From Candidatus Woesebacteria bacterium (GTDB taxonomy: Bacteria > Patescibacteriota > Microgenomatia > UBA8517): 61,409 nucleotides of DNA. Of this stretch, positions 1-61,409 are shown piece after piece. The position numbers and the translations under genes were made by a program. The DNA is taken from contig JAFGPD010000036.1 of assembly GCA_016926185.1 (NCBI GenBank), positions 1 to 61,409 on the forward strand. The letters are read 5' to 3'. The notes beneath the pieces were generated by a model. That model worked only from the letters and a program-made list of their open reading frames with translations. It was not told where the DNA came from and searched no databases. Numbering within the stretch: position 1 is the first letter of the stretch; each line of letters starts with the position of its first letter.

Positions 1-3000
1 GATGTAGACGGTGATACAGGTTCCATTACCATAGCAGATGGCGGAGGTGCAGGATATATATCAATAGACTCAACTACCCTTGATAAAGACAGTTTGGATT
101 TTGTTGCAGCAGGAACAATCACTTCAACCGGAGCAAATGACCTGACACTTGATTCCGGAAATAACACTATCACCTTTGCAGCAGATAATACTACGCTCAC
201 TGCAACCGGATTGGCAACAATAACATCTGCCAATTCCCTATCTCTTAATCCCACATCCGGCACTGACTATACTTTAGTAACATCAGCAAATGGAACACTA
301 AATATATTTAACACAAATGCAACGACAGTAAATGCATTCGGTGCAGCAACAGCTGTTAATCTTGGTGCAAACAATGTAATTTTAACTTTGCAAAACGGTG
401 GAGATCTTAGATTTGACGGCGCTACATCTGGATATATCGGTCTAACAGCACCAGCAACACCTTCAAGCTACACTCTGACTTTTCCATCGGCTGTTGCAGG
501 AACGAGTGGACAAGCATTAACATCGGATACAAGTGGGAACTTATCCTGGGCAACAGTAGCAACTGGCGAAACACCATGGGATAGAACCGGTAACAATGTT
601 TATCTAGATGACAATGCTTACGTAGTTGCAATCGGAAGCTCAACACCATTCACTAATTCTGAGCTGACTGTTGCAGGAACCACGCCAAGTCTGACTATCG
701 GAGATGCAGACGAAGAGGACACAATGCTACACTTTGATGGAAGTGCGCAGGATTATTATCTTGGACTTGATGACACGGATGATCATCTAAAGATCGGTGT
801 TGGCTCAACCGTAGGTACCAACACCTCAATAAGTATTGACTCCAGTAGAAATGTCGGCTTCGGTAAAAATCCAGCACTTGATCTTACCGAAGGCGCAACA
901 ATTACAGCAACTGGTTCCGCACAATTCACAAGTATCTCAGGAGCAGGGTTGGTCCAATGCAGTGACGCTACAGATAAAGTGCTTTGGGATTCTGCTACCA
1001 AGAAATTCTCATGTGGTACTAACATCGGAGAAGTTCGATCATTTACAGATACAACAACTGACTCTCTTGATGATACTGATAACACCGAATACTGGGACGT
1101 TGAGGATGATAACCCCAGTATCGAGCTTTATGATGCAAGTGATAAAGTAATGGTTCAAGTGTCAGTTATCGTTTATAGCGGCGCTAATAACCAGGATATT
1201 GGAATAACAGTCCGACGTGATAATGGAGACACAGATGATGCTGATTGCGATGACACGTTAGTAGCAACAGATCTAACAGCTTCTGGTTCAGACATCGGGT
1301 CTTACCCAGTAATTTCAGCCACCTTTATCGACGATCCAGCAACAACTGACCAAACTGCATACACGATCTGTTCATCTGACGAAACGACAGGAACCAACGG
1401 TAATATAAATAGGATCGAAATGATACTTTCTGAGGTTGGTATCGCTTCTGACTATGCAGAGGTTTATGCAACAAACGACACAAATCTTCAGATCGCTGAT
1501 ATTGCAACCGTTGATCCAACACTCAATTCTGGTATCCAAAAAACAGCATCTGCATATGATAAGGGTGTGATTGGGGTAGTTTCAACCAAACCAGCTCAAG
1601 TCATTGGCGGTGGAAGTGATGAAGGTACCAGTGGTGTTCCAATAGCCATGACTGGAAGAGTTCCTGTAAAGGTTACTTCATTGGCTGGACCAATAAGTGG
1701 CGGCGACATCATCGCCTCCAGTTACATCTCAGGTTACGGAATGAGGGCTGACAGATCAGGAGCAATTGTCGGAAAGGCGATGCACGGAACTGATCACTGG
1801 AACGACACTTACTGTACGACACGAAGCTCAATAGAAGATGTTGAAAATTACTGGCCGTATGATAACGGAGATAACTCAGACAAACCTTGTTTCAAGATAG
1901 CAACAGAAAATGTCACAGGAGTACCAAGTACTTACACTGATCCATACGTATATGTAGGTAAAATAATGATGCATGTAGCACCTGGATATCATACTCCGAA
2001 AGAGTTAGTGAACAATAATGCAAATCTTCAGATTGATTTAGGAAAAGATGTTCCCGGTTCAGCAACTTCGTCTGCTGAAAAATATTTACTCCATGATGGA
2101 AGTGGAAATATTTACGAAAATGAAGCTGCATTTTCAGACATATTGGCTGCTAATGCAACAATTGGTGATCTGACCGCCCAGCAAATTTCAACGGCTACAA
2201 TCAGTGCATCTCTACTTAACCTTGGTGATATGCAAATCTTAGAAACAGATGGCGTTTACTCGATATTAAATAATCTCGGTCAGTCGTTATTCTCACTTGA
2301 TTCTTCCGGTAATGCTACGATCTCCGGAACACTGACAACGGCGGGTGGAAACTATGACATTGCAGAAGATTATCTGACAGAAGACTTTAGTCTGGAACCA
2401 GGCGAGATCGTTACGACTCTCGGAATGGACTCAGGATATGTTGCCAGATCAACAAAAGCTTATGACTACCGGGCAATCGGAATTTATTCCTCAAGAGAAG
2501 GATTTAGATTATCTCAGGCTGAAGTTAAACCCGGAACTAAAGCTGTCCCTGTAGCTCTCGCCGGACGTGTCCCAGTCAAGGTTTCAGCGAGTTCTGAACC
2601 AATTGAGACCGGTGATTATCTTACAACCTCAGATGATCCGGGAAGAGCTATGAAAGCAGAAAAAGCCGGTGAGATGATAGGAAAAGCTCTCGAAAGCTGG
2701 AGTCCGGAAAGCGGCAAAGATACAGTTATGGTTTATGTTTCCACCTCTTACGCAGACCCTGAGATTACTCTGAACATTAATGGTGAAATTGATATCGAGA
2801 AATTGGCAATAGAAAATAACGATTCAGGAGAGTTGATCATATCCGGCGTTGAAGGTACTGAGCTAGCCACATTTGATCAATCCGGCAATTTGGAACTATC
2901 CGGAAGCCTGTCAACAGAAGGAGAAAGTATTGCCGTTGAGTATGTGACCAACGATAAAGATTTCATACCCGGAGATGTACTTGCAATTGATCCTGAAAAT

Positions 3001-4632
3001 GACGGGTATGTGATCAGGTCCACAAAAGCTAATGATCAAAATGTAATCGGTATATATTCCGTAGCACCGGGTATACAACTATCAGACACCAAAGATTCAA
3101 AATCCATCTCTGTTGCTGTAGGCGGAAAAGCAAAAGTCAAGGTCAACAACGAAGGAGGAGACATTGTTAAGGGTGATTACCTGACAAGCTCATCAATTGA
3201 AGGTGTTGCAATGAAAGCCACAAGACCCGGACAAGTTCTGGGTAAAGCATTAAGTGATTTCAGCTGTTCAAGTGTTTCGACAGTCAGCTCTACAGGATTC
3301 TGCACAGGTGAAATTACAGTTGCCGTAAATGTAGCTTATGCTGACCCTTCGTCAACTTTGTCAGAAAAGGAGGAAGATGAATTTATTAGCTTGAGTGCAG
3401 GACAAATCAATATACCTGATGGCATGAGAATTAACGGTAAAGAGGTTGACGGAAGTTTGGAAAATATATTTGCAGCAATAGATACCGAATTGATCGCCAC
3501 ATCAGAAAAAATTGGAATACTGGAAACTGATGTAATTGATCTTGCAACCAGATCTGCCAGCTTAGAAGAAAAGGTTGCTCAGATTGAAAATGAAGCTGAT
3601 TCTATTTCTGCAAAAGTTTCTAATAACTTAACAGAAACTCAAAAGAACGCTGAGGAAGTAAAGAGTTTGAGAGAAAGATTGGCTTCAATCGCAGACGTTA
3701 CATCCAACGGCCTAAGTGAAATGGGAAGCACAATTGACAAGGCATTAAAGCTTTTGGAGCGGGATAAAGATCGATCAATTGAAGTTCAACAGCTTGCCGA
3801 TAAATCCGATCTGACACCTTTTGAAACGCTGCTTTCGGATGACTCAGGCCACCCTGCAGATATCGACAATCTTTCAAGTGCCAATGTCGAAGAACTGTTC
3901 CTTGCAAGACGTGTTGCCATATCTGATTCGCTTAAGGTTCTCGGAATATCAAGTTTTGGTGATACAAAGATTGCAGGGACATTGAGTATAAATGAAAACT
4001 TAACTTTCACTAAAGACTCGATATCTACCGAAGGTGTTCTTAATCTACAAAGTTCACCGCTTGCCAGTCATATCAATATCTTCAGCGGCGCTATAGTCCT
4101 TGAACGGGACGGAACGATCAGCACGATCGGAAATCTTGATGTGTTAGGAAACCTTAACATCGAAGGTGCAATCACAACAACAGCAACTGCAGGAGAAAAT
4201 ATCAAAAGCGGTAGTGCACTTTATATTTCTGATTCTCAAGAGGTTAAAGTTGCGAGCGCCACGGAATCGGCAAAGCTGCAGGTTATCGGTCTTGCTGCAG
4301 AAGATGCAGAAGTTGGAAGAAGAGTTACTGTAATCACAGGTGGTAAGGTGGCTGGTCTCACTGAGTTAGAGACCGGTAAAAAATACTATCTAGGCGTTGG
4401 CGGTAAGATAACACAAGAGATACCGGAAGATGCTATTAAGTTAGTATCTCTAGGTGTTGCTTTCTCTGATACGGAACTTGTTGTTCAGATCTCTGAAACT
4501 TCCATCTCAGGCTGGGCAAGTAGACCAAATGTAATCGACCTTGAGTCGGATCAGCTGTTGGACGAGGTTGTCGATATTGCAACCTTCGGAGCGATCCTTA
4601 AACCAACGGAAGAGCTTGATATTGAGTATTAA
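1..4632 (+). CDS. Giant secreted/surface repeat protein, tail-fibre-like (5' partial; the frame is open to the window edge)
   Basis: The ORF is uninterrupted from nt 1 (the track starts it at 94). The N-terminal part is Thr/Ser/Asn/Gly-rich with tail-fibre-like strings (YTLTFPSAVAGTSGQALTSDTSGNLSW). There are three ~113-aa internal repeats, a heptad-like coiled-coil stretch (about nt 3450-3810) and a fourth degenerate repeat near the C-terminus. Confidence 0.85.
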   Translation, partial: DVDGDTGSITIADGGGAGYISIDSTTLDKDSLDFVAAGTITSTGANDLTLDSGNNTITFAADNTTLTATGLATITSANSLSLNPTSGTDYTLVTSANGTLNIFNTNATTVNAFGAATAVNLGANNVILTLQNGGDLRFDGATSGYIGLTAPATPSSYTLTFPSAVAGTSGQALTSDTSGNLSWATVATGETPWDRTGNNVYLDDNAYVVAIGSSTPFTNSELTVAGTTPSLTIGDADEEDTMLHFDGSAQDYYLGLDDTDDHLKIGVGSTVGTNTSISIDSSRNVGFGKNPALDLTEGATITATGSAQFTSISGAGLVQCSDATDKVLWDSATKKFSCGTNIGEVRSFTDTTTDSLDDTDNTEYWDVEDDNPSIELYDASDKVMVQVSVIVYSGANNQDIGITVRRDNGDTDDADCDDTLVATDLTASGSDIGSYPVISATFIDDPATTDQTAYTICSSDETTGTNGNINRIEMILSEVGIASDYAEVYATNDTNLQIADIATVDPTLNSGIQKTASAYDKGVIGVVSTKPAQVIGGGSDEGTSGVPIAMTGRVPVKVTSLAGPISGGDIIASSYISGYGMRADRSGAIVGKAMHGTDHWNDTYCTTRSSIEDVENYWPYDNGDNSDKPCFKIATENVTGVPSTYTDPYVYVGKIMMHVAPGYHTPKELVNNNANLQIDLGKDVPGSATSSAEKYLLHDGSGNIYENEAAFSDILAANATIGDLTAQQISTATISASLLNLGDMQILETDGVYSILNNLGQSLFSLDSSGNATISGTLTTAGGNYDIAEDYLTEDFSLEPGEIVTTLGMDSGYVARSTKAYDYRAIGIYSSREGFRLSQAEVKPGTKAVPVALAGRVPVKVSASSEPIETGDYLTTSDDPGRAMKAEKAGEMIGKALESWSPESGKDTVMVYVSTSYADPEITLNINGEIDIEKLAIENNDSGELIISGVEGTELATFDQSGNLELSGSLSTEGESIAVEYVTNDKDFIPGDVLAIDPENDGYVIRSTKANDQNVIGIYSVAPGIQLSDTKDSKSISVAVGGKAKVKVNNEGGDIVKGDYLTSSSIEGVAMKATRPGQVLGKALSDFSCSSVSTVSSTGFCTGEITVAVNVAYADPSSTLSEKEEDEFISLSAGQINIPDGMRINGKEVDGSLENIFAAIDTELIATSEKIGILETDVIDLATRSASLEEKVAQIENEADSISAKVSNNLTETQKNAEEVKSLRERLASIADVTSNGLSEMGSTIDKALKLLERDKDRSIEVQQLADKSDLTPFETLLSDDSGHPADIDNLSSANVEELFLARRVAISDSLKVLGISSFGDTKIAGTLSINENLTFTKDSISTEGVLNLQSSPLASHINIFSGAIVLERDGTISTIGNLDVLGNLNIEGAITTTATAGENIKSGSALYISDSQEVKVASATESAKLQVIGLAAEDAEVGRRVTVITGGKVAGLTELETGKKYYLGVGGKITQEIPEDAIKLVSLGVAFSDTELVVQISETSISGWASRPNVIDLESDQLLDEVVDIATFGAILKPTEELDIEY
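1450..1786 (+). repeat. Intragenic protein repeat module 1 (~113 aa) of the giant surface protein
   Basis: Pattern D-[YI]-A-E-x-Y ... GD ... S-x-K-A-x-D ... V-I-G-[IV] ... G-R-V-P-V-K-V ... I-x-x-G-D ... G-x-A-M-[KR]-A ... G-K-A. It is shared with modules 2 and 3. Confidence 0.8.
2356..2700 (+). repeat. Intragenic protein repeat module 2
   Basis: DIAEDYLTEDFSLEPGEIV...STKAYDYRAIGIYS...ALAGRVPVKVSASSEPIETGDYLTTSDDPGRAMKAEKAGEMIGKAL aligns with modules 1 and 3. Confidence 0.8.
2926..3261 (+). repeat. Intragenic protein repeat module 3
   Basis: SIAVEYVTNDKDFIPGDVL...STKANDQNVIGIYS...AVGGKAKVKVNNEGGDIVKGDYLTSSSIEGVAMKATRPGQVLGKAL aligns with modules 1 and 2. Confidence 0.8.
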
Positions 4633-4660
4633 TATAGTGACCACCCCAAGCTTCACATTT

Positions 4661-4876
4661 TTGTCATTCTGGAGCGAAATGCAATGAAGAGATAGAATCT
4701 CCGTTGTGTCATTCTGAACCTGCCCGCCGGCAGGTAGGCTTGATCCAGAATCCATATAAACTGGGTTTGTTTCTCACAAGTTCAAAATAAGCAAGGTCTG
4801 ATTTTCGTTTTTGTCCAAATCAGTATCTCAGATAAAAGATTGTATCGTTCTCCTACAGAGAACTCCAGAATGACAA
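4661..4876. repeat. Composite GTCATTC-type palindromic (MITE/REP-like) element with perfect 14-bp terminal inverted repeats
   Basis: TTGTCATTCTGGAG (4661-4674) is the exact reverse complement of CTCCAGAATGACAA (4863-4876). The 5' part (4663-4700) matches the element at 25443-25480. An internal unit (4708-4753) matches, in reverse, the unit at 22979-23022. Confidence 0.7.
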
Positions 4877-4903
4877 CAAATTAAGGTTTCAATAAAACTC
4901 AAA

Positions 4904-6538
4904 CTACTCAAAAGTACTGTAAGTTGTCTTTAGATCGTCTTTTGTCAACGGTTCACCGCCAATTTCTTCTATAATACTATTTCCCAACTCCAAAATATTT
5001 TGGCTATTTGAAGAATAATGAAGCGTCTCAAACGTTACTCTGTTTCTTTGATAAAATCCTTCGTCATATACAAGATCCAGAAGCTTCTCAAGTTCGTCCT
5101 CGTCCTGCAAAAAATAAACTTCGGCCAGATCAGCATCTGATATTCTTTTTGATATTTCTTCAATAATCTTTACATTAGCAGGATAACCCAAATTCGTATC
5201 AACTCCCAAATTCCTCTTTATTATCTTTCTGGCAAAATACTCAGTAAGACCTTCACGGAAAAAGTCGGTTGCCAGCCTCTCTCCCGACTCGTCAAAAGTA
5301 GTGTAGTGCAAATATTCATGAACCAAAAGTTCAAAATAATCGGCAACTGACTGCTCATTATTTTCAAATACAGCAATTCTAATATCATCAGGCGGTTCGA
5401 AAGATGCAAACTCATAGGAAATAAACTCCGTCATTTCATCAGTCAGGTTTTTCTGCGCAGAATAATATTTTGAATAAGCCTCATACTGAGCAAGCTTTTC
5501 TTTATTCTTCTCAATAGTCATCTCAAGGTTGTAAACACTCTTCCTAAGCTCGCTGATCTGTTCTTCCAAATTCGAAACCTCTTCATTGCATTCATCTTTA
5601 CTATTCACTTTTATATACTCACCGTCCTCGTAATAACCTTCGTTTATACAATCTATATATTGATCTTCCCGTTGCCGCCTTAACTCCTGCAGACTTTCTT
5701 GATCACTTGTAAGGCGTTCTTCTTGAACTAAGACATTTTCTGCCAGATCATTCATACTTTCATCGATACTTCCGATCACTTCGGTCAAAACTTTTACCTT
5801 TTTATCAAAATCCTGTTGTCGGTAGTTTTGATAATCCTCCTGGTCCATCAAAGAAACCTTTGGATAATTTTCGATGTTTTGATCGGGGAAAAAGTCTTTT
5901 ATAAAAAGATAGCAAATTACAGAGCTTATCGGCTGGAAGTCAACCGAGTTTGCCCGTACGATAATTAAAGTATCTGCCACAAGCAGTGCGCTGGAATTTA
6001 TTTCACCACCATTGATCACCAAAAAGGCTGGAATATTCCTGACAATATTATTTCCGTAAAAGCTTTCACTTCCTGCTTGGGCCAAAGCAACCGCTGAGAT
6101 AACTGAGTTCTTCTCCTCACTCCCAATTACAATATTAGGAGGAGAGCTGGAGCTTTTTAGTTGCTCAATGATCTTTGAGGGGCTACTTTCAACACCTAAA
6201 ATTTTCGGACTTGCGTTGATCAGAAACGACATCATATTAAGCTGCAGAAATGCTAATGTAAGAATTATGAAAAGTGAAAAAAATGAAGAAACTATAGTTG
6301 CCACAACAGTTATTTTTAGTTGGTGTAAAAAACTTTTTTGGGTACGCAACGAATTAAAAAAAAGGTATATCATCCCAAAAGATCCGCCTAAGATAAAAAT
6401 TATGAGATTTCTTTTTAAAAAACTTATCTGGACATCATAAAAGCCTAAGACCGGACTTGCCAAACTACCAGTACTCTCTCCTGATAAAAAAGAAACGATC
6501 AGAAAAAATGACGTAGCAAATAAAATATATAAAGACAT
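4904..6538 (-). CDS. Membrane-anchored coiled-coil protein with a C-terminal HEXXH zinc-metallopeptidase-like motif
   Basis: 544-aa ORF with N-terminal hydrophobic helices and a central charged heptad-like region. It carries LLVHEYLHY (HEXXH) followed by FREGLTEYF, a possible third-ligand Glu. Confidence 0.6.
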   Translation of the reverse strand: MSLYILFATSFFLIVSFLSGESTGSLASPVLGFYDVQISFLKRNLIIFILGGSFGMIYLFFNSLRTQKSFLHQLKITVVATIVSSFFSLFIILTLAFLQLNMMSFLINASPKILGVESSPSKIIEQLKSSSSPPNIVIGSEEKNSVISAVALAQAGSESFYGNNIVRNIPAFLVINGGEINSSALLVADTLIIVRANSVDFQPISSVICYLFIKDFFPDQNIENYPKVSLMDQEDYQNYRQQDFDKKVKVLTEVIGSIDESMNDLAENVLVQEERLTSDQESLQELRRQREDQYIDCINEGYYEDGEYIKVNSKDECNEEVSNLEEQISELRKSVYNLEMTIEKNKEKLAQYEAYSKYYSAQKNLTDEMTEFISYEFASFEPPDDIRIAVFENNEQSVADYFELLVHEYLHYTTFDESGERLATDFFREGLTEYFARKIIKRNLGVDTNLGYPANVKIIEEISKRISDADLAEVYFLQDEDELEKLLDLVYDEGFYQRNRVTFETLHYSSNSQNILELGNSIIEEIGGEPLTKDDLKTTYSTFE

Positions 6539-6603
6539 CTTAAGGCAAATTGTACACTTTTAACAATTTATGGTGTAGGAGCCAGATTATTATGGATATC
6601 AAT

Positions 6604-8877
6604 CTAATCAGTGTCAGGGTTTTTAGTCTCCTCAACACTGTCCGGTGCTGTTGTCTCAGGCGGATTTTCCAATCCTGGAACATTAATTTCAGGAAGGTTT
6701 GGATCATTAAGTCCCACATCCTCCTGTAATGTCTCAGATTCAATTTTATCCTCAATTTGGTTTAGAAGCTTGGTTGCGGCAGTGTAATCCTGAACCCAAG
6801 CTTCTTTAAGCAATTCCGACGTTCTTTCCCTTTCTTCACTTGTAAGATTATTTCTGATCAATGACACAACTTGTTCTGCGGCATCTTTAGCGTTTCCCAG
6901 TTCCCCGTTTTCTTTCAAGGCAAGCGCTAAGTTGTAGTACCCGCTCACATAATCAGGTTTTAGATCAACAGAATCAGTGAAAAACCCTACAGCCTGATCA
7001 TAATTCCCCGCGGAATAATAAATTAGCCCCACATTAAGTCTCAGGTCTGGATTAAAAGGATCTACTTCAATCGCCCTACCGTAAGCATCAAGAGAAAACG
7101 CAAGTGAGTTTTCTGCAACTCCGGCAATGTTTTTATAAATACCTGCTAATACTTCCCAGTTCCTGGATGATCTGGGTGCCAATGTTGTTGCTACCCGAGC
7201 TTCGTTTATCGCTTGTGTTATTAGTGTCTGTATAGTTTGTCTGTCCTGATCTGTAAGGGTCCCTTCTGAGTTTGCCGGAGTTGGACCTTTTTGTGTTGCC
7301 AAAACATTGGCTAGAGCAAAATTAGTCTGTGCCATGTCAACTCTATAAAGATCGATATGAGGATTAAGCTTCTCTGCTTTTTGTAAATATTCATAAGTCT
7401 TTGCACCATCCCTATCCGCCTGAGACAGTGCTAAGCGGTGATAATAATCTGCCGTAACCGCTTTATAAAGCTCGTTTCCAATGTAACTCACAAGTGCAAT
7501 TGTTAAGACAAAAACCGCTCCGGGAAGAAGATTTATACGCTTGTTCCCTTTATGTCTGACTTTTATGCCAATTGAGAAATCATTATCTTCTCCCTCATCA
7601 AGTCTTTGATAGAAAAAATATATTGCCATCAAAAGCAAAGTGAAAACCACTGAGATCAAGGTTGAGTAATGAATAAATGTCAAAAAAATTGCAACAAATC
7701 CAGTCAATTTCAATGCCGAAATAATTACGGACAGATCACCATCCTTTTTTGTTTTTAATTCAAAAAAGTTTTTCTTCGAATTCAAAAAAATAACACAATA
7801 TACATAAACCGTTGATAAAAGCCCAGCAATACCTAACTCCCCGATTATCTGAAAATATTCATTGCTTGCCCTGCCAAAATCAAAATTCCAAAAGTCAAAC
7901 CGATTGAACTCAATCGGTTTATACTGAGTGAAGTTATAAAGGTAAGTCGCTGGTCCAGTACCCAAAAGCGGTGAATCCTTCATTGTTGAAAAGGATATTT
8001 TCCATGATATATCCCGTGGTAAACGGACTTCTCTGGGAAAATGGAATCTGTTTTCGTTAAGCCTATTTCCTGAAAAAGGTATCAGAAGCAGCATCAAAGT
8101 CAGAACCGATAGTGCAAAGGGTGTAAAGACCATCGCAAGAGAAGTGATGTTAAGCTCCTTTCTTGCCAAAAATATTGATGAACCAAATATAACAAAGAAG
8201 ATCAAGTACACAGTGTTTGACCCTATCAAAACGATTGCCATACTGAAGATAAGTGAAAGGATCATAGCAAGAGGCTGAGGCAAGAATTTATTTTGCTTTA
8301 GCGTTGAAATAAAAGTCAGAGGTAAAAGCATCAAAAGAAGAGAAACCGTAGAAAAAGTTGAACCTGTGGTAGTGAAATTAACACTTCTCGCCATTTCAAA
8401 AGGCAAAAACACTCCAAAAAAAGATAATATGCTAATCACTGCCACCAAAGATGAACTTCCCACAAGAACCTGAAGAAAGATTTTTCCGTAATTATTATCT
8501 TTGATATTTGAAGAAGCAACAAAATACAAAAGTATGTAAGTTACCCAGGAAATAGCTGAGCCGTGGACTTCAGGCAGAGCGCCATAGATAGAAATATACT
8601 TTGAACTACCAGAGAAGGTAGAGACTAAAACTACCACCAGAACAGTCAAAAGTGGTATATCTAAAGGAGTCCTTTTAATAGATATTTTTCCTTTTAGAAA
8701 CCACGATGTTGTCCAGAGAATATAGAGAATTAGCGTTATAGAAACCAGAAAAATAAGTTTCGGCATCTCGTAATAATCAGATGTCAAACCAAGAAAGATA
8801 AGAGGTGTAACAAAAGCACTAAGAAGTAAAAGCAAAAATATCAAACTATCAATATATTCGGTTATTTTGGATTTCAT
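6604..8877 (-). CDS. Polytopic membrane protein, O-antigen-ligase/Wzy-like with C-terminal TPR repeats
   Basis: 757-aa ORF with about 10 or more hydrophobic helices. The C-terminal part has TPR-like repeats (AGNYDQAVGFFTDSVDLKPDY, GYYNLALALKENGELGNAKDAAEQV). Confidence 0.6.
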   Translation of the reverse strand: MKSKITEYIDSLIFLLLLLSAFVTPLIFLGLTSDYYEMPKLIFLVSITLILYILWTTSWFLKGKISIKRTPLDIPLLTVLVVVLVSTFSGSSKYISIYGALPEVHGSAISWVTYILLYFVASSNIKDNNYGKIFLQVLVGSSSLVAVISILSFFGVFLPFEMARSVNFTTTGSTFSTVSLLLMLLPLTFISTLKQNKFLPQPLAMILSLIFSMAIVLIGSNTVYLIFFVIFGSSIFLARKELNITSLAMVFTPFALSVLTLMLLLIPFSGNRLNENRFHFPREVRLPRDISWKISFSTMKDSPLLGTGPATYLYNFTQYKPIEFNRFDFWNFDFGRASNEYFQIIGELGIAGLLSTVYVYCVIFLNSKKNFFELKTKKDGDLSVIISALKLTGFVAIFLTFIHYSTLISVVFTLLLMAIYFFYQRLDEGEDNDFSIGIKVRHKGNKRINLLPGAVFVLTIALVSYIGNELYKAVTADYYHRLALSQADRDGAKTYEYLQKAEKLNPHIDLYRVDMAQTNFALANVLATQKGPTPANSEGTLTDQDRQTIQTLITQAINEARVATTLAPRSSRNWEVLAGIYKNIAGVAENSLAFSLDAYGRAIEVDPFNPDLRLNVGLIYYSAGNYDQAVGFFTDSVDLKPDYVSGYYNLALALKENGELGNAKDAAEQVVSLIRNNLTSEERERTSELLKEAWVQDYTAATKLLNQIEDKIESETLQEDVGLNDPNLPEINVPGLENPPETTAPDSVEETKNPDTD

Positions 8878-9049
8878 TATTAATAAATATATATCTTGCA
8901 GACGGACTTATAAAGTATAAGGACAGCAGTTAATATTAACATTTTAAAAAAGTAACAAAAAGATACAATAAAAACCATTGAATCAAATCGATAATTCCTC
9001 ATTACAAAAAAGCGGAAGATCAAAATAAAATTTTCTTACCCCTTAAGAA

Positions 9050-9466
9050 TTAACATTTTATACAAGTTGGGTAATTGTCCGAAGACCAAGCCTTAATACC
9101 CCCAGAAAGTTCCGTTACGTCCCAAAAACCCAGATCTTTCATTACCTTTAAGGTTTCTGCAGACCTGTTGCCGGAGTTACAATATATTTTGTACGCAACA
9201 TCTTTGTCTAGTTCATCAAGTTTCGACCGAAAATCAGAGGCATAATAATCAATATTAATCGCGCCGGCAATTCTCCCAGCTTCAAATTCCTCGGGAGTAC
9301 GAATATCCAAAATCACCACATTTTTCTTATCCAACTCTTGTTTAAATTCAGCTGCATTTACAGTGATGAGTTTTGCAACTTTGGGCTGATTTCTTGACTC
9401 TACAAATACACCAAGGGAGAAAGATAATATAAGAGACAAAAATATTCCTAGAAACTTTTTCATCAT
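9050..9466 (-). CDS. Secreted rhodanese-domain sulfurtransferase
   Basis: It has a signal-like N-terminus, the string VILDIRTPEEFEAGRIAGAINIDY, and an active-site loop YCNSGNRS (CxxxxR[ST]). Confidence 0.8.
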   Translation of the reverse strand: MMKKFLGIFLSLILSFSLGVFVESRNQPKVAKLITVNAAEFKQELDKKNVVILDIRTPEEFEAGRIAGAINIDYYASDFRSKLDELDKDVAYKIYCNSGNRSAETLKVMKDLGFWDVTELSGGIKAWSSDNYPTCIKC

Positions 9467-9534
9467 AGTCTGATTTTATCAGTTTAAAAATAAACGAATG
9501 ATGTCCACAAAGCTTATTTACCTTACTTTATGAA

Positions 9535-9807
9535 TTATTTCTTACCTTTTTTAGACTTGATTTGAGACTCTATTTCAGGCAACCTTTTCCACCAACCTGG
9601 ATTATCCATCCATGACTGACAACGACCAACTGTATCTGAATACCCTATTGCAGTACCATCTCCTCTTAAATCTGGATATCTTTCGTATAGTCTATCCAGC
9701 GCTTCCGAAGAATCACACAACATATCTGGACTTACATCTAAGCCAAACCTTTTTTCAAGAAACTGCATAATTTTACTAGGTGGTCTTATTCCAATTTCTG
9801 ACGTCAT
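9535..9807 (-). CDS. Hypothetical protein (90 aa)
   Basis: The ORF is co-directional with its neighbours and spaced 12 nt from the upstream gene. I recognised no motif. Confidence 0.5.
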   Translation of the reverse strand: MTSEIGIRPPSKIMQFLEKRFGLDVSPDMLCDSSEALDRLYERYPDLRGDGTAIGYSDTVGRCQSWMDNPGWWKRLPEIESQIKSKKGKK

Positions 9808-9819
9808 TTCACCGGTTGA

Positions 9820-10386
9820 TCAGTTGTCAAAACCCTGCATCATTGAATCAATATCCATGAAATTTATGTTGGACGGTGGTGTGAACTGAGAATCAGCTAC
9901 GGAACTTGGAACACAAGTATAAGAAATTCCGGACTCATCCATTGCCTTCTGATCCCAAATACTTACACTCTCTTCTCCCTCTTCGGTGTCTTGACCATCA
10001 ACTTCTTCAAAGCAGGTTTTTATTCCCTGTCCTTCATCTTCAGACCAAGTCCACATACAATTATCCTTCATAATGATCTCTCCTACCTGTCCATCAGTAT
10101 TTACCATCTTTCCTCGATAGTTTTCACCTTTTACGTAACCTTCATATTGATTACCATCGAACTCATAACTACACTTCATCCCTACTCCTAGAGCAATTGC
10201 TTCTTTTAAACTTCCGGTAAACTTCTCAACTATAGTCTTTTCCTCTGAGGCTATATCAGTAGATCCAGTTTCCGTGGTATCCATAGATTGTTTGTTTCTA
10301 CCGCTCATCAGTAAGTAAAATCCAACACCCAATACTATTATTGCTGCAGCAATAATTAATGGTTTATTTTTCTTCATTTCAATCAC
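9820..10386 (-). CDS. Hypothetical secreted/membrane-anchored acidic protein
   Basis: 188-aa ORF with an N-terminal TM/signal segment (KPLIIAAAIIVLGVGFYLL). I recognised no motif. Confidence 0.6.
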   Translation of the reverse strand: MIEMKKNKPLIIAAAIIVLGVGFYLLMSGRNKQSMDTTETGSTDIASEEKTIVEKFTGSLKEAIALGVGMKCSYEFDGNQYEGYVKGENYRGKMVNTDGQVGEIIMKDNCMWTWSEDEGQGIKTCFEEVDGQDTEEGEESVSIWDQKAMDESGISYTCVPSSVADSQFTPPSNINFMDIDSMMQGFDN

Positions 10387-10426
10387 CCCATTTCTTTATA
10401 CAATTCATAGTGTAACACTATTTTTA

Positions 10427-11044
10427 TCAATTACACTTCTCGAAAGCTGGTAAATGCTTTTCTTGTGATGCACCCATTAAATTTGTAAAAACACCAGTTA
10501 TGTCCTCATAATCGCTTACGACCGGCAAAAGCTCATCTTTATACAATGCTGCGTTTGCGATCTCTGCATCAACTCCCGTTTGACATGCTTCCTGCAACGA
10601 TTCAGGAACAATTACCTTGCTTGACCAGTTATTTTCTGGAGCAACAAGACCATATTTATCATAAATTGCCTTTAGCGAGGCAATGTGTTGCTCTTCTGCT
10701 CCTTTGATCATAGAAAAGGGTCTAACAGCTCCAAATTCAGCAATTACAGCTTCATAAGTTGATAGTGCCTTATATTCATCATCAATTGCTTCATTCAAAG
10801 CTTTTTGAACATCCGTTGGTAATTCTCCTACCGGATAATCGAGATCTTCAACCAAAAGACAATCGTCTGCAAGACAATTTCTCCTACTTATCTGGTTTCC
10901 CGCTCCCTGGCCGACAGCGTTTTCATTGTCAGTATTTTTTGCAACGTCTTGATTTCTAAATTTACTCGATTGTGTAATAAAATATCCACCCACAATCACG
11001 ACAATTAATACAACCCCAACAGACCATAACATTTTATTTTTCAT
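10427..11044 (-). CDS. Ferritin-like DUF2202-type protein with N-terminal anchor
   Basis: GGAGGTGAT Shine-Dalgarno upstream. Two ferritin-like half motifs are present (EAIDDEYKALSTYEAVIAEFG...GAEEQHIASL and GVDAEIANAALYKDEL...GASQEKHLPAFEKC). Confidence 0.6.
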   Translation of the reverse strand: MKNKMLWSVGVVLIVVIVGGYFITQSSKFRNQDVAKNTDNENAVGQGAGNQISRRNCLADDCLLVEDLDYPVGELPTDVQKALNEAIDDEYKALSTYEAVIAEFGAVRPFSMIKGAEEQHIASLKAIYDKYGLVAPENNWSSKVIVPESLQEACQTGVDAEIANAALYKDELLPVVSDYEDITGVFTNLMGASQEKHLPAFEKCN

Positions 11045-11197
11045 TTTCGATCACCTCCTTTCTATGTTTAATACAAAAAGCGAGATAACTTTCTTTCAAC
11101 TTAAGATTAACCATAGCAAGCTAGAATAAACTCATAGACACTACGAGTGATAACAAAAATCTTTTTTTATGATCTGATCAAATTAACTTATTAACTA

Positions 11198-11833
11198 TTA
11201 ATTGAAAAGTCTTACTAACCACCCAAACAAACTTCCCACACTCTCTTCAGCTTGCAACCTCTGTTCCAATGCGGTGTTTTGTTCTATGAGCGATTGGATA
11301 GCCTCCTGTAACTGCTCTTGAGCGGTTTGGTTGACTAGCTGAGTCTGTAACTGCTGAAGTTGCTGTATTCTCACTTCGTTCTGTTGCATTTGTTGTTTCA
11401 AGTTACTAATAGCTTTGTAATTAGGTCCTATCAATGCTTTAACATACTTTGACCTGGATTCAAGTTTATCGAGTTGACCCTGGATCTGAGTTTGCGCTTG
11501 GATCTGTTGTTGTGCTACCGAACCAGCTTTTCTTCCAACCTCTTCACTAACACCACTCATATCCATCAGCTGCTGCATTTGCTGTGTAGCAACTTGCAGT
11601 TGAGAACTTTCTCCTTGATTTTGTGTGGCAACCTGATTTTGATTTTGAACTTGGTTTCCTTGTGGCAAATTCACATCGTTTTTAACTGAATATTGAGATT
11701 TGTCTTGCTGGGCTTGTTGAACTCCATAAGAATCCTGAGCCTGCCTTACTTGTTGATTGCCCTGAGCAAAAACACTCGTCGGCGATGTAATTAAAGCAGC
11801 AAATAAAGCTATGCTATATAATGTTCTCTTCAT
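11198..11833 (-). CDS. Secreted glutamine-rich coiled-coil protein
   Basis: Signal peptide MKRTLYSIALFAALITSPTSVFAQ, followed by an extremely Gln-rich sequence with heptad character. I recognised no family. Confidence 0.65.
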   Translation of the reverse strand: MKRTLYSIALFAALITSPTSVFAQGNQQVRQAQDSYGVQQAQQDKSQYSVKNDVNLPQGNQVQNQNQVATQNQGESSQLQVATQQMQQLMDMSGVSEEVGRKAGSVAQQQIQAQTQIQGQLDKLESRSKYVKALIGPNYKAISNLKQQMQQNEVRIQQLQQLQTQLVNQTAQEQLQEAIQSLIEQNTALEQRLQAEESVGSLFGWLVRLFN

Positions 11834-11965
11834 CGTCTATCACCCCCTATCACAAAATAATATTAGCAAAGACTTTGCCCTATTGTACATCACACTTTTA
11901 TACACCAACACAAAATATAGTGAGTCTTCTTAAAAAGTTAAGCATTAAATATTGAGGGAGACGAT

Positions 11966-12370
11966 CTAGTCTTTCAAGTGATAAGAGTCTTCTATCCATT
12001 CCAGTAACTCCTTATCTATTTCTTCCTTGCTCTTTATATCAAAGCAATTTTTAAAGACTTTTTTGGACATAGGAACACTCGTTTTTAATCTAGAACTTTT
12101 TATCTCTCTATCCAGCGCAAAGCGTATCTCTAACCTGTCTTTTTTCGGCAAAGCCGCCAGAAAATCATAGTTCCCGTACAAATGAATACAACAGGGTATA
12201 GTAATTATTTTAACTTTACCGACTTTTTTATCGATTTGATCTAAAAGATGATCAAAAAGCCGCCGTGCTTCTTCTTTTTTTTTGAAGTGTTTTTCTAAAG
12301 TTACCTTTTTACAGCTGTGGGGCTGGCCTTTCTTTTTAAATATCCTTCCACACCTAGCACACATCCACAT
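11966..12370 (-). CDS. DUF5655-like protein with an N-terminal CxxC...HxC knuckle
   Basis: 134-aa ORF with MCARCGRIFKKKGQPHSCKK at the N-terminus. The C-terminal pattern (EIDKELLEWIEDSY) resembles DUF5655-type proteins. Confidence 0.5.
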   Translation of the reverse strand: MWMCARCGRIFKKKGQPHSCKKVTLEKHFKKKEEARRLFDHLLDQIDKKVGKVKIITIPCCIHLYGNYDFLAALPKKDRLEIRFALDREIKSSRLKTSVPMSKKVFKNCFDIKSKEEIDKELLEWIEDSYHLKD

Positions 12371-12401
12371 ATCTATATTTTACTGAAAAATTGCAAGAGA
12401 T

Positions 12402-12680
12402 TCAGGCCTGCTCTATTTGTATCGCTTTACCTTTAATTATTGCATCAGCAATTTTTTTGTAGGCACTGTCCAGTATTCTCCCAAATGTAGGTTGGGATAC
12501 TTTCATTTTCTTTGCAGATTGAGTGTGATCTAATCCGTCAACATCATGTAACTTAAGTGCTTCCACCTCATCACGTTCCAAAATTACTTCATCCAAATGC
12601 CTCATAGGAATTCCACGAGGTTTGAAATAACAACTACATGGTCTGAATCGACAATGTCTTCTGATCCTTGGTCTAGTCAT
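12402..12680 (-). CDS. DUF134 (UPF0251) predicted DNA-binding protein
   Basis: RPRIRRHCRFRP...YFKPRGIP...EVILERDEVEALKLHDVDGLDHTQSAKKMKVSQPTFGRILDSAYKKIADAII follows the DUF134 pattern, including a sigma region-4-like helix-turn-helix. Confidence 0.8.
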   Translation of the reverse strand: MTRPRIRRHCRFRPCSCYFKPRGIPMRHLDEVILERDEVEALKLHDVDGLDHTQSAKKMKVSQPTFGRILDSAYKKIADAIIKGKAIQIEQA

Positions 12681-12765
12681 ATATAAAAAGTATTTTTAAA
12701 CTATTAAACATAAAGTCCCCCAACCCTGTACTATCTTACAACAGATACAAGGTTGGGGATAATTA

Positions 12766-13068
12766 CTACTTTTCTTTTTCTAACTCTTCCTCCTCTTTCT
12801 TGATATCTTCCAACTCTTCCATCAAAGCTTTTTTATAATCAGAAAGGACTATTTTCTGATCTTTTATGGACAATGATTGTGGAGAACACCCACACATTGG
12901 ACACACACAACATCCCAGTCCTCTTCCCCAACCCATCCTTCTTCCGAAACCTCCTCCAAACCCTAATCCTCTTCTCCAACCATATGGTGCGAAACCACCA
13001 CAAGGTCCCATTCCTCTGCCAGTTTTTGGACCAGTTCCTACCGGTCCTGTTCCATCGTAATTTGGCAT
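12766..13068 (-). CDS. DUF5320 protein (Gly/Pro-rich N-terminus, C-terminal coiled coil)
   Basis: MPNYDGTGPVGTGPKTGRGMGPCGG matches the DUF5320 N-terminal signature. I moved the start to the ATG at 13068 because GGAGGTG (13079-13085) directly abuts the GTG the track uses (13080). DUF5320 is commonly paired with DUF134. Confidence 0.75.
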   Translation of the reverse strand: MPNYDGTGPVGTGPKTGRGMGPCGGFAPYGWRRGLGFGGGFGRRMGWGRGLGCCVCPMCGCSPQSLSIKDQKIVLSDYKKALMEELEDIKKEEEELEKEK

Positions 13069-13091
13069 ATTTTTATTCACCTCCTTTCATC

Positions 13092-13121
13092 ATATATTAT
13101 GAATATATATTCATAATATAT
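13092..13121. promoter_or_regulatory. Perfect 30-bp palindrome (candidate operator) just upstream of the DUF5320-DUF134 genes
   Basis: ATATATTATGAATAT|ATATTCATAATATAT. I checked all 15 position pairs as complementary. It lies 6 nt beyond the Shine-Dalgarno of the DUF5320 gene. Confidence 0.55.
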
Positions 13122-13291
13122 TCCTTCATAACGTTTTTGTCAATACCGACACACATAATTAGAAATCTAAATGTAAATATTGATTGAAACATAACTAAAC
13201 TAAAAAATAGTAAAAGTTCCTTTCAAAATGAAGAAAAAAGGAAATTAAATATTGAAGTAACTAATAAAAGTCTATCTGAAGGCAAATTAAA

Positions 13292-13657
13292 CTAGATATA
13301 TTTTTTCACTATCCCAACCACTTCGCTCGGTTTTTGAGCTGCTTTCACCAAATATTCTTTAGCACCCAGCTCTAGCGCTCTATTCCTTTCTTCATCTTTG
13401 GCAACATTTGTAAGAATAATAACGGGAATGTCTTTAGTATTTTCGTTACTTTTCATTTTTTGTAAAAGATCAATTCCGCTATTATGCTCAACAAGCATAA
13501 CATCCAAAAGCGCAAGCGATATCTCTTCTTGAGATAAAAGATCAAGAGCTGACTGAATTTCCCTAGCCTTCACAATCTCAAACCCTTCGGAAGACAAAAG
13601 AGTCTCGTATAACTTAGACAGAGTAGGATCATCCTCAACCAGTAAGATCTTTCCCAT
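13292..13657 (-). CDS. Stand-alone response-regulator receiver (CheY-like) protein
   Basis: KILLVEDD...LALLDVML...IPVIILTN...GAKEYLVKA. The acidic pocket, phospho-acceptor Asp, conserved Thr and conserved Lys are all present. There is no output domain. Confidence 0.85.
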   Translation of the reverse strand: MGKILLVEDDPTLSKLYETLLSSEGFEIVKAREIQSALDLLSQEEISLALLDVMLVEHNSGIDLLQKMKSNENTKDIPVIILTNVAKDEERNRALELGAKEYLVKAAQKPSEVVGIVKKYI

Positions 13658-13762
13658 ACAACGGTAAAATCAGTATATATCGATGAAACTAGTGTGTTCA
13701 AGTAATAATTTGACCAAACTGCATACCAACAAAAAAAATCGTTTCCGCAAAATTAAAGACTA

Positions 13763-14458
13763 CTACTTACTCAACTTTTTATGACACAGCCACCAATCAA
13801 AACACTCGATCTCACCCTTTTTAGATCTTATTTGTCTATCTTTAACAGCACTTACACTGTTTGCGGGAGGAACTATTACGTGATCTTTGACGATCTCATT
13901 TTCAGGCCAATTGGCCGGCATTGCTACTTTATTTTTATCGGCAATCTGCATTGCCTTAACCACCCTAACTATCTCACTTATATTTCTTCCCAGCTCCTGC
14001 GGGTAATACAAAATTATTCTTATCTTTGCTTTATCGTCAACGACAAAAACTGCTCTCACAGTATTGGTTCCTTTTCCCGGATGAATAAGACCTAATTTTT
14101 CCGCAACAGTTCCTGTATCAGCAATGATTGGAAATTTTATTTCTACTTTTAGATTTTCTTTTATCCACTCTTCCCATTTAAGATGAGCATAAACCTGATC
14201 GACACTTAATCCTATCAATTCACAATTTAGTTTTTTGAATTCCTTCTGTGCATTTTGGAAAGCTACAAATTCAGTTGTACAAACAGGCGTAAAATCACCC
14301 GGATGGCTGAACAGTACAAACCATTTCCCGGTAAAGTGTTTGGGAAGCTCTAACGCTCCTCTGGTCGTGACAACTTTCATTTCTGGAAAATCATCTCCCA
14401 AAAGAGGCATACCCTTTTCTTCTGATTCCGTTAGTTTATTATCTGACATACTTATCAC
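13763..14458 (-). CDS. Peroxiredoxin (Prx6/1-Cys-like)
   Basis: [19 protein letters not shown] contains the PxxxTxxC peroxidatic-Cys motif. GGAGGTGAT Shine-Dalgarno upstream. The start could instead be an internal Met. Confidence 0.85.
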
Positions 14459-14544
14459 CTCCTCTCTGCTTTCACAGAAAGTACCACGTTATCTGAGTTT
14501 TTACAACATCACAAAATTTCGCAATTTAAAAATGATATTGAAGT

Positions 14545-15096
14545 CTAAAGGAAAATGTGCTCGATAAGTATCTTGATTCCTAGTCCAATCAAAACTATCC
14601 CTCCGAAAACTCCGGCTTTTTGACCAAAAAGTCCTTTTATCTTTCTGCCAATCATAATTCCCAGTATAGATAAAAGGTAAGTAACAATTCCGATAGTAAT
14701 ACTTGCTTTAAAAATGTTTGTATCTAAAAACGCAAAACTTATCCCCACAACAAAAGCATCGATACTCGTCGCAACTGATAATGCCAAAATATTTGAACCA
14801 TTGAGCAACTTTTCTCTTTTAGATGGCGAGAAATTGACAGACCCGTAGATCATTTTTATTCCGACAAAATTTAACAATAAAAAGGCAATCCAATGGTCTA
14901 CAGAACTGATAAGTGTTTCAAAAATAGAGCCTAATCTCCAACCCAAAAGCGGTGTTAGTATATGAAATAATCCCAAAGAAAGAGGAATTGTAAATCTTTT
15001 GATATCTTTTTTAGCTTTGATCAACGATCCGCAAACAACTGAAGAGGAAAAAGAATCCATAGCCAAACTTAATGCAACCAATACTGTCTCAAACAT
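14545..15096 (-). CDS. mntP: Manganese efflux pump MntP family (DUF204)
   Basis: 183 aa with 6 hydrophobic helices. LSLAMDSFSSSV and LSVATSIDAFVVG are the duplicated DUF204 motifs. Confidence 0.75.
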   Translation of the reverse strand: MFETVLVALSLAMDSFSSSVVCGSLIKAKKDIKRFTIPLSLGLFHILTPLLGWRLGSIFETLISSVDHWIAFLLLNFVGIKMIYGSVNFSPSKREKLLNGSNILALSVATSIDAFVVGISFAFLDTNIFKASITIGIVTYLLSILGIMIGRKIKGLFGQKAGVFGGIVLIGLGIKILIEHIFL

Positions 15097-15255
15097 ATGT
15101 AAATAAGTATAACAAGGTTGAAAAGCTTCTTATATTCAATAATGTCTAGCCGATTATTAATTAATATTTAGCGGTAAAACATTCTAAGTTTAAGTTATAG
15201 AATTCAACCTTAATTCTTTACAAGCCTTGCGCGTTAGTTTAATCTGATAAGTAAG

Positions 15256-18114
15256 ATGGAAAAAGACCTGTCCGGCTTTTTAATGCCAAAATCCGTTGCT
15301 GTAGTTGGAGCTTCACGATCCCCCGAAAAGGTCGGGTCAATTGTTCTTAGAAATATTAAAACTTCCAACTTTCCGGGAAAAGTTTATGCGGTTAATCCCA
15401 ACGCACAGGATATTGAGGGAATTCAGTGTTTTCCGGATGTTACAAGCTTACCCGAAACGCCTGATCTGGCGATCATTGCAATACCTGCAATAAAGGTTAA
15501 TGACGTGTTAAAACAAGTCGGAGAAAAGGGAATTAAAAATGCAGTTGTACTTTCTGCCGGTTTCAAAGAGATTGGTGAGATTGGAGAAAAGCTTGAAAAA
15601 GAACTACAAGAAACTTCTGAAAAATACCAGCTTAACATGCTTGGCCCAAATTGCTTGGGTTTTGTTAATAATACTTGTCCCATAAATGCAACTTTTGGAC
15701 AATCCGAAAACATTAACGGAAACTTAAGATTCATCTCTCAATCGGGAGCTATAGCATCCAGTCTTTTTGATTGGTGCCAGTCAATGGAAATAGGATTTTC
15801 GGAATTTATCACTTTGGGCAATAAAGCTGTTGTTAACGAAAATGATGTTCTGGAATACTTTAGTAAAAACAACGAAGATTATCCCAACGCCCAAGTCGAG
15901 GGTCTCTCTTCGGTAAGACCAATAGGAATGTATCTGGAACAAATTTCCAACGGTTCCGAATTTTTGAAATTAACCCGAGAGATCGGCAAGAAAAACCCGA
16001 TATTTATTATTAAACCGGGAAAAACTAAAGCAGCCGCCCGCGCCATGCAGTCTCATACTGGTGCAATTGCAGGTGAAGATGATGTTCTTGAGTCCGCTTT
16101 ATTACAAGCGGGTATTGCAAGATGTGAAACATTGGAGGACTTTTTTGATCTTGCCAGAGCCTTTTCATGGGAAAATGTTCCAAAAGGCAAAAGGATCGCT
16201 ATTATCTCAAACGCAGGAGGTCCTGCTGTTATCTCTGCTGATGCGGTCGTTAAAGCAGGTCTTAAGCTTGCTGATTTTTCCAAAGAAACTAAGGACGAAC
16301 TCACGAAGGTTCTTCCCCGAAGTGCGAGCACCCTTAATCCAATAGACGTTCTTGGTGATGCCTTAGCAGACAGATATGCTGCTGCATGCGAAACGATCTT
16401 GCAAACCGACCAAGCAGACAGCCTTTTGATCATCCTCACCCCGCAAATGATGACTCAGGTAGAAAAAACCGCTGAGATCATCGGACAGCTTTCAGCAAAG
16501 TATAAAAAGCCTATATTTTGCTCATTCATTGGAGGAAATCTGGTAAATGAGGGTGAAAAAATACTTAACAAGGCAAAAATTCCCTCGTTTAGATTTCCTG
16601 AAAGAGCTATTTCTACAATCGGGCATATGTGGAGTTGGAGTAAAAGACAAAGTGAATTAGCAGCTGAAACAACAGTAAACAAAGAACCTGAAACGAACAA
16701 GACAGATGTCATTAAAATAATAATTGAGAACGCTGTAAGTACAAAGCACCCTGCACTGGACAGTCTGGAAGCGGATGCGGTTGCGGCAAGTTTAGGAATT
16801 CCCACCCCGCCAACCAAGCTTGCAGAAAATGTTGAAGATGCTAAAAATTTTGCAAACAATGTTTCCTGGCCGGTCGTTCTCAAGCTGACTTCATCCACAA
16901 TGCTGCACAAAGCCAAATTCGGCGGTGTAGTAACCGGCATATGGAACGAAAACCAACTTGACATTGCCTGGGACAGACTTAACCATAAAATTACAGAGCT
17001 TCCTGAAAATGAAAGGAGGGGTATAAAATTTCAGATCCAAAAAGAAGTATCCAGCGGTATCGAGGTCATAGTAGGAATAAAACATGACCCGACTTTTGGA
17101 CCAGTTTTACTTTTCGGTGCTGGCGGTGAGTTGGCAGAGCTTGTCGAGGACAAAAATATCAAGATCCTGCCAATAGACAGAGAACAGATAATAAAACTTG
17201 TACAAAGTTCAAAAGTTTCTAAACTTTTCAAAAACGATCCCGGAGAACCGCCATATGCCCTCGATAAACTTTACGATCTTATAACAAAGTTCACACAGAT
17301 CATTACATTGATACCTGAAGCAAAAGAGGCAGAAATAAATCCTGTGATCGTTACACATAACGACGTTTGGGCTGTTGACACCAAGATACTTTTATCCGGA
17401 GAAGAGGTTAAAAAGACCACTACCCCCCAGTTCCACAGCGCAACTCTTAAAAACGCAACAGTATTGGCTTCAAAATATAGATTTCTGGAATTTGAGACCG
17501 AAGAGCCCTTGGACTATGAACCCGGACAATATATAAGTGTAAAAGTAGCACCAACCCGAATTAACAGCTATTCAATCGCAGGAGGAAGTGGTAAACCCGA
17601 GTTCCAGCTTTTGGTGGACACTTCCCCAGGAGGTCCCGGATCGATATTCTTTGAAAACATCAAACCTGGAGACAAGATGGCCTACCTAGGACCTTTTGGT
17701 AAATTCACTCTGCAAAAAGATGACGGTGCCGAAAGACTTCTTTTTCTGGGAACAGGTTCGGGCTGCAGCCCTTTAAGAAGTATCCTTGAATCGGCTCTAA
17801 AAAGCCCCGATATCAATATCCCAATCCATTTCTATTTTGGTCTTCGCCATAGTGAGGATGTTTTTTGGAAAGAATATTTTGAGAAATTATCCCAAGAGCA
17901 CCCCAATTTTAAGTTCCACTTAGTCCTTTCAAAACCAAACGAGGATTGGCAAGGTCCTATCGGCCATATCACCGATACTTTAAAGGAGGAAATTAAAGAT
18001 GCAAGTAACTCCAGTGCCTATCTTTGCGGAAACTCTAAGATGATAGAAGAGGCATCTGCTATACTTAAAAACAATAACTGTCCTGAGGACAGGATATATA
18101 CAGAAAAATTCTAA
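15256..18114 (+). CDS. ADP-forming acetyl-CoA synthetase (fused alpha+beta) with a C-terminal ferredoxin-NAD(P)+ reductase-like domain
   Basis: CoA-binding N-terminus (VAVVGASRSPEKVGS). Phosphohistidine loop MQSHTGAIAGED. ATP-grasp segment (VVLKLTSSTMLHKAKFGGVV). From about nt 17419 the FNR motifs appear: RINSYSIAG, GGPGSIFF, LFLGTGSGCSPLRS, YLCGNSKMIEE. Confidence 0.8.
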   Translation: MEKDLSGFLMPKSVAVVGASRSPEKVGSIVLRNIKTSNFPGKVYAVNPNAQDIEGIQCFPDVTSLPETPDLAIIAIPAIKVNDVLKQVGEKGIKNAVVLSAGFKEIGEIGEKLEKELQETSEKYQLNMLGPNCLGFVNNTCPINATFGQSENINGNLRFISQSGAIASSLFDWCQSMEIGFSEFITLGNKAVVNENDVLEYFSKNNEDYPNAQVEGLSSVRPIGMYLEQISNGSEFLKLTREIGKKNPIFIIKPGKTKAAARAMQSHTGAIAGEDDVLESALLQAGIARCETLEDFFDLARAFSWENVPKGKRIAIISNAGGPAVISADAVVKAGLKLADFSKETKDELTKVLPRSASTLNPIDVLGDALADRYAAACETILQTDQADSLLIILTPQMMTQVEKTAEIIGQLSAKYKKPIFCSFIGGNLVNEGEKILNKAKIPSFRFPERAISTIGHMWSWSKRQSELAAETTVNKEPETNKTDVIKIIIENAVSTKHPALDSLEADAVAASLGIPTPPTKLAENVEDAKNFANNVSWPVVLKLTSSTMLHKAKFGGVVTGIWNENQLDIAWDRLNHKITELPENERRGIKFQIQKEVSSGIEVIVGIKHDPTFGPVLLFGAGGELAELVEDKNIKILPIDREQIIKLVQSSKVSKLFKNDPGEPPYALDKLYDLITKFTQIITLIPEAKEAEINPVIVTHNDVWAVDTKILLSGEEVKKTTTPQFHSATLKNATVLASKYRFLEFETEEPLDYEPGQYISVKVAPTRINSYSIAGGSGKPEFQLLVDTSPGGPGSIFFENIKPGDKMAYLGPFGKFTLQKDDGAERLLFLGTGSGCSPLRSILESALKSPDINIPIHFYFGLRHSEDVFWKEYFEKLSQEHPNFKFHLVLSKPNEDWQGPIGHITDTLKEEIKDASNSSAYLCGNSKMIEEASAILKNNNCPEDRIYTEKF

Positions 18115-18115
18115 A

Positions 18116-19837
18116 ATGTCAGGTCCAAAAACAATTAGCATTAAAGTGGGCGGCCAAGCCGGTCAGGGAATAAAAGCAGCAGGTCAGCTTCTTGCAAAAA
18201 CTGCAACTCGCTCAGGGTATAACATTTTCACCTACACGGAATTTCCCTCAATAATCCGCGGTGGCCATAACGTAACACAAGTTATGATCTCAAGGGACGA
18301 AGTTACAGCAGCAACTAGAATGTGTGATGTTTTGATCGCACTCGATCAAGATACTATCGACAAACATAAAGATGAGATAAAAAATGACGGAATTGTTATT
18401 TATGAGGGAGAGAAAAAGATCGATACATCTGATCTCAAAAAATCCGTTAAACTATGTCCAATCCCCCTTTCGAAGTTTGCACAAGAAGCCGGAAGTAACG
18501 AGCTTTTGAAAAACACTGCAGCGATCGGTGCCGTCATGGCACTTTTGAATGGAGACCTTAAAATACTTTTCAATCTTTTGAAAGATGAGTTTGGGAGTAA
18601 GGGTGAAGAAATTGTCAAGGCAAACCAAAAAGCTGCTGAGCTGGGTTATGATCATGCAAAAAAAGAGTATGCAAAGTATATTGAAAGGTTGCTTGAGAAA
18701 AAAGACAACATCGAGAAAAAAATGGTATTAAGCGGAAACACCGCAGCTGGACTGGGAGCAATTGCAGGAGGAGTTCAATTTAGTGCAATTTATCCAATGT
18801 CCCCCATATCGGGAGTCCTTCATACGTTGGCAAAATATCAGGAAAAGTACGGATACGTTTATAAACAACCCGAAGATGAGATATCGGCGATCAATATGTC
18901 AATAGGCGCAGCTCACGCCGGAGCAAGAGCGCTGACTTCCACATCGGGTGGCGGATTTGCTTTAATGGCCGAAGGGTACGGCCTTGCAGGAATTACAGAG
19001 ACACCAGTTGTAATTATTGAGGGAATGCGGCCGGGTCCCGGAACCGGACTTCCTACTTGGAGCGGACAGGGGGATCTGCAATTTATCCTTCACGCACCAC
19101 AAGGAGATTTCCCAAGAATAGTTCTGGCAGCAGGTGATATCAAAGAGACTTTTTATCTGACAATGAAAGCTCTCAATCTGGCAGAAAAATATCAGACTAC
19201 CGTTGTTGTAATTATTGATAAAAACCTATGCGACGGTGACCAAAGCTATCCGGTTTTTGACATTTCCGACTTCGAAGTTGATAGGGGCAAACTTACAAGG
19301 GAAAAAGTTGAGGGAATCAAAAGATACCAGCTTTCTGATGATGGAATCTCACCAAGAACCACTCCAGGAACCGGAAATTTCTTTATAGCAAACTCTGACG
19401 AGCACGACGAGGAAGGCTTAAGCTCTGAAGAATCCGATAACGCAAATGCTCAACAAGCAAAAAGAATGCAAAAACTAATTACTTGTGCCAATGAGGACAT
19501 GGAAGAGCCAACTCTGTATGGACCGGAAGAGGCAGATGTAACGATCGTTTCCTGGGGCAGCAACAAAGGAAGTATATTAGCTACTCTTAAAGATTTCCTT
19601 AACGTAAACTTTTTACACATTACCTGGATGAACCCCTTCCCCACTGAGAGGGTTAAAAGTGTTTTGTCCAAAGCAAAGTATGTAATTGATATGGAAGCCA
19701 ACTTAACAGGACAATTAGCAAATTTGATCGCGGAAAAGACGGGGATAATTATTGCTGATAGATTTCTGAAGGTTGACGGAAGACCATATTATCCTGAAGA
19801 AATAAAAGATAAACTAGAAAGTGTATTAAATCGTTAA
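18116..19837 (+). CDS. 2-oxoacid:ferredoxin oxidoreductase, fused gamma-alpha subunit
   Basis: Gamma-type N-terminus (GGQAGQGIKAAGQLLAKTATRSGYNIFTYTEFPSIIRGGH), then the alpha domain (NTAAGLGAIAGGVQFSAIYPMSPIS). The start lies 1 nt after the upstream stop. Confidence 0.85.
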   Translation: MSGPKTISIKVGGQAGQGIKAAGQLLAKTATRSGYNIFTYTEFPSIIRGGHNVTQVMISRDEVTAATRMCDVLIALDQDTIDKHKDEIKNDGIVIYEGEKKIDTSDLKKSVKLCPIPLSKFAQEAGSNELLKNTAAIGAVMALLNGDLKILFNLLKDEFGSKGEEIVKANQKAAELGYDHAKKEYAKYIERLLEKKDNIEKKMVLSGNTAAGLGAIAGGVQFSAIYPMSPISGVLHTLAKYQEKYGYVYKQPEDEISAINMSIGAAHAGARALTSTSGGGFALMAEGYGLAGITETPVVIIEGMRPGPGTGLPTWSGQGDLQFILHAPQGDFPRIVLAAGDIKETFYLTMKALNLAEKYQTTVVVIIDKNLCDGDQSYPVFDISDFEVDRGKLTREKVEGIKRYQLSDDGISPRTTPGTGNFFIANSDEHDEEGLSSEESDNANAQQAKRMQKLITCANEDMEEPTLYGPEEADVTIVSWGSNKGSILATLKDFLNVNFLHITWMNPFPTERVKSVLSKAKYVIDMEANLTGQLANLIAEKTGIIIADRFLKVDGRPYYPEEIKDKLESVLNR

Positions 19838-19840
19838 ATT

Positions 19841-20698
19841 ATGACAAAACTAGAAGAACTAACAACAAAATGCTCACCCAACTGGTGTCCGGGGTGTGGG
19901 AATATTGCTATCTGGGCAGCTTTCAAAAACTCTGCAGTAAAAAAAGGTTGGGACAACACCAACACAGCATTGGTTGCTGGAATTGGTTGCCATGGCCATA
20001 TCCTGAATTTTACTAAGATCACGTCTCTCGAAGGATTGCACGGAAGACCAGTTCCTGTTGCCACCGGAATTAAACTTGCCAACAACCGTCTCAACGTTTT
20101 TGCCTTTACCGGCGATGGAGATTGTCTGGGAGAAGGCGGAAATCACTTTGTTCATGCATGCCGCAGAAATCATGACATAAATGTATTTATTCATGATAAT
20201 GCAATATACGGATTAACAACCGGTCAAACTTCCCCAACTTCTCCCCACAACTATAAATCCAAATCCACCCCCCAAGGAAACCCTGATTATCCAATTAATC
20301 CAATAGCTGTGGCTATTGCATCAGGTGCAACCTTTGTTGCTCGAGCATACGCAGGAGATATCCAAGGAACAACAGATCTTATGATCAAGGCAAATGAACA
20401 TAAGGGAATTTCCATCCTGGACATTCTTCAACCTTGTGTTACTTGGAATAAAGAACAAACACATGATTTCTACCGAGCCAACACTTACTACTTAGGTGGT
20501 GATTATGATGTTAAAAATAAAGAAGCAGCGTTCAAAAAATCTCTTGAATGGGGAGAGAAACAGATCCCGATTGGTGTCTTTTATGAAGTCGACGAACCTT
20601 CCTACGAATCCCAAATCCCACAAGTTAAGGAAAATCCCCTCGTCGACAATAATCCCGTCCGCAAAGACCTAACTGATCTTTTTGAAGAGTTTGTGTGA
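19841..20698 (+). CDS. 2-oxoacid:ferredoxin oxidoreductase, beta (TPP-binding) subunit
   Basis: WCPGCGN...GIGCHGH...FTGDGDCLGEGGNHFVHACRRN...IHDNAIYGLTTGQ. The start lies 3 nt after the alpha stop. Confidence 0.85.
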   Translation: MTKLEELTTKCSPNWCPGCGNIAIWAAFKNSAVKKGWDNTNTALVAGIGCHGHILNFTKITSLEGLHGRPVPVATGIKLANNRLNVFAFTGDGDCLGEGGNHFVHACRRNHDINVFIHDNAIYGLTTGQTSPTSPHNYKSKSTPQGNPDYPINPIAVAIASGATFVARAYAGDIQGTTDLMIKANEHKGISILDILQPCVTWNKEQTHDFYRANTYYLGGDYDVKNKEAAFKKSLEWGEKQIPIGVFYEVDEPSYESQIPQVKENPLVDNNPVRKDLTDLFEEFV

Positions 20699-20779
20699 AA
20701 AACACAGTTTCCTGGCATCTATAGGCACTCCGGGCATAGCTAACGTCCGCGCTTCAGACTTAAGTGTTATACTGAGACA

Positions 20780-21169
20780 ATGTTTGTTGGCATAAACCAC
20801 GTAACCATAATTGTAAACGATAAAAAAAGAGCCAGTGATTTCTATTTCAACATCTTAGGGTTTGAAAAAGTTGATATTGGCAAGTCGTTATGGGCAAAAG
20901 TTGGCAAACAATATATTCATATCAATGAGAACTCGAAGCATGTAGTACAAAAGTCATTTCAACATTTTTCAGTTGAAGTTGACAATCTTCTTCCCTTTCT
21001 TGAACAGCTGATTAACAATGATGTAGATGTTTTTGATTTAGATGACAATAATAACAAAAAGGACATTAACATTAACCTAAACAAACAAATGAGGAATTAT
21101 TTTGTAAATGACCCCTTTGGCAATCTTATCGAGTTCATTGACTCAACAAACAAGTTCTTCAATCCGTAG
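20780..21169 (+). CDS. VOC/glyoxalase-family protein
   Basis: INHVTIIVNDKKRASDFYFNILGFEK...DPFGNLIEF matches the glyoxalase/bleomycin-resistance fold pattern. Confidence 0.7.
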   Translation: MFVGINHVTIIVNDKKRASDFYFNILGFEKVDIGKSLWAKVGKQYIHINENSKHVVQKSFQHFSVEVDNLLPFLEQLINNDVDVFDLDDNNNKKDININLNKQMRNYFVNDPFGNLIEFIDSTNKFFNP

Positions 21170-21218
21170 AAATTTATTACAAAATCTACGTAAACCCATA
21201 TTCTAGATAACTAACTTA

Positions 21219-21632
21219 TTAATGTTTGAGGTACTTCTCTAAAACCTTTCTTACTTTTGGTTCGTCATCTAATTCAATATCTGCCAGTTCCCTTTTGTCT
21301 AACCATTTATACGCTATGTGTTCTTCACTTAGCTTAGGATCCCTTTTCTGTACTAGTTTGTTTACAAAAAACACACAATATTTTATCTGCCATTTATCTT
21401 CGATTATTTTAATATCGAATGGTTTTAAACTCCCTATCTTATAACCAGTTTCTTCTTCAACCTCTCTTGCTATAGCTTTTCTCCAATCTCTTTCATCTTT
21501 TTCTAGTCTCCCTCCGGGCAATGACCACACTTCTGATCTTTTTCTCTGAAGAACTAACACTTTCCCAGTCTCATTCACAAGAAGGACATACTGTCCTATT
21601 TTGGCAAGTAAGTGCTTATCACCACTTTTCAT
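21219..21632 (-). CDS. NUDIX hydrolase
   Basis: Nudix box GGRLEKDERDWRKAIAREVEEETGY. Confidence 0.8.
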   Translation of the reverse strand: MKSGDKHLLAKIGQYVLLVNETGKVLVLQRKRSEVWSLPGGRLEKDERDWRKAIAREVEEETGYKIGSLKPFDIKIIEDKWQIKYCVFFVNKLVQKRDPKLSEEHIAYKWLDKRELADIELDDEPKVRKVLEKYLKH

Positions 21633-21637
21633 AAAAA

Positions 21638-22183
21638 TTAGATTCTATTTCTAACCAGTGTTAATAGGGATAGGAAACCCATATCTTTGATTTTTCCATC
21701 TTTTAACATCTTTTGAACTTCGTCTAAGTCTATAAGCTCATAATCTATATGTTCGTCATGTCCTAGTTCTTGTTCACCCTTATCCTCCTTGTTAATCCTA
21801 ACTAAAGCACCATAAGCTTTCATTGAACTAAATCCTGGTTGAGGGTAAAGTTCTCCAACCATTTCTGCCTTACCTATGTAACCAGTTTCCTCCTTTAGTT
21901 CCCGCTCTGCAGCCTCTTCTGGTGTTTCTCCCTCATCAAGCCAACCTGCAGGTAATTCATAAACAAAATCATCAACACCTCTCCTGTAATTTTTCTCCAC
22001 AACAATCCGGTCGCTATCGTCGATTGCAATTATCAACACATAATTTGGACGAGCCAAGTGGAAATAATCCTTGGCAACTTTCCCATTAGGCAATTCATAG
22101 TCATTTGAATATAACGACATCCACTTTGTTTCAAATATTGGCTTCGATTTTAGAAGTTTCCAACGCTTTTCTGACTTTTTCAT
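21638..22183 (-). CDS. NUDIX hydrolase (ADP-ribose pyrophosphatase-like)
   Basis: Nudix box PAGWLDEGETPEEAAERELKEETGY. Confidence 0.8.
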   Translation of the reverse strand: MKKSEKRWKLLKSKPIFETKWMSLYSNDYELPNGKVAKDYFHLARPNYVLIIAIDDSDRIVVEKNYRRGVDDFVYELPAGWLDEGETPEEAAERELKEETGYIGKAEMVGELYPQPGFSSMKAYGALVRINKEDKGEQELGHDEHIDYELIDLDEVQKMLKDGKIKDMGFLSLLTLVRNRI

Positions 22184-22233
22184 TCAAGTAATTATACCTA
22201 TTATTAGTAGCAGTTGCACAATATTATTGCTAC

Positions 22234-22935
22234 TTAGTAACCAGTAAAAACTTCGAACTTGAGGTTTCGTTGCTGCACTCCAAGATTTTTTACTGCCTTG
22301 ACCATGTCGGGGACAAAGCGTGGTGTTCCGGAAATATAAAATAAACTATTTTCCAAACTAGAAACCTTTTCTTTGATAAATTCCTCATCTATTCTCCTTT
22401 TTTCTCCTTCCCAGCTGTCATCTTGCGTCATCGTTGGGATAAATTTAAAATTGTCATCTTTCGCATATTCCCCCAGTTCATCCATAAATATTACCCAACT
22501 TTCTTTTGTGTTTGAGTAAACAAGCGTTGTGTCTAAGGAAAGCCCTTTTTCCTTCATTACCCTAAACATACTCATGTAAGGAACGATCCCTATCCCACCC
22601 GCTACTATCACCCAGGAAGTATTTTGATCTTCAGGTGATAACATCTCTCCACTCACTTCCCCAACCTCAACCTCAGTACCTTCAATCAATTCCGACAGAG
22701 ATCTTTTGAAGGCACTTGGTCCTTTGCGAACCACAGTTTCAATGACTTTATTATCACTTGGACTGTTAACAAAACCCACAAAACGCTCATTCCCACGCTC
22801 GTCTGTATATGAAGGGTCTATTAGCTTTAATTTAAAAAACTGACCTGCTTTGAAAATTATATTTTCTTCCAAAGAAAACTTTGTATAGAGTGTCCCTTCT
22901 GCGATTTCCTTTTTTTCAATTAACTTGGCTTTCAT
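22234..22935 (-). CDS. Ferredoxin-NAD(P)+ reductase-like flavoprotein (FAD/NAD-binding, no Fe-S domain)
   Basis: 233 aa with a beta-barrel N-terminus (GQFFKLKL), then VIVAGGIGIVPYMSMF (GGxGxxP) and YISGTPRFVPDM (CGP-like). Confidence 0.65.
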   Translation of the reverse strand: MKAKLIEKKEIAEGTLYTKFSLEENIIFKAGQFFKLKLIDPSYTDERGNERFVGFVNSPSDNKVIETVVRKGPSAFKRSLSELIEGTEVEVGEVSGEMLSPEDQNTSWVIVAGGIGIVPYMSMFRVMKEKGLSLDTTLVYSNTKESWVIFMDELGEYAKDDNFKFIPTMTQDDSWEGEKRRIDEEFIKEKVSSLENSLFYISGTPRFVPDMVKAVKNLGVQQRNLKFEVFTGY

Positions 22936-22947
22936 ATAAATACATCT

Positions 22948-23022
22948 GTCATTCCGTGCTTGACACGGAATCTATATAGATCCTGAATCAAGCCTACCTG
23001 TCGGCAGACAGGTTCAGGAAGA
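22948..23022. repeat. GTCATTC-type palindromic element (two hairpin units)
   Basis: GTCATTCCGTGCTTGACACGGAATCTATATAGATCC plus TGAATCAAGCCTACCTGTCGGCAGACAGGTTCAGGAAGAC. Hairpins are 22951-58/22964-71 (8 bp) and ACCTGTC/GACAGGT (7 bp). Homologous to 26892-26949 and 4708-4753. Confidence 0.75.
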
Positions 23023-23108
23023 CAAAAGGATCTCAAAAATTTTTTAAACAACCATCCTCTCGTTTTATACTTGAAATTTAGCCTACCTTTATATACTATG
23101 ATTAAAGT

Positions 23109-23417
23109 ATGGACGACGCAAACTCGTCTGCGCAAGCAGATCAAAATCAACAACAAAACCCGCCTGCAAGTAGTGATGATAAAGAAGTAACAATCGGAAA
23201 GTACAAAGTAAAAGTTGTACGTAATGCTTGTATTAGTGCTGCTTCTTGTGTTGCTCTTGCAGCAGGAACATTTAAGTTGGATGATGAAAGCAAAGCTGTC
23301 ATCCTAGAAGATAGTCAAGACTCAGAAGAAGCAATTCTAATGGCAGCCCAGTCTTGTCCAACAAAAGCAATCATTATTACAGACGCCGAAACAGGAAAGC
23401 AAGTTTGGCCGGAATAA
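23109..23417 (+). CDS. Mono-cluster ferredoxin ([3Fe-4S]/[4Fe-4S], CxxAxxC...CP type) with a disordered N-terminal tail
   Basis: VVRNACISAASCVALAAGTF...AAQSCPTKAI gives a C-x2-A-x2-C ... C-P pattern. Confidence 0.7.
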   Translation: MDDANSSAQADQNQQQNPPASSDDKEVTIGKYKVKVVRNACISAASCVALAAGTFKLDDESKAVILEDSQDSEEAILMAAQSCPTKAIIITDAETGKQVWPE

Positions 23418-23425
23418 TTTTCTTC

Positions 23426-24343
23426 ATGTCCAAAAACACCACCAAAGGAATTCAGCTCTCGCTAGTCACAGCTTTTATATCCGGGTTTTCTATTTTTATC
23501 AATAAATTTGCCGTAGGATCTATCACCCCTCCTCTTGTATTTACTACAGTTAAAAATCTCGGGGTTGGACTTTTTATAATTTCATTTCTTTTGTTATCGG
23601 GAAGGTGGAAACTTATTAAAAAGCTAAATAAAAAAGAGATATTAAACCTTCTTCTAATTGGAATTTTCGGCGGATCAGTTCCTTTTTATCTTTTCTTTGC
23701 GGGATTATCTAGAATTCCTGCTATTAATGCTGCCTTGATCCATAAAACTTTAGTTTTTTGGGTAGCCCTTCTCGCACTTCCCACCTTGAAAGAAAAACTT
23801 ACAAAAACTCAGATTCTGGCAATTATGCTTTTATTTTCTTCAAACTTAATCGTTGGAGGGTTTAAAGGTTTTGAGTATTCTGTTGGAGAACTTTTAGTTT
23901 TGGGAGCAACTATTCTTTGGGCACTGGAGAATGTTTTAGCAAAAAAGACTCTTAAAACTATCCATCCTGACATTGTAACGGCGGCACGAATGGGACTGGG
24001 GTCAATTATTCTTTTAATTGCTTCGGTAATTTTAGCTCCGGAGGGCTTAACTCAAGCTGCAAAACTTGATAATAGTCAATTGTTTTGGATAGTGATAACT
24101 ATGATCAGCTTATTAGGTTATGTTGCTAGCTGGTATCGAGCACTTAAACTTGCACCAGTAACTACAGTTGCTACTGTTTTGGTTTCTAGCACATTAGTCA
24201 CGAACATTCTCTCAGCTATCTTTATTACTCATGTTTTCAATTCAACACTAGTTATCCAAACAGCGTTGGTAACAACGGGAATTTGGTTTTTTATAAAGAC
24301 TTCAAAAGAAGCAGGTCCTTCAGCAACAAAAGCATTGAACTAA
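23426..24343 (+). CDS. EamA/DMT-family transporter
   Basis: About 10 TM helices in two EamA-like halves. I moved the start to the ATG at 23426, after the ferredoxin stop at 23417. The track ORF starts at 23354 inside the ferredoxin gene. Confidence 0.7.
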   Translation: MSKNTTKGIQLSLVTAFISGFSIFINKFAVGSITPPLVFTTVKNLGVGLFIISFLLLSGRWKLIKKLNKKEILNLLLIGIFGGSVPFYLFFAGLSRIPAINAALIHKTLVFWVALLALPTLKEKLTKTQILAIMLLFSSNLIVGGFKGFEYSVGELLVLGATILWALENVLAKKTLKTIHPDIVTAARMGLGSIILLIASVILAPEGLTQAAKLDNSQLFWIVITMISLLGYVASWYRALKLAPVTTVATVLVSSTLVTNILSAIFITHVFNSTLVIQTALVTTGIWFFIKTSKEAGPSATKALN

Positions 24344-25047
24344 TAAAGTGAAGAAAGAACTTCATTTGTCCATAAGTTAAGTTTTTCAATCTCTTTGTTA
24401 TCGAGTTTTTTTACAACCTGTTTCCAATGAACGACAACATAATCACCCTTTTTTAATCCCGGAATAAATTCTTTCCTATAAACATAATTACCCTCATGTT
24501 TGGTCAGTTTAAATTTATTTTTATTTTTTTTTAATGAATTGAGATCAACCTTTAATTTATCTTTACCAATAACTTCCACCCTCCCCCAACGGATCATACA
24601 GTTATTAATAGAGTGCATATTGTAGGGTACCGCACCGCTTGCCTTCCCCACTCCAACATGCAGAACCTGAAAAAGATGAGTTGGAATAAATTTCTTAGGT
24701 TTTTTGCTCCTCAATTCATCCACAAACCAGGGCGGAACTCCTTGCTTTTCAAAATGTTTCAAAAGAGTGTTGTAATCTTTGTCTTTAATCCTTTTTAACA
24801 GCTTATTTCCCAACCAATACGCTTCGGCAACTTGATAGTCATATTTATCTTTTCCAATCAGTTCAGAGATCGTTTCCAGATAAGGATTTAGTACGATAAA
24901 CTTTTCAATTTCTGATCTTACACCCCTGCAGCTTTTTCCCAATATACATTTTTTAAATCTTTCCGGAGCACTTCCTTTGCCACAGTATCCCAAGGAGTTG
25001 GGAGGAAGTGCAAATCGGCAATTCAATTGCAAAGCCTTCGTATCCAT
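24340..25047 (-). CDS. Cys-rich protein with a C-terminal HypC/HupF-like OB-fold domain
   Basis: N-terminal CRFALPPNSLGYCGKG...KKC...SCRG. The C-terminal NNCMIRWGRVEVIGKDKLKVDL...KKGDYVVVHWKQVVKKLDNKEIEKL parallels HypC (MCLAIPGQVKKIDG...GDxVLVHxGxAIxxLxxxEA). Confidence 0.6.
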   Translation of the reverse strand: MDTKALQLNCRFALPPNSLGYCGKGSAPERFKKCILGKSCRGVRSEIEKFIVLNPYLETISELIGKDKYDYQVAEAYWLGNKLLKRIKDKDYNTLLKHFEKQGVPPWFVDELRSKKPKKFIPTHLFQVLHVGVGKASGAVPYNMHSINNCMIRWGRVEVIGKDKLKVDLNSLKKNKNKFKLTKHEGNYVYRKEFIPGLKKGDYVVVHWKQVVKKLDNKEIEKLNLWTNEVLSSLY

Positions 25048-25066
25048 AATAGGCTATTATATCAGT

Positions 25067-25468
25067 ATGAAAGTATATGTTTTTGGAAATCAGGATTTCG
25101 CGGATGACACAATAGCACTTAAGGTTGCCGATAAGATTAAAGATAAACTTAAAAATATTGAGTTCGTTTTCGTAAATCCAAATGAAGACCTTCCCTTTGT
25201 GAGAAGAGAAAATGTTGTGATACTAGATACGATACAGGGAATTGACGAAGTCACAAAATTAACCGAAGAGGATCTGGACAAAATAAGACTTGAAAAAAGC
25301 GTTACAGCTCATGATTTTGACCTTGCCTTTCAGCTTAAATACTTAAAAAAACTTGGGAGGCTAGAAACGTTTACTATAATTGGCATACCACAAGATGGAA
25401 AAATTGACTACTTGCTTGTACAAAAAATGGTCAACATGTTATGTCATTCTGGAACGAAACGCAAGTGA
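25067..25468 (+). CDS. Hydrogenase maturation endopeptidase (HycI/HoxW-like)
   Basis: VFGNQDFADDTIALKV (GNxxxxDD), ILDT (Asp) and TAHDF (His) are the three metal-ligand positions. I moved the start to the ATG at 25067. The last ~9 codons and the stop lie inside repeat element 25442-25526. Confidence 0.75.
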   Translation: MKVYVFGNQDFADDTIALKVADKIKDKLKNIEFVFVNPNEDLPFVRRENVVILDTIQGIDEVTKLTEEDLDKIRLEKSVTAHDFDLAFQLKYLKKLGRLETFTIIGIPQDGKIDYLLVQKMVNMLCHSGTKRK

Positions 25469-25526
25469 AGTGATAGAATCTTTGTTTTTGAGATCCTATC
25501 GGTCGTTTTCTCCCTCCAGGATGACA
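25442..25526. repeat. GTCATTC-type palindromic element (85 bp, 11/12 terminal inverted repeat)
   Basis: TGTCATTCTGGA (25442-53) versus TCCAGGATGACA (25515-26). The 5' half is near-identical to 4663-4700. Confidence 0.75.
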
Positions 25527-25552
25527 GATAGGCATAATCCTCTAAGAAGAAA

Positions 25553-26878
25553 TTATTTACGAATCCAGTCGATCTTGAGAAAATTGGTAGCACAAGACAT
25601 GCAAGGGTCATAAGCTCGAATTATCTTTTCAGCATCTAGCCTAAGTTCTTCCTCACCTTTATCAAGATTTTCATTGAAATACTTTTTAAGGTCGTTTTCA
25701 ATGTTGATCTGATTTTGTGCGGTAGGAACTATCACATCATAATCAGTAATTTTACCTGACTCATCAACCTCGGCCATGTGATACAAAATTCCTCTCGGTG
25801 CTTCAACAACTCCCACTCCTACTCCCGCCTGATATGGTTTTTTAACAGGTTTTTCGTCGGTAACATTTACCGAATTCATTAGATAGATCGCGTCATTTAC
25901 AGCTTCCAAAATCTCTATAGCCTGAGCTAAATTATTGTGATAAACATTATTGGAAGGAAATACTTCTAAGTACTGACTTACCTGCTCTTTGGTCTCAGCT
26001 CTCAGCTTATCCTTATTAAGATTTATTCTTGCCAAAGATCCGACCAGATAGTCTTCGTGCGTATCGGAAAATGTGTAACCTTCCGCCTGAGAATAAGGAA
26101 TTACAACAGATTTCAAAAAACTACGAAACTCTGATTCAGGAACTCGTTTACCATCGGTATTTAATACATCACCTTCGAGATATTCGTATCTGTCTTCACT
26201 GCGCAATGCTAAATAATCCGAGTTGCGATCCAAGACGTCCGGCATCTTGAAAAACGCATCAATACCCCGAAGGACAGCAGGACGAATCTCTTCAAGTCTT
26301 TTTATTAGCTCAGGAAATTTTGAGACATCAGGCATCTTCAAAAATCCTCCAATAGTCGGCATTGGGGCATGTATTGCAGCACCGGCAATGAGATTACTGA
26401 TATCAGTACCCAGCTGTTTTATATCAAAAGAATCATGCAGCAGCTGATGTCCCCAATCATCATGATCGTCTGGAATGTCTAGGATCGAATCAATTCCCAA
26501 AAGATCAGGTAATACAAAAAAGTAAAGATGGAGAGCATGGTCTCGTATCATTAGTGCGTCATAGGTCAAACGTCTGAGGGTCATTGTTTGCTTACTAGGT
26601 GCTATCCCTTGTGATTTTTCTATAGCCTCAATTGCAGCGAAAAGATGGGCAACAGAACATGTCCCGCAAATTCTTGAAAGAAAAGAAGGAACAGATATTA
26701 TTGGCTTACCCTTCACAGCTTGTGTATAAAAACGACGGTAATCTTTAATAATAAACTTAAGGTCTTTTACAACATTGTCCTCTACCGTTACCTTAAGACC
26801 TGCGGTCCCTTCAATTTTGCTGATACTTTCAATTGTTATTTCACCACTATGCATATATTTTTCTAGAACCTTTTTCAA
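25553..26878 (-). CDS. [NiFe]-hydrogenase large subunit (divergent, cytosolic group-3-like)
   Basis: N-terminal RICGTCSVAH (RxCGxCxxxH) and C-terminal DPCMSCATN followed by a 9-aa tail. The track start is a TTG at 26878. The ATG at 26854 is an alternative start. Confidence 0.85.
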   Translation of the reverse strand: MKKVLEKYMHSGEITIESISKIEGTAGLKVTVEDNVVKDLKFIIKDYRRFYTQAVKGKPIISVPSFLSRICGTCSVAHLFAAIEAIEKSQGIAPSKQTMTLRRLTYDALMIRDHALHLYFFVLPDLLGIDSILDIPDDHDDWGHQLLHDSFDIKQLGTDISNLIAGAAIHAPMPTIGGFLKMPDVSKFPELIKRLEEIRPAVLRGIDAFFKMPDVLDRNSDYLALRSEDRYEYLEGDVLNTDGKRVPESEFRSFLKSVVIPYSQAEGYTFSDTHEDYLVGSLARINLNKDKLRAETKEQVSQYLEVFPSNNVYHNNLAQAIEILEAVNDAIYLMNSVNVTDEKPVKKPYQAGVGVGVVEAPRGILYHMAEVDESGKITDYDVIVPTAQNQINIENDLKKYFNENLDKGEEELRLDAEKIIRAYDPCMSCATNFLKIDWIRK

Positions 26879-26891
26879 AAACTAATATAAT

Positions 26892-26949
26892 TGTCATCCT
26901 GGACAAGATTTAAGGATCTATATAGATTCCGGATCAAGTCCGGAATGAC
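26892..26949. repeat. GTCATTC-type palindromic element in the hydrogenase small/large intercistronic spacer
   Basis: Its reverse complement, GTCATTCCGGACTTGATCCGGAATCTATATAGATCC..., matches 22948-22983, with a doubly compensated stem (GA/TC versus TG/CA). Confidence 0.75.
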
Positions 26950-26965
26950 GGTCTAAAAATTACAC

Positions 26966-27466
26966 TTACTCAACAACTTTAAATAATTTCAAATATTTAT
27001 TAAGCACTTCGAAAAATCTATCAACCCCCATTGGACAACCCGGAACCTCATCGTCAACTTTTATCACTTCAGCCAGTTTTCTGACCTTCTCTGAATAATC
27101 AAAATCTTCCATGTATCGTTTGATCCTTTCGTTTATGTCCTCTGAGGTGAACTCATTGCGACTTGCCGAAGGAAGCCCCGTACAGGCACAGGAACCAATG
27201 GCAACAAGATACTTTGAATTATCTCTTATTTTTTTAACTTCTTCCTCCTGTTTTTCGGAAGAAATGGCACCTTCAACAAAAGCGACGTCAAGATCGCGCA
27301 GTTCATTTTTTGTTTTTAAAACCTTGACATGCCTAAATTCCAAAAGCTTCTTCCATTCGTCAAAATGCTCATTTAGAAGCTCTGTGAACAAGATCGTCGA
27401 ATCCTCACAGCATGTGAACGAAAACCACCCAATCGCCATTTTTTTATTTTGATTATTTTCTTCCAT
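26966..27466 (-). CDS. [NiFe]-hydrogenase small subunit, minimal (proximal cluster only; NuoB/HoxY-like)
   Basis: 166 aa with only five Cys, in FTCCED, GSCACTG and PGCP arrangements. There are no medial or distal cluster motifs. Confidence 0.75.
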   Translation of the reverse strand: MEENNQNKKMAIGWFSFTCCEDSTILFTELLNEHFDEWKKLLEFRHVKVLKTKNELRDLDVAFVEGAISSEKQEEEVKKIRDNSKYLVAIGSCACTGLPSASRNEFTSEDINERIKRYMEDFDYSEKVRKLAEVIKVDDEVPGCPMGVDRFFEVLNKYLKLFKVVE

Positions 27467-27575
27467 AATTCTCTCAACCTAGACGATATATCACTATAAC
27501 ATTATAATGACTTAATATTAATATCAAACTCTTTAAAGTTTCTCATTTTCAGCTATTAGTTATTAATTAAATATC

Positions 27576-27779
27576 ATGTGTTTAGCAATACCAGGTCAGG
27601 TTAAAAAGATCGACGGACAAAAGATAACCGTAAAATATCCCGGTGAGGAAAGATTTGCTTTGTTGGGAAATGAGAAACTTAAAAAGGGAGATTGTGTAAT
27701 GGTGCAAATGGGAATCGTTATAAAGGTTTTATCTAAAAAAGAAGCCAAAGAATCCCTCAAAGCTTGGAAGTCTTCATGA
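27576..27779 (+). CDS. hypC: Hydrogenase assembly chaperone HypC/HupF
   Basis: MCLAIPGQVKKIDG...KKGDCVMVQMGIVIKVLSKKEA. The canonical N-terminal Cys2 is present. Confidence 0.85.
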   Translation: MCLAIPGQVKKIDGQKITVKYPGEERFALLGNEKLKKGDCVMVQMGIVIKVLSKKEAKESLKAWKSS

Positions 27780-27789
27780 TATCTTAACA

Positions 27790-27873
27790 GTCATTGCGAG
27801 AAAATGTGAATGACGAAGCAATCTGTTCGCACGAAATTGAGATCGCCGCGCTCATCTATTCGCTCGCGATTAC
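27790..27873. repeat. GTCATTGCGAG-type long imperfect palindromic element
   Basis: GTCATTGCGAG (27790-27800) versus CTCGCGATTAC (27863-27873) as imperfect terminal inverted repeats. The internal halves (..GACGAAGCAATCT / GAGATCGCCGCGCTC..) are also partly complementary. Confidence 0.6.
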
Positions 27874-27901
27874 ATGCCTTGAGATTCTTTCTAATAAAGA
27901 T

Positions 27902-28813
27902 TTACACCTTCAAAAAACCTGCAGTTATAAGATTTATCGCCTGTTGTTCGTTTAATCCTCTTGTTCTTAAGTAATTTAATTGCTCTTCCGAAACTTTACC
28001 TATTGATGCTTCGTGAGTGATCTGTGCATCTTTATCTTCACAAACAACTTCCGGAACCAATGTAACTCTGGAGTTTTTATCAGTTACCAAACTTTGACAA
28101 TCTAAATGCCCCGAAGAGGGTGATTTTGCAACTATTTTGGAGCATGCTTTGATATCGCTATCTTTCCGCGCAATTAACCTTAACCTGCTTATCCCAGAAG
28201 AACCCTCCCCTTGTAGAACGATCTCATCTTCTGTGGTGAACCTAGTATTTTTACAATCTGCCAATATTTGCAATTTAACTTTTGCTCCTTTGAGACAAGT
28301 AATTTTGTTTCTGACGGTTAAACTTTTTGGAGTGCGGCTGGTTTTGTATACATAATCCAGACTAGAGTTCTCTTGCAGTAAAAATTCATAATTAGGCTCC
28401 ACCACGCTTTCTTCTTCCCAAGCGTGAACATGTTTGTACTTTACACTGGAGTTTTTCTTGATAATAATTTTCCCCGATGCTCTATGATAACCTTTGATAC
28501 AACCTTCTGTGTTTCCACAAAAACCCTCCAATTCAATTTTCAAACCCTCCTCAACAACAAGCAGATTCCTAAATTTCTGCCTGGTATTTTTAGTGGCAAT
28601 ATTAACACAAGTCAAAAGCGGTCCATCTGGTTGCTCCCTGACCCAAACAAAATAACCTTCCTTGGGTTTTTCCCCAAGATACTCTCTAGTCCAACTATGT
28701 TTCTCCCACGCATCACGGCTTCGCATAAGGACTCCGTGCCTTACCGCTGCCATCTTCTTTATCTTGTGATCAACTTGCCAAAAATGGGCATCTTTTGCAC
28801 TTTTCATATCCAT
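27902..28813 (-). CDS. Short SufB/SufD-family Fe-S scaffold protein (SmsB-like)
   Basis: C-terminal ITHEASIGKVSEEQLNYLRTRGLNEQQAINLITAGFL is the SufBD signature. At 303 aa it is much shorter than SufB or SufD. The start is uncertain; Met at 28753 would remove the overlap with the upstream gene. Confidence 0.75.
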   Translation of the reverse strand: MDMKSAKDAHFWQVDHKIKKMAAVRHGVLMRSRDAWEKHSWTREYLGEKPKEGYFVWVREQPDGPLLTCVNIATKNTRQKFRNLLVVEEGLKIELEGFCGNTEGCIKGYHRASGKIIIKKNSSVKYKHVHAWEEESVVEPNYEFLLQENSSLDYVYKTSRTPKSLTVRNKITCLKGAKVKLQILADCKNTRFTTEDEIVLQGEGSSGISRLRLIARKDSDIKACSKIVAKSPSSGHLDCQSLVTDKNSRVTLVPEVVCEDKDAQITHEASIGKVSEEQLNYLRTRGLNEQQAINLITAGFLKV

Positions 28814-29498
28814 ATTTATCTATGGTTTTAAGAACTTTTTTATAATCTTTACTTTTACAATAAATTTCTCCGTCTATCATCACACATGTCATGTCAGGTT
28901 TTAAAAGATCCAAAATTCTTCCAGAATGAGTGATGATCAGGATGGCAACCTTTTTACTCACCAGCTCTTTTTTGATCGTCCCAACTAGCTTTTTTAAGTT
29001 TTTTATGTCCAAACCCGAATCCAGTTCATCCAATATTAGAAGTTTTGGATCAAGTTTTAAAATTTGCATTAGCTCAGATATCTTTTTCTCCCCTCCCGAA
29101 TAATCCAGGTTGACCTCTCGATGTAATAGCTCTGATCCAATATTCATTTCTTCCTTATCATTGTCTTTTTTGGATATTATTTTCAGAAAAACTGAAAGTG
29201 GTACCCCCTTAAGCGCCGGTGGATGCTGATGTGTTAAGGCAATACCTATCTTAACTCTCTTCTCAGGGGTAAATGAATTGACAACCTTTCTTTTAAAAGT
29301 GATTTTACCGTTGTCGACCTTATACTTTGAGTTGCCCGAAATCACATGTGCCAAGGTCGATTTCCCGCAACCATTGGGGCCCAGAAGAGCAATAACTTCA
29401 CCTTTATTGATTTCAAGATCGACCCCTTTTAATACTTTCTTACCATCGTGTGATGTTGCGTGAAGATTGGTTACTTTTAGTAAATTACTTTTTGTCAT
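28770..29498 (-). CDS. sufC: SufC-type ABC ATPase (SmsC-like)
   Basis: Walker A GPNGCGKST, signature YSGGEKK, Walker B LLILDELDSGLD. I moved the start to the ATG at 29498. Confidence 0.85.
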   Translation of the reverse strand: MTKSNLLKVTNLHATSHDGKKVLKGVDLEINKGEVIALLGPNGCGKSTLAHVISGNSKYKVDNGKITFKRKVVNSFTPEKRVKIGIALTHQHPPALKGVPLSVFLKIISKKDNDKEEMNIGSELLHREVNLDYSGGEKKISELMQILKLDPKLLILDELDSGLDIKNLKKLVGTIKKELVSKKVAILIITHSGRILDLLKPDMTCVMIDGEIYCKSKDYKKVLKTIDKYGYEKCKRCPFLAS

Positions 29499-29709
29499 TT
29501 TTTTTAGCCAGTTTTGCATTAATTTCTTTAACAAGATTTTCCAGCTCTTTCTCTGTCATGCCATGAAGTTCTGCCCCCATTTCAAGTGTCTCAATTTGGC
29601 TCATAAAACAATTTGAACAATGAAGATCATGTTCGGTCAAAATCTTTGCAGCACCAGGACACCTTTCAACAATATCGGCAATCAAATCTGTCTTTTTTAT
29701 CCTTTTCAT
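29485..29709 (-). CDS. DUF1858 / hybrid-cluster-protein-associated redox disulfide-type small protein
   Basis: 74 aa with IADIVERCPGAAKILTEHDLHCSNC...TLEMGAELHG. It overlaps the sufC start by 14 nt. Confidence 0.6.
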   Translation of the reverse strand: MKRIKKTDLIADIVERCPGAAKILTEHDLHCSNCFMSQIETLEMGAELHGMTEKELENLVKEINAKLAKKNDKK

Positions 29710-29746
29710 CGGATCCGTTAATTATAGTCATTTAGTAAAAAAGTTG

Positions 29747-30064
29747 CTAATGAGGAAAAAGAAATTCACCAAGAAGAAAAAGCGTAAAAAGTGCTCCAAT
29801 AAAAGTTGCCAAATATACCGATATCGATCTTTCCTTTTTCTTAACAATAGCCAAAACTCCAGTAATAAAAGCCGAAACCCCGCAAGCTATTCCGGAAAGC
29901 ATCGTAAGAGCCAATACTAGTCTTTTAATAATATCTTCGAAAAGAGTACCACCCGCAGATACTGACTCATATAGGGTGTCTGTAAATGACATACCAATGC
30001 GAAGCAGTATTGGCATCACAGCGATAAGTCCAACTGACCATTTTCCACTTTGCGTTTTGGGCAT
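29747..30064 (-). CDS. Small membrane protein (3 TM)
   Basis: Hydrophobic helices follow MPKTQSGKWSVGLIAVMPILL. I moved the start to 30064. The longer track ORF overlaps the upstream gene. Confidence 0.5.
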   Translation of the reverse strand: MPKTQSGKWSVGLIAVMPILLRIGMSFTDTLYESVSAGGTLFEDIIKRLVLALTMLSGIACGVSAFITGVLAIVKKKERSISVYLATFIGALFTLFLLGEFLFPH

Positions 30065-30131
30065 CAATCTAACTTCCGTACTATAGTTTTCTATATACAT
30101 AAAAAACAAATCAAACTTTAATCGAAAAAGG

Positions 30132-30557
30132 CTAAGAGGTGCTTTTAGGTTCAATTTTAATGGTTCCAATTGCTGTGGCAGTACCTTCCTTATGTTTTAC
30201 TTCCCCTATTTTATACCCAAACTCCCTCGCTAACCTTCTATATGCAGAAATCTTCTCTTTATCTCTTTCATCGATACCATCATGATTTACAAATGTTTTA
30301 AACTCCCCACCTTCGTCAATCGATTTTTTAATATTACCAATCATAGCGTTTCTTAAACTTTCTCTAAATTTGGGAGTGTCATGTACATACCGTCTCCAGA
30401 AATCAATTGAATAAGAAATATCAACAGCATCCCCCTCGGCAATCGTCTCACCCATATAATGCCAACTACCATCCTTGCCTTGGACAGGTTTTTCTACTAG
30501 TGGTCCTCCCGGTCTCTTCCTTGGTTCGCCAGAGAATTCAATGCCAGATTCATTCAT
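30132..30557 (-). CDS. Hypothetical protein (141 aa)
   Basis: Clean ORF with no recognised motif. Confidence 0.55.
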   Translation of the reverse strand: MNESGIEFSGEPRKRPGGPLVEKPVQGKDGSWHYMGETIAEGDAVDISYSIDFWRRYVHDTPKFRESLRNAMIGNIKKSIDEGGEFKTFVNHDGIDERDKEKISAYRRLAREFGYKIGEVKHKEGTATAIGTIKIEPKSTS

Positions 30558-30732
30558 ATGCTAAGCATAACAAAAAATACATATTTTAGAAATTTTGATT
30601 ATTTAATTCTTTCCTGCTATTATTCTGAATATGAATATTAGGAAAAATAAAATAGTTCTCGTTTGTTGTTGCTCCCACTTTTAAGCGGGAGTTTATTTGT
30701 TTGGTTAAACAGATCAACAAACAAAAAGCAGC

Positions 30733-30756
30733 AAGCTCCCGCAAGGGAGTTTTTTT
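30733..30756 (+). terminator. Intrinsic-terminator-like hairpin in the cysK leader (candidate attenuator)
   Basis: AAGCTCCC-GCAA-GGGAG followed by seven T. It ends 13 nt before the cysK ATG. An upstream hairpin (CTCCCAC..GCGGGAG, 30672-30691) has the same arm sequences, so alternative pairing is possible. Confidence 0.5.
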
Positions 30757-30769
30757 ATTGGTTAAAAAT

Positions 30770-31690
30770 ATGAGATACAAAAATATTTTGGGGACAATTG
30801 GAAACACTCCCCTTGTAAGGATCGGTAATATTAATCCAAAAGGCAGAGCAGAAATTTATGCAAAATTCGAAGCTCTCAACCCTAGCGGGAGCATAAAAGA
30901 CCGGATGGCAATATATATGGTCCATCAAGCAGAAAAAAAGGGACTTCTTAAGCTCGGTGCGACCATAATAGAAGCAACAACGGGCAATACCGGAATTGCT
31001 TTTTCTATGATCGCTGCGGTTAAGGGTTACAAAATGATCGCCGTGATGCCCGAGAACATGACGGCTGAAAGAAAGCTTATGATGCAAGCATACGGAGCAA
31101 AAATAATCACTACACCGGCCCATCTTGGACCAAAAGGAGCGATAGCAAAAAGAGATAAATTAGCAAAAAAGATCAAAAATTCCTGGGTTCCAAATCAATT
31201 TGACAACAGTGACAATCCAAAAGCTCACGAGTCAACAGCACAAGAGATCATCGCACATACTAAAGGGAAAGTAGATGCTTTTGTTGCGGGAGTCGGAACT
31301 GGAGGAACTTTTATGGGAATTGCCAAAGTATTAAAAAAAGTAAATCCAAAAGTCATAGTCGTTGCGGTAGAACCGGCTGAGTCAGCGGTTTTAAATGGAG
31401 AAAGCGAAGGCAACCATAATATTCAAGGAATTGGCGAGGGTTTTATTCCGAAGCTCGTAAACTTACGTCTAATAGATCGTTTAGAAAAGGTCAGCACAAA
31501 ACAAGCAGTTATAATGGCAAAAAGAATCGCTAAAAAAGAAGGTATGCTGGTCGGAACGTCATCAGGTGCAAACTTAGTTGCTTCCCTGCAAGTTGCGAAA
31601 AAACTTACCAAAGGAAAAACTATTATCACCATCTTCCCCGACAGAGGCGAGAGATATTTAAGCGAATACTGCAATACAGAAAGACTGTAA
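30770..31690 (+). CDS. cysK: Cysteine synthase / O-acetylserine sulfhydrylase (PLP-dependent)
   Basis: GNTPLVRI...EALNPSGSIKDRMA (PLP Lys)...TTGNTGIAF...GVGTGGTF...SSGAN. I moved the start to the ATG at 30770. Confidence 0.85.
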   Translation: MRYKNILGTIGNTPLVRIGNINPKGRAEIYAKFEALNPSGSIKDRMAIYMVHQAEKKGLLKLGATIIEATTGNTGIAFSMIAAVKGYKMIAVMPENMTAERKLMMQAYGAKIITTPAHLGPKGAIAKRDKLAKKIKNSWVPNQFDNSDNPKAHESTAQEIIAHTKGKVDAFVAGVGTGGTFMGIAKVLKKVNPKVIVVAVEPAESAVLNGESEGNHNIQGIGEGFIPKLVNLRLIDRLEKVSTKQAVIMAKRIAKKEGMLVGTSSGANLVASLQVAKKLTKGKTIITIFPDRGERYLSEYCNTERL

Positions 31691-31775
31691 GAAAAATTAA
31701 GATATTGAAGGATATTTTTTCCTTAACTTTTCTACCAACATCATTGCAGTTCCCTGAAAAACGTCCAAAGCAATC
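31684..31775. repeat. Direct repeat copy 1 (92 bp; 3 mismatches against 32423-32514)
   Basis: I aligned it by eye. The first 66 nt are identical. The repeat begins inside the last codons of cysK. Confidence 0.85.
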
Positions 31776-31815
31776 ACAAACAACTTCTTGCCAAATCCTA
31801 CAAAAAAATCTCTTC
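31697..31815 (-). pseudogene. Decayed duplicate of the 3' end of membrane-protein gene 32436-32876
   Basis: The minus-strand translation ...GFGKKLFVIALDVFQGTAMMLVEKLRKKYPSIS* parallels the intact C-terminus ...GFGISSWVVAAFLAVALDVFQGVAMMLVEKLRKKYPSIS*. Confidence 0.6.
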
Positions 31816-31834
31816 CCCGCCGATAAAGCAAATG

Positions 31835-32245
31835 TTATCTTATTTTTAAAGTGATAGTCTTACTCATTATTCTCCAAAGATTACCACGTTCAGTCTTTAC
31901 ACAATACCCATCATCACATGCTGACTCAAATGGGCAATCCATATCGCACACAATCCACCACCCACGATTCTCACCGTCACGCTGACACCTCTCCTCTATC
32001 ATTAACCTATATTTCTGCTCATAAACCTGCTTGTTGACTGGGTGAGGACACTCACATCCACCACAGTCAAAATGCACCCAAGAACAATCCTCAACTGTAT
32101 GACAGAGCCGATCCGAGAGAGGAACCCGAGACTCATCCGGAATAGTTCTAGTCAAAGTTATCTTGTTACCTAAGAAATACAAAACAGCAAAGCAAATAGA
32201 AGACAGGCCAAAAAATGGTAATATTTTATTTAATTTCTTTCCCAT
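31835..32245 (-). CDS. Membrane-anchored cysteine-rich protein (12 Cys in ~75 aa)
   Basis: MGKKLNKILPFFGLSSICFAVLYFL anchor, then CHTVEDCSWVHFDCGGCECPH...CQRD...CDMDCPFESACDDGYC. I moved the start to the ATG at 32245. Confidence 0.6.
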   Translation of the reverse strand: MGKKLNKILPFFGLSSICFAVLYFLGNKITLTRTIPDESRVPLSDRLCHTVEDCSWVHFDCGGCECPHPVNKQVYEQKYRLMIEERCQRDGENRGWWIVCDMDCPFESACDDGYCVKTERGNLWRIMSKTITLKIR

Positions 32246-32422
32246 ACCTTTATCATAATCAATATTATAAAAAGGGACAACATCGGTAAACACGCCATCA
32301 GACAAAAAAGTGGTTATACCATTAGGAATAACCAAAAAAACTACATTAGAAAAAAATTGTAGTTACCACTCTCTATAACAGAAGCGGAAAAAATATTTAT
32401 GTGAATACGAATGGGCTAAAAT

Positions 32423-32514
32423 ACTGTAAGAAAAATTAAGATATTGAAGGATATTTTTTCCTTAACTTTTCTACCAACATCATTGCAACTCCCTGAAAAA
32501 CGTCCAATGCAACT
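32423..32514. repeat. Direct repeat copy 2 (includes the true 3' end of gene 32436-32876)
   Basis: See copy 1. The offset between the copies is 739 bp. Confidence 0.85.
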
Positions 32515-32876
32515 GCAAGAAATGCCGCCACTACCCAGGAGCTGATACCAAAACCTAATTGCTTAGCTAGCCTTCCCATGACCCAAACAGTAACAAAGTT
32601 GATTACAAAATAAACCCCCATCCACTCATTAACCCCAAGCATTTTATTTTTATAATTCTCATAAACTCTCACAAAAGGTATTGCCAGAATATTTACAAGC
32701 GCCAAAGTCCCAACGCTGTGAATGATCGCCCAAGTCTTGTTGATCCAAAGATTGCCAAGCACAACATTTTGAGGAAAAAGGACGTTGGCCAGCAGAAAAA
32801 CCAAGCTATCAACAACAGAAAAAACTACAAAAGAAATCACAACCAAAAACCCTGTGTTTTGTTTCTTAAAAGCCAT
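32436..32876 (-). CDS. Small membrane protein (4 TM)
   Basis: 146-aa hydrophobic ORF with no recognised motif. Confidence 0.6.
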   Translation of the reverse strand: MAFKKQNTGFLVVISFVVFSVVDSLVFLLANVLFPQNVVLGNLWINKTWAIIHSVGTLALVNILAIPFVRVYENYKNKMLGVNEWMGVYFVINFVTVWVMGRLAKQLGFGISSWVVAAFLAVALDVFQGVAMMLVEKLRKKYPSIS

Positions 32877-32928
32877 TATCAGATAATAACATAGAAAAAT
32901 TCCTATTATCTCAATTTTTCCTGTCAGA

Positions 32929-33426
32929 TCATATCCTTTTGAACAATTCTCTACCTACATCCGTTGCTCGACTTTTTCGAGGGCTTTCTGAATGTATCAA
33001 TAAAATCCCTGCCTGGTTACACTGCTGTAAAAAGATCGGATAGGTATCTTCTTTGTCTCCTATTAAACGGCAATGAGCCATACCAGACAGCTGGTGATGA
33101 AAATTTCCATAATTTCGTATTAGCTCATCTTTGTTCCTGAATCCAGGCAGACTTATCGGAGCAACCCAATCAACTCCCGGCTGTTGAGCAACAAATTCCA
33201 TCCTTTGCCCATGTGGTAAGTATGGTCTATCGATACTTCTCTCAGCCGCCACCTCTTTGTCACCTCCCACCAGAATGAACAACTCACCCTCACTGTGAGT
33301 TGCCCATGAAAATTCGCTTATAGCCATCTTTTGACCATCTGTTCCAACATCATAACTACCAAGGGCAATACTTACCCTCCCACCTTTATTTCTGACAATA
33401 CGCATCCTTTCAACAGCTTCTTCCAA
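32929..33426 (-). CDS. Cytidylyl/adenylyltransferase-fold (RfaE domain II-like) protein with a degenerate HxGH motif
   Basis: RIVSLEEAVERMRIVRNKGGRVSIALGSYDVGTDGQ...GELFILVGGDKEV...RPYLPHGQRMEFVAQQPGVDWV parallels RfaE-II, but TDGQ replaces HxGH. The track start is a TTG, and the frame stays open upstream to 33498. Confidence 0.4.
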   Translation of the reverse strand: MEEAVERMRIVRNKGGRVSIALGSYDVGTDGQKMAISEFSWATHSEGELFILVGGDKEVAAERSIDRPYLPHGQRMEFVAQQPGVDWVAPISLPGFRNKDELIRNYGNFHHQLSGMAHCRLIGDKEDTYPIFLQQCNQAGILLIHSESPRKSRATDVGRELFKRI

Positions 33427-33487
33427 AGAAACAATTCTGCCTTTTCTGTCCGGTCTTTCGCATATGTCAATATCAGATATTGCTTCT

Positions 33488-33919
33488 TCAAAAAATACCT
33501 AAACCCTCAAAATCGTAGTGCGCACCACCGCCATAATTACCTAATATTTTCTCGAGGTCTCTTTCAACAATTACTCCTCTTTCTTTCAATTTTTCCAAAA
33601 AAGGTTTAGCTTTTTCAAAGTCCTCTAACACCGGAAAACTTGACTCCCAAGGTTTACTTGTCACAGAAATATTTCCTAAAGCGGCCAGCAATCTTAACTC
33701 TAGAAAAACTTCTATCGAAAATCCTTGGTTGAAAAATGTTCCCGGATCTTTTTCCCAATTTTTCAGATATGTCTGGAATTTCTGCTTGTAACCCTCTACA
33801 CAATCACTGGTCTTTTGTATTGTCCGCTCTATGTGAGTCCATCTTTGATCGTAATCATCAGGTGGAGCAATAAAGTCTATCCAATCTCTAGCAACATAAC
33901 TTGTTTCTATAACCGACAT
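33488..33919 (-). CDS. Hypothetical protein (143 aa)
   Basis: Clean ORF with no recognised motif. Confidence 0.5.
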   Translation of the reverse strand: MSVIETSYVARDWIDFIAPPDDYDQRWTHIERTIQKTSDCVEGYKQKFQTYLKNWEKDPGTFFNQGFSIEVFLELRLLAALGNISVTSKPWESSFPVLEDFEKAKPFLEKLKERGVIVERDLEKILGNYGGGAHYDFEGLGIF

Positions 33920-34024
33920 TGGGCCAAATTATAACAAAGTTATTGGGAATTAATACTTTTAAAGTTATCTTTTTCTTATTGGGGCAATTTTTAAACCGTT
34001 TTAAAAAAGAGAGTACTTAGAAGT

Positions 34025-34753
34025 TCACTTTTTGAACATTAACTTGAAGTAGTACATATGCCAAAGAGCATGGAAGATCGCGATAAAAGAAAAAGCAATG
34101 CCTGTTTCAACATGCCAGAAAAGCATATTAAATGGAAGTGGTACGTTAACACCATAGGATATTCTGATAACCAGTAATATTCCAAGTGTTGCAGTTGACA
34201 GAAAAAACGTTCCCAGCAAAACATTCCAAAATCTTCGCTGAGTGACAAGTTTCACTTTTCCCTTTTTAACAAGTGCCAAACTCCCTAAATACAAAAGAAT
34301 GAGTAGTGTTCCAATGAGAGGAAGGTTGTACTCTTTCCCTCCTCCACCCTTTGTGTTCACTATTTCGGCTAAATCTTTCTCTTCCGATTCCTTTTGAGAT
34401 TCTTTTAGAGAATCAATAAAATCAACACGCTCTTGAGTTGAAAGATTTGTCCAGCCCTCAGGTTCCTCAATACCAAGTGTTTCAAAATATCTTTCAATAT
34501 CAATTTCTCCCTGATATTTATCTCCACTTTGTGGGTATGCGCCAAGGTTTTCTAAATACGCAAACCTTTCACTGCGGGTCATTGTGTTCCAATTCGATGG
34601 CTTAACTACACCAATAATATTAAAAATTTCGTCCGCACCTGTTCCATCCTTTACTGCATATACAGTAGTTGTATTGCTTGTAAACAAGAGTGCTAGGAAT
34701 ATTAGGATTGCTAAAGTTACTCGTTTTTTATTTTTGTTCATAATTCTTATCAT
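34025..34753 (-). CDS. Secreted/membrane protein with C-terminal His-containing TM bundle
   Basis: Signal/anchor VTLAILIFLALLF. Internal duplicated motif (NWNTMTRSERFAYLENLG / GWTNLSTQERVDFIDSLK). C-terminal helices carry FWHVETG...IFHALWHMYY. Confidence 0.6.
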   Translation of the reverse strand: MIRIMNKNKKRVTLAILIFLALLFTSNTTTVYAVKDGTGADEIFNIIGVVKPSNWNTMTRSERFAYLENLGAYPQSGDKYQGEIDIERYFETLGIEEPEGWTNLSTQERVDFIDSLKESQKESEEKDLAEIVNTKGGGGKEYNLPLIGTLLILLYLGSLALVKKGKVKLVTQRRFWNVLLGTFFLSTATLGILLVIRISYGVNVPLPFNMLFWHVETGIAFSFIAIFHALWHMYYFKLMFKK

Positions 34754-34857
34754 AATACAAAAAGTTACAAAGTTCCTGTTTAGATAACCTTAATAATCTT
34801 ACTGTTTGAAGTTAAATTCTAGTTTGTCTAAGTTGTTTTAAAAAATTTTATATACTT

Positions 34858-34871
34858 GCTCCCCGGGTAGG
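34858..34871. repeat. Distal 14-nt direct repeat of the tRNA-Asn 3' end (att-like)
   Basis: GCTCCCCGGGTAGG is identical to 35213-35226. Confidence 0.85.
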
Positions 34872-35210
34872 TGTCTTTCGTTAAAACTTCAGATCACTTT
34901 TTTCTACCCACTGAAACATCCTTCTTCAAGGCTACATTAACAAGTCTTTTATAAGCAAAAGCTTTACCTGATCCTGATTTCAAATAAAGTTCAAAATCTT
35001 TGGCCTGCTTAAGTGTTTCAAATGCGCAATACCAGACCAGTTTCCAGGGCCTGTGGGGTTTTGTAGATTTCATTATTCCAGAATTATGCTCTTTCATTCT
35101 GACTTCTGGAGATTTTCCAGTATGTCCGTAATAGAATATCTTGGATTTTGAACTTCTAAGAATATATGCATAGAACTCTGGCATAGCCACTCTGTAGCCT
35201 TGGCGAAAGA
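34872..35210 (-). mobile_element. Candidate minimal GIY-YIG cassette inserted at the tRNA-Asn 3' end
   Basis: Bounded by the 14-nt direct repeat and by the inverted 7-mers TCTTTCG (34874-80) and CGAAAGA (35204-10). Its only ORF is the GIY-YIG gene. Confidence 0.45.
34894..35184 (-). CDS. GIY-YIG nuclease-family protein (YhbQ/COG2827-like, 96 aa)
   Basis: FYAYILRSSKSKIFYYGHTGKSPEVRMKEHNSG...WYCAFETLKQAKDFELYLKSGSGKAFAYKRL. I moved the start to the ATG at 35184, because the track ORF runs on through the tRNA. Confidence 0.8.
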   Translation of the reverse strand: MPEFYAYILRSSKSKIFYYGHTGKSPEVRMKEHNSGIMKSTKPHRPWKLVWYCAFETLKQAKDFELYLKSGSGKAFAYKRLVNVALKKDVSVGRKK

Positions 35211-35285
35211 TGGCTCCCCGGGTAGGATTCGAACCTACAACCTGCCGATTAACAGTCGGACGCTCTACCATTGAGCTACCGGGGA
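35211..35285 (-). tRNA. tRNA-Asn (anticodon GTT), CCA encoded
   Basis: I folded the cloverleaf by hand: acceptor TCCCCGG/CCGGGGA, D arm GCTC/GAGC, anticodon loop CTGTTAA, T arm GTAGG-TTCGAAT-CCTAC, then G-CCA. Confidence 0.9.
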
Positions 35286-35400
35286 TTATTAAAATTTCTA
35301 ATTCCTAATTCCTAATTTCTAAATAAGGTTTATTAGGAAATACGAGGAAATTATAGCATTTGAACCTAGCTTATTCCAGGCTTGCAAGACATTTCCATCA

Positions 35401-35883
35401 CTATTTGAGGTTTTCTACAACTACTGAATTATATTTAACAACTCTATCCTCATCATCATGAACTATCTTTGCTTTCAATTTCTCACCTTGCAAAATTTTA
35501 CTCAACCACAACTTATCATTCTCCCACATCTTGCCATAAGGAATTTGATCTACAGAAAACCACTTTGGTCTCATTTCCTCAGTTTCTTTGGGAATCCCCT
35601 TCCACTTACTACAAATAAAAACATAAACTTTCCAATTGCCGCCTGGTTCGAGATAATCCAGCTCTGCCATTTTGATAAGATACTTTTTATCAACAATCAC
35701 TTCTGCTTCTTCCATAACTTCCCTTACCATAGCATCTTTGATTGTTTCACCTTTTTCAACTTTCCCCCCAAAACCATTCCACTTACCCTTTGCGTACCTT
35801 ATTTTTTTCATACCCAGACAGACCTCTTTTACCTTGCCACCTTTACCTTTTCTCACCAAATACACTGTCACACCTTTTTTCAT
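35401..35883 (-). CDS. NUDIX hydrolase (MutT-like)
   Basis: Nudix box GKWNGFGGKVEKGETIKDAMVREVMEEAEV. I moved the start to the ATG at 35883. Confidence 0.8.
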   Translation of the reverse strand: MKKGVTVYLVRKGKGGKVKEVCLGMKKIRYAKGKWNGFGGKVEKGETIKDAMVREVMEEAEVIVDKKYLIKMAELDYLEPGGNWKVYVFICSKWKGIPKETEEMRPKWFSVDQIPYGKMWENDKLWLSKILQGEKLKAKIVHDDEDRVVKYNSVVVENLK

Positions 35884-35936
35884 AACGCACTCATTATACT
35901 CTGGAGGCTGTAAGTAAACCAATGTATAATCAGTCA

Positions 35937-36425
35937 ATGTTCAAAGAATTTAAAAAATTCATCTTAAGAGGTAATTTGATCGATCTGACAATTGGTTTTA
36001 CTGTAGGTGCAGCTTTTTCTACTTTTGCAAAGTCTCTAGTCACCGACATAATCATGCCGCCAATAAATCTCATCTTAGGTCCCAGTAATTTTGCTAGGCT
36101 TTTTATTGTTCTTAGGGAGGGTAAAACACCCGGTCCCTACATATCATCTTCCGAAGCAGCCAATGCCGGAGCAATAATAATTAATCTGGGAGAATTTTTA
36201 AATAATCTTCTGACACTTATAGTTGTCGGCTTTGCGATGTTTCTGATCATTAAATTCATCAACAAGCTCAACGAGCAATTAGAAGTAAAGGCAGGAAAGA
36301 AAAAGGATACTAAAAAAACTCCTAGTGATAAAAAGTGTCCATATTGTTGGACAACTATCCCCTTCAGAGCAACAAGATGTCCGGCATGTACTTCTGAGCT
36401 AAAAGTTAAAAAATTTGAAGGATAA
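35937..36425 (+). CDS. mscL: Large-conductance mechanosensitive channel MscL with a C-terminal zinc-ribbon tail
   Basis: MFKEFKKFILRGNLIDLTIGFTVGAAF is the MscL N-terminal signature. The C-terminus has CPYC-x11-CPAC. I moved the start to the ATG at 35937. Confidence 0.85.
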   Translation: MFKEFKKFILRGNLIDLTIGFTVGAAFSTFAKSLVTDIIMPPINLILGPSNFARLFIVLREGKTPGPYISSSEAANAGAIIINLGEFLNNLLTLIVVGFAMFLIIKFINKLNEQLEVKAGKKKDTKKTPSDKKCPYCWTTIPFRATRCPACTSELKVKKFEG

Positions 36426-36427
36426 AT

Positions 36428-37507
36428 TTATTCCAAGTAATCTTGTAGCTTTTTTCTTCTGCTGGGGTGTTTGAGCTTTCTCAATGCCTTTGCCTCGATC
36501 TGCCTTATTCGTTCACGGGTCACCCCAAAGACTTTTCCAACCTCTTCCAAAGTCATTTGCTTGTTGCCCTCTAAACCAAAACGCAACTTAAGAACTCTCG
36601 CTTCTCTGTCTGAAAGAGTTGCCAAAACCTCATCAAGATGGTCCTTAAGAAGCTGTTTGCTGGCCTGATCAACCGGAGAAAGCTGGCTTTCGTCGGGAAT
36701 GAAATCGCCCAAAAAACTTTCTTTATCCTCACCAACAGGCGCTTCAAGGGATGTAACCTCTTGCGCAATTTTAAAGATTTCCCTGACCCTATCGGCATCC
36801 AATTCAACTTCTTCTGCGATCTCCTCAGCTGAGGGTTCTCTACCCATCTCCTGCATGAGTCGTCGGGATGTGCGGTAAAGCTTATTAATTGTCTCGACCA
36901 TGTGAACCGGGATCCTGATAGTTCTTGCCTGATCGGCAATTGCACGGGTTATCGCCTGCCTTATCCACCAAGTAGCGTAGGTGGAAAACTTATATCCCCT
37001 CCTCCAGTCATATTTTTCAACAGCACGAATAAGCCCCTGATTACCTTCCTGAATAAGATCCAAAAGTGACAGGCCTCTCCCGATATATTTTTTGGCAATG
37101 GAGACAACCAGTCTTAAATTACTTTCTGTAAGTTTATCTTTTGCAGATTTGTCCTCAGCTTCATATCTTTTTGCAAGCTCAACTTCCTCTTCTGCGGTAA
37201 GAAGAGGAACTTTGCCGATCTCCCGAAGATACTGTCTGACAGGATCAGTTGACTCGGCGCCGCTTAGCTTTGAAAGTATCTCTATCTCACGCTCAATCTT
37301 CTCTTTTGCCTTCTCATCAGTATCAAGCTCATCTGCAGCAATGGACTCAAAAACATCAACTCCTTCTGCAAGGAGTTTTTCATAAAGTTCTCCAAGCTCT
37401 TCGAGTCTAAGTTCCGCATCTGGAAAGACCTCTAATATCTCGTCTTGGGTGAGAAAACCTTGGTCACGTCCGGTTTTGATGAGTTCTTTTACTTTTTTTC
37501 TAATCAT
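36428..37507 (-). CDS. rpoD: RNA polymerase primary sigma factor (sigma-70)
   Basis: Region 2 ([27 protein letters not shown]) and region 4.2 ([30 protein letters not shown]). Confidence 0.95.
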
Positions 37508-37511
37508 ACCG

Positions 37512-37537
37512 AAAAAAGGCCCTACGTGTGGCCTTTT
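37512..37537 (-). terminator. Terminator-like hairpin between dnaG and rpoD
   Basis: The minus strand reads AAAAGGCC-ACACGTAG-GGCCTTTT, then TT. It ends about 4 nt before the rpoD ATG. Confidence 0.5.
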
Positions 37538-37578
37538 GTAATAGTTTTATTATACACGCAAAGTTAATTAGTTCAAGT

Positions 37579-39363
37579 TCACTCTTCTGCTAATAGAATT
37601 GTATATTCTTTTGTAAGCTCAGCAAAGCTTTTTTCAAGTTTTTTAAGCTCGTTACTACTGCCCTTTTTACCTTCCTTGTCTTTTATCTTTTTAGTGATAT
37701 CCTCAAGCCTTTTTTTAAGATCAAGTTTTTCCAGTTCCTTGACAATAAGCTCCATTTCTTCGACCTCATTCTCTATCCCCAAAGAAACATCAATATCACT
37801 TTCATCTTTTAAAAGCATGTCAGAATATGCGCTAAAAAGTTCTTTGGGAATGTGTTCCGCGAAATCTGAAGGTATAAACTTACTGTTTTCTTTTGCATAT
37901 TCCAAGTAATGTTTTAATATCTTGCTGGGCAAGTTGGAAGTTATCAGTTTTTTTGTTTTTTTATCCTCCAAAGTTTTTAAGTCGTTTTTGAACGACAATG
38001 CCAAAAGTCTTTCTTCTAAAAGCTGTCTTCTGGGTTTGTCTGATCCTTCATCCCCCTCACCAAGACTTTTTGAATCCTGAGGCTCAGAACTGGATTTCTC
38101 AACCTGCTTTATGACAACATCCTCTGTAACACCCAGTCTTTCCGATACAACTCTAACATAATGAGCCTGAACAATGCTGTCTGAGATCGAAGATAAAATT
38201 GGAATAACATCTGAGCTTATTTTCGCTTTTCCGCTCCCAGTGCCTTGATCATATTTTTCAAAGATACTGTCAATTAGATAATCCCAAACGTTTTTTGCAT
38301 CTTTAAGTTTTTTCTTGTAACCCTCAGGGTCATTATGGGCATAATCGTCAGGATCCTTATAATCAATAAGTTTTGCAACCTTTATCTCAAAATCCTGCCC
38401 CTGCAGCACTTTAATTCCCCGCATCGCTGCAGCGTCTCCTGCAAGATCTGCATCTAACGCCAAAATTACTTTATTCGTATATCTGGAAAGAAGTCTTACC
38501 TGCTCCTCAGTGATCGCAGAACCCTTAATTGCAACCGCGTTTTTGACACCCACCTGCCAGGAGCTGATCATATCCAGCTCACCCTCAACAATGATTGCCC
38601 AACCTTTCTTTTTGATAATGCTTCTGACATGGTTCAGACCATACAGCACATTTGACTTATGATAGACCGGTGTATCTGGTGAGTTTATATATTTTGCAAT
38701 ATCCTTTCTGGAAGACATTATCCTCCCTGCAAACCCCAAAACATTTCCCCGATGGTCATGCAACGGGAAGATGACTCTTCCCCTGAATCTATCAATAACA
38801 CCACGGCTTGTCTTTACAGCAATTCCAGCTTCAGTAAGATCATCGATAGAATAACCTTTTTTATCAACCAGAAAACTTTTGATCGCAAAGGGGTCGTCAG
38901 GACAGAAACCCAATTCGAATTCGTCTATTGTCGAGGTTTTTAAGCGTCTTTTGCTTTTAAGATAATCCAAGGCTTTTTCACCCTTATTGTGCTTCAGAAG
39001 AACATATTTATAAAAACGTTTAGCAAGGCTGTTGATCTCAAAAAACTTTTCTTTTTGGCTTTTACGATCACCCGAAATCGGTTTTAATTTAACCCCAACC
39101 CTATCAGCTAAAAGTTTTAAAGCTTCATAAAAATCCATTCCTTCATACTCCTGCAAAAAGGTGAAAACATCTCCCGACACACCGCAGCCAAAACATTTAT
39201 AAATTTGAAGTTCAGGAGAAACCACAAAAGAAGGAAGTTTTTCGCTGTGAAAAGGACAGGGTGCCTTGAAGTTCTTTCCTGCTTTTTTAAGATCAATATA
39301 TTCACCTATTATAGAAACGATATCGATCTTTTGTTTTATCTCATCAACCTGATCCTGTGCCAT
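37579..39363 (-). CDS. dnaG: DNA primase
   Basis: CHC2 zinc finger (CPFHSEKLPSFVVSPELQIYKCFGCG) and TOPRIM (IIVEGELDMIS...LALDADLAGDAA). Confidence 0.95.
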   Translation of the reverse strand: MAQDQVDEIKQKIDIVSIIGEYIDLKKAGKNFKAPCPFHSEKLPSFVVSPELQIYKCFGCGVSGDVFTFLQEYEGMDFYEALKLLADRVGVKLKPISGDRKSQKEKFFEINSLAKRFYKYVLLKHNKGEKALDYLKSKRRLKTSTIDEFELGFCPDDPFAIKSFLVDKKGYSIDDLTEAGIAVKTSRGVIDRFRGRVIFPLHDHRGNVLGFAGRIMSSRKDIAKYINSPDTPVYHKSNVLYGLNHVRSIIKKKGWAIIVEGELDMISSWQVGVKNAVAIKGSAITEEQVRLLSRYTNKVILALDADLAGDAAAMRGIKVLQGQDFEIKVAKLIDYKDPDDYAHNDPEGYKKKLKDAKNVWDYLIDSIFEKYDQGTGSGKAKISSDVIPILSSISDSIVQAHYVRVVSERLGVTEDVVIKQVEKSSSEPQDSKSLGEGDEGSDKPRRQLLEERLLALSFKNDLKTLEDKKTKKLITSNLPSKILKHYLEYAKENSKFIPSDFAEHIPKELFSAYSDMLLKDESDIDVSLGIENEVEEMELIVKELEKLDLKKRLEDITKKIKDKEGKKGSSNELKKLEKSFAELTKEYTILLAEE

Positions 39364-39406
39364 TAGTAAAGCAATTTTAACATAAAACCCAAAAACAAAA
39401 CGAAAT

Positions 39407-41011
39407 CTATTGAGGTCTTTCGAATATCACAGACGAATCATCATTGTATTTAATTTTCCATCCATCGTCTCCTAAAATTTCATAAAAACTTTTTCGCTCA
39501 TTTCTGTCAAACAAATAATGATAAATGATTTTAAATTTCATCAGCACGCTCTTTGCACTCTGACTGTCTTTCTGAATAGGCAGTAACACTGTGTCGATAT
39601 CATATTTCTCAAAAATTGACTTATAATCAACACTTCCGTCAACCATCCCTACGTATTCTTTGAACGCATTTGTGCTTTCATTCTCTGGGGCATCTTTTCT
39701 ATCCCATACGGGCATAAATCCACTAACAAAGACTCTCTTTTCCGGCAATTTCCAATTCAGATACCCACCCCAACCGTATAAAGAAAATATCTCTCCTTCC
39801 GGAATATTTTGCTTAATGTAGCCAACCGCATTCATGGGATAACTGCTTTTTTCTGACAAACCAAAACCATTGCCTATGTTTATAAAATAGATCAGAAAAA
39901 ACAATAAAAATGAAAATATACTCAAAGATCTAAAAACAGCCATCGCGCGTTTACTTGCACCCTTGGTCTTTTTAATTTCTTCAAAGAAATACCCTATAGC
40001 ATCAATGGTTATCGGCAGACTGACTAAAAGATATAAAGGAAAGTGACGAATAACCAAAAGCCCCATAACAAGGTAAGAAAAATACAAATAAAATCTTGTC
40101 TTGCCCACCTTTTCTTTTTGTTTGATGACAAATACAAGCGATATTGCCAGATACAAACCATACACAGTTTTAAAACTGAAAATTATCGGTATCCATTCCA
40201 ATACTTTCCATCTTAGCTCCCCCATTGACACCTCAGCTGTCACCTGTCTCCAGATATTCAAACCATAAGGATTTACTAAAGTAACCAAAAAACTCAGTAG
40301 AAGTAAAAGTAACATTTCTTTGTAAAATTTAAATCTTTTGTCTGCCAGCTGTGCCTTGAAGTCCTTAAATTTCCACAGCGATCTTAAGTTAATTTCCTGT
40401 GTGAAATCCATAAATATTAAAAAGGAAAACGTTGCCAGCCCCACCAGAAAACTGCCATGTAAATTCACCCAGAACAAAAAAAATACTGGAATTAGATATC
40501 TCACTTTTCTCCACAATCTTTCATTGAAATATAGATACAAAAAAAACGATAGAAAAAGCCAGGAAATGACTTGTGCCCGTATTGCGAAAAAATAAGAAAA
40601 CGATGTAAGAATAAATACGCAAAGATAGTTAGAGAATATTCCAAAGGGAATTTTTTTGTAAAAATCTGTTCTGGAGGTCTTTGTGGAAAAAAACAATGAT
40701 AAAAACACAAAAACCGACCACAAAAAAGATAGCCAGATCAGACCTATTCGCGAATAAATGAGATAGATAAAAAGCGCAACACCCCACGCGTGTTCAATAA
40801 ACTTATAAGACGGCATCGTATACGAATAGGGGTCTGTCATTTTAAAAAATGCAAAACCTTCACGAAATATCAATTCTCCATTTTTCAATCTGTAACCAAA
40901 ATCCGGATCCAAGCGAACAAAACCTATAGACATAAGCATAAAAAACAATAAAATTGGAACAAAAAAGTGAAACTTACTAATGAATTTTTTAATTAAAATA
41001 TTTTTTGCCAT
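39407..41011 (-). CDS. Polytopic membrane protein, possible GT-C-type glycosyltransferase
   Basis: 534 aa with about 12 TM helices followed by a soluble C-terminal domain. The function is inferred from architecture only. Confidence 0.5.
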   Translation of the reverse strand: MAKNILIKKFISKFHFFVPILLFFMLMSIGFVRLDPDFGYRLKNGELIFREGFAFFKMTDPYSYTMPSYKFIEHAWGVALFIYLIYSRIGLIWLSFLWSVFVFLSLFFSTKTSRTDFYKKIPFGIFSNYLCVFILTSFSYFFAIRAQVISWLFLSFFLYLYFNERLWRKVRYLIPVFFLFWVNLHGSFLVGLATFSFLIFMDFTQEINLRSLWKFKDFKAQLADKRFKFYKEMLLLLLLSFLVTLVNPYGLNIWRQVTAEVSMGELRWKVLEWIPIIFSFKTVYGLYLAISLVFVIKQKEKVGKTRFYLYFSYLVMGLLVIRHFPLYLLVSLPITIDAIGYFFEEIKKTKGASKRAMAVFRSLSIFSFLLFFLIYFINIGNGFGLSEKSSYPMNAVGYIKQNIPEGEIFSLYGWGGYLNWKLPEKRVFVSGFMPVWDRKDAPENESTNAFKEYVGMVDGSVDYKSIFEKYDIDTVLLPIQKDSQSAKSVLMKFKIIYHYLFDRNERKSFYEILGDDGWKIKYNDDSSVIFERPQ

Positions 41012-41119
41012 ACTTTTCTGACACCTTATATTAATACAATTTTAAAATCTTATTAAGAAAGAGTGTGTTGTAATTATTAAAAGAAGATAATTTACAATTT
41101 TGATAAAAGTGATAGTGAG

Positions 41120-41204
41120 CGGTGGGTACAGGATTCGAACCTGTGAAGGGATTGCTCCCTCGGGTTTTCAAGACCCGTGCAATTGGCCACTATGCGAACC
41201 CACC
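41120..41204 (-). tRNA. tRNA-Ser (anticodon TGA)
   Basis: Acceptor GGTGGGT/ACCCACC, anticodon arm CGGGT-CTTGAAA-ACCCG, long variable arm, T arm ACAGG-TTCGAAT-CCTGT. No CCA is encoded. Confidence 0.9.
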
Positions 41205-41384
41205 TTAGAGATATATTATACCAAGCTTATTATTAAAATATATTAAGCCTAATTTAAAATTTTTTAACATTGAACAAATTACGATAAGAACAATGTGCTG
41301 ACAAATTCACTATGAATTGGTAAGGCGAATAAGAGTCAACACCATAATGATAATATTTTTTAAATCTGATAAATTTAACTTTGC

Positions 41385-43004
41385 ATGTTAAAAAAATTTA
41401 TAAAAGGTCTCGTTGACAACATCTGTGATACCTTTGTCTCATTCAAAAATGAATTGCTCAAACTAAATCCTTTTATTCCTATATTTATCACCGGCTCTAT
41501 TATAAGGATATTTTTCACCTTAAGAGCTAATTTCCCTCTTAATGATGGCGGTATGTTTTACAAAATGACCCAAGAGCTAATGGATAATAGCTTCCGTCTT
41601 CCAATGTTCACATCTTACAACCACTCAAATATTCCTTTTGCTTATCCACCCCTAGGTTTTTACGCAGCTGGAATTACAAGCAGAGTTTTTAACATAAGTT
41701 TAATCAATGTCTTTAGATTCTTACCCTTAATTATAACAATTCTTACAATACCAGCCTTTTATATATATGCAAAAGAACTTTTCCCTAAAAAACTTGCAAT
41801 CATTTCTGCGTTCATCTTCTCCGTTATTCCCAGAAGTTTTATGTGGCTGATAATGGGTGGTGGTATCACGAGAAGTTTTGGACTCTTATTTTCCTTACTA
41901 ACACTTTATTTCGCGAAAAAGTACTTCAGAGAACATTCGAAAAAATATCTTTTCTACACAGTTATTTTTGCAGCATTGACAACATCTTCTCATTTGGAAT
42001 GGTTTTTTTTCACCTGTTACAGTTTGCTATTTATAAATATCCATATAGCAAAAGGTACAAAATTATTAAAAAAGATTATACCAATCATTATCGGCACGTT
42101 TTTACTTACGCTACCTTGGTGGTTAACAGTTTTAAATAGATTTGGAGTTGGTCCTTATATGAATTTTCTAAAAGCCGGATCTGTTTATAAAGATATTAAA
42201 ACTTATCCTCATTTACTGACGCTTTCTTTCACAGACGAGCCTTTTTTAACAATATTCGGCACACTAGGACTTTTGGGATTAATGTTAAGCACCGTAATAA
42301 ACGGATTCATCCTTATAGTCTGGTTTTTAACTCCCCTACTGATTGCACCTCGCAGCTCTCCAAATTTGATTGTAATACCATTAACATTTTCAGCAGCATT
42401 TGCAATTTATCAATTATCACTAATTACGAAAACTAAAGAATTAAAAAGGCAGCAAAGATCAAAAAAAACGCAAAAATTGCGTTTGCTTGTTTTTAAGACG
42501 ATCACTGCATACCTGGCAATATATACGATCACTTCAACAATATTTTTATCTGAGTTGAGTAACAATTCATACTTCGACTCTATAACCAACGATGAGGTAG
42601 AAGCTATGAACTGGGTCAAGGCAAACACTGACCCTTCGAGCAAATTCTTACTGATAACCGACAATTTGAAATGGGGAATGGACACTGTTTCTGAATGGTT
42701 TCCGGCAATCTCTAACAGAGAAAGCATTACTACACCCCAAGGTCAAGAATGGATATCAAACAACGAGTTTTATTATAAAGTGTCATTGAATAATAATTTA
42801 AAATTGTGTTATACAAAGGGAATTGGTTGCATAGAAAAAATAATGTATGAATATACAAAATTTGATTATGTCTTTATCTATAGATGCAATGACAGAATTC
42901 AACTGAACGATATTGCCAATCTTATAAGAAATGAATTATCTAGGTCTGAAAAACACGAATTGGTTTTTGAGAATAAGGATACACAAATATTCAAAATTCT
43001 TTAA
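41385..43004 (+). CDS. Polytopic membrane protein, possible GT-C (ArnT/PMT-like) glycosyltransferase
   Basis: 539 aa with many TM helices plus a C-terminal soluble domain. Architecture only. Confidence 0.5.
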   Translation: MLKKFIKGLVDNICDTFVSFKNELLKLNPFIPIFITGSIIRIFFTLRANFPLNDGGMFYKMTQELMDNSFRLPMFTSYNHSNIPFAYPPLGFYAAGITSRVFNISLINVFRFLPLIITILTIPAFYIYAKELFPKKLAIISAFIFSVIPRSFMWLIMGGGITRSFGLLFSLLTLYFAKKYFREHSKKYLFYTVIFAALTTSSHLEWFFFTCYSLLFINIHIAKGTKLLKKIIPIIIGTFLLTLPWWLTVLNRFGVGPYMNFLKAGSVYKDIKTYPHLLTLSFTDEPFLTIFGTLGLLGLMLSTVINGFILIVWFLTPLLIAPRSSPNLIVIPLTFSAAFAIYQLSLITKTKELKRQQRSKKTQKLRLLVFKTITAYLAIYTITSTIFLSELSNNSYFDSITNDEVEAMNWVKANTDPSSKFLLITDNLKWGMDTVSEWFPAISNRESITTPQGQEWISNNEFYYKVSLNNNLKLCYTKGIGCIEKIMYEYTKFDYVFIYRCNDRIQLNDIANLIRNELSRSEKHELVFENKDTQIFKIL

Positions 43005-43032
43005 AGTATATAAAAATACTTTTCAATAATTG

Positions 43033-44496
43033 TTAATGGTCATAGTTGAAAAAAATGTATTTATTAAAACCAATGTCCAACAAGGAACCATTCAATAACT
43101 CCCATTTCAAAGGTTCACAACCACTTATTTCAAAATATACATAATACAAATCTCTATCTAATTCCTGAAGCAATAGTATGTTTTCCCCTACCAAAGTTTT
43201 AACTGTGTATCCTTTAGGATCTATTTCAACTATGGAACCAGAAATATTTCGCAAGAATCCATGCACTTCATCTTTTTCAATTTCACATTCCACACCAAGC
43301 AAGCGAGCTGGCAAGACAAAGGGGTTTAGACCCAATTTAAAAATAATTTCAAAAAGCTTTTCACCCTCACTCGCTGTATAAAGATAATCTTTTGAGTTCC
43401 CAAAAACATATTTCTTTGGAACGGGAATATTCTCTTTTGTCCGAATCATTATCTTATCACCAGAGCTTAAATGCATATACAGTTTTGGGTCGGAAATAAT
43501 ATCAAGTCTTGATCCATATAGTAACGAATAAATAATCAAAGACAGTAATATAAGAATTGTAATTAACTTTCGTTCGATGCGGTTAACACCCACAAGAGAT
43601 AAATAAGTCAAAGAGGTGAACAAAATATTGAAAGGGGTGATTATCTTTGAAAAATAAAATTCACCTGGAGACAAGGATCTTACAAGTAGTATCTCGAAAA
43701 CAATTAAAAATGCCCCAATAATGAAAGTTATATACGTTGCGTTTTTATTAATTTTATTGGAACTAACCGCTTTTAATTCATAAAAATATATTAGAAAAAA
43801 TAAAAACACTGAAGATGTGATGAACTCGTATGAAAAAAGCCCTCCATCAATTGTTGACTTTACAGAAACAAAGGACAATAGACAAAACACACATTTTGAC
43901 AAAAATCCAAAACATTTATGTTTTGATAAAATCATCCACAAAGACAAGATACCTAAAATTAATACTCCAAACATTAAGCCAACTATTACATATAAAAAAC
44001 TTGGAAGTATGTTCATAAAAACCAAACCAGTACCCAATTCTGGAGAAGCACGAAACAACAATGATTTTATGGGATAACTTACAATTGGTTTGGCAAAATG
44101 ATTGTGTGTAAGGGTTGAAAATTCCAATACCCCCTTATAGGAATAAAAACTAAAAAAAGTGTTGATAGGAATCTTGCTCTTGATTAAAAAGTAAACAAAA
44201 GTAATTGTACTAAACAAGTTAATAATTAAGAGACTAAAGGCTGTAAAGAAGTAAATTATCTTTTTATTTTTAATACGAACTTCAAAAAAATTGTGAAGAA
44301 AGAAAAGAATAATTGAGTAGACAATAAACGCATGTGTTTTTAAAGGAGAAAGACCATTGATAATTAGTTCTGTGTAACCATGCAAATAGTAAATAACAGG
44401 TGATTTGAAAAGAATAACTTCAATTATCGTAAAGGTAATCGCATATTTAGTTAATAAAATGAAACTTTTTTTATAACCATTTTTGAGCTTTATCAT
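43033..44496 (-). CDS. Polytopic membrane protein with a C-terminal soluble domain (unknown function)
   Basis: 487-aa ORF. Its start lies 2 nt after the stop of the upstream CarS-like gene, which suggests an operon. Confidence 0.6.
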   Translation of the reverse strand: MIKLKNGYKKSFILLTKYAITFTIIEVILFKSPVIYYLHGYTELIINGLSPLKTHAFIVYSIILFFLHNFFEVRIKNKKIIYFFTAFSLLIINLFSTITFVYFLIKSKIPINTFFSFYSYKGVLEFSTLTHNHFAKPIVSYPIKSLLFRASPELGTGLVFMNILPSFLYVIVGLMFGVLILGILSLWMILSKHKCFGFLSKCVFCLLSFVSVKSTIDGGLFSYEFITSSVFLFFLIYFYELKAVSSNKINKNATYITFIIGAFLIVFEILLVRSLSPGEFYFSKIITPFNILFTSLTYLSLVGVNRIERKLITILILLSLIIYSLLYGSRLDIISDPKLYMHLSSGDKIMIRTKENIPVPKKYVFGNSKDYLYTASEGEKLFEIIFKLGLNPFVLPARLLGVECEIEKDEVHGFLRNISGSIVEIDPKGYTVKTLVGENILLLQELDRDLYYVYFEISGCEPLKWELLNGSLLDIGFNKYIFFNYDH

Positions 44497-44498
44497 TA

Positions 44499-44999
44499 CT
44501 AATACGGCTTTGCTCTAAAACCTAATTTATAAGCACAAACAACGCTTATTTTGTGAAGCAGATAATTAATTGGAAATGCAAATACAGCAATACGATTAAA
44601 GTATGAGATATTGAAAAAGTTTAACAACACAAACGCCATTATCAGATAGTCCAATTGGTCAATTAATGGTAAGGCATTGCCTCTTATTATTTTAAAACGT
44701 CTCTTGAGAAAACCTGAAACTGCCGCACCTATGTAGTTTGATGAAATTAATACAGAGGAAACTTTATAATCCGAGATGATTATACCGTATATTAATATAC
44801 ACATTACTGTAATAAACAATCCTACAACGGTCTTCGCACTACCTATTAATCTCCTTCCGTCTATAAAATTTACATTGAAATCAATAGGATAATCCCAAAA
44901 CCCATATTTATACCTCACAAAATGCCACAAAACATACAAAACGTTAGTGAACCACAATGGAAAAAGCAACTTAATAATTAGAAAAACATGATCGTTCAT
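44499..44999 (-). CDS. CDP-archaeol synthase (CarS/DUF46)-family CTP-transferase-like membrane protein
   Basis: PIDFNVNFIDGRRLIGSAKTVVGLF and GAAVSGFLKRRFKIIRGNALPLIDQLDYLI match the CarS motifs (PIDxG..F.DG.R.LG..KT.RG and SF.KRR....RG...P..DQ.D). Confidence 0.65.
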   Translation of the reverse strand: MNDHVFLIIKLLFPLWFTNVLYVLWHFVRYKYGFWDYPIDFNVNFIDGRRLIGSAKTVVGLFITVMCILIYGIIISDYKVSSVLISSNYIGAAVSGFLKRRFKIIRGNALPLIDQLDYLIMAFVLLNFFNISYFNRIAVFAFPINYLLHKISVVCAYKLGFRAKPY

Positions 45000-45322
45000 T
45001 TTAAACCACCACTTTACATTTTAGTGTAACAAGAAAAGAAAATATATTACCTTGCAAAATAATATAGAATGTATTTCTTCACCAAGATGTGGAACACTAA
45101 GAAAATCATAAAGAATTTTATCCAGTTTATTCTAAATTGTATCTTTTAAAAAGTTGCTTATTGAAATAGTTGTTTAGTCAAAGCACAGACTCGTGAAACA
45201 AGAAAGAACAGCTACAAATTGTGTTAATAAAAACAAACAAAACGTGCAAGATCCGTATCTTAAAATATAAAAATTTCATACTTGCAAGTCATAGAATAAC
45301 ACCAAATCCGCAAACGTAGTTT

Positions 45323-45339
45323 GCGGAGGAGGTGGGATT
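45323..45339. repeat. 17-nt direct repeat of the tRNA-Ser(GGA) 3' end
   Basis: GCGGAGGAGGTGGGATT is identical to 45448-45464. It is preceded by a perfect 8-bp hairpin, CCGCAAAC-GTA-GTTTGCGG. Confidence 0.85.
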
Positions 45340-45448
45340 TACATTCAACTTTGGTTCACCATATTCACCATCGCTCAGTATAAACTTCTCATCCCACACA
45401 TACAACAAAGGCGGTCTCGCCTTCGTTGAAACTACGGCGAAGCGAAGG

Positions 45449-45532
45449 CGGAGGAGGTGGGATTCGAACCCACGTAGCCGGTAAGGCTCACGCTTTCCAA
45501 GCGTGTGCAATTGGCCGCTATGCGACTCCTCC
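45449..45532 (-). tRNA. tRNA-Ser (anticodon GGA)
   Basis: Acceptor GGAGGAG/CTCCTCC, anticodon arm CACGC-TTGGAAA-GCGTG, long variable arm, T arm GTGGG-TTCGAAT-CCCAC. Confidence 0.9.
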
Positions 45533-45560
45533 GAGAATAATTCCGAAGCTATATTATACC

Positions 45561-46595
45561 TTACTTTTTCTTCACTCCCCAAAGCTCTTCGTAAGTATCT
45601 GCCATCTTCTCCCAAGTCTGACCCTGCACCCATTTATAAGCAGCTTCGATCATCGGTTTTGCTTTTTCGGGATGGTCAAGATAATACTTGATTTTCTCTG
45701 CCAATTTCTCAGGGTCTTTTTCAACAACGATCCAATCCTTAAAAGGAGTCATCATCAAGTAATCCTTTTTAATTTCGTTATTATAAGTGGCAATAACTAG
45801 TTTCTTGTTAGCAAAAGCTTCTAATATCGCTAAATATCTGTTAACGAAAGCAATTTTTGATTTATTGAAAAAAGGTACTACGTCTCTAACGAAACCCTTA
45901 GTTTTTGTTAACTTATCTGCATCCTTTTTATATTCTCCATCACCTAAGACTACTACTCTTATCTTAGTGTCATACTTACTTTTTAAAATTTTAATAGACT
46001 CCAGATATTCAGCTATTCCAGTCTGATCACTTAATCTACTGGCGAAGACAGCATCGTAAATAATTTTTGTCTTTTTAGGTAAAAAATCTTTTATATCCAC
46101 AGCTCCATAAGTAATTTTATCTAGTTTGACTCCGTACCATTTCTCGATAAATTCACCCACACCTATCCAACCCTTAACTAAAGAGTTCGTTAATTTCTTT
46201 TGTAATATTGTAATTTTTCTCAGTGGGAATTCAGAATATCCATGGAAGGTCATATACACATTTTTAAAGGGAAACAATAAGCGAAAAGGTAAATACCACA
46301 GAAATACGTCGTGAACGTGTACAATATCACTTTTCCTTATCAAAGGTATAAATCTCAACAATTTTATCCAAATGATAATCAAACCAAAAAAACGAATCTT
46401 CGGATAACTGATCCTGTATACATTTATACCATATTGAGATTCGAAAAATTTAACACCCACATCATGTCTTTCAGCAACTAAACTTATTTCATAATCTCTT
46501 TCAAGCAATACCTTTTTTAACTCAAAAATGTGTTTTTCAACCCCACCTACATGGGGATAATATAGTCTTGATATAAACAATAATTTCTTTTTCAT
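45561..46595 (-). CDS. Glycosyltransferase (GT4/GT-B-like)
   Basis: LLFISRLYYPHVGGVEKHIFELKKVL is a GT4-like N-terminus. 344 aa. Confidence 0.65.
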   Translation of the reverse strand: MKKKLLFISRLYYPHVGGVEKHIFELKKVLLERDYEISLVAERHDVGVKFFESQYGINVYRISYPKIRFFGLIIIWIKLLRFIPLIRKSDIVHVHDVFLWYLPFRLLFPFKNVYMTFHGYSEFPLRKITILQKKLTNSLVKGWIGVGEFIEKWYGVKLDKITYGAVDIKDFLPKKTKIIYDAVFASRLSDQTGIAEYLESIKILKSKYDTKIRVVVLGDGEYKKDADKLTKTKGFVRDVVPFFNKSKIAFVNRYLAILEAFANKKLVIATYNNEIKKDYLMMTPFKDWIVVEKDPEKLAEKIKYYLDHPEKAKPMIEAAYKWVQGQTWEKMADTYEELWGVKKK

Positions 46596-46644
46596 TGTTA
46601 CACTTTTATATTTTCTTTTACATTAAATTATAGTTGACTTACGA

Positions 46645-48534
46645 ATGCAAATTAAATCAATATTAAATATGCAAGATAGGTTTATACACATATTCACTTC
46701 ATTTAGAGTTTTTGTTATTGTTTTTTTACTATTTCTCTCAAGTATTACTCCTGCTTCTGCAAATGAACAACCTTTCTTCGAAGACAATCTCGACGCTGTT
46801 GATTTGAACGAATGGACAATAACTTACAGAGAGAATTTTTGCTATTACAAATGGCCATGGTTAAATCAGAATGGCAAGTTAGGAATAATTATCAATCAAA
46901 AAAGTTGCTGGTCTTTTGCCGTACCAAACTCACTTTCAATACCGGAAAACGCTAACTACAAATTCGAGGTCAATATTACTTTTCCTGACACTATTAACCA
47001 AGATAGAAGTGTTGCCTTCAAATACAACTCTAATGAACTTAACCGTTATGCTCTACATTTTATTCCTCGTGAAATCGACGGTGTGGTTGTCTACGGATTT
47101 GGGTACGAAAAAATTGTCGCAGGAAAAGGAGTGTCACCTACAGGAGAATATTACCAGTATCCATTTGAAAAAGACAAAGAATACCATTTTGAATTTTATG
47201 TACAAAGACCTAATATAAGAATTTTAGTCAACGAAGTTGGAAACCCTACAGATCAAACTGAATTCTTGATACCAGAATCTGAAATAACTTTTCCAAACAA
47301 ATCTATTGGCCTAAAAGGGGCATCTGGTGGTATTGGTTACTCGGAAGTCTGGTTTGATAATATTAAAGTCACTCTTCTTGATGAAAACCCTCCGGAAGAA
47401 CCAAAACAACTGGATGTGATCGACTATAAACAATACCAGAACCCATGGGGAAATGACCTTTATGATCACAGTGATTCAACCAATCCTACGATCTCCCGTT
47501 GGGGATGTGCTCTTACCTCGGCTGCAATGGTTTTGGACTATCATGGTCTCACAGTAGACCCAAGATCGTTAAACGAGTGGCTGAAAACCCAACCCGACGG
47601 ATATAACAGATATCACGGAATAATGTGGACAGCAGTCACACGTTATACAAAGTTGCACAACAAAACCCTCGAGTTTGCGTACCTTGACTATGCAGATAGC
47701 ACTTTTAAAAGCGAGATCGAGTCGGATAGGCCTCCAATAATTAAACTGTCAAATAAATACGGAGGGAATCATTTTATTGTCGGAAAGGGTTTGACCAACC
47801 AAACAAGTGATTTCACTATTAACGACCCTGGTAGTAGTGATCACCCCTATTTGTCTGATGCAAACAATTACTGGGGAAGCAGTCTTAAAATAGGCCGGTT
47901 TAAGCCCACGAATTCTGATCTTTCCTACATTGTTGCAATGTTAAATGAGGATTTTGATATGACCTTCAGAAAAGATGGCAATCCGGTAGATGAGTTCTTT
48001 TACCAAGAAGAGGAAGCATATCTAGATCCCGACGATCCGGATAACAGCACCGAAGGAGAAACGTTAAATGCACTTTGGTATCCAAAACCTGAAAATGGCA
48101 ATTATTCTTTTGAGGTCTCAGGTGATGGGTTTTATCAGCTTGATATTTATTACTATGACAGAAATGGAAATGTAAAAATGGAGACAATATACGGATACCT
48201 CCCCCACGGTGAAACTGATACTTATTATCTTTCTTACAATAAGGATAGCGTCAGCGACATATCTGCACACTCTGCAGAGGAGCGCTTTTTTGAAAGCATG
48301 GAAAGGATTTGCTCAACCAAAGGAATTATCAGAAACGGACTTTGCCAATCAATAATCAGTCTTACCAAAAACGCTATCAAAATTGGAGACCGAGACAATA
48401 TATTTACTGCTCAAGTTCTTTTAGATTTGGTGATAGACAGAGTTAACTTTAATACTCCAAAAAACATCAATGAGCAGTTGGCAACCTATATCCTCAGCGT
48501 AGTAAAAACGATCAGACAAAATCTGTTTACTTAA
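46645..48534 (+). CDS. Secreted protein: N-terminal lectin/DUF1080-like domain plus peptidase C39-like (papain-fold) domain
   Basis: Signal/anchor VFVIVFLLFLSSITPASA. GYSEVWFDNIKV is a DUF1080-like ending. Candidate catalytic residues are Cys in ISRWGCALTSAAMVLDYHG and His in GGNHFIVGKG. Confidence 0.65.
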   Translation: MQIKSILNMQDRFIHIFTSFRVFVIVFLLFLSSITPASANEQPFFEDNLDAVDLNEWTITYRENFCYYKWPWLNQNGKLGIIINQKSCWSFAVPNSLSIPENANYKFEVNITFPDTINQDRSVAFKYNSNELNRYALHFIPREIDGVVVYGFGYEKIVAGKGVSPTGEYYQYPFEKDKEYHFEFYVQRPNIRILVNEVGNPTDQTEFLIPESEITFPNKSIGLKGASGGIGYSEVWFDNIKVTLLDENPPEEPKQLDVIDYKQYQNPWGNDLYDHSDSTNPTISRWGCALTSAAMVLDYHGLTVDPRSLNEWLKTQPDGYNRYHGIMWTAVTRYTKLHNKTLEFAYLDYADSTFKSEIESDRPPIIKLSNKYGGNHFIVGKGLTNQTSDFTINDPGSSDHPYLSDANNYWGSSLKIGRFKPTNSDLSYIVAMLNEDFDMTFRKDGNPVDEFFYQEEEAYLDPDDPDNSTEGETLNALWYPKPENGNYSFEVSGDGFYQLDIYYYDRNGNVKMETIYGYLPHGETDTYYLSYNKDSVSDISAHSAEERFFESMERICSTKGIIRNGLCQSIISLTKNAIKIGDRDNIFTAQVLLDLVIDRVNFNTPKNINEQLATYILSVVKTIRQNLFT

Positions 48535-49882
48535 ACAGTTTATAAAACCTACTACTTTTTAAAAGACTGTCAATTCTTTTTACGGTATACCCCTCTATCC
48601 CCGAACCATTTGCTGATGCCTGCTTGTCATAAAAAGTAAACCTAAAAACATTATAAAAGTTCAATAATATAAACCCTGAAATCGTAATTATCAAAAACTT
48701 ATAACCCAGCTTATTTCTAAACACTTTCACCAACTCTCCGAAAATCAGTCCAAAAAAGATAAACGATGATATATACATCCTCCCCCCGTATGCTGCGGCC
48801 GGCCAGCCTCTTTGCAAAGTTATTATCACAATCTGTCCTGCAAAAAAAATAAACGCAAGATTGTAGTAAATATTGCTGTTTCTTTTATACAAAAGATAAA
48901 AGTAGTAAAAAAATATCGGGATCAGAATGGGAGTCTTTGTAAAAAGCCCGTTCATTGGATCAATAAGACTCCCCAAAATACTGACCCCTCTTTCACCGGT
49001 AAAAGTTTGTGTAAATTCCTGAATATATTTATAACTAGATAGCGAGCCGCTATTTGCATGGATCTGTACAACCAAAAGACTTACAGTTATCAAAAAACCT
49101 AATGTAAAACTTAACATATTTTTAACAATAATAGAAAAGTCTTTCTTAATATCATGATTTTTCAAAAGATAAATTGCATAAATTTCTGCCACTAATCCAT
49201 CCTGCGGACGATTGGCAGTAGATAGCCCAGTTATTAATCCAAGCAAAAATGGCTTTTTACTGTCATATTTAAAAAACACAAGAATATAAAAGAAAGCGGT
49301 CGTAAGAAAAAACGAAGCAAAGTGAGAATTTAATACATTATAGCTTCCGTAATAGAAAAGTGTCGTTGTTAAAAATAGTCCTACAACAGTAATTCTTGCA
49401 ACAGTCTTACTTTTAGTGAATTTTTGTATCAAAAGTTCCAAAAAACGCAGCCCGATAAATGTGTAAACAATGGCTCCTATTCCGGAGGTTATTTGATAAA
49501 TATCTGAATAACCGTTGGGGTGAAGACTCAATCCAAAAAGCTGGCCCAAATTGGCAATAAAATGAGCCGTTAAATAAAAAGGCAGAAGCAGAAACGCCAT
49601 CCCGGGACTAAAATGATTAACCACTTCTTCGGTCTCACTAGTTTGTGTAAAACCAATTTTTGCAACTTTTGGGTTGTCAGAGTTATTGTTCTGGGGAGAA
49701 TAGAAATGTTTGAATTCATTGGTATTATCCCAGTCCCCATCAAAAACCCAGCTGTGAAGATGTGCCCAGTAGCCGATCCCGTCGCCGTAAACCGCCTGAC
49801 CGGCAGCAATATAGTGCAGAATAAAAACCACTGAAGCAAAGATAAAAAGAGCAGGGTATGTAAGCTTAATAAAATTTTTCAT
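48527..49882 (-). CDS. Polytopic membrane protein, possible GT-C glycosyltransferase
   Basis: 451 aa, about 11 TM helices. Architecture only. Confidence 0.5.
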   Translation of the reverse strand: MKNFIKLTYPALFIFASVVFILHYIAAGQAVYGDGIGYWAHLHSWVFDGDWDNTNEFKHFYSPQNNNSDNPKVAKIGFTQTSETEEVVNHFSPGMAFLLLPFYLTAHFIANLGQLFGLSLHPNGYSDIYQITSGIGAIVYTFIGLRFLELLIQKFTKSKTVARITVVGLFLTTTLFYYGSYNVLNSHFASFFLTTAFFYILVFFKYDSKKPFLLGLITGLSTANRPQDGLVAEIYAIYLLKNHDIKKDFSIIVKNMLSFTLGFLITVSLLVVQIHANSGSLSSYKYIQEFTQTFTGERGVSILGSLIDPMNGLFTKTPILIPIFFYYFYLLYKRNSNIYYNLAFIFFAGQIVIITLQRGWPAAAYGGRMYISSFIFFGLIFGELVKVFRNKLGYKFLIITISGFILLNFYNVFRFTFYDKQASANGSGIEGYTVKRIDSLLKSSRFYKLFK

Positions 49883-49886
49883 TTAC

Positions 49887-51752
49887 TTACCAGCTCCCGC
49901 CACCGCCGCCGCCAAAACCTCCTCCGGAGGACCCGCCCGAAAACCCGGAGCCTCCCGACCAGCTCCCCGAACCCGACCACTTCCCCCCAGGTGCTGTCAT
50001 CATAGATCTCGTAACACCTGACTGAAAACTTCTGAAATTAGTTGAAAAAGCAGAAGTTGTAAATCCGTAAGTATAGCTCGGTGGCCTAACCCCCAAACCG
50101 CTCATGTCCTTGGTCAGCTTATCTACAACCCCGAGAGATATCGCCAAAGGAAGCATCTCTTCCAAAAATAATTTCTTCTCCTGAATCTCATATCTCCACT
50201 CACCTTTCCGCAGATAAAATCTTAATCCCTCAGCTTGTCTTGCATACATATAGCCCTTGGCAGTTTTTCTGGGCATAAAGTAAGCAATAAAAATACCAGG
50301 CAAAAAGGTTATGATAGAAATAACCATCGGACCAAAATTACCGGTTAAAGTAACAAAAGTCAACGTTAACCCTGTTACTATTAAAAAGATCAAAACAAAA
50401 AGACCTATCCACTTTGTTCTAACCTTATCCGGATTTCCGTCAAAATAACCTCTTTCAGATAAACCTTCGTAAAGCATCTTCTTAAATCTCGGCAGGCTCG
50501 TATAAAAATGCTCTTCCAGTGCGGTATTGAGTACATATTCTTTTTTGATAAGAAGTTTTCTGGCCTCGTTCAGCTTATCTTTTTTTCCTTTAAAGATCTT
50601 TTCTGCTTTAGAGACAGAATCATGAACAACGTTACTTCTAAATATCTCTTTCAAAAGAAGCTTCTGGTAATCCCGTAAATTACTTTGGTCTTTATCATCT
50701 TTGACAAAAGCATAAGTGTCCTTTTTAAGCCATCCTCCTGACTCTACCCTAACAATTTTCATATAACCCAACCTGGAAAGTTCAACTATTTCTGCCATCA
50801 CATCTTCAATGTCCACCTTTTCATCAACGATAGTGCCCGCTTCTGACGGGGTGAGATCATCAATAGGATGATAGATCAAAGGAATGTGTTCACGGGCAAA
50901 TATTGACTTATTCTTAGACTCCTTTTTCTCTGGTTCATAATAAACCGCATCAGCCGTAAATTTTTTATCTCTGCCCTTTTTGAACCAAAACCACAACATC
51001 ATCACTATCGGCAAAAATGCCATAGGATAACCCCAATTGTCTTTAAGTGTTTTGGCCGAGCTTTCAATTTTCGTCGGAAAAACAAGTTGACTATCTTTAT
51101 CAAGGGTGAAAACCACAGTAAGATCCTTACCTGAACCTAAAGTTGCCTCAGAAGTCACCAAATAATTATCATCCTCGCCTGTTATTGCACAATTGCCCTG
51201 AACTGACCCGACTGCTCCCGCATAGCACTTCGCATCGGCAACTTTTGCATATTCAGAAACAAAGCCAGCAGTGGTTTTTGCAATACTGGTGTCCCATTCA
51301 CTCCCTGTCACGTTCCAATAAACCTCGTCATAATTATCAAAACGTCTGACAACATCCTTCAGTGTATAGTTAATCACATATATTTGCTGTCCTGTTATTG
51401 TTCTGTTGGGATCACCGATCTTTAACTCAACCGATCTGCCAAACTTACTTGTTTGAACCTTTAGATCATTACCCTGACCATCTGTAATCCCCAAAAGATC
51501 AAATTCAGCATTAATCGTTCTTCCCCGGGCTGAATATATAACGGGGACTATCCTGAATATGCCATGTTTGGGGACATTGAAATCTGCAATTATTTTTTCT
51601 GTAACTACAAGGTCTGTATTTTTTTGCAAAACAATTTCACTGTCAAAACTGTTTATCTCATAATCATATGCCGCATGGATATTGGTTGGGATAAATAGAA
51701 AAAATATGGTAAAAACCAGCAGTGTATAAGTATGTAAGATTTTTCTTCTCAC
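49887..51752 (-). CDS. DUF2207-family membrane protein
   Basis: Signal peptide, extracellular beta-rich domain, TM helices and the typical Gly-rich tail GGSGFSGGSSGGGFGGGGGGSW. Confidence 0.75.
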   Translation of the reverse strand: MRRKILHTYTLLVFTIFFLFIPTNIHAAYDYEINSFDSEIVLQKNTDLVVTEKIIADFNVPKHGIFRIVPVIYSARGRTINAEFDLLGITDGQGNDLKVQTSKFGRSVELKIGDPNRTITGQQIYVINYTLKDVVRRFDNYDEVYWNVTGSEWDTSIAKTTAGFVSEYAKVADAKCYAGAVGSVQGNCAITGEDDNYLVTSEATLGSGKDLTVVFTLDKDSQLVFPTKIESSAKTLKDNWGYPMAFLPIVMMLWFWFKKGRDKKFTADAVYYEPEKKESKNKSIFAREHIPLIYHPIDDLTPSEAGTIVDEKVDIEDVMAEIVELSRLGYMKIVRVESGGWLKKDTYAFVKDDKDQSNLRDYQKLLLKEIFRSNVVHDSVSKAEKIFKGKKDKLNEARKLLIKKEYVLNTALEEHFYTSLPRFKKMLYEGLSERGYFDGNPDKVRTKWIGLFVLIFLIVTGLTLTFVTLTGNFGPMVISIITFLPGIFIAYFMPRKTAKGYMYARQAEGLRFYLRKGEWRYEIQEKKLFLEEMLPLAISLGVVDKLTKDMSGLGVRPPSYTYGFTTSAFSTNFRSFQSGVTRSMMTAPGGKWSGSGSWSGGSGFSGGSSGGGFGGGGGGSW

Positions 51753-51826
51753 AAGAAAATTATATCAGACAAGTAAATTGTAATTTTGCTTTGAAGATCT
51801 TAATACATCAAGGGCTGAAGAAATTC

Positions 51827-52321
51827 TTACTTTTTTTTCTTTTCCTTTTTCTCCTCTTGTCTTTTTTCCCAAGCTTTCAGCTCTTCACGGGCCTGCCGAA
51901 GCATTTGCTGCTCTCTTTTTGAAAGCTTTCTTATTGCATTGGCATAGGTAAACCAGCTCGACTCCTCAAAACCAATTGCCTCGCCCTCTGCACCTGACTT
52001 TTCCCTCAATAGATAGTAAATATGCCTTAAGGGATAAGTTTTATCCTTTAGAGTAGTAGCCCCCCCTGCCCGACCAGCCTCTTCCAAAACCTGAACAGTC
52101 ATACCACCCTTTTCCCCCATCATCCGAAGTGCTGCTCTTGCAGATGATTCTCCCTTTCTTACTATGGTATTGGGAAACTCCCAATTATCCTCTTCCATAT
52201 TTTTGACCAAGAACCATTTCTTTTTGTTACCACGCAGTTTTTTAAATAAAACAACCGAAGAAATGATAACCATGTTTTTATTAAGAACAGACACTGCTCC
52301 CTTGTTACTTCTATTCGCCAT
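51827..52321 (-). CDS. NUDIX-like protein (degenerate box) with a Lys/Glu-rich tail
   Basis: FPNTIVRKGESSARAALRMMGEKGGM resembles a degraded Nudix box. Confidence 0.45.
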   Translation of the reverse strand: MANRSNKGAVSVLNKNMVIISSVVLFKKLRGNKKKWFLVKNMEEDNWEFPNTIVRKGESSARAALRMMGEKGGMTVQVLEEAGRAGGATTLKDKTYPLRHIYYLLREKSGAEGEAIGFEESSWFTYANAIRKLSKREQQMLRQAREELKAWEKRQEEKKEKKKK

Positions 52322-52408
52322 GTAAGTATTATATCAAATTCAAAAAAACAGTCCTAAACAAGGTTTGGACGTAACTACATAAACATTGCGAGTTTCCTTT
52401 TTTTCAAA

Positions 52409-52627
52409 TTACCGAAATTTCTCTGGAAACTCATCCATTGCAATCGTTACTCCATCGAGAATCACTTCTTCGGGAGAAAGAGTCTGATCCCCAGAAAGCC
52501 ACTTTACTGTATCTCTGGCCAATTTTCTAAAAAGAAGCCTATCTGATATACCCATTGGTACCCCCCGCACTTCTTCTAGATAACAAGTCATTCTATCTAC
52601 CTGTTTATTAAAAAGCCTTTCACTCAT
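52409..52627 (-). CDS. Hypothetical protein (72 aa)
   Basis: ORF only. Confidence 0.4.
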   Translation of the reverse strand: MSERLFNKQVDRMTCYLEEVRGVPMGISDRLLFRKLARDTVKWLSGDQTLSPEEVILDGVTIAMDEFPEKFR

Positions 52628-52670
52628 TTTGACTAGATTTATTCTAAATCTTCATGAAATATTTTTTCAG

Positions 52671-52756
52671 CGGTGGGTACAGGATTCGAACCTGTGAAGG
52701 GCGTGAAGCCCTCGAGTTTTCGAAACTCGTGCAATTGGCCACTATGCGAACCCACC
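52671..52756 (-). tRNA. tRNA-Ser (anticodon CGA)
   Basis: Near-identical to tRNA-Ser(TGA) outside the anticodon arm (CGAGT-TTCGAAA-ACTCG) and the variable arm. Confidence 0.9.
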
Positions 52757-52761
52757 AAGTG

Positions 52762-52834
52762 TACGCCTGGGAGGAGTTGAACCTCCAACCTTTTGATCCG
52801 CAATCAAACGCTCTATCCATTGAGCTACAGGCGC
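52762..52834 (-). tRNA. tRNA-Arg (anticodon GCG)
   Basis: GCGCCTG acceptor (G1-U72), D arm GCTC/GAGC, anticodon arm TTTGA-TTGCGGA-TCAAA, T arm GGAGG-TTCAACT-CCTCC. It lies 5 nt upstream of tRNA-Ser(CGA). Confidence 0.85.
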
Positions 52835-53008
52835 TTACTAATTTAAATTGCACTCTCTATCCGCCTACTCTGCATAAGTGCTCTTGCTACCAAGAATGTA
52901 AACCTCGGTAGCAAGCAAGCTCTGTTCAGGGTTGAACTACGAGAGCACAACTTATTAACTATATATTTTATCATTAGCAAGAACAGTTCGTAGAGTTTTG
53001 AAGCAAAT

Positions 53009-53557
53009 TTATTTATTTCCGGGGATCTTTTCAGAAAACCAGTTGGCAGCCTTTTCCAAATTTGAAGGTGGAACATCCTCCTCTGGAATATATTCTTCTA
53101 ATACCTCGCTTATCTTTTTCTTGTCCTTACTATCAACAACTAGCTCTAACCTTCCGGGGAAATTCACAGTCTGAAAGATCAAAAGATCTGACCCGAACCT
53201 TTTACCAAACCAGTATCTAACCAAAAAATCCATTTCTGCAAAACTTTCCGCCATTTTCACTCCCCTGTTGGTGATCGCATATTTTATTTTTTGAGGCTTT
53301 ACTGTGCTTAATATATAAAAGAGGAACAGGATCGAAATTATTAGAATGACAGGCATTACACCTTCAACTATATAAAGGATCAGGCAAAAAACTATGGAAA
53401 TTGCGATCAAAGAGATCCAAAACTCCCTTTTCCTTTCCTTGAACGGCCGCTCAGGCGCTTCCCACTCGAAAAGTACTTTTTCTTTCTCGTACTTTGGGAG
53501 CTTTCCCGTTTGTTTATCCTGAGATTCTTCTCTAGGCTGATCTTTTTCTTCCGGCAT
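53009..53557 (-). CDS. Membrane protein (2 TM) with a C-terminal soluble domain
   Basis: 182-aa ORF with a TM hairpin (WISLIAISIVFCLILYIVEGVMPVILIISILFLFYIL). Confidence 0.55.
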   Translation of the reverse strand: MPEEKDQPREESQDKQTGKLPKYEKEKVLFEWEAPERPFKERKREFWISLIAISIVFCLILYIVEGVMPVILIISILFLFYILSTVKPQKIKYAITNRGVKMAESFAEMDFLVRYWFGKRFGSDLLIFQTVNFPGRLELVVDSKDKKKISEVLEEYIPEEDVPPSNLEKAANWFSEKIPGNK

Positions 53558-53640
53558 TTCAATAATACTACTCCATCTTACTACATTTCATTTAAAAAAT
53601 TCCATAGCCATCAAAAGACTGATATAATAGTGAAGGTTTT

Positions 53641-53726
53641 GGAGGTGTCGCATAGTGGTCAATTGCACAGGTTTGCTAAACCTGATCCGTATTCCGGATG
53701 CGTGGGTTCGAATCCCACCACCTCCG
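53641..53726 (+). tRNA. tRNA-Ser (anticodon GCT)
   Basis: Acceptor GGAGGTG/CACCTCC, anticodon arm CAGGT-TTGCTAA-ACCTG, long variable arm, T arm GTGGG-TTCGAAT-CCCAC. Confidence 0.9.
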
Positions 53727-53769
53727 CAACGGAAATACCCTATTTAAATATTAAAAAACAAATTTTAAA

Positions 53770-54240
53770 ATGGAGAATCGCGATGTAAATACTGATAGAC
53801 CATTCCGAGAAAATTGGCGAGAATCACCAGAACAACAACAAAAAAGACAGGAATATTTTGAAAATCTTCCATTTAACGAAAAAGTCTTCAGAGATGTTCT
53901 TAAAAAGTTAAAAGAAATCGGTTACTTTGGTAAGGGTAACTTTGAACCCGAGACAGTTGATTTAGATAGAGTAATTGACCCTCCTATTGGGAAAACTGGA
54001 CTTGGAAAAACTGGAGGAAAAATGAGCGTAATGGAATTAACCGAAGGAGGAAATAGACATCAAAATTTTTGGGCTTGTCAAGGTGAAGGTCGCGAGAAAG
54101 GATATGAAGTTCCAAAAGATCAAATACACTTAACCATTAATGATTCTGGCTATTTAACGGGTGGTGTATCAACGTATAGATTCGAGAGGACCGAAGACGG
54201 GTTAAAATTAAAAGGAGTAGACGAACACGTTCGTAGATGA
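53770..54240 (+). CDS. Hypothetical protein (156 aa)
   Basis: ORF only, with no recognised motif. Confidence 0.5.
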   Translation: MENRDVNTDRPFRENWRESPEQQQKRQEYFENLPFNEKVFRDVLKKLKEIGYFGKGNFEPETVDLDRVIDPPIGKTGLGKTGGKMSVMELTEGGNRHQNFWACQGEGREKGYEVPKDQIHLTINDSGYLTGGVSTYRFERTEDGLKLKGVDEHVRR

Positions 54241-54291
54241 TAAGTTTTAGCAATAATCTGCAACAATTTGTTTGAATTACCAATAAAATAC

Positions 54292-54969
54292 CTACTTTGC
54301 CACAGTTAATCCCCATATAACTTTTGCACCGTTTCGCTTTAATACCTTGCATGCTTCTCTGATCGTTGAGCCAGTCGTGTAAACGTCATCTATTAATATA
54401 TATGGGTATTTAGAATTTTGTATTTGGTATTTAGGATTTAAATTAAATATACCTCTAACATTCTTCTTCCTCTCCTCTTCTATTAGATCGGCTTGAGGTT
54501 TAGTTTGTTTAATTCTTATTAAAAGATCCGGAATTAGTTTCCAGTTCGTTTTTTCAGAAATAGCTTCTGCAAGAACTTCAGCCTGATTGAAACCTCTCCA
54601 GTTCTGTCTTTTTTTATGTAAAGGTATTGGCACAAGATAAGCATCTTTAGGGAGTGCATTAATTTCGACCTTTAAATATTGGGCAAGCTCTCTTGAAATG
54701 TCTTTTGAGACATCTTTGGCAAAACGGAATTTTAGAGCTTTGATAAGCTTTTTTGTAACTCCCTTATACTCCCAAACAGAGACCAGACCATTCAATCCCA
54801 ACGGTTTTTTGCATTTAATATGCGTCATTCCATCGATCGAAGATCTCTCACACATTGGACAGATTTTTTTTGCCAGAAACAATTTTGATGCACAATTGCC
54901 ACACAAATAATTACCTGTTACGTCACATCCCAAACACTTTTTTGGAAATAAAATGTCAATTAAACTCAT
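54292..54969 (-). CDS. comF: ComF-family phosphoribosyltransferase-like protein
   Basis: N-terminal double zinc knuckle (CLGC...CGNC...CPMC...HIKC) and the PRT motif ILIDDVYTTGST. Confidence 0.8.
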   Translation of the reverse strand: MSLIDILFPKKCLGCDVTGNYLCGNCASKLFLAKKICPMCERSSIDGMTHIKCKKPLGLNGLVSVWEYKGVTKKLIKALKFRFAKDVSKDISRELAQYLKVEINALPKDAYLVPIPLHKKRQNWRGFNQAEVLAEAISEKTNWKLIPDLLIRIKQTKPQADLIEEERKKNVRGIFNLNPKYQIQNSKYPYILIDDVYTTGSTIREACKVLKRNGAKVIWGLTVAK

Positions 54970-55017
54970 CTAATGTAAAATATAAAATACGGAGTAAAAA
55001 GGTTAAAGGGTAAAAAG

Positions 55018-55473
55018 GTGAATATTATGAAAATAATCAACAAAAAGGCAAATTATAACTACGTACCACAGGAACGTTATGAAGCAGGAATCGCACTTTC
55101 TGGCAAGGAGGTTAAAGCGTTCCGGAAAGGCGCAGTTGATCTAAGCAGTGCTTACGGCAAAGTGATAAATGATGAAATGTATCTTGTCGGAGCTAACTTT
55201 TCGGTCGACGAAAATCCAGCAAGAAGCAGGAAATTACTGCTTCACAGAAAAGAAATAGTATCAATTTTGACCAAAATCAAGGCCAAAAGTTTGACTTTAG
55301 TGCCTACTAAAATGTATAATAAGAAACGTTTGATAAAGTTAGAGCTCGCGCTGGCCAAGCCTAAAAAGCAGTTTAGTAAAAAGGAAAGTAAAAAACGTGC
55401 TGACTTGGACCGCGAAGCTGAAAGAGAACTAAGACAAGACAAAATGGATTTTCAGAAGGAAAATAGAAGTTGA
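55018..55473 (+). CDS. smpB: SsrA-binding protein SmpB
   Basis: NKKANYNY...YEAGIALSGKEVKAFRKG...RSRKLLLHRKEI. The track start is a GTG at 55018, and the ATG at 55027 is an alternative. It lies directly upstream of the tmRNA. Confidence 0.9.
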   Translation: MNIMKIINKKANYNYVPQERYEAGIALSGKEVKAFRKGAVDLSSAYGKVINDEMYLVGANFSVDENPARSRKLLLHRKEIVSILTKIKAKSLTLVPTKMYNKKRLIKLELALAKPKKQFSKKESKKRADLDREAERELRQDKMDFQKENRS

Positions 55474-55582
55474 TTTTGAAAATTGGAAATTGATAATAGA
55501 CAGCGCGGCTGGTGCAGGGCCAGTTAGATAGTTTTAAAACATCTAACGGCCCCGTTGGATGCGCAAAGCGTTATCCTACCGG

Positions 55583-56001
55583 GGGGACGAATTAGGTCTC
55601 GACGGGAAATGCTCTTTAAAACTTGCAAGCCGAGTTTGACTCACACTCGCAAAAATGGGTTAAAAAAATAAACGCAAATCGAAACGATTCGCGTCTCGCC
55701 AGAGCCTGGGCTCTTCTAAAGAGCATGGGCAAAGGAATGGACAGCTATGCTGCTCCAGCTTTAGCTTATAGCTAACGAGTGTCTCTCGGATTTGTCTCTC
55801 AACCAAGCCGAGCAGGCATCAACCAGTTGAGATATAACTAATGATCAATGGTTGATGGTTAATAGTTGAATATAAATCATCCTTACTTTAGGTTTTCTTG
55901 TTGGCAAGATCAAACTTAAAGGAAATCAAAACCGCCAACTAAGCTTGTAGAAAGGTTTTTAAGATATTTTTCGGACGCGGGTTCGACTCCCGCCGTCTCC
56001 A
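55583..56001 (+). ncRNA. ssrA: tmRNA (SsrA), about 419 nt, CCA not encoded
   Basis: The 5' GGGGACGAATTAGGTCTCGACGGG pairs with the 3' GGACGCGGGTTCGACTCCCGCCGTCTCCA (G3-U70 present). The candidate tag frame ends ...YAAPALAYS-TAA at 55773-55775. Confidence 0.9.
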
Positions 56002-56070
56002 CTACTTCGCCCCGATTTAAATCGGGGCTACGAAGTGCATAGCACTTTGCTATCGAAGTAGTGTCCTTCG

Positions 56071-56106
56071 AAGTCCTATTCTTGGGACGAAGTAGGACTT
56101 TTTTTT
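56071..56106 (+). terminator. Candidate intrinsic terminator after the tmRNA
   Basis: AAGTCCT (56071-77) pairs with AGGACTT (56094-56100), followed by TTTTTT. Confidence 0.45.
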
Positions 56107-56199
56107 ATCATCTAGTCTCTGTCGGAGTTCCGAAGTGTACAGCACCCTTTTTGAAGAAGTGCTCTGCGAAGCTTCAGCGAAGTAGAGCTATAATTAATT

Positions 56200-56439
56200 G
56201 TGTACTGCGTTTATATTCTGAAATTAAAAGACGGTTCCTACTATACTGGGTATTCCAACAGCCTCAAACAAAGAATTAGTGAACACAAAAGAGGAATAGT
56301 AAATACAACTAAAAACCTTTTACCTGTCACTTTGGTTTTTTATGCAGCATTTACTTCTAAAAAAAAGGCATTAGAATTTGAAAAATACATAAAAAAAGGC
56401 TCTGGTTTCGCTTTCAGAAACAAAAGGTTAATCTCCTAA
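56200..56439 (+). CDS. GIY-YIG nuclease-family protein (YhbQ/COG2827-like, 79 aa; GTG start)
   Basis: YCVYILKLKDGSYYTGYSNSLKQRISEHKRG...VFYAAFTSKKKALEFEKYIKKGSGFAFRNKRL. Confidence 0.8.
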   Translation: MYCVYILKLKDGSYYTGYSNSLKQRISEHKRGIVNTTKNLLPVTLVFYAAFTSKKKALEFEKYIKKGSGFAFRNKRLIS

Positions 56440-58344
56440 ATGCTTGAGTTCAATTAAAAGGAGTTTACCGCCAGTGAGAACGATCGCTTTCCTTTCACTC
56501 TCTGATACGATCACACTTTTCCCTTCCCCTAAACTATCTGATATATATTGGGCAACATATTCACCTTCTTTGTCCAAAACTACGATCCTCTTATCTTCCG
56601 GCTCAAGTATATATAAATAGTTACTTTCTTCATCAGTAAAGATCGATACCCCACTATCTAACGGAGGGAATAAACCTTCTACATCAAAGTTTATTTCATT
56701 GCCCAACGAAAATCTCAAAATTTCTCCGTCATTATTAAGTACCCAAATGTTCCCATCAATTGCCATAGAGGTTGCAGATAAAAAATCGGGTTCTATCCCC
56801 TCAGAAAGCCATTCACTCTTATCCGAAAACCCCTCGTCCGAGCCTGCAATTCTCCAAATTTGAGAGTCCTTTTTTGTCAAAACATAGATATTGCCGGCAA
56901 AGGCAGAGATAAGATCATCGTCCGAAAAACCTTCTTCAACAACCTCCTTTTCATCCAACGACACTTCATATACCTTTCCCTTCTCAAGAACAAAAAATCT
57001 GTCCACATATATTGCTGCTATTTTCGGACTATCAAGTTCTTCATCGCCAGCAATAATATCGGTGCTTTTATTTCTGATCTCAATTGAGACAAGTCTCTCG
57101 TTTTGCCCATCTAAAACTAGCATTAGTTCATCAGATGAAGAGAGCGAACTACCAGAAAAACCTTCCGATAAAAGCGCTAGATCAAGATAAAGCTCTGGTT
57201 CGATCCTATACTCACCTAATATTTTTGATTCGTTCTCACTGATCTTGTTTTGCAGGTCATACACTTCAGGATAAGTTATTTCCTTTTCCAAAAGAATGGC
57301 GACTTTTTCTTTGCTTTGATTAAAAAGCTCTCGGGAACGAACGGGATTAAGCTCATATAGATCTATTGCCTCATCAAGAAAATGTTCCGCCTCCGATATT
57401 GTATCCTCAAACAATGCTCTGCGATCTCTTTTCTGCTTTGTCCTTATCCCAAAAACAATACTGACTATAAGTAAGATCAGAAGTATGGATCCAACAGAAA
57501 CAGCCGTCCGTCTTCTTTTTGACACTGCCTCGTCAACCTCTCTCCCTTTTATTCGAATACTCTGTGAGGCAAGCTTTGATAGCAACCTTTCCACAATGGA
57601 AGTTTTTTTTGACAAAGGCTGTTTTTGATCAGGTTTTAAAACCTGATCACTGGCTTGTGCTAAATCCTCTCTGTGATCTTCAGTAGAATTAGCGACTGGT
57701 TCAATATCTTCTTTCTCATTAAATTGAATAAATACAGCTCCCGACCGACTGCTGTCATCTAAAGATCTTATGCTTGGAATGATCGCTTCGGCAATATCAT
57801 CCAAATCCTTCTTGGCAAGTGCTTCCACTAACAATGTTGTTGATACATTTTTCCGAAGATCACCTGATCCGACCACAAGCATGTCACCTGTATCCGGACG
57901 TCCGGAAGCAGAAACGATACTGTCTCTTCCCTCAATGATCTTTACCAAAACACCTTTTCGGAAAAGGTATACGAAAGACCCTCCGTTCACTACACAATAG
58001 ACAATACCGTTTATAAAAACTGCAATAGCGATCTCTATGTCCAAATCCCCTAGTCGCAGTTCCTCGCTTATTTTATTGACAGCATCCTTTAAGGCAGTAA
58101 ACGCTGATTTATCGGTATTTCCATAATATTCCTCGTGTATTCTCGTCAGCACTTCCCGTGCCATGAGAACCTTGTCAACCTCTTGTTCACCTTCCGAAAT
58201 GACACTCTCACCAGAGATAACCGCAAAAGATCTTCCTCTTTTTGATAACTTTATCTCGTCAGAAGGAGTGTAGTCATGCACCTGAACCCAACCTTGTCCT
58301 TCACCATTACCAAAAGCTTTGGCAGAAGAGATTATAAAATCCAT
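56428..58344 (-). CDS. Membrane protein: N-terminal PP2C-like(?) domain, single TM, C-terminal beta-rich domain
   Basis: 638-aa ORF with a TM segment (AVSVGSILLILLIVSIVFGI). The N-terminal pattern is only loosely PP2C/SpoIIE-like. Confidence 0.5.
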   Translation of the reverse strand: MDFIISSAKAFGNGEGQGWVQVHDYTPSDEIKLSKRGRSFAVISGESVISEGEQEVDKVLMAREVLTRIHEEYYGNTDKSAFTALKDAVNKISEELRLGDLDIEIAIAVFINGIVYCVVNGGSFVYLFRKGVLVKIIEGRDSIVSASGRPDTGDMLVVGSGDLRKNVSTTLLVEALAKKDLDDIAEAIIPSIRSLDDSSRSGAVFIQFNEKEDIEPVANSTEDHREDLAQASDQVLKPDQKQPLSKKTSIVERLLSKLASQSIRIKGREVDEAVSKRRRTAVSVGSILLILLIVSIVFGIRTKQKRDRRALFEDTISEAEHFLDEAIDLYELNPVRSRELFNQSKEKVAILLEKEITYPEVYDLQNKISENESKILGEYRIEPELYLDLALLSEGFSGSSLSSSDELMLVLDGQNERLVSIEIRNKSTDIIAGDEELDSPKIAAIYVDRFFVLEKGKVYEVSLDEKEVVEEGFSDDDLISAFAGNIYVLTKKDSQIWRIAGSDEGFSDKSEWLSEGIEPDFLSATSMAIDGNIWVLNNDGEILRFSLGNEINFDVEGLFPPLDSGVSIFTDEESNYLYILEPEDKRIVVLDKEGEYVAQYISDSLGEGKSVIVSESERKAIVLTGGKLLLIELKHLGD

Positions 58345-58371
58345 AAGTCTTATCCTAATTATACAAATAAC

Positions 58372-58596
58372 CTACAATAAAACTACAGAAGATATGAGAA
58401 CTCCAAGTGAAGCAAGCATATGAATATAAGAAACTGCAACTATAAATTCATCCAATTCAACATCCAACGTCTCTGTCATTAGCTTTGCCTGTTTTACAAC
58501 TACAGCAGAAAAAATAACGTATATGCCCAAAAAGATAAGTATTGCAGTTTTTCCTGCTATCCAAAGATCTGCAACCACTGTTTCTATTAAATCCAT
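58372..58596 (-). CDS. Small membrane protein (2 TM)
   Basis: 74-aa hydrophobic ORF in the same-strand cluster. Confidence 0.5.
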   Translation of the reverse strand: MDLIETVVADLWIAGKTAILIFLGIYVIFSAVVVKQAKLMTETLDVELDEFIVAVSYIHMLASLGVLISSVVLL

Positions 58597-58632
58597 TTAA
58601 TATTTTCCAAAAAAATGCAAATGTTTCAAAGG

Positions 58633-59373
58633 TTATCTAACCCTTCCTTCAATTTTCTCCTGCTCTTCTTCAACTCTCAGATCCCTCAATATCCTTGCGA
58701 CAATATCCGGGTTGGGTATTGCCTCAAAAAGTATGTGCGGAACCTCAGCAGATGTTTGTATCTCAACATCACCAAAATTGAAATAGGTTCTTACAGCGCC
58801 TCCTATCTTTACGGTCACATCTTCAATTTTATCAATGTTTGCATCGGTAAGTTCCCGGTATATCAGGTTGTGAAAATCCACCTCTATTATCCGCTCATCT
58901 GTTACAATGTTCACATTGAAAAACCAGGACAGGAATTCTTCAAAGACAAATGCTGTGGTTATCATATACCAAATGATCGTTAATATTATCTGATAATTCA
59001 TAGGAAGATATTCAAAAAAAGGCATAACCGACAAAAATGCCGGAGATATGATCATCACAAAAGCTATAATTATCGGTTTCACATTGGTAAGCGGATGACG
59101 GCGTAAAAGAAGTATTATCTCCTCCTCCGGGTCTTTATTGGCAAATTTCACTTTATCCGGATAATACAAAAATGAAGAAAGGGGGTTATTGGTTCTTTTT
59201 GGAACAGAAGATGTGAACTCCCTGATGTTTTTTTCCAATCTCTTCTTTCTTTTCAGACCACGAGTTTTCTCAGCATCAGAATTTTCAGTTTTTCTATTCT
59301 TAACAGTCCCCGAAGCTTTTTTAAATTTTCTGTAAACCGTGAAGTCTTCCTCTGTTTTTGATGTATCTGACAT
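58633..59373 (-). CDS. Membrane protein with a bacterial PH-like (YdbT-like) domain
   Basis: 246 aa with a TM hairpin followed by ITDERIIEVDFHNLIYRELTDANIDKIEDVTVKIGG. Confidence 0.5.
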   Translation of the reverse strand: MSDTSKTEEDFTVYRKFKKASGTVKNRKTENSDAEKTRGLKRKKRLEKNIREFTSSVPKRTNNPLSSFLYYPDKVKFANKDPEEEIILLLRRHPLTNVKPIIIAFVMIISPAFLSVMPFFEYLPMNYQIILTIIWYMITTAFVFEEFLSWFFNVNIVTDERIIEVDFHNLIYRELTDANIDKIEDVTVKIGGAVRTYFNFGDVEIQTSAEVPHILFEAIPNPDIVARILRDLRVEEEQEKIEGRVR

Positions 59374-59426
59374 ATGAGAATTATATCATCAACGATTATC
59401 AAATGATCGGCAGGGTATTAACTTAC

Positions 59427-61145
59427 TCAAAGCTTTTCAACATTAAAAAGCGTGCTTTTTAATCCTATATAGCCGGGGGCGCGAAGATTGAAAGCTTTTT
59501 TGAATTCTTCTCCCGACATTGTTGCGCTGCCTTTATTAGTTGAAAAGCTAACGGTCTGGGTCGTCCCGCCATTTGAATAAACCACGGAAACTCCACTCAC
59601 CGAAGTGTAGCCTCCAATTGAAGCAAGTTCCCCTATTGAATACGGGTTACCTCCCCAGCATCCTGTATCAACAGGTGATATCCTTCCAACATCACCACCG
59701 CCTTTATACAAAACGTGCCATGCATTTAAGATGTCTGACATCTCTTCGTTTGTCAGCCAGGGACTGTTTCTACCGCAGGATTCGCCCGATCGCTTTTTAT
59801 ACCAACCCTTATAAAACCAGGGTGAGCCGGCAATTTTTTCGTAAGCCGTATCCGGCCAATTGCCAGATGCATCCTTTATTCCGTTCCATCCCCAATTGCT
59901 GATAGTAAATCCGCCCGAAGTGGAAGCATAATAGGTCTTTGCAGGAACCCCGCCTGTTGTCAAAACCCAGCCCCTTGTTGCCCGCACTGCCTCCGCCCAT
60001 TTTCCGCTTTTCAGCTGTGGCTTATACACTTGACAGGATTCAGTTGCACAGATCGTCCCTGAACCTCCTCCTGTGACTGCCAGTGCATATGTCCTTGCAG
60101 CAACAGCTTGAGCTTTAAGTGCCTCAAAACCACCCTTATCCCCCCAGCTTTCCGGAACTTCATAGATCCCCAAAAGATAATTGTCCTCAAAGGAGATCGT
60201 TCCGTAACCGCTGACATTTATCGTTGCCGGAATCGGATATCCTTTATTCAGCTCAGTACCCTGATAATAGGCGGATAAAATTTGCTCTGCTGATTGACCC
60301 GACTGACTTCGTCCCAACGCACCATATTGGCTCATCCCTGTCCTGTGAGGAGCACCGAAAGAAAAGGCTGCAAAAGCCGGCCGGAAACCCGGATCGCAGA
60401 AATTACTTGAACCGGGTGGTCCGCTGCATGGTTCAAGTGTTGGCGGGGTATCACCTATCGATGTCTGAAAACCTGCCGCCTTAAGTGCCATCAACTCTTG
60501 TTGTTTGCCGGAAAGCTCCGTCAGATAGCTTTCAACCTTTTCAACCTCTCCTTCCAAAAACTCCTCCCTTTGGGAAACTGATGATCTCACCTGAGCCAGT
60601 CTTTCTTTCTGGCTTTGAAGATTTTCTTTATCTTTTTCAAGCTGGATCAGATCAACCACATAACTTTCCATTATTTTCCTGTCCTCATCAATTGCTTTTT
60701 GCCTTAGGGCAATTTCGCGAAATGCCTCAGACGCATGCTTTGAAGAAAGAAATGGCAGAAGCGGATCATAAATTCGGATGAAACGATAATGATTTTCTGT
60801 CTTTTCCTTAAAGATCTCTTGGGCATAAGCAAGGTCCTCTTCCCTCCCCTGGATATCCTGCTCAACTCCCTCCAGCTGATCAGAAAGATCGGCAATCTCT
60901 GCAGCTAAATTCTTAAGCTGGGTACGAAGATCATCCAGCTCCTGCTTGTTGTATTCATGGGCCGGTTTCAGCGCATCGATCTCCCTTTGAATCTCTGCTA
61001 TGCGGCAGTCATAATCTGTATCGGGGCAACTTGATGCGCTTGCGCTAAGGGTAAAAAGGTAAAAGAGTAAAAAAGTAAAAGTAATTAATACAACAAACGG
61101 AATTAATCCTGCAACTTTACTCTTTCTAATTGTTAATAATTTCAT
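59427..61145 (-). CDS. SpoIID/LytB-domain protein with an N-terminal coiled coil
   Basis: Signal/anchor, a long heptad region, then EALKAQAVAARTYALA (the SpoIID signature). Confidence 0.75.
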   Translation of the reverse strand: MKLLTIRKSKVAGLIPFVVLITFTFLLFYLFTLSASASSCPDTDYDCRIAEIQREIDALKPAHEYNKQELDDLRTQLKNLAAEIADLSDQLEGVEQDIQGREEDLAYAQEIFKEKTENHYRFIRIYDPLLPFLSSKHASEAFREIALRQKAIDEDRKIMESYVVDLIQLEKDKENLQSQKERLAQVRSSVSQREEFLEGEVEKVESYLTELSGKQQELMALKAAGFQTSIGDTPPTLEPCSGPPGSSNFCDPGFRPAFAAFSFGAPHRTGMSQYGALGRSQSGQSAEQILSAYYQGTELNKGYPIPATINVSGYGTISFEDNYLLGIYEVPESWGDKGGFEALKAQAVAARTYALAVTGGGSGTICATESCQVYKPQLKSGKWAEAVRATRGWVLTTGGVPAKTYYASTSGGFTISNWGWNGIKDASGNWPDTAYEKIAGSPWFYKGWYKKRSGESCGRNSPWLTNEEMSDILNAWHVLYKGGGDVGRISPVDTGCWGGNPYSIGELASIGGYTSVSGVSVVYSNGGTTQTVSFSTNKGSATMSGEEFKKAFNLRAPGYIGLKSTLFNVEKL

Positions 61146-61338
61146 TTCTTAGATATTATTCTTGATTCATAAATCTTAAATCATAAATCCTAAATCTTTA
61201 ATCTAATTTTTCACTATGCTTTATACACTTTATCTTATGCTCTTTGTATTATGCTCTATGCTCTATATCAGTAAAATTATACCAATTACTGTATATATAG
61301 ATAGTATCTGCAAAGCTCTTTATGAATAGGACGCGATA

Positions 61339-61380
61339 CATTCCGGAATGAACGTGATCTGGAATGAGCAACGAAACAAA
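61339..61380. repeat. Partial/degenerate GTCATTC-family element
   Basis: CATTCCGGAATG is a perfect 12-bp palindrome. TCTGGAATGAGCAACGAAAC resembles TCTGGAACGAAAC of element 25442-25526. Confidence 0.4.
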
Positions 61381-61409
61381 CAGAATTAGATTTCTAACAT
61401 CACATTTCA

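Follow-up and report, generated by a model that had tools for sequence, protein, structure and literature searches.

The window analyzed here is a stretch of 61,409 nucleotides of DNA from a Candidatus Woesebacteria bacterium (contig JAFGPD010000036.1). It contains an intact tRNA-Asn(GTT) gene, which is followed 26 nt downstream and on the same strand by an open reading frame of 96 aa (Table 1). This arrangement had been described in an earlier, sequence-only reading of the window and was borne out by ARAGORN, Rfam and the ORF calls. The longest ORF call at this position is 125 aa (34894–35271) and extends into the tRNA gene; the start of the 96-aa frame is the real one. The 96-aa ORF is the only ORF in a unit of 341 bp (34872–35212), which is placed exactly after C74 of the tRNA-Asn and beyond which lies a second copy of tRNA nt 61–74. 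The unit encodes no transposase of the DDE, HUH, tyrosine, serine or Cas1 type. Its right terminal repeat overlaps the stop codon of the ORF (TGA, 34894–34896).

Table 1. Coordinates of the features at the tRNA-Asn, tRNA-Ser and tmRNA genes of the window. LE is the left terminal inverted repeat, and RE is the inverted repeat of LE at the other end of the unit.
Feature	Coordinates	Strand	Evidence
tRNA-Asn(GTT), intact	35211..35285	(-)	ARAGORN; Rfam 73.7 bits
Proximal 14-mer CCTACCCGGGGAGC = tRNA nt 61–74 (T-stem 3′ half, acceptor 3′ strand, discriminator, C74)	35213..35226	(-)	
LE: CA + TCTTTCGC-CAAG-GCTACAGA + G + TGGC	35186..35212	(-)	
96-aa GIY-YIG nuclease gene, Slx1/UPF0213 type	34894..35184	(-)	Pfam, alignment, PDB sequence search, AF2, Foldseek
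RE: GTGA-TCTGAAGTT-TT-AACGAAAGA-CA	34872..34897	(-)	
Distal 14-mer, then AA instead of CA (native CCA-less 3′ flank)	34858..34871	(-)	
tRNA-Ser(GGA), second occupied tRNA gene	45447..45532	(-)	ARAGORN
ORF-less insert and distal tRNA-end copy	45323..45447	(-)	Expected 0.14 matches per window
tmRNA gene; LE-like palindrome directly after the tRNA-like 3′ end	55583..56004	(+)	ARAGORN, Rfam
Divergent relative after tmRNA	56003..56439	(+)	

The exact 14-nt duplication of the tRNA end is far beyond chance. When the whole window was searched, GCTCCCCGGGTAGG was found at 34858–34871 and 35213–35226 only, even with 2 mismatches; the expected number is 0.06, and two or more matches were seen in 0 of 100 shuffles. 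On the tRNA strand the 14-mer is composed of CCTAC (T-stem 3′ half), CCGGGGA (acceptor 3′ strand), the discriminator G and C74. The distal copy reads ...GGGGAGCAA and carries no CCA. The CCA of the tRNA-Asn is made up of C74 (35213) and the first two bases of the element, CA (35212–35211). Of the six tRNA genes of the window, only the tRNA-Asn encodes a full CCA, which genes of this lineage normally lack. On the duplication and on the distribution of the CCA, the sequence-only reading proved accurate.

The 96-aa ORF had been assigned to the GIY-YIG nucleases of the YhbQ/COG2827 type. The HMM search agreed with this: the protein matches PF01541 with 60.2 bits (cut-off 22.6, E=2.5e-16) in a single domain covering residues 4–74. 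The catalytic residues Y7, Y18, R29, H33 and E65 are invariant in an alignment of 26 sequences. The AF2 model (pLDDT 89) has the predicted fold beta-beta-alpha-alpha-beta-alpha. The PDB sequence search returned BH0048 (1zg2, E=7.8e-10), EF2693 (1ywl, E=2.2e-6) and SLX1 (E=1e-4). The top seven Foldseek matches are Slx1, with probability 1.0 and 28–32% identity for 7cq2, 6sei and 4xlg; the Foldseek similarity to I-TevI is weak (E about 1). The type assignment also held, UPF0213 proteins (COG2827, YhbQ-like) and Slx1, a eukaryotic repair nuclease working with Slx4, being nearest in both sequence and fold and having the catalytic Tyr, Tyr, Arg, His and Glu in common with the window protein. The clade of the window protein differs from them in a clade-specific C-terminal helix, GSGKAFAYKRL, in the framing inverted repeats and in the tRNA-end repeats. 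No report of a link between bacterial UPF0213 proteins and tRNA genes was found (PMC1564403).

Searches of the 96-aa ORF against the NCBIfam models (E≤0.01), the PADLOC defence models and PHROGs gave no match, and membership in a defence system was rejected on the PADLOC result. Phage or viral carriers were found neither among 50,697 phage records nor in IMG/VR. The family profile covers 3,368 clusters at 50% identity (E≤1e-10). The N-terminal extensions of distant homologues resemble translations of a T-loop in 8 of 53 cases and of the palindromes in 23 of 53, counts that were obtained with ad hoc regular expressions and serve as a lead only. No promoter-like site was found for the 96-aa ORF. 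Because of this and of its position 26 nt after the tRNA, the tRNA promoter probably drives the ORF as well, by read-through.

The occurrence of the same layout in other genomes was surveyed at 80 GTDB loci outside the window, mostly from CPR/Patescibacteria. A tRNA 3′ end lies on the same strand 19–120 nt upstream of 51 of the 80 family genes, compared with 5 of 525 control ORFs (Fisher p=3e-47); the enrichment of GIY-YIG genes at tRNA 3′ ends was thus evident. The adjoining tRNAs are Asn, Gln(2), Ser(3), Tyr, Met and Gly; divergent copies are also located behind tmRNA. The layout involves at least 6 types of tRNA and dozens of genomes, or 7 types if the Leu locus L038 is counted, where the called tRNA-Leu lies 223 nt upstream and a partial 3′ half abuts the element. 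This recurrence supports the earlier suggestion of an incoming single-gene element at a tRNA 3′ end. The repeat was defined as an exact copy of at least 13 nt of the local tRNA 3′ end within 120 nt after the stop codon. An exact 13–17-nt copy of the local tRNA nt 61–74 was present beyond the gene at 39 of the 55 tRNA-linked loci, and a tRNA-end repeat of at least 13 nt in 1 of 1100 control windows. The combination of tRNA, GIY-YIG gene and tRNA-end duplicate, for which a wider search had been suggested, is accordingly common in other genomes. The most frequent repeat length is 14 nt (22 loci), and each of nine tRNA-Asn end variants has its own matching copy.

Elements that are 80–90% identical in DNA reside at different tRNAs, each with cognate repeats (L026 at Ser and L035 at Tyr; L019 at Gln and L020 at Ser). 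The unit size is constant, about 340–400 bp in about 80 loci, and no integrase or transposase was found in or beside any unit. The claim that the GIY-YIG nuclease is the only candidate mobility enzyme therefore stands. The protein identity amounts to 65–86% across CPR phyla and MAGs labelled Scalindua and Bacteroidota. It exceeds the RpoD identity between much closer relatives, which is a sign of horizontal spread. Few copies are present in any one genome; in the window, one intact copy is accompanied by one relic and one divergent copy. The closest intragenomic pair, L064 and L074 in one MAG, is 86% identical and has cognate repeats. With the low copy number and no closer pair, there is no sign of very recent transposition. 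The Levybacteria copy P0118 was found in at least 24 contigs, which come from many samples; polymorphism of this widespread copy was looked for, and its context is identical everywhere. Secondary events are needed to explain several loci in which the RE is duplicated or in tandem, inserts are nested or the repeats are non-cognate.

The units are bounded by terminal inverted repeats of about 26 bp, which are imperfectly palindromic and kept in 72 of 81 units (the 80 loci and the window). The family ends are TATCCTTCGC(TAAA)GCTACGGAAT for LE and ATTCCGAAGC(TTTA)GCGAAGGATA for RE, and the family consensus of RE reads GGTA(T/G)TCCGAAGC..GCG(A/T)AGGATA·CC. The inverted 7-mers TCTTTCG (34874–80) and CGAAAGA (35204–10), previously noticed as end features of the window unit, are present and are only the cores of these longer, family-wide repeats. 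In the imperfect palindrome of LE, the outer arm pairs with G73-C74 of the tRNA and CA; the outer arm GTG of RE pairs with CA and the first C of the distal 14-mer. Covariation in LE was assessed in 57 sequences: 96% of the cells are paired, 7 of 11 pairs are changed on both sides and 86 cells are compensatory, a level reached in 0 of 500 shuffles. The tRNA discriminator and nt 75 covary with element bases in LE. At the other end, the RE end dinucleotides TA, CA and GA match the subterminal GGTA, GGTG and GGTC, respectively, at 24 of 39 loci (shuffle mean 12.9, maximum 19). As single strands the end hairpins are not thermodynamically stable (z = +0.9 and +1.3). The covariation may therefore be due to palindromic binding sites in double-stranded DNA. 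Stable hairpins or cruciforms are not claimed, since the folding energies are no better than those of shuffles; the claim is limited to covarying inverted repeats. The idea that RE mimics a T-loop was dropped because the spacing of the common CGAA differs.

Two further copies were recognized in the window. Within the tRNA-Ser(GGA) insert (111 nt, 45337–45447), which has no ORF, the sequence starts with CTTCGCTTCGCC, and one frame reads ..GEPKL, resembling the C-termini of the family. The tRNA-Ser nt 61–74, CCCACCTCCTCCGC, are duplicated exactly, the proximal copy being at 45448–45461 and the distal one at 45323–45336 (17 nt when extended to 45339). No nucleotide homology of the insert to intact elements was found beyond these motifs. 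Judged by this start and frame, the insert is probably an internally deleted relic of a family element. After the tmRNA, an LE-like palindrome, TACTTCGCC..GGCTACGAAGTG, is located at 56003–56037. It is followed by CGAAG/CTTCG-rich repeats, a terminator-like hairpin and a GIY-YIG ORF of 79 aa with a GTG start (56200–56439). The product of this ORF is 45% identical to the 96-aa protein and matches PF01541 with 60.7 bits; in PHROGs it has a weak endonuclease match (E=4e-4). A duplicate of the tmRNA end was looked for near this copy and none was found. The arrangement of tmRNA and GIY-YIG gene recurs in L070. The inverted repeats of about 26 bp, the duplication at tRNA-Ser(GGA), the GIY-YIG gene after the tmRNA and the overrun of the 125-aa ORF go beyond the sequence-only reading.

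The origin of the distal 14-mer can be followed at loci where no tRNA adjoins the element. At 13 such loci the 14-mer flanking RE is identical to real tRNA ends elsewhere, and the LE flank has only the last 4–7 nt of the 14-mer in common with it. In L067 an element at a non-tRNA site has, next to its RE, exactly the 14-mer in which an unoccupied tRNA-Asn 1 kb upstream ends, and the situation in L005 is similar. To judge from the flanks of these loci (L067, L005, L012 and L048), the distal 14-mer can be carried along with the element. Junctions of the form RE-14-mer-LE, or tandems, were seen in L079, L033 and L067. The attL/attR-like geometry noted earlier thus holds in that the duplication is cognate to the tRNA, but not as a simple target-site duplication, the distal 14-mer behaving as an element-borne sequence in these four loci. 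A pure target-site duplication was rejected as the whole story, since the 13 non-tRNA loci keep the tRNA-type 14-mer on the RE side only. A pure carried-core model is likewise insufficient, as an exact cognate repeat accompanies each of the related elements that reside at different tRNAs. Hidden RNA genes were considered for the upstream flanks without a tRNA; Rfam detected only group I introns there, in a few cases. The remaining flanks show a GTTCNAA-like box some 27 nt ahead of the junction and short homologies that extend to about 80 nt.

In the closest relatives (RpoD 69–83% identical), which have rpoD–tRNA-Asn synteny, the tRNA-Asn is unoccupied, ends in ...GAGC and has no CCA. This fits an origin of the CA of the window's CCA from the element. 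The earlier proposal that the element had replaced the tRNA 3′ end has to be refined: the tRNA end is not replaced, the unit sitting after C74 with only CA its own. The suggested comparison with empty sites was successful in so far as these unoccupied tRNA-Asn genes were found; the flanks downstream of the rpoD-anchored genes are not alignable to the window, and an orthologous empty site with both flanks alignable was not found. Homologues of the downstream 242-aa gene reach 69% and 63% identity at best and lie among other neighbours, with no tRNA; the identity of the NUDIX homologues does not exceed 51%. Neither set is syntenic, and no close relative was found in the databases. For want of an orthologous empty site with two alignable flanks, we infer the mobility of the window element rather than observe it.

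We consider it likely, with a probability of roughly 0.7, that the region represents a single member of a family of miniature mobile elements that specialise in tRNA-gene 3′ ends. The GIY-YIG nuclease would be the sole enzyme of this element, and it is to this enzyme that we ascribe the presumed mobility and its mechanism. The sequence-only reading knew of no described element of this kind, and the literature search found no description of one either; the best reading is that the miniature tRNA-3′-end element has so far been undescribed. To our knowledge, GIY-YIG enzymes are hydrolytic nucleases, none of which is known as a transposase. The 96-aa nuclease has no separate DNA-binding domain. 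Both points count against a mobile element, as do the low copy number, the constant context of the Levybacteria copy, the unstable end hairpins, the missing end duplication of the tmRNA-linked copies, the loci that call for secondary events and the failure to find an orthologous empty site with two alignable flanks.

A free-standing homing endonuclease gene would account for part of the data. The nuclease would cut unoccupied tRNA genes of the same type in other genomes or alleles, and the gene would be copied in from an occupied donor by double-strand-break repair, with the distal 14-mer as the short downstream homology arm and no transposition. GIY-YIG is a classic homing-endonuclease fold, and the gene of T4 SegB is located among tRNA genes (PMC2330249). 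The T4 Seg enzymes and I-TevI are likewise selfish single-nuclease units with a GIY-YIG core. The elements group partly by tRNA type, their copy number is low and their contexts are stable. Near-cognate distal copies resemble the tRNA ends of other hosts, as expected of donor-derived DNA: the RE-flanking copy of L080, CCTACCCGAGGAGC, is the 14-mer that flanks the tRNA-Asn elements in L047 and L056, and the copy of L052 is identical to the tRNA-Gln end of L039. The Seg and Tev enzymes, however, have 200–250 aa with separate DNA-binding modules, whereas the window protein is a single domain without such a module and its fold is nearest to Slx1, not to I-TevI or Seg. Their genes have neither terminal inverted repeats nor target duplications and spread by recombinational repair between alleles. 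Conserved terminal inverted repeats covarying with the junction bases would have no role in homing, and an arm of 14 nt is very short for recombinational repair. Also not expected are close relatives that occupy different tRNA types and have an exact 14-mer of their own there, and elements at non-tRNA sites with a tRNA-type 14-mer on the RE side only. Homing is therefore considered unlikely.

Another explanation is a host-beneficial, tRNA-linked housekeeping or repair nuclease that is co-transcribed with the tRNA, the palindromes and the tRNA-end repeat being signals for RNA processing, termination or regulation. The very strong conservation of the protein, its usually single copy, the stable synteny in one population, the tmRNA-linked copies kept in two genomes without duplications, and the position of the ORF close behind the tRNA with no promoter of its own are in line with such a role. 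It is difficult to reconcile with the presence of the gene at different tRNAs in different genomes and its absence at the tRNA-Asn of the closest relatives. Decayed relics without an ORF retain the duplication, the unit is also found at non-tRNA sites, and tandem, nested and truncated copies exist. In addition, the direct repeat of tRNA nt 61–74 has no known processing role, and the defence and phage libraries gave no match. A host gene is thus regarded as improbable. The 14-mers as attL and attR of a larger integrase-type genomic island reduced to one cargo gene, an idea to which the geometry of the tRNA 3′ duplication and the longer integrase-type partial tRNA duplications near L027 (about 70 nt) and L087 lend some colour, can practically be dismissed, because the unit size is constant without an integrase in any locus, the conserved inverted repeats abut the direct repeats exactly, and the repeat is always nt 61–74, unlike integrase att cores, whose length and position differ from case to case.

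For the miniature mobile element, the following mechanism is proposed. Bound to the palindromic ends, the nuclease would place nicks at 74/75 on the top strand and at 60/61 on the bottom one, a stagger of 14 nt, at both element junctions and in the target tRNA gene. Slx1 cuts branched and stem-loop DNA, which fits the palindromic element ends. The complementary 14-nt overhangs would then anneal as cohesive ends in an exchanged configuration and be sealed by host ligase or repair, with the RE-side 14-mer carried along. A target tRNA with an identical 3′ end would yield a perfect 14-bp direct repeat, and a target matching only the last 4–7 nt would yield hybrid flanks. Heteroduplex repair or fill-in could reset the repeat to the new tRNA. 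A more far-reaching version of this scheme is possible and at present rather doubtful. In it, the Slx1-like nuclease of about 96 aa would by itself be the "transposase" of a hitherto unrecognised class of prokaryotic mobile elements and would recognise the palindromic ends of its own element and the T-arm/acceptor part of the tRNA gene. The carried tRNA end would be a portable attachment site, and expression would depend on tRNA promoters. The version further includes a sister family that would act likewise at the 5′ ends of tRNAs, and the small GIY-YIG genes, of which there are thousands, would largely be selfish elements of the same kind.

Several known systems share individual features with the proposed element. 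Casposons also have terminal inverted repeats and a direct target repeat, and their target duplication measures 14–15 bp; they are 8–20 kb in size with Cas1 and PolB, whereas the window unit has about 340 bp and neither gene. In several casposons the target overlaps the last 4–7 nt of a tRNA gene, which remains undamaged (PMC4046053). Tyrosine-integrase islands and prophages likewise reside at tRNA and tmRNA 3′ ends, where a duplicated tRNA 3′ segment keeps the gene intact, and their repeat can be element-borne (attP), as here. The window element differs from them in having no integrase, a repeat of exactly nt 61–74 together with inverted repeats, and one 96-aa nuclease. The IS200/IS605 elements (e.g. 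IS608) are also very small, carry imperfect palindromes at both ends and insert 3′ of a specific short sequence, with flank bases pairing guide-like with subterminal bases. They depend on an HUH (Y1) transposase, have ends that are not mutual inverted repeats and form no target repeat; the window unit encodes no HUH protein and has both inverted-repeat ends and a direct repeat. In rRNA genes of CPR bacteria, insertions that are neither group I nor group II introns encode small GIY-YIG ORFs (PMC11270868). These are also small GIY-YIG ORFs in structured-RNA genes of CPR genomes; they have been described only as sparse, and no ends, repeats or tRNA link were reported for them (PMC11270868).

If the reading as a mobile element is true, the unit, at about 340 bp, would rank with the smallest known autonomous mobile elements, and it would be the first transposon-like element of prokaryotes to have a GIY-YIG nuclease as its only enzyme. 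This nuclease class would then be added to the DNA-moving enzymes of the DDE, HUH, tyrosine, serine and Cas1 types, and a large group of GIY-YIG/UPF0213-like genes currently without a function would obtain one. A compact nuclease with a predictable, structure-guided target, the universally conserved T-arm/acceptor end of tRNA genes, would also be a possible tool. For the CPR bacteria themselves, the element would explain why tRNA genes encoding CCA are found beside CCA-less neighbours, and the tRNA genes of these ultra-small bacteria would be hot spots at the 5′ end, in the anticodon loop (group I introns) and at the 3′ end.

The sequence-only reading had placed a lone GIY-YIG gene behind tRNA-Asn, between exact copies of the tRNA end. 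ARAGORN, Rfam, ORF calls and a window-wide search for matches recovered both the placement and the duplication (table below). The 125-aa version of the ORF in the mechanical ORF list is an artefact that reads back through the tRNA; the 96-aa ORF matches the Pfam GIY-YIG profile PF01541 with 60 bits (E=2.5e-16), the family proposed for it. The repeat GCTCCCCGGGTAGG has two matches only in 61 kb with up to 2 mismatches permitted (expected 0.06). On the tRNA strand it reads CCTAC-CCGGGGA-G-C and corresponds to tRNA nt 61-74. The distal copy (..GAGCAA) lacks CCA and none of the other five tRNA genes in the window encodes a full CCA, both as had been noted. The inverted 7-mers reported there are present as well, and are the cores of terminal inverted repeats, termed here the left end (LE, tRNA side) and the right end (RE, distal repeat side). 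The gene order around 35401-37507 is rpoD, an mscL-like gene on the opposite strand, a NUDIX gene and then tRNA-Asn; the window appears to belong to a CPR genome of the Microgenomates type, with 37.8% GC. Since no promoter-like site was found in the 26 nt between tRNA-Asn and the ATG, the nuclease gene is likely to be expressed by read-through from the tRNA promoter.

Coordinates of the tRNA-Asn element and of related features in the window
Feature	Position	Strand	Remarks
tRNA-Asn(GTT)	35211-35285	-	ARAGORN; Rfam 73.7 bits
96-aa GIY-YIG ORF, ATG start	34894-35184	-	26 nt downstream of tRNA-Asn, same strand
Distal repeat GCTCCCCGGGTAGG	34858-34871		22 nt past ORF stop; exact copy of 35213-35226
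tRNA-Ser(GGA)	45447-45532	-	followed by a 111-nt ORF-less insert
tmRNA gene, LE-like palindrome, CGAAG/CTTCG-rich repeats and GIY-YIG ORF	55583-56439	+	
79-aa GIY-YIG ORF	56200-56439	+	196 nt past tmRNA; 45% identical to the tRNA-Asn-linked ORF

The arrangement recurs in other genomes. The database contains 756 relatives of the nuclease at E<=1e-3; the 120 listed share 65-86% identity and come nearly all from CPR/Patescibacteria, a few being from MAGs labelled Scalindua or Planctomycetes. Among 80 loci taken from GTDB species genomes, 51 family genes have a same-strand tRNA end <=120 nt upstream, usually at 19-55 nt, compared with 5 of 525 other ORFs of >=80 aa in the same loci (Fisher p=3e-47). 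The tRNAs are Asn(GTT) in 12 loci, Gln(CTG) in 11, Gln(TTG) in 11, Ser(GCT, GGA, CGA) in 14, and Tyr, Met and Gly in 1 each. At a Leu locus (L038) the called tRNA is 223 nt away on the upstream side, with an incomplete tRNA 3' half directly adjoining the element, and several loci seemingly devoid of a tRNA carry one missed by ARAGORN because of group I introns or contig ends. An exact 13-17-nt copy of the local tRNA 3' end (mode 14) lies 0-70 nt past the stop codon in 39 of 55 tRNA-linked loci (54 loci and the window), while 1 of 1100 control windows reached a 13-nt match. The copy, consistently C61 to C74, corresponds to the tRNA of its own locus, and each of nine tRNA-Asn end variants has a match of its own. 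When 1.84 billion cluster representatives were searched with a profile, 12 clusters reached E<=1e-30; the number rose to 3,368 with a cut-off of 1e-10 and to 14,007 with 1e-3. Because the mis-called N-termini of many representatives are translated tRNA T-loops (..GSNP.., ..RFES..) or CTTCG/CGAAG palindromes (SFAKAT, AILRQGYG, ALRSxSEGG), the data suggest, as a lead only, that the tRNA association reaches well past the close clade.

The ends of the unit follow a common pattern. Straight after C74, LE reads N-A-TC(C/T)TTCGC-(Y)AA(R)-GCT(A/T)C(A/G)GA-A-T-N'-G-C in 72 of 81 units. RE, its reverse complement, reads GGTA-(T/G)-TCCGAAGC-loop-GCG(A/T)AGGA-TA just 5' of the distal repeat, and in many copies encodes the protein C-terminus (..G-x-P-K-L-stop). 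Both ends are imperfect palindromes, with the outer arm spanning the junction: at LE, tRNA N73-C74 and the first two bases of the element pair with T-N'-G-C, and at RE, GGTA pairs with the last two bases of the element and C61-C62 of the repeat. The window ends (LE GC-CA...TGGC, RE GTG...CA-C) agree with this pairing, and the ORF stop codon overlaps RE. In 57 distinct LE sequences 96% of the cells are paired, with both-sided changes in 7 of 11 pairs (86 cells). None of 500 shuffles equalled the observed paired cells, both-sided changes or covariation score, and slid registers lower the pairing to 22-47%. Nt 75 pairs with N' as C-G (26), A-T (18) or T-A (12), and the discriminator pair G-C becomes A-T where the tRNA discriminator is A. 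At RE, the end dinucleotides TA, CA and GA accompany GGTA, GGTG and GGTC in 24 of 39 loci (1000 shuffles: mean 12.9, maximum 19). In folding, the single-strand end hairpins had no stability on their own; the covariation therefore fits putative palindromic double-stranded binding sites of a dimer equally as well as extruded structures. Once joined, an RE-14-mer-LE junction, the 14-mer being the copy of tRNA nt 61-74, would be strongly palindromic (-28 kcal/mol, z=-9.6). Secondary changes complicate many loci, among them doubled REs, 45-nt palindromic mini-inserts nested within the loop of LE, and leaders with tandem repeats. The palindromic insert TCCGTCGCTACTACGTAGCTATGGAATAGCG(A/T)AGTATAGCTA of ~45 nt occupies the same position in four unrelated loci (L015, L035, L057, L078), and the leader is lengthened by tandem repeats of 30-40 nt in L043, L054, L059, L065 and L046.

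The protein belongs to the GIY-YIG superfamily and the UPF0213/Slx1 cluster. Y7, Y18, R29, H33 and E65 are invariant in an alignment of 26 sequences, which also contains a family-specific motif, K69-x-G-x-G-x-x-F-x-x-K-R. Among solved proteins, UPF0213 BH0048 and EF2693 are closest in sequence, followed by SLX1. The AlphaFold model (pLDDT 89, pTM 0.77) best matches Slx1 nuclease domains (probability 1.0, 28-32% identity), with far weaker matches to I-TevI and UvrC. On these nearest matches the protein is a minimal Slx1-type nuclease lacking a separate DNA-binding domain, and its activity is presumably structure-specific. The ORF had no match in NCBIfam, PADLOC or PHROGs, and no relative in phage records or IMG/VR.

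Two further copies lie in the window. The tRNA-Ser nt 61-74, CCCACCTCCTCCGC, occur exactly at 45448-61 and 45323-36, a 17-nt identity when AAT is counted (0.14 such matches expected per window). The insert between them starts CTTCGCTTCGCC, and one frame (..GEPKL) resembles family C-termini. Although its nucleotides could not be aligned with those of intact elements, the insert looks like a relative of the GIY-YIG element that has lost internal sequence and decayed. This relic (~45378-45395, minus strand) shares an identical 18-nt stretch, GGGATGAGAAGTTTATAC, with L016 (3044-3061), just downstream of the element there; an AGCGA(A/T)GG-like motif comes next. At the tmRNA gene the LE-like palindrome follows directly, and no duplicate of the tmRNA end was found in the window. 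The same pairing exists in L070 (tmRNA 1214-1606, GIY-YIG 1767-2000).

Movement of the unit was assessed at related loci. The order rpoD, tRNA-Asn is conserved across many of 80 rpoD-anchored metagenome loci, where the tRNA-Asn often opens an Asn-Met-Glu-Val cluster. In the closest relatives by RpoD identity (L087 83%, L086 82%, L148 78%, L088 69%) tRNA-Asn is free of the element; the gene stops at ...GAGC, encodes no CCA and runs into unrelated sequence. Because these genes are unoccupied and CCA-less, the distal copy of the window (..GAGC|AA) fits native flank, and the CA of CCA would be element DNA. The flanks of these unoccupied genes are too diverged to align, and therefore none is a strict empty site. 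No relative closer than these was present in the databases searched. A partial tRNA 3' fragment, GGGTCGCAGGTTCGAATCCTTCCGCCGGAGC, lies behind tRNA-Asn in L087 (~5010-5130, minus strand), and L027 has a ~70-nt duplicate of a tRNA-Ser 3' half; repeats of this sort are left by integrase-type elements at the same genes.

An 86%-identical nuclease occurs at tRNA-Asn with an identical 14-mer in another gene neighbourhood (L081), and elements 80-90% identical in DNA are located at different tRNAs with cognate repeats, one such pair within one MAG. A fixed carried attachment site does not account for all loci, as the repeats are cognate to differing tRNAs. Plain target-site duplication as the full account fails for 13 informative loci without an upstream tRNA, in which RE is followed by a perfect tRNA-type 14-mer that equals, or almost equals, genuine tRNA ends of other genomes. 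Their LE flank matches only its last 4-7 nt, the shared end being GAGC, CAGC or CCGC in 12 of the 13. In L067 (1860-3330) an unoccupied tRNA-Asn ends in CCAGGCGGGGGAGC, the 14-mer found behind RE of an element 1 kb downstream at a non-tRNA site; the left flank of this element shares GGGGGAGC only, and its RE-side 14-mer is followed by CATCTTACGC, a degenerate start of LE. L005 has an unoccupied intron-containing tRNA-Asn 1.6 kb upstream of its element. Synteny between related genomes (L004/L005, L016/L024) is kept rightwards from LE and lost at LE, and RE-14-mer-LE junctions exist in L079 and, truncated, in L033 and L067. Taken together, these loci argue that the element can carry the 14-mer on its RE side along with it. 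The left flanks of the no-tRNA loci may derive from tRNAs that decayed, or may be pseudo-targets that the element prefers. In L004-L006, L010, L012, L015, L016, L024, L028, L048 and L067 a GTTC(G/T/C)AA-like box precedes the junction by ~27 nt (against 22 nt in real tRNAs), and pairs of no-tRNA loci share short (~80 nt) coding-like homology in their left flanks.

A distinct small GIY-YIG family is located immediately 5' of tRNA genes (L081 2852-3165, L033 2560-2892, L051 2560-2882, L005 760-1080). Its genes are preceded by a duplicate of the first 10-13 nt of the tRNA (e.g. ATTCCCCGGTAGCTC, TGCGGGATCGTC, tatacacGGAGAGGTCG), often together with a GC-rich hairpin, and it looks like a sister element targeting tRNA 5' ends. 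Group I introns, whose host tRNAs ARAGORN misses, interrupt the anticodon loop of CPR tRNA-Asn in L081 (3187-3420), L005 (1098-1311) and L046 (2428-2685). The tRNA-Asn of L081 carries the 5' element, the intron and the 3' element all together.

Each known system shares only part of this anatomy. An integrase island likewise duplicates a tRNA 3' segment, but the element has no integrase. Known IS families have terminal inverted repeats, but the element lacks a DDE, HUH, Tyr, Ser or Cas1 enzyme. IS200/IS605 elements are similarly small, with imperfect end palindromes that pair with the flank and insertion 3' of a defined sequence, but use another enzyme, have ends that are not inverted repeats and make no target repeat. 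A free-standing homing endonuclease gene is also a lone GIY-YIG nuclease gene, whereas the element lacks a DNA-binding module, has inverted and direct repeats and switches targets. Casposons have inverted repeats and a direct repeat, but the element encodes neither Cas1 nor PolB; casposon targets overlap tRNA 3' ends, as those of the element do (PMC4046053). No description of the arrangement was found in the full-text literature, a search with most subscription journals outside its scope, in line with the earlier statement that no such element was known. A phylogenomic survey of GIY-YIG proteins does not mention linkage to tRNA genes in its bacterial Slx1-like group (PMC1564403). The closest published case is that of GIY-YIG-encoding non-intron insertions in rRNA genes of CPR bacteria, for which no characterisation was given (PMC11270868).

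The anatomy of the unit, its tRNA-end specificity, the covarying junction-straddling ends, the intact Slx1-like nuclease, the relics and the unoccupied sites of relatives are established. We give a probability of about two in three to the unit being a mobile element that targets tRNA 3' ends specifically, with the GIY-YIG nuclease as its mobility enzyme. Against it stand the low copy numbers, with the closest intragenomic pair only 86% identical, a Levybacteria copy whose position is the same in 24 or more contigs drawn from many samples, the tmRNA-linked copies without repeats and the secondary complexity of many loci. We know of no hydrolytic GIY-YIG enzyme that transposes DNA. A cut, anneal and ligate scheme in which the nuclease acts alone is offered tentatively, as less likely than not. 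The nuclease would bind the palindromic ends; at both junctions and at the target it would nick the tRNA-sense strand at 74/75 and the complementary strand at 60/61. The staggered nicks would leave 14-nt cohesive ends, and host enzymes would seal the exchanged partners. The same scheme would precisely restore the donor tRNA. A carried 14-mer matching the target would give a perfect repeat, annealing of the 3' 4-7 nt alone would give hybrid loci, and heteroduplex repair or fill-in would reset the repeat at a new tRNA. The interpretation put forward from the sequence is supported and extended by the recurrence of the family, the cognate repeats, the ends and the unoccupied tRNA-Asn genes, and the unit represents a kind of element that is real, recurs and appears to be undescribed.
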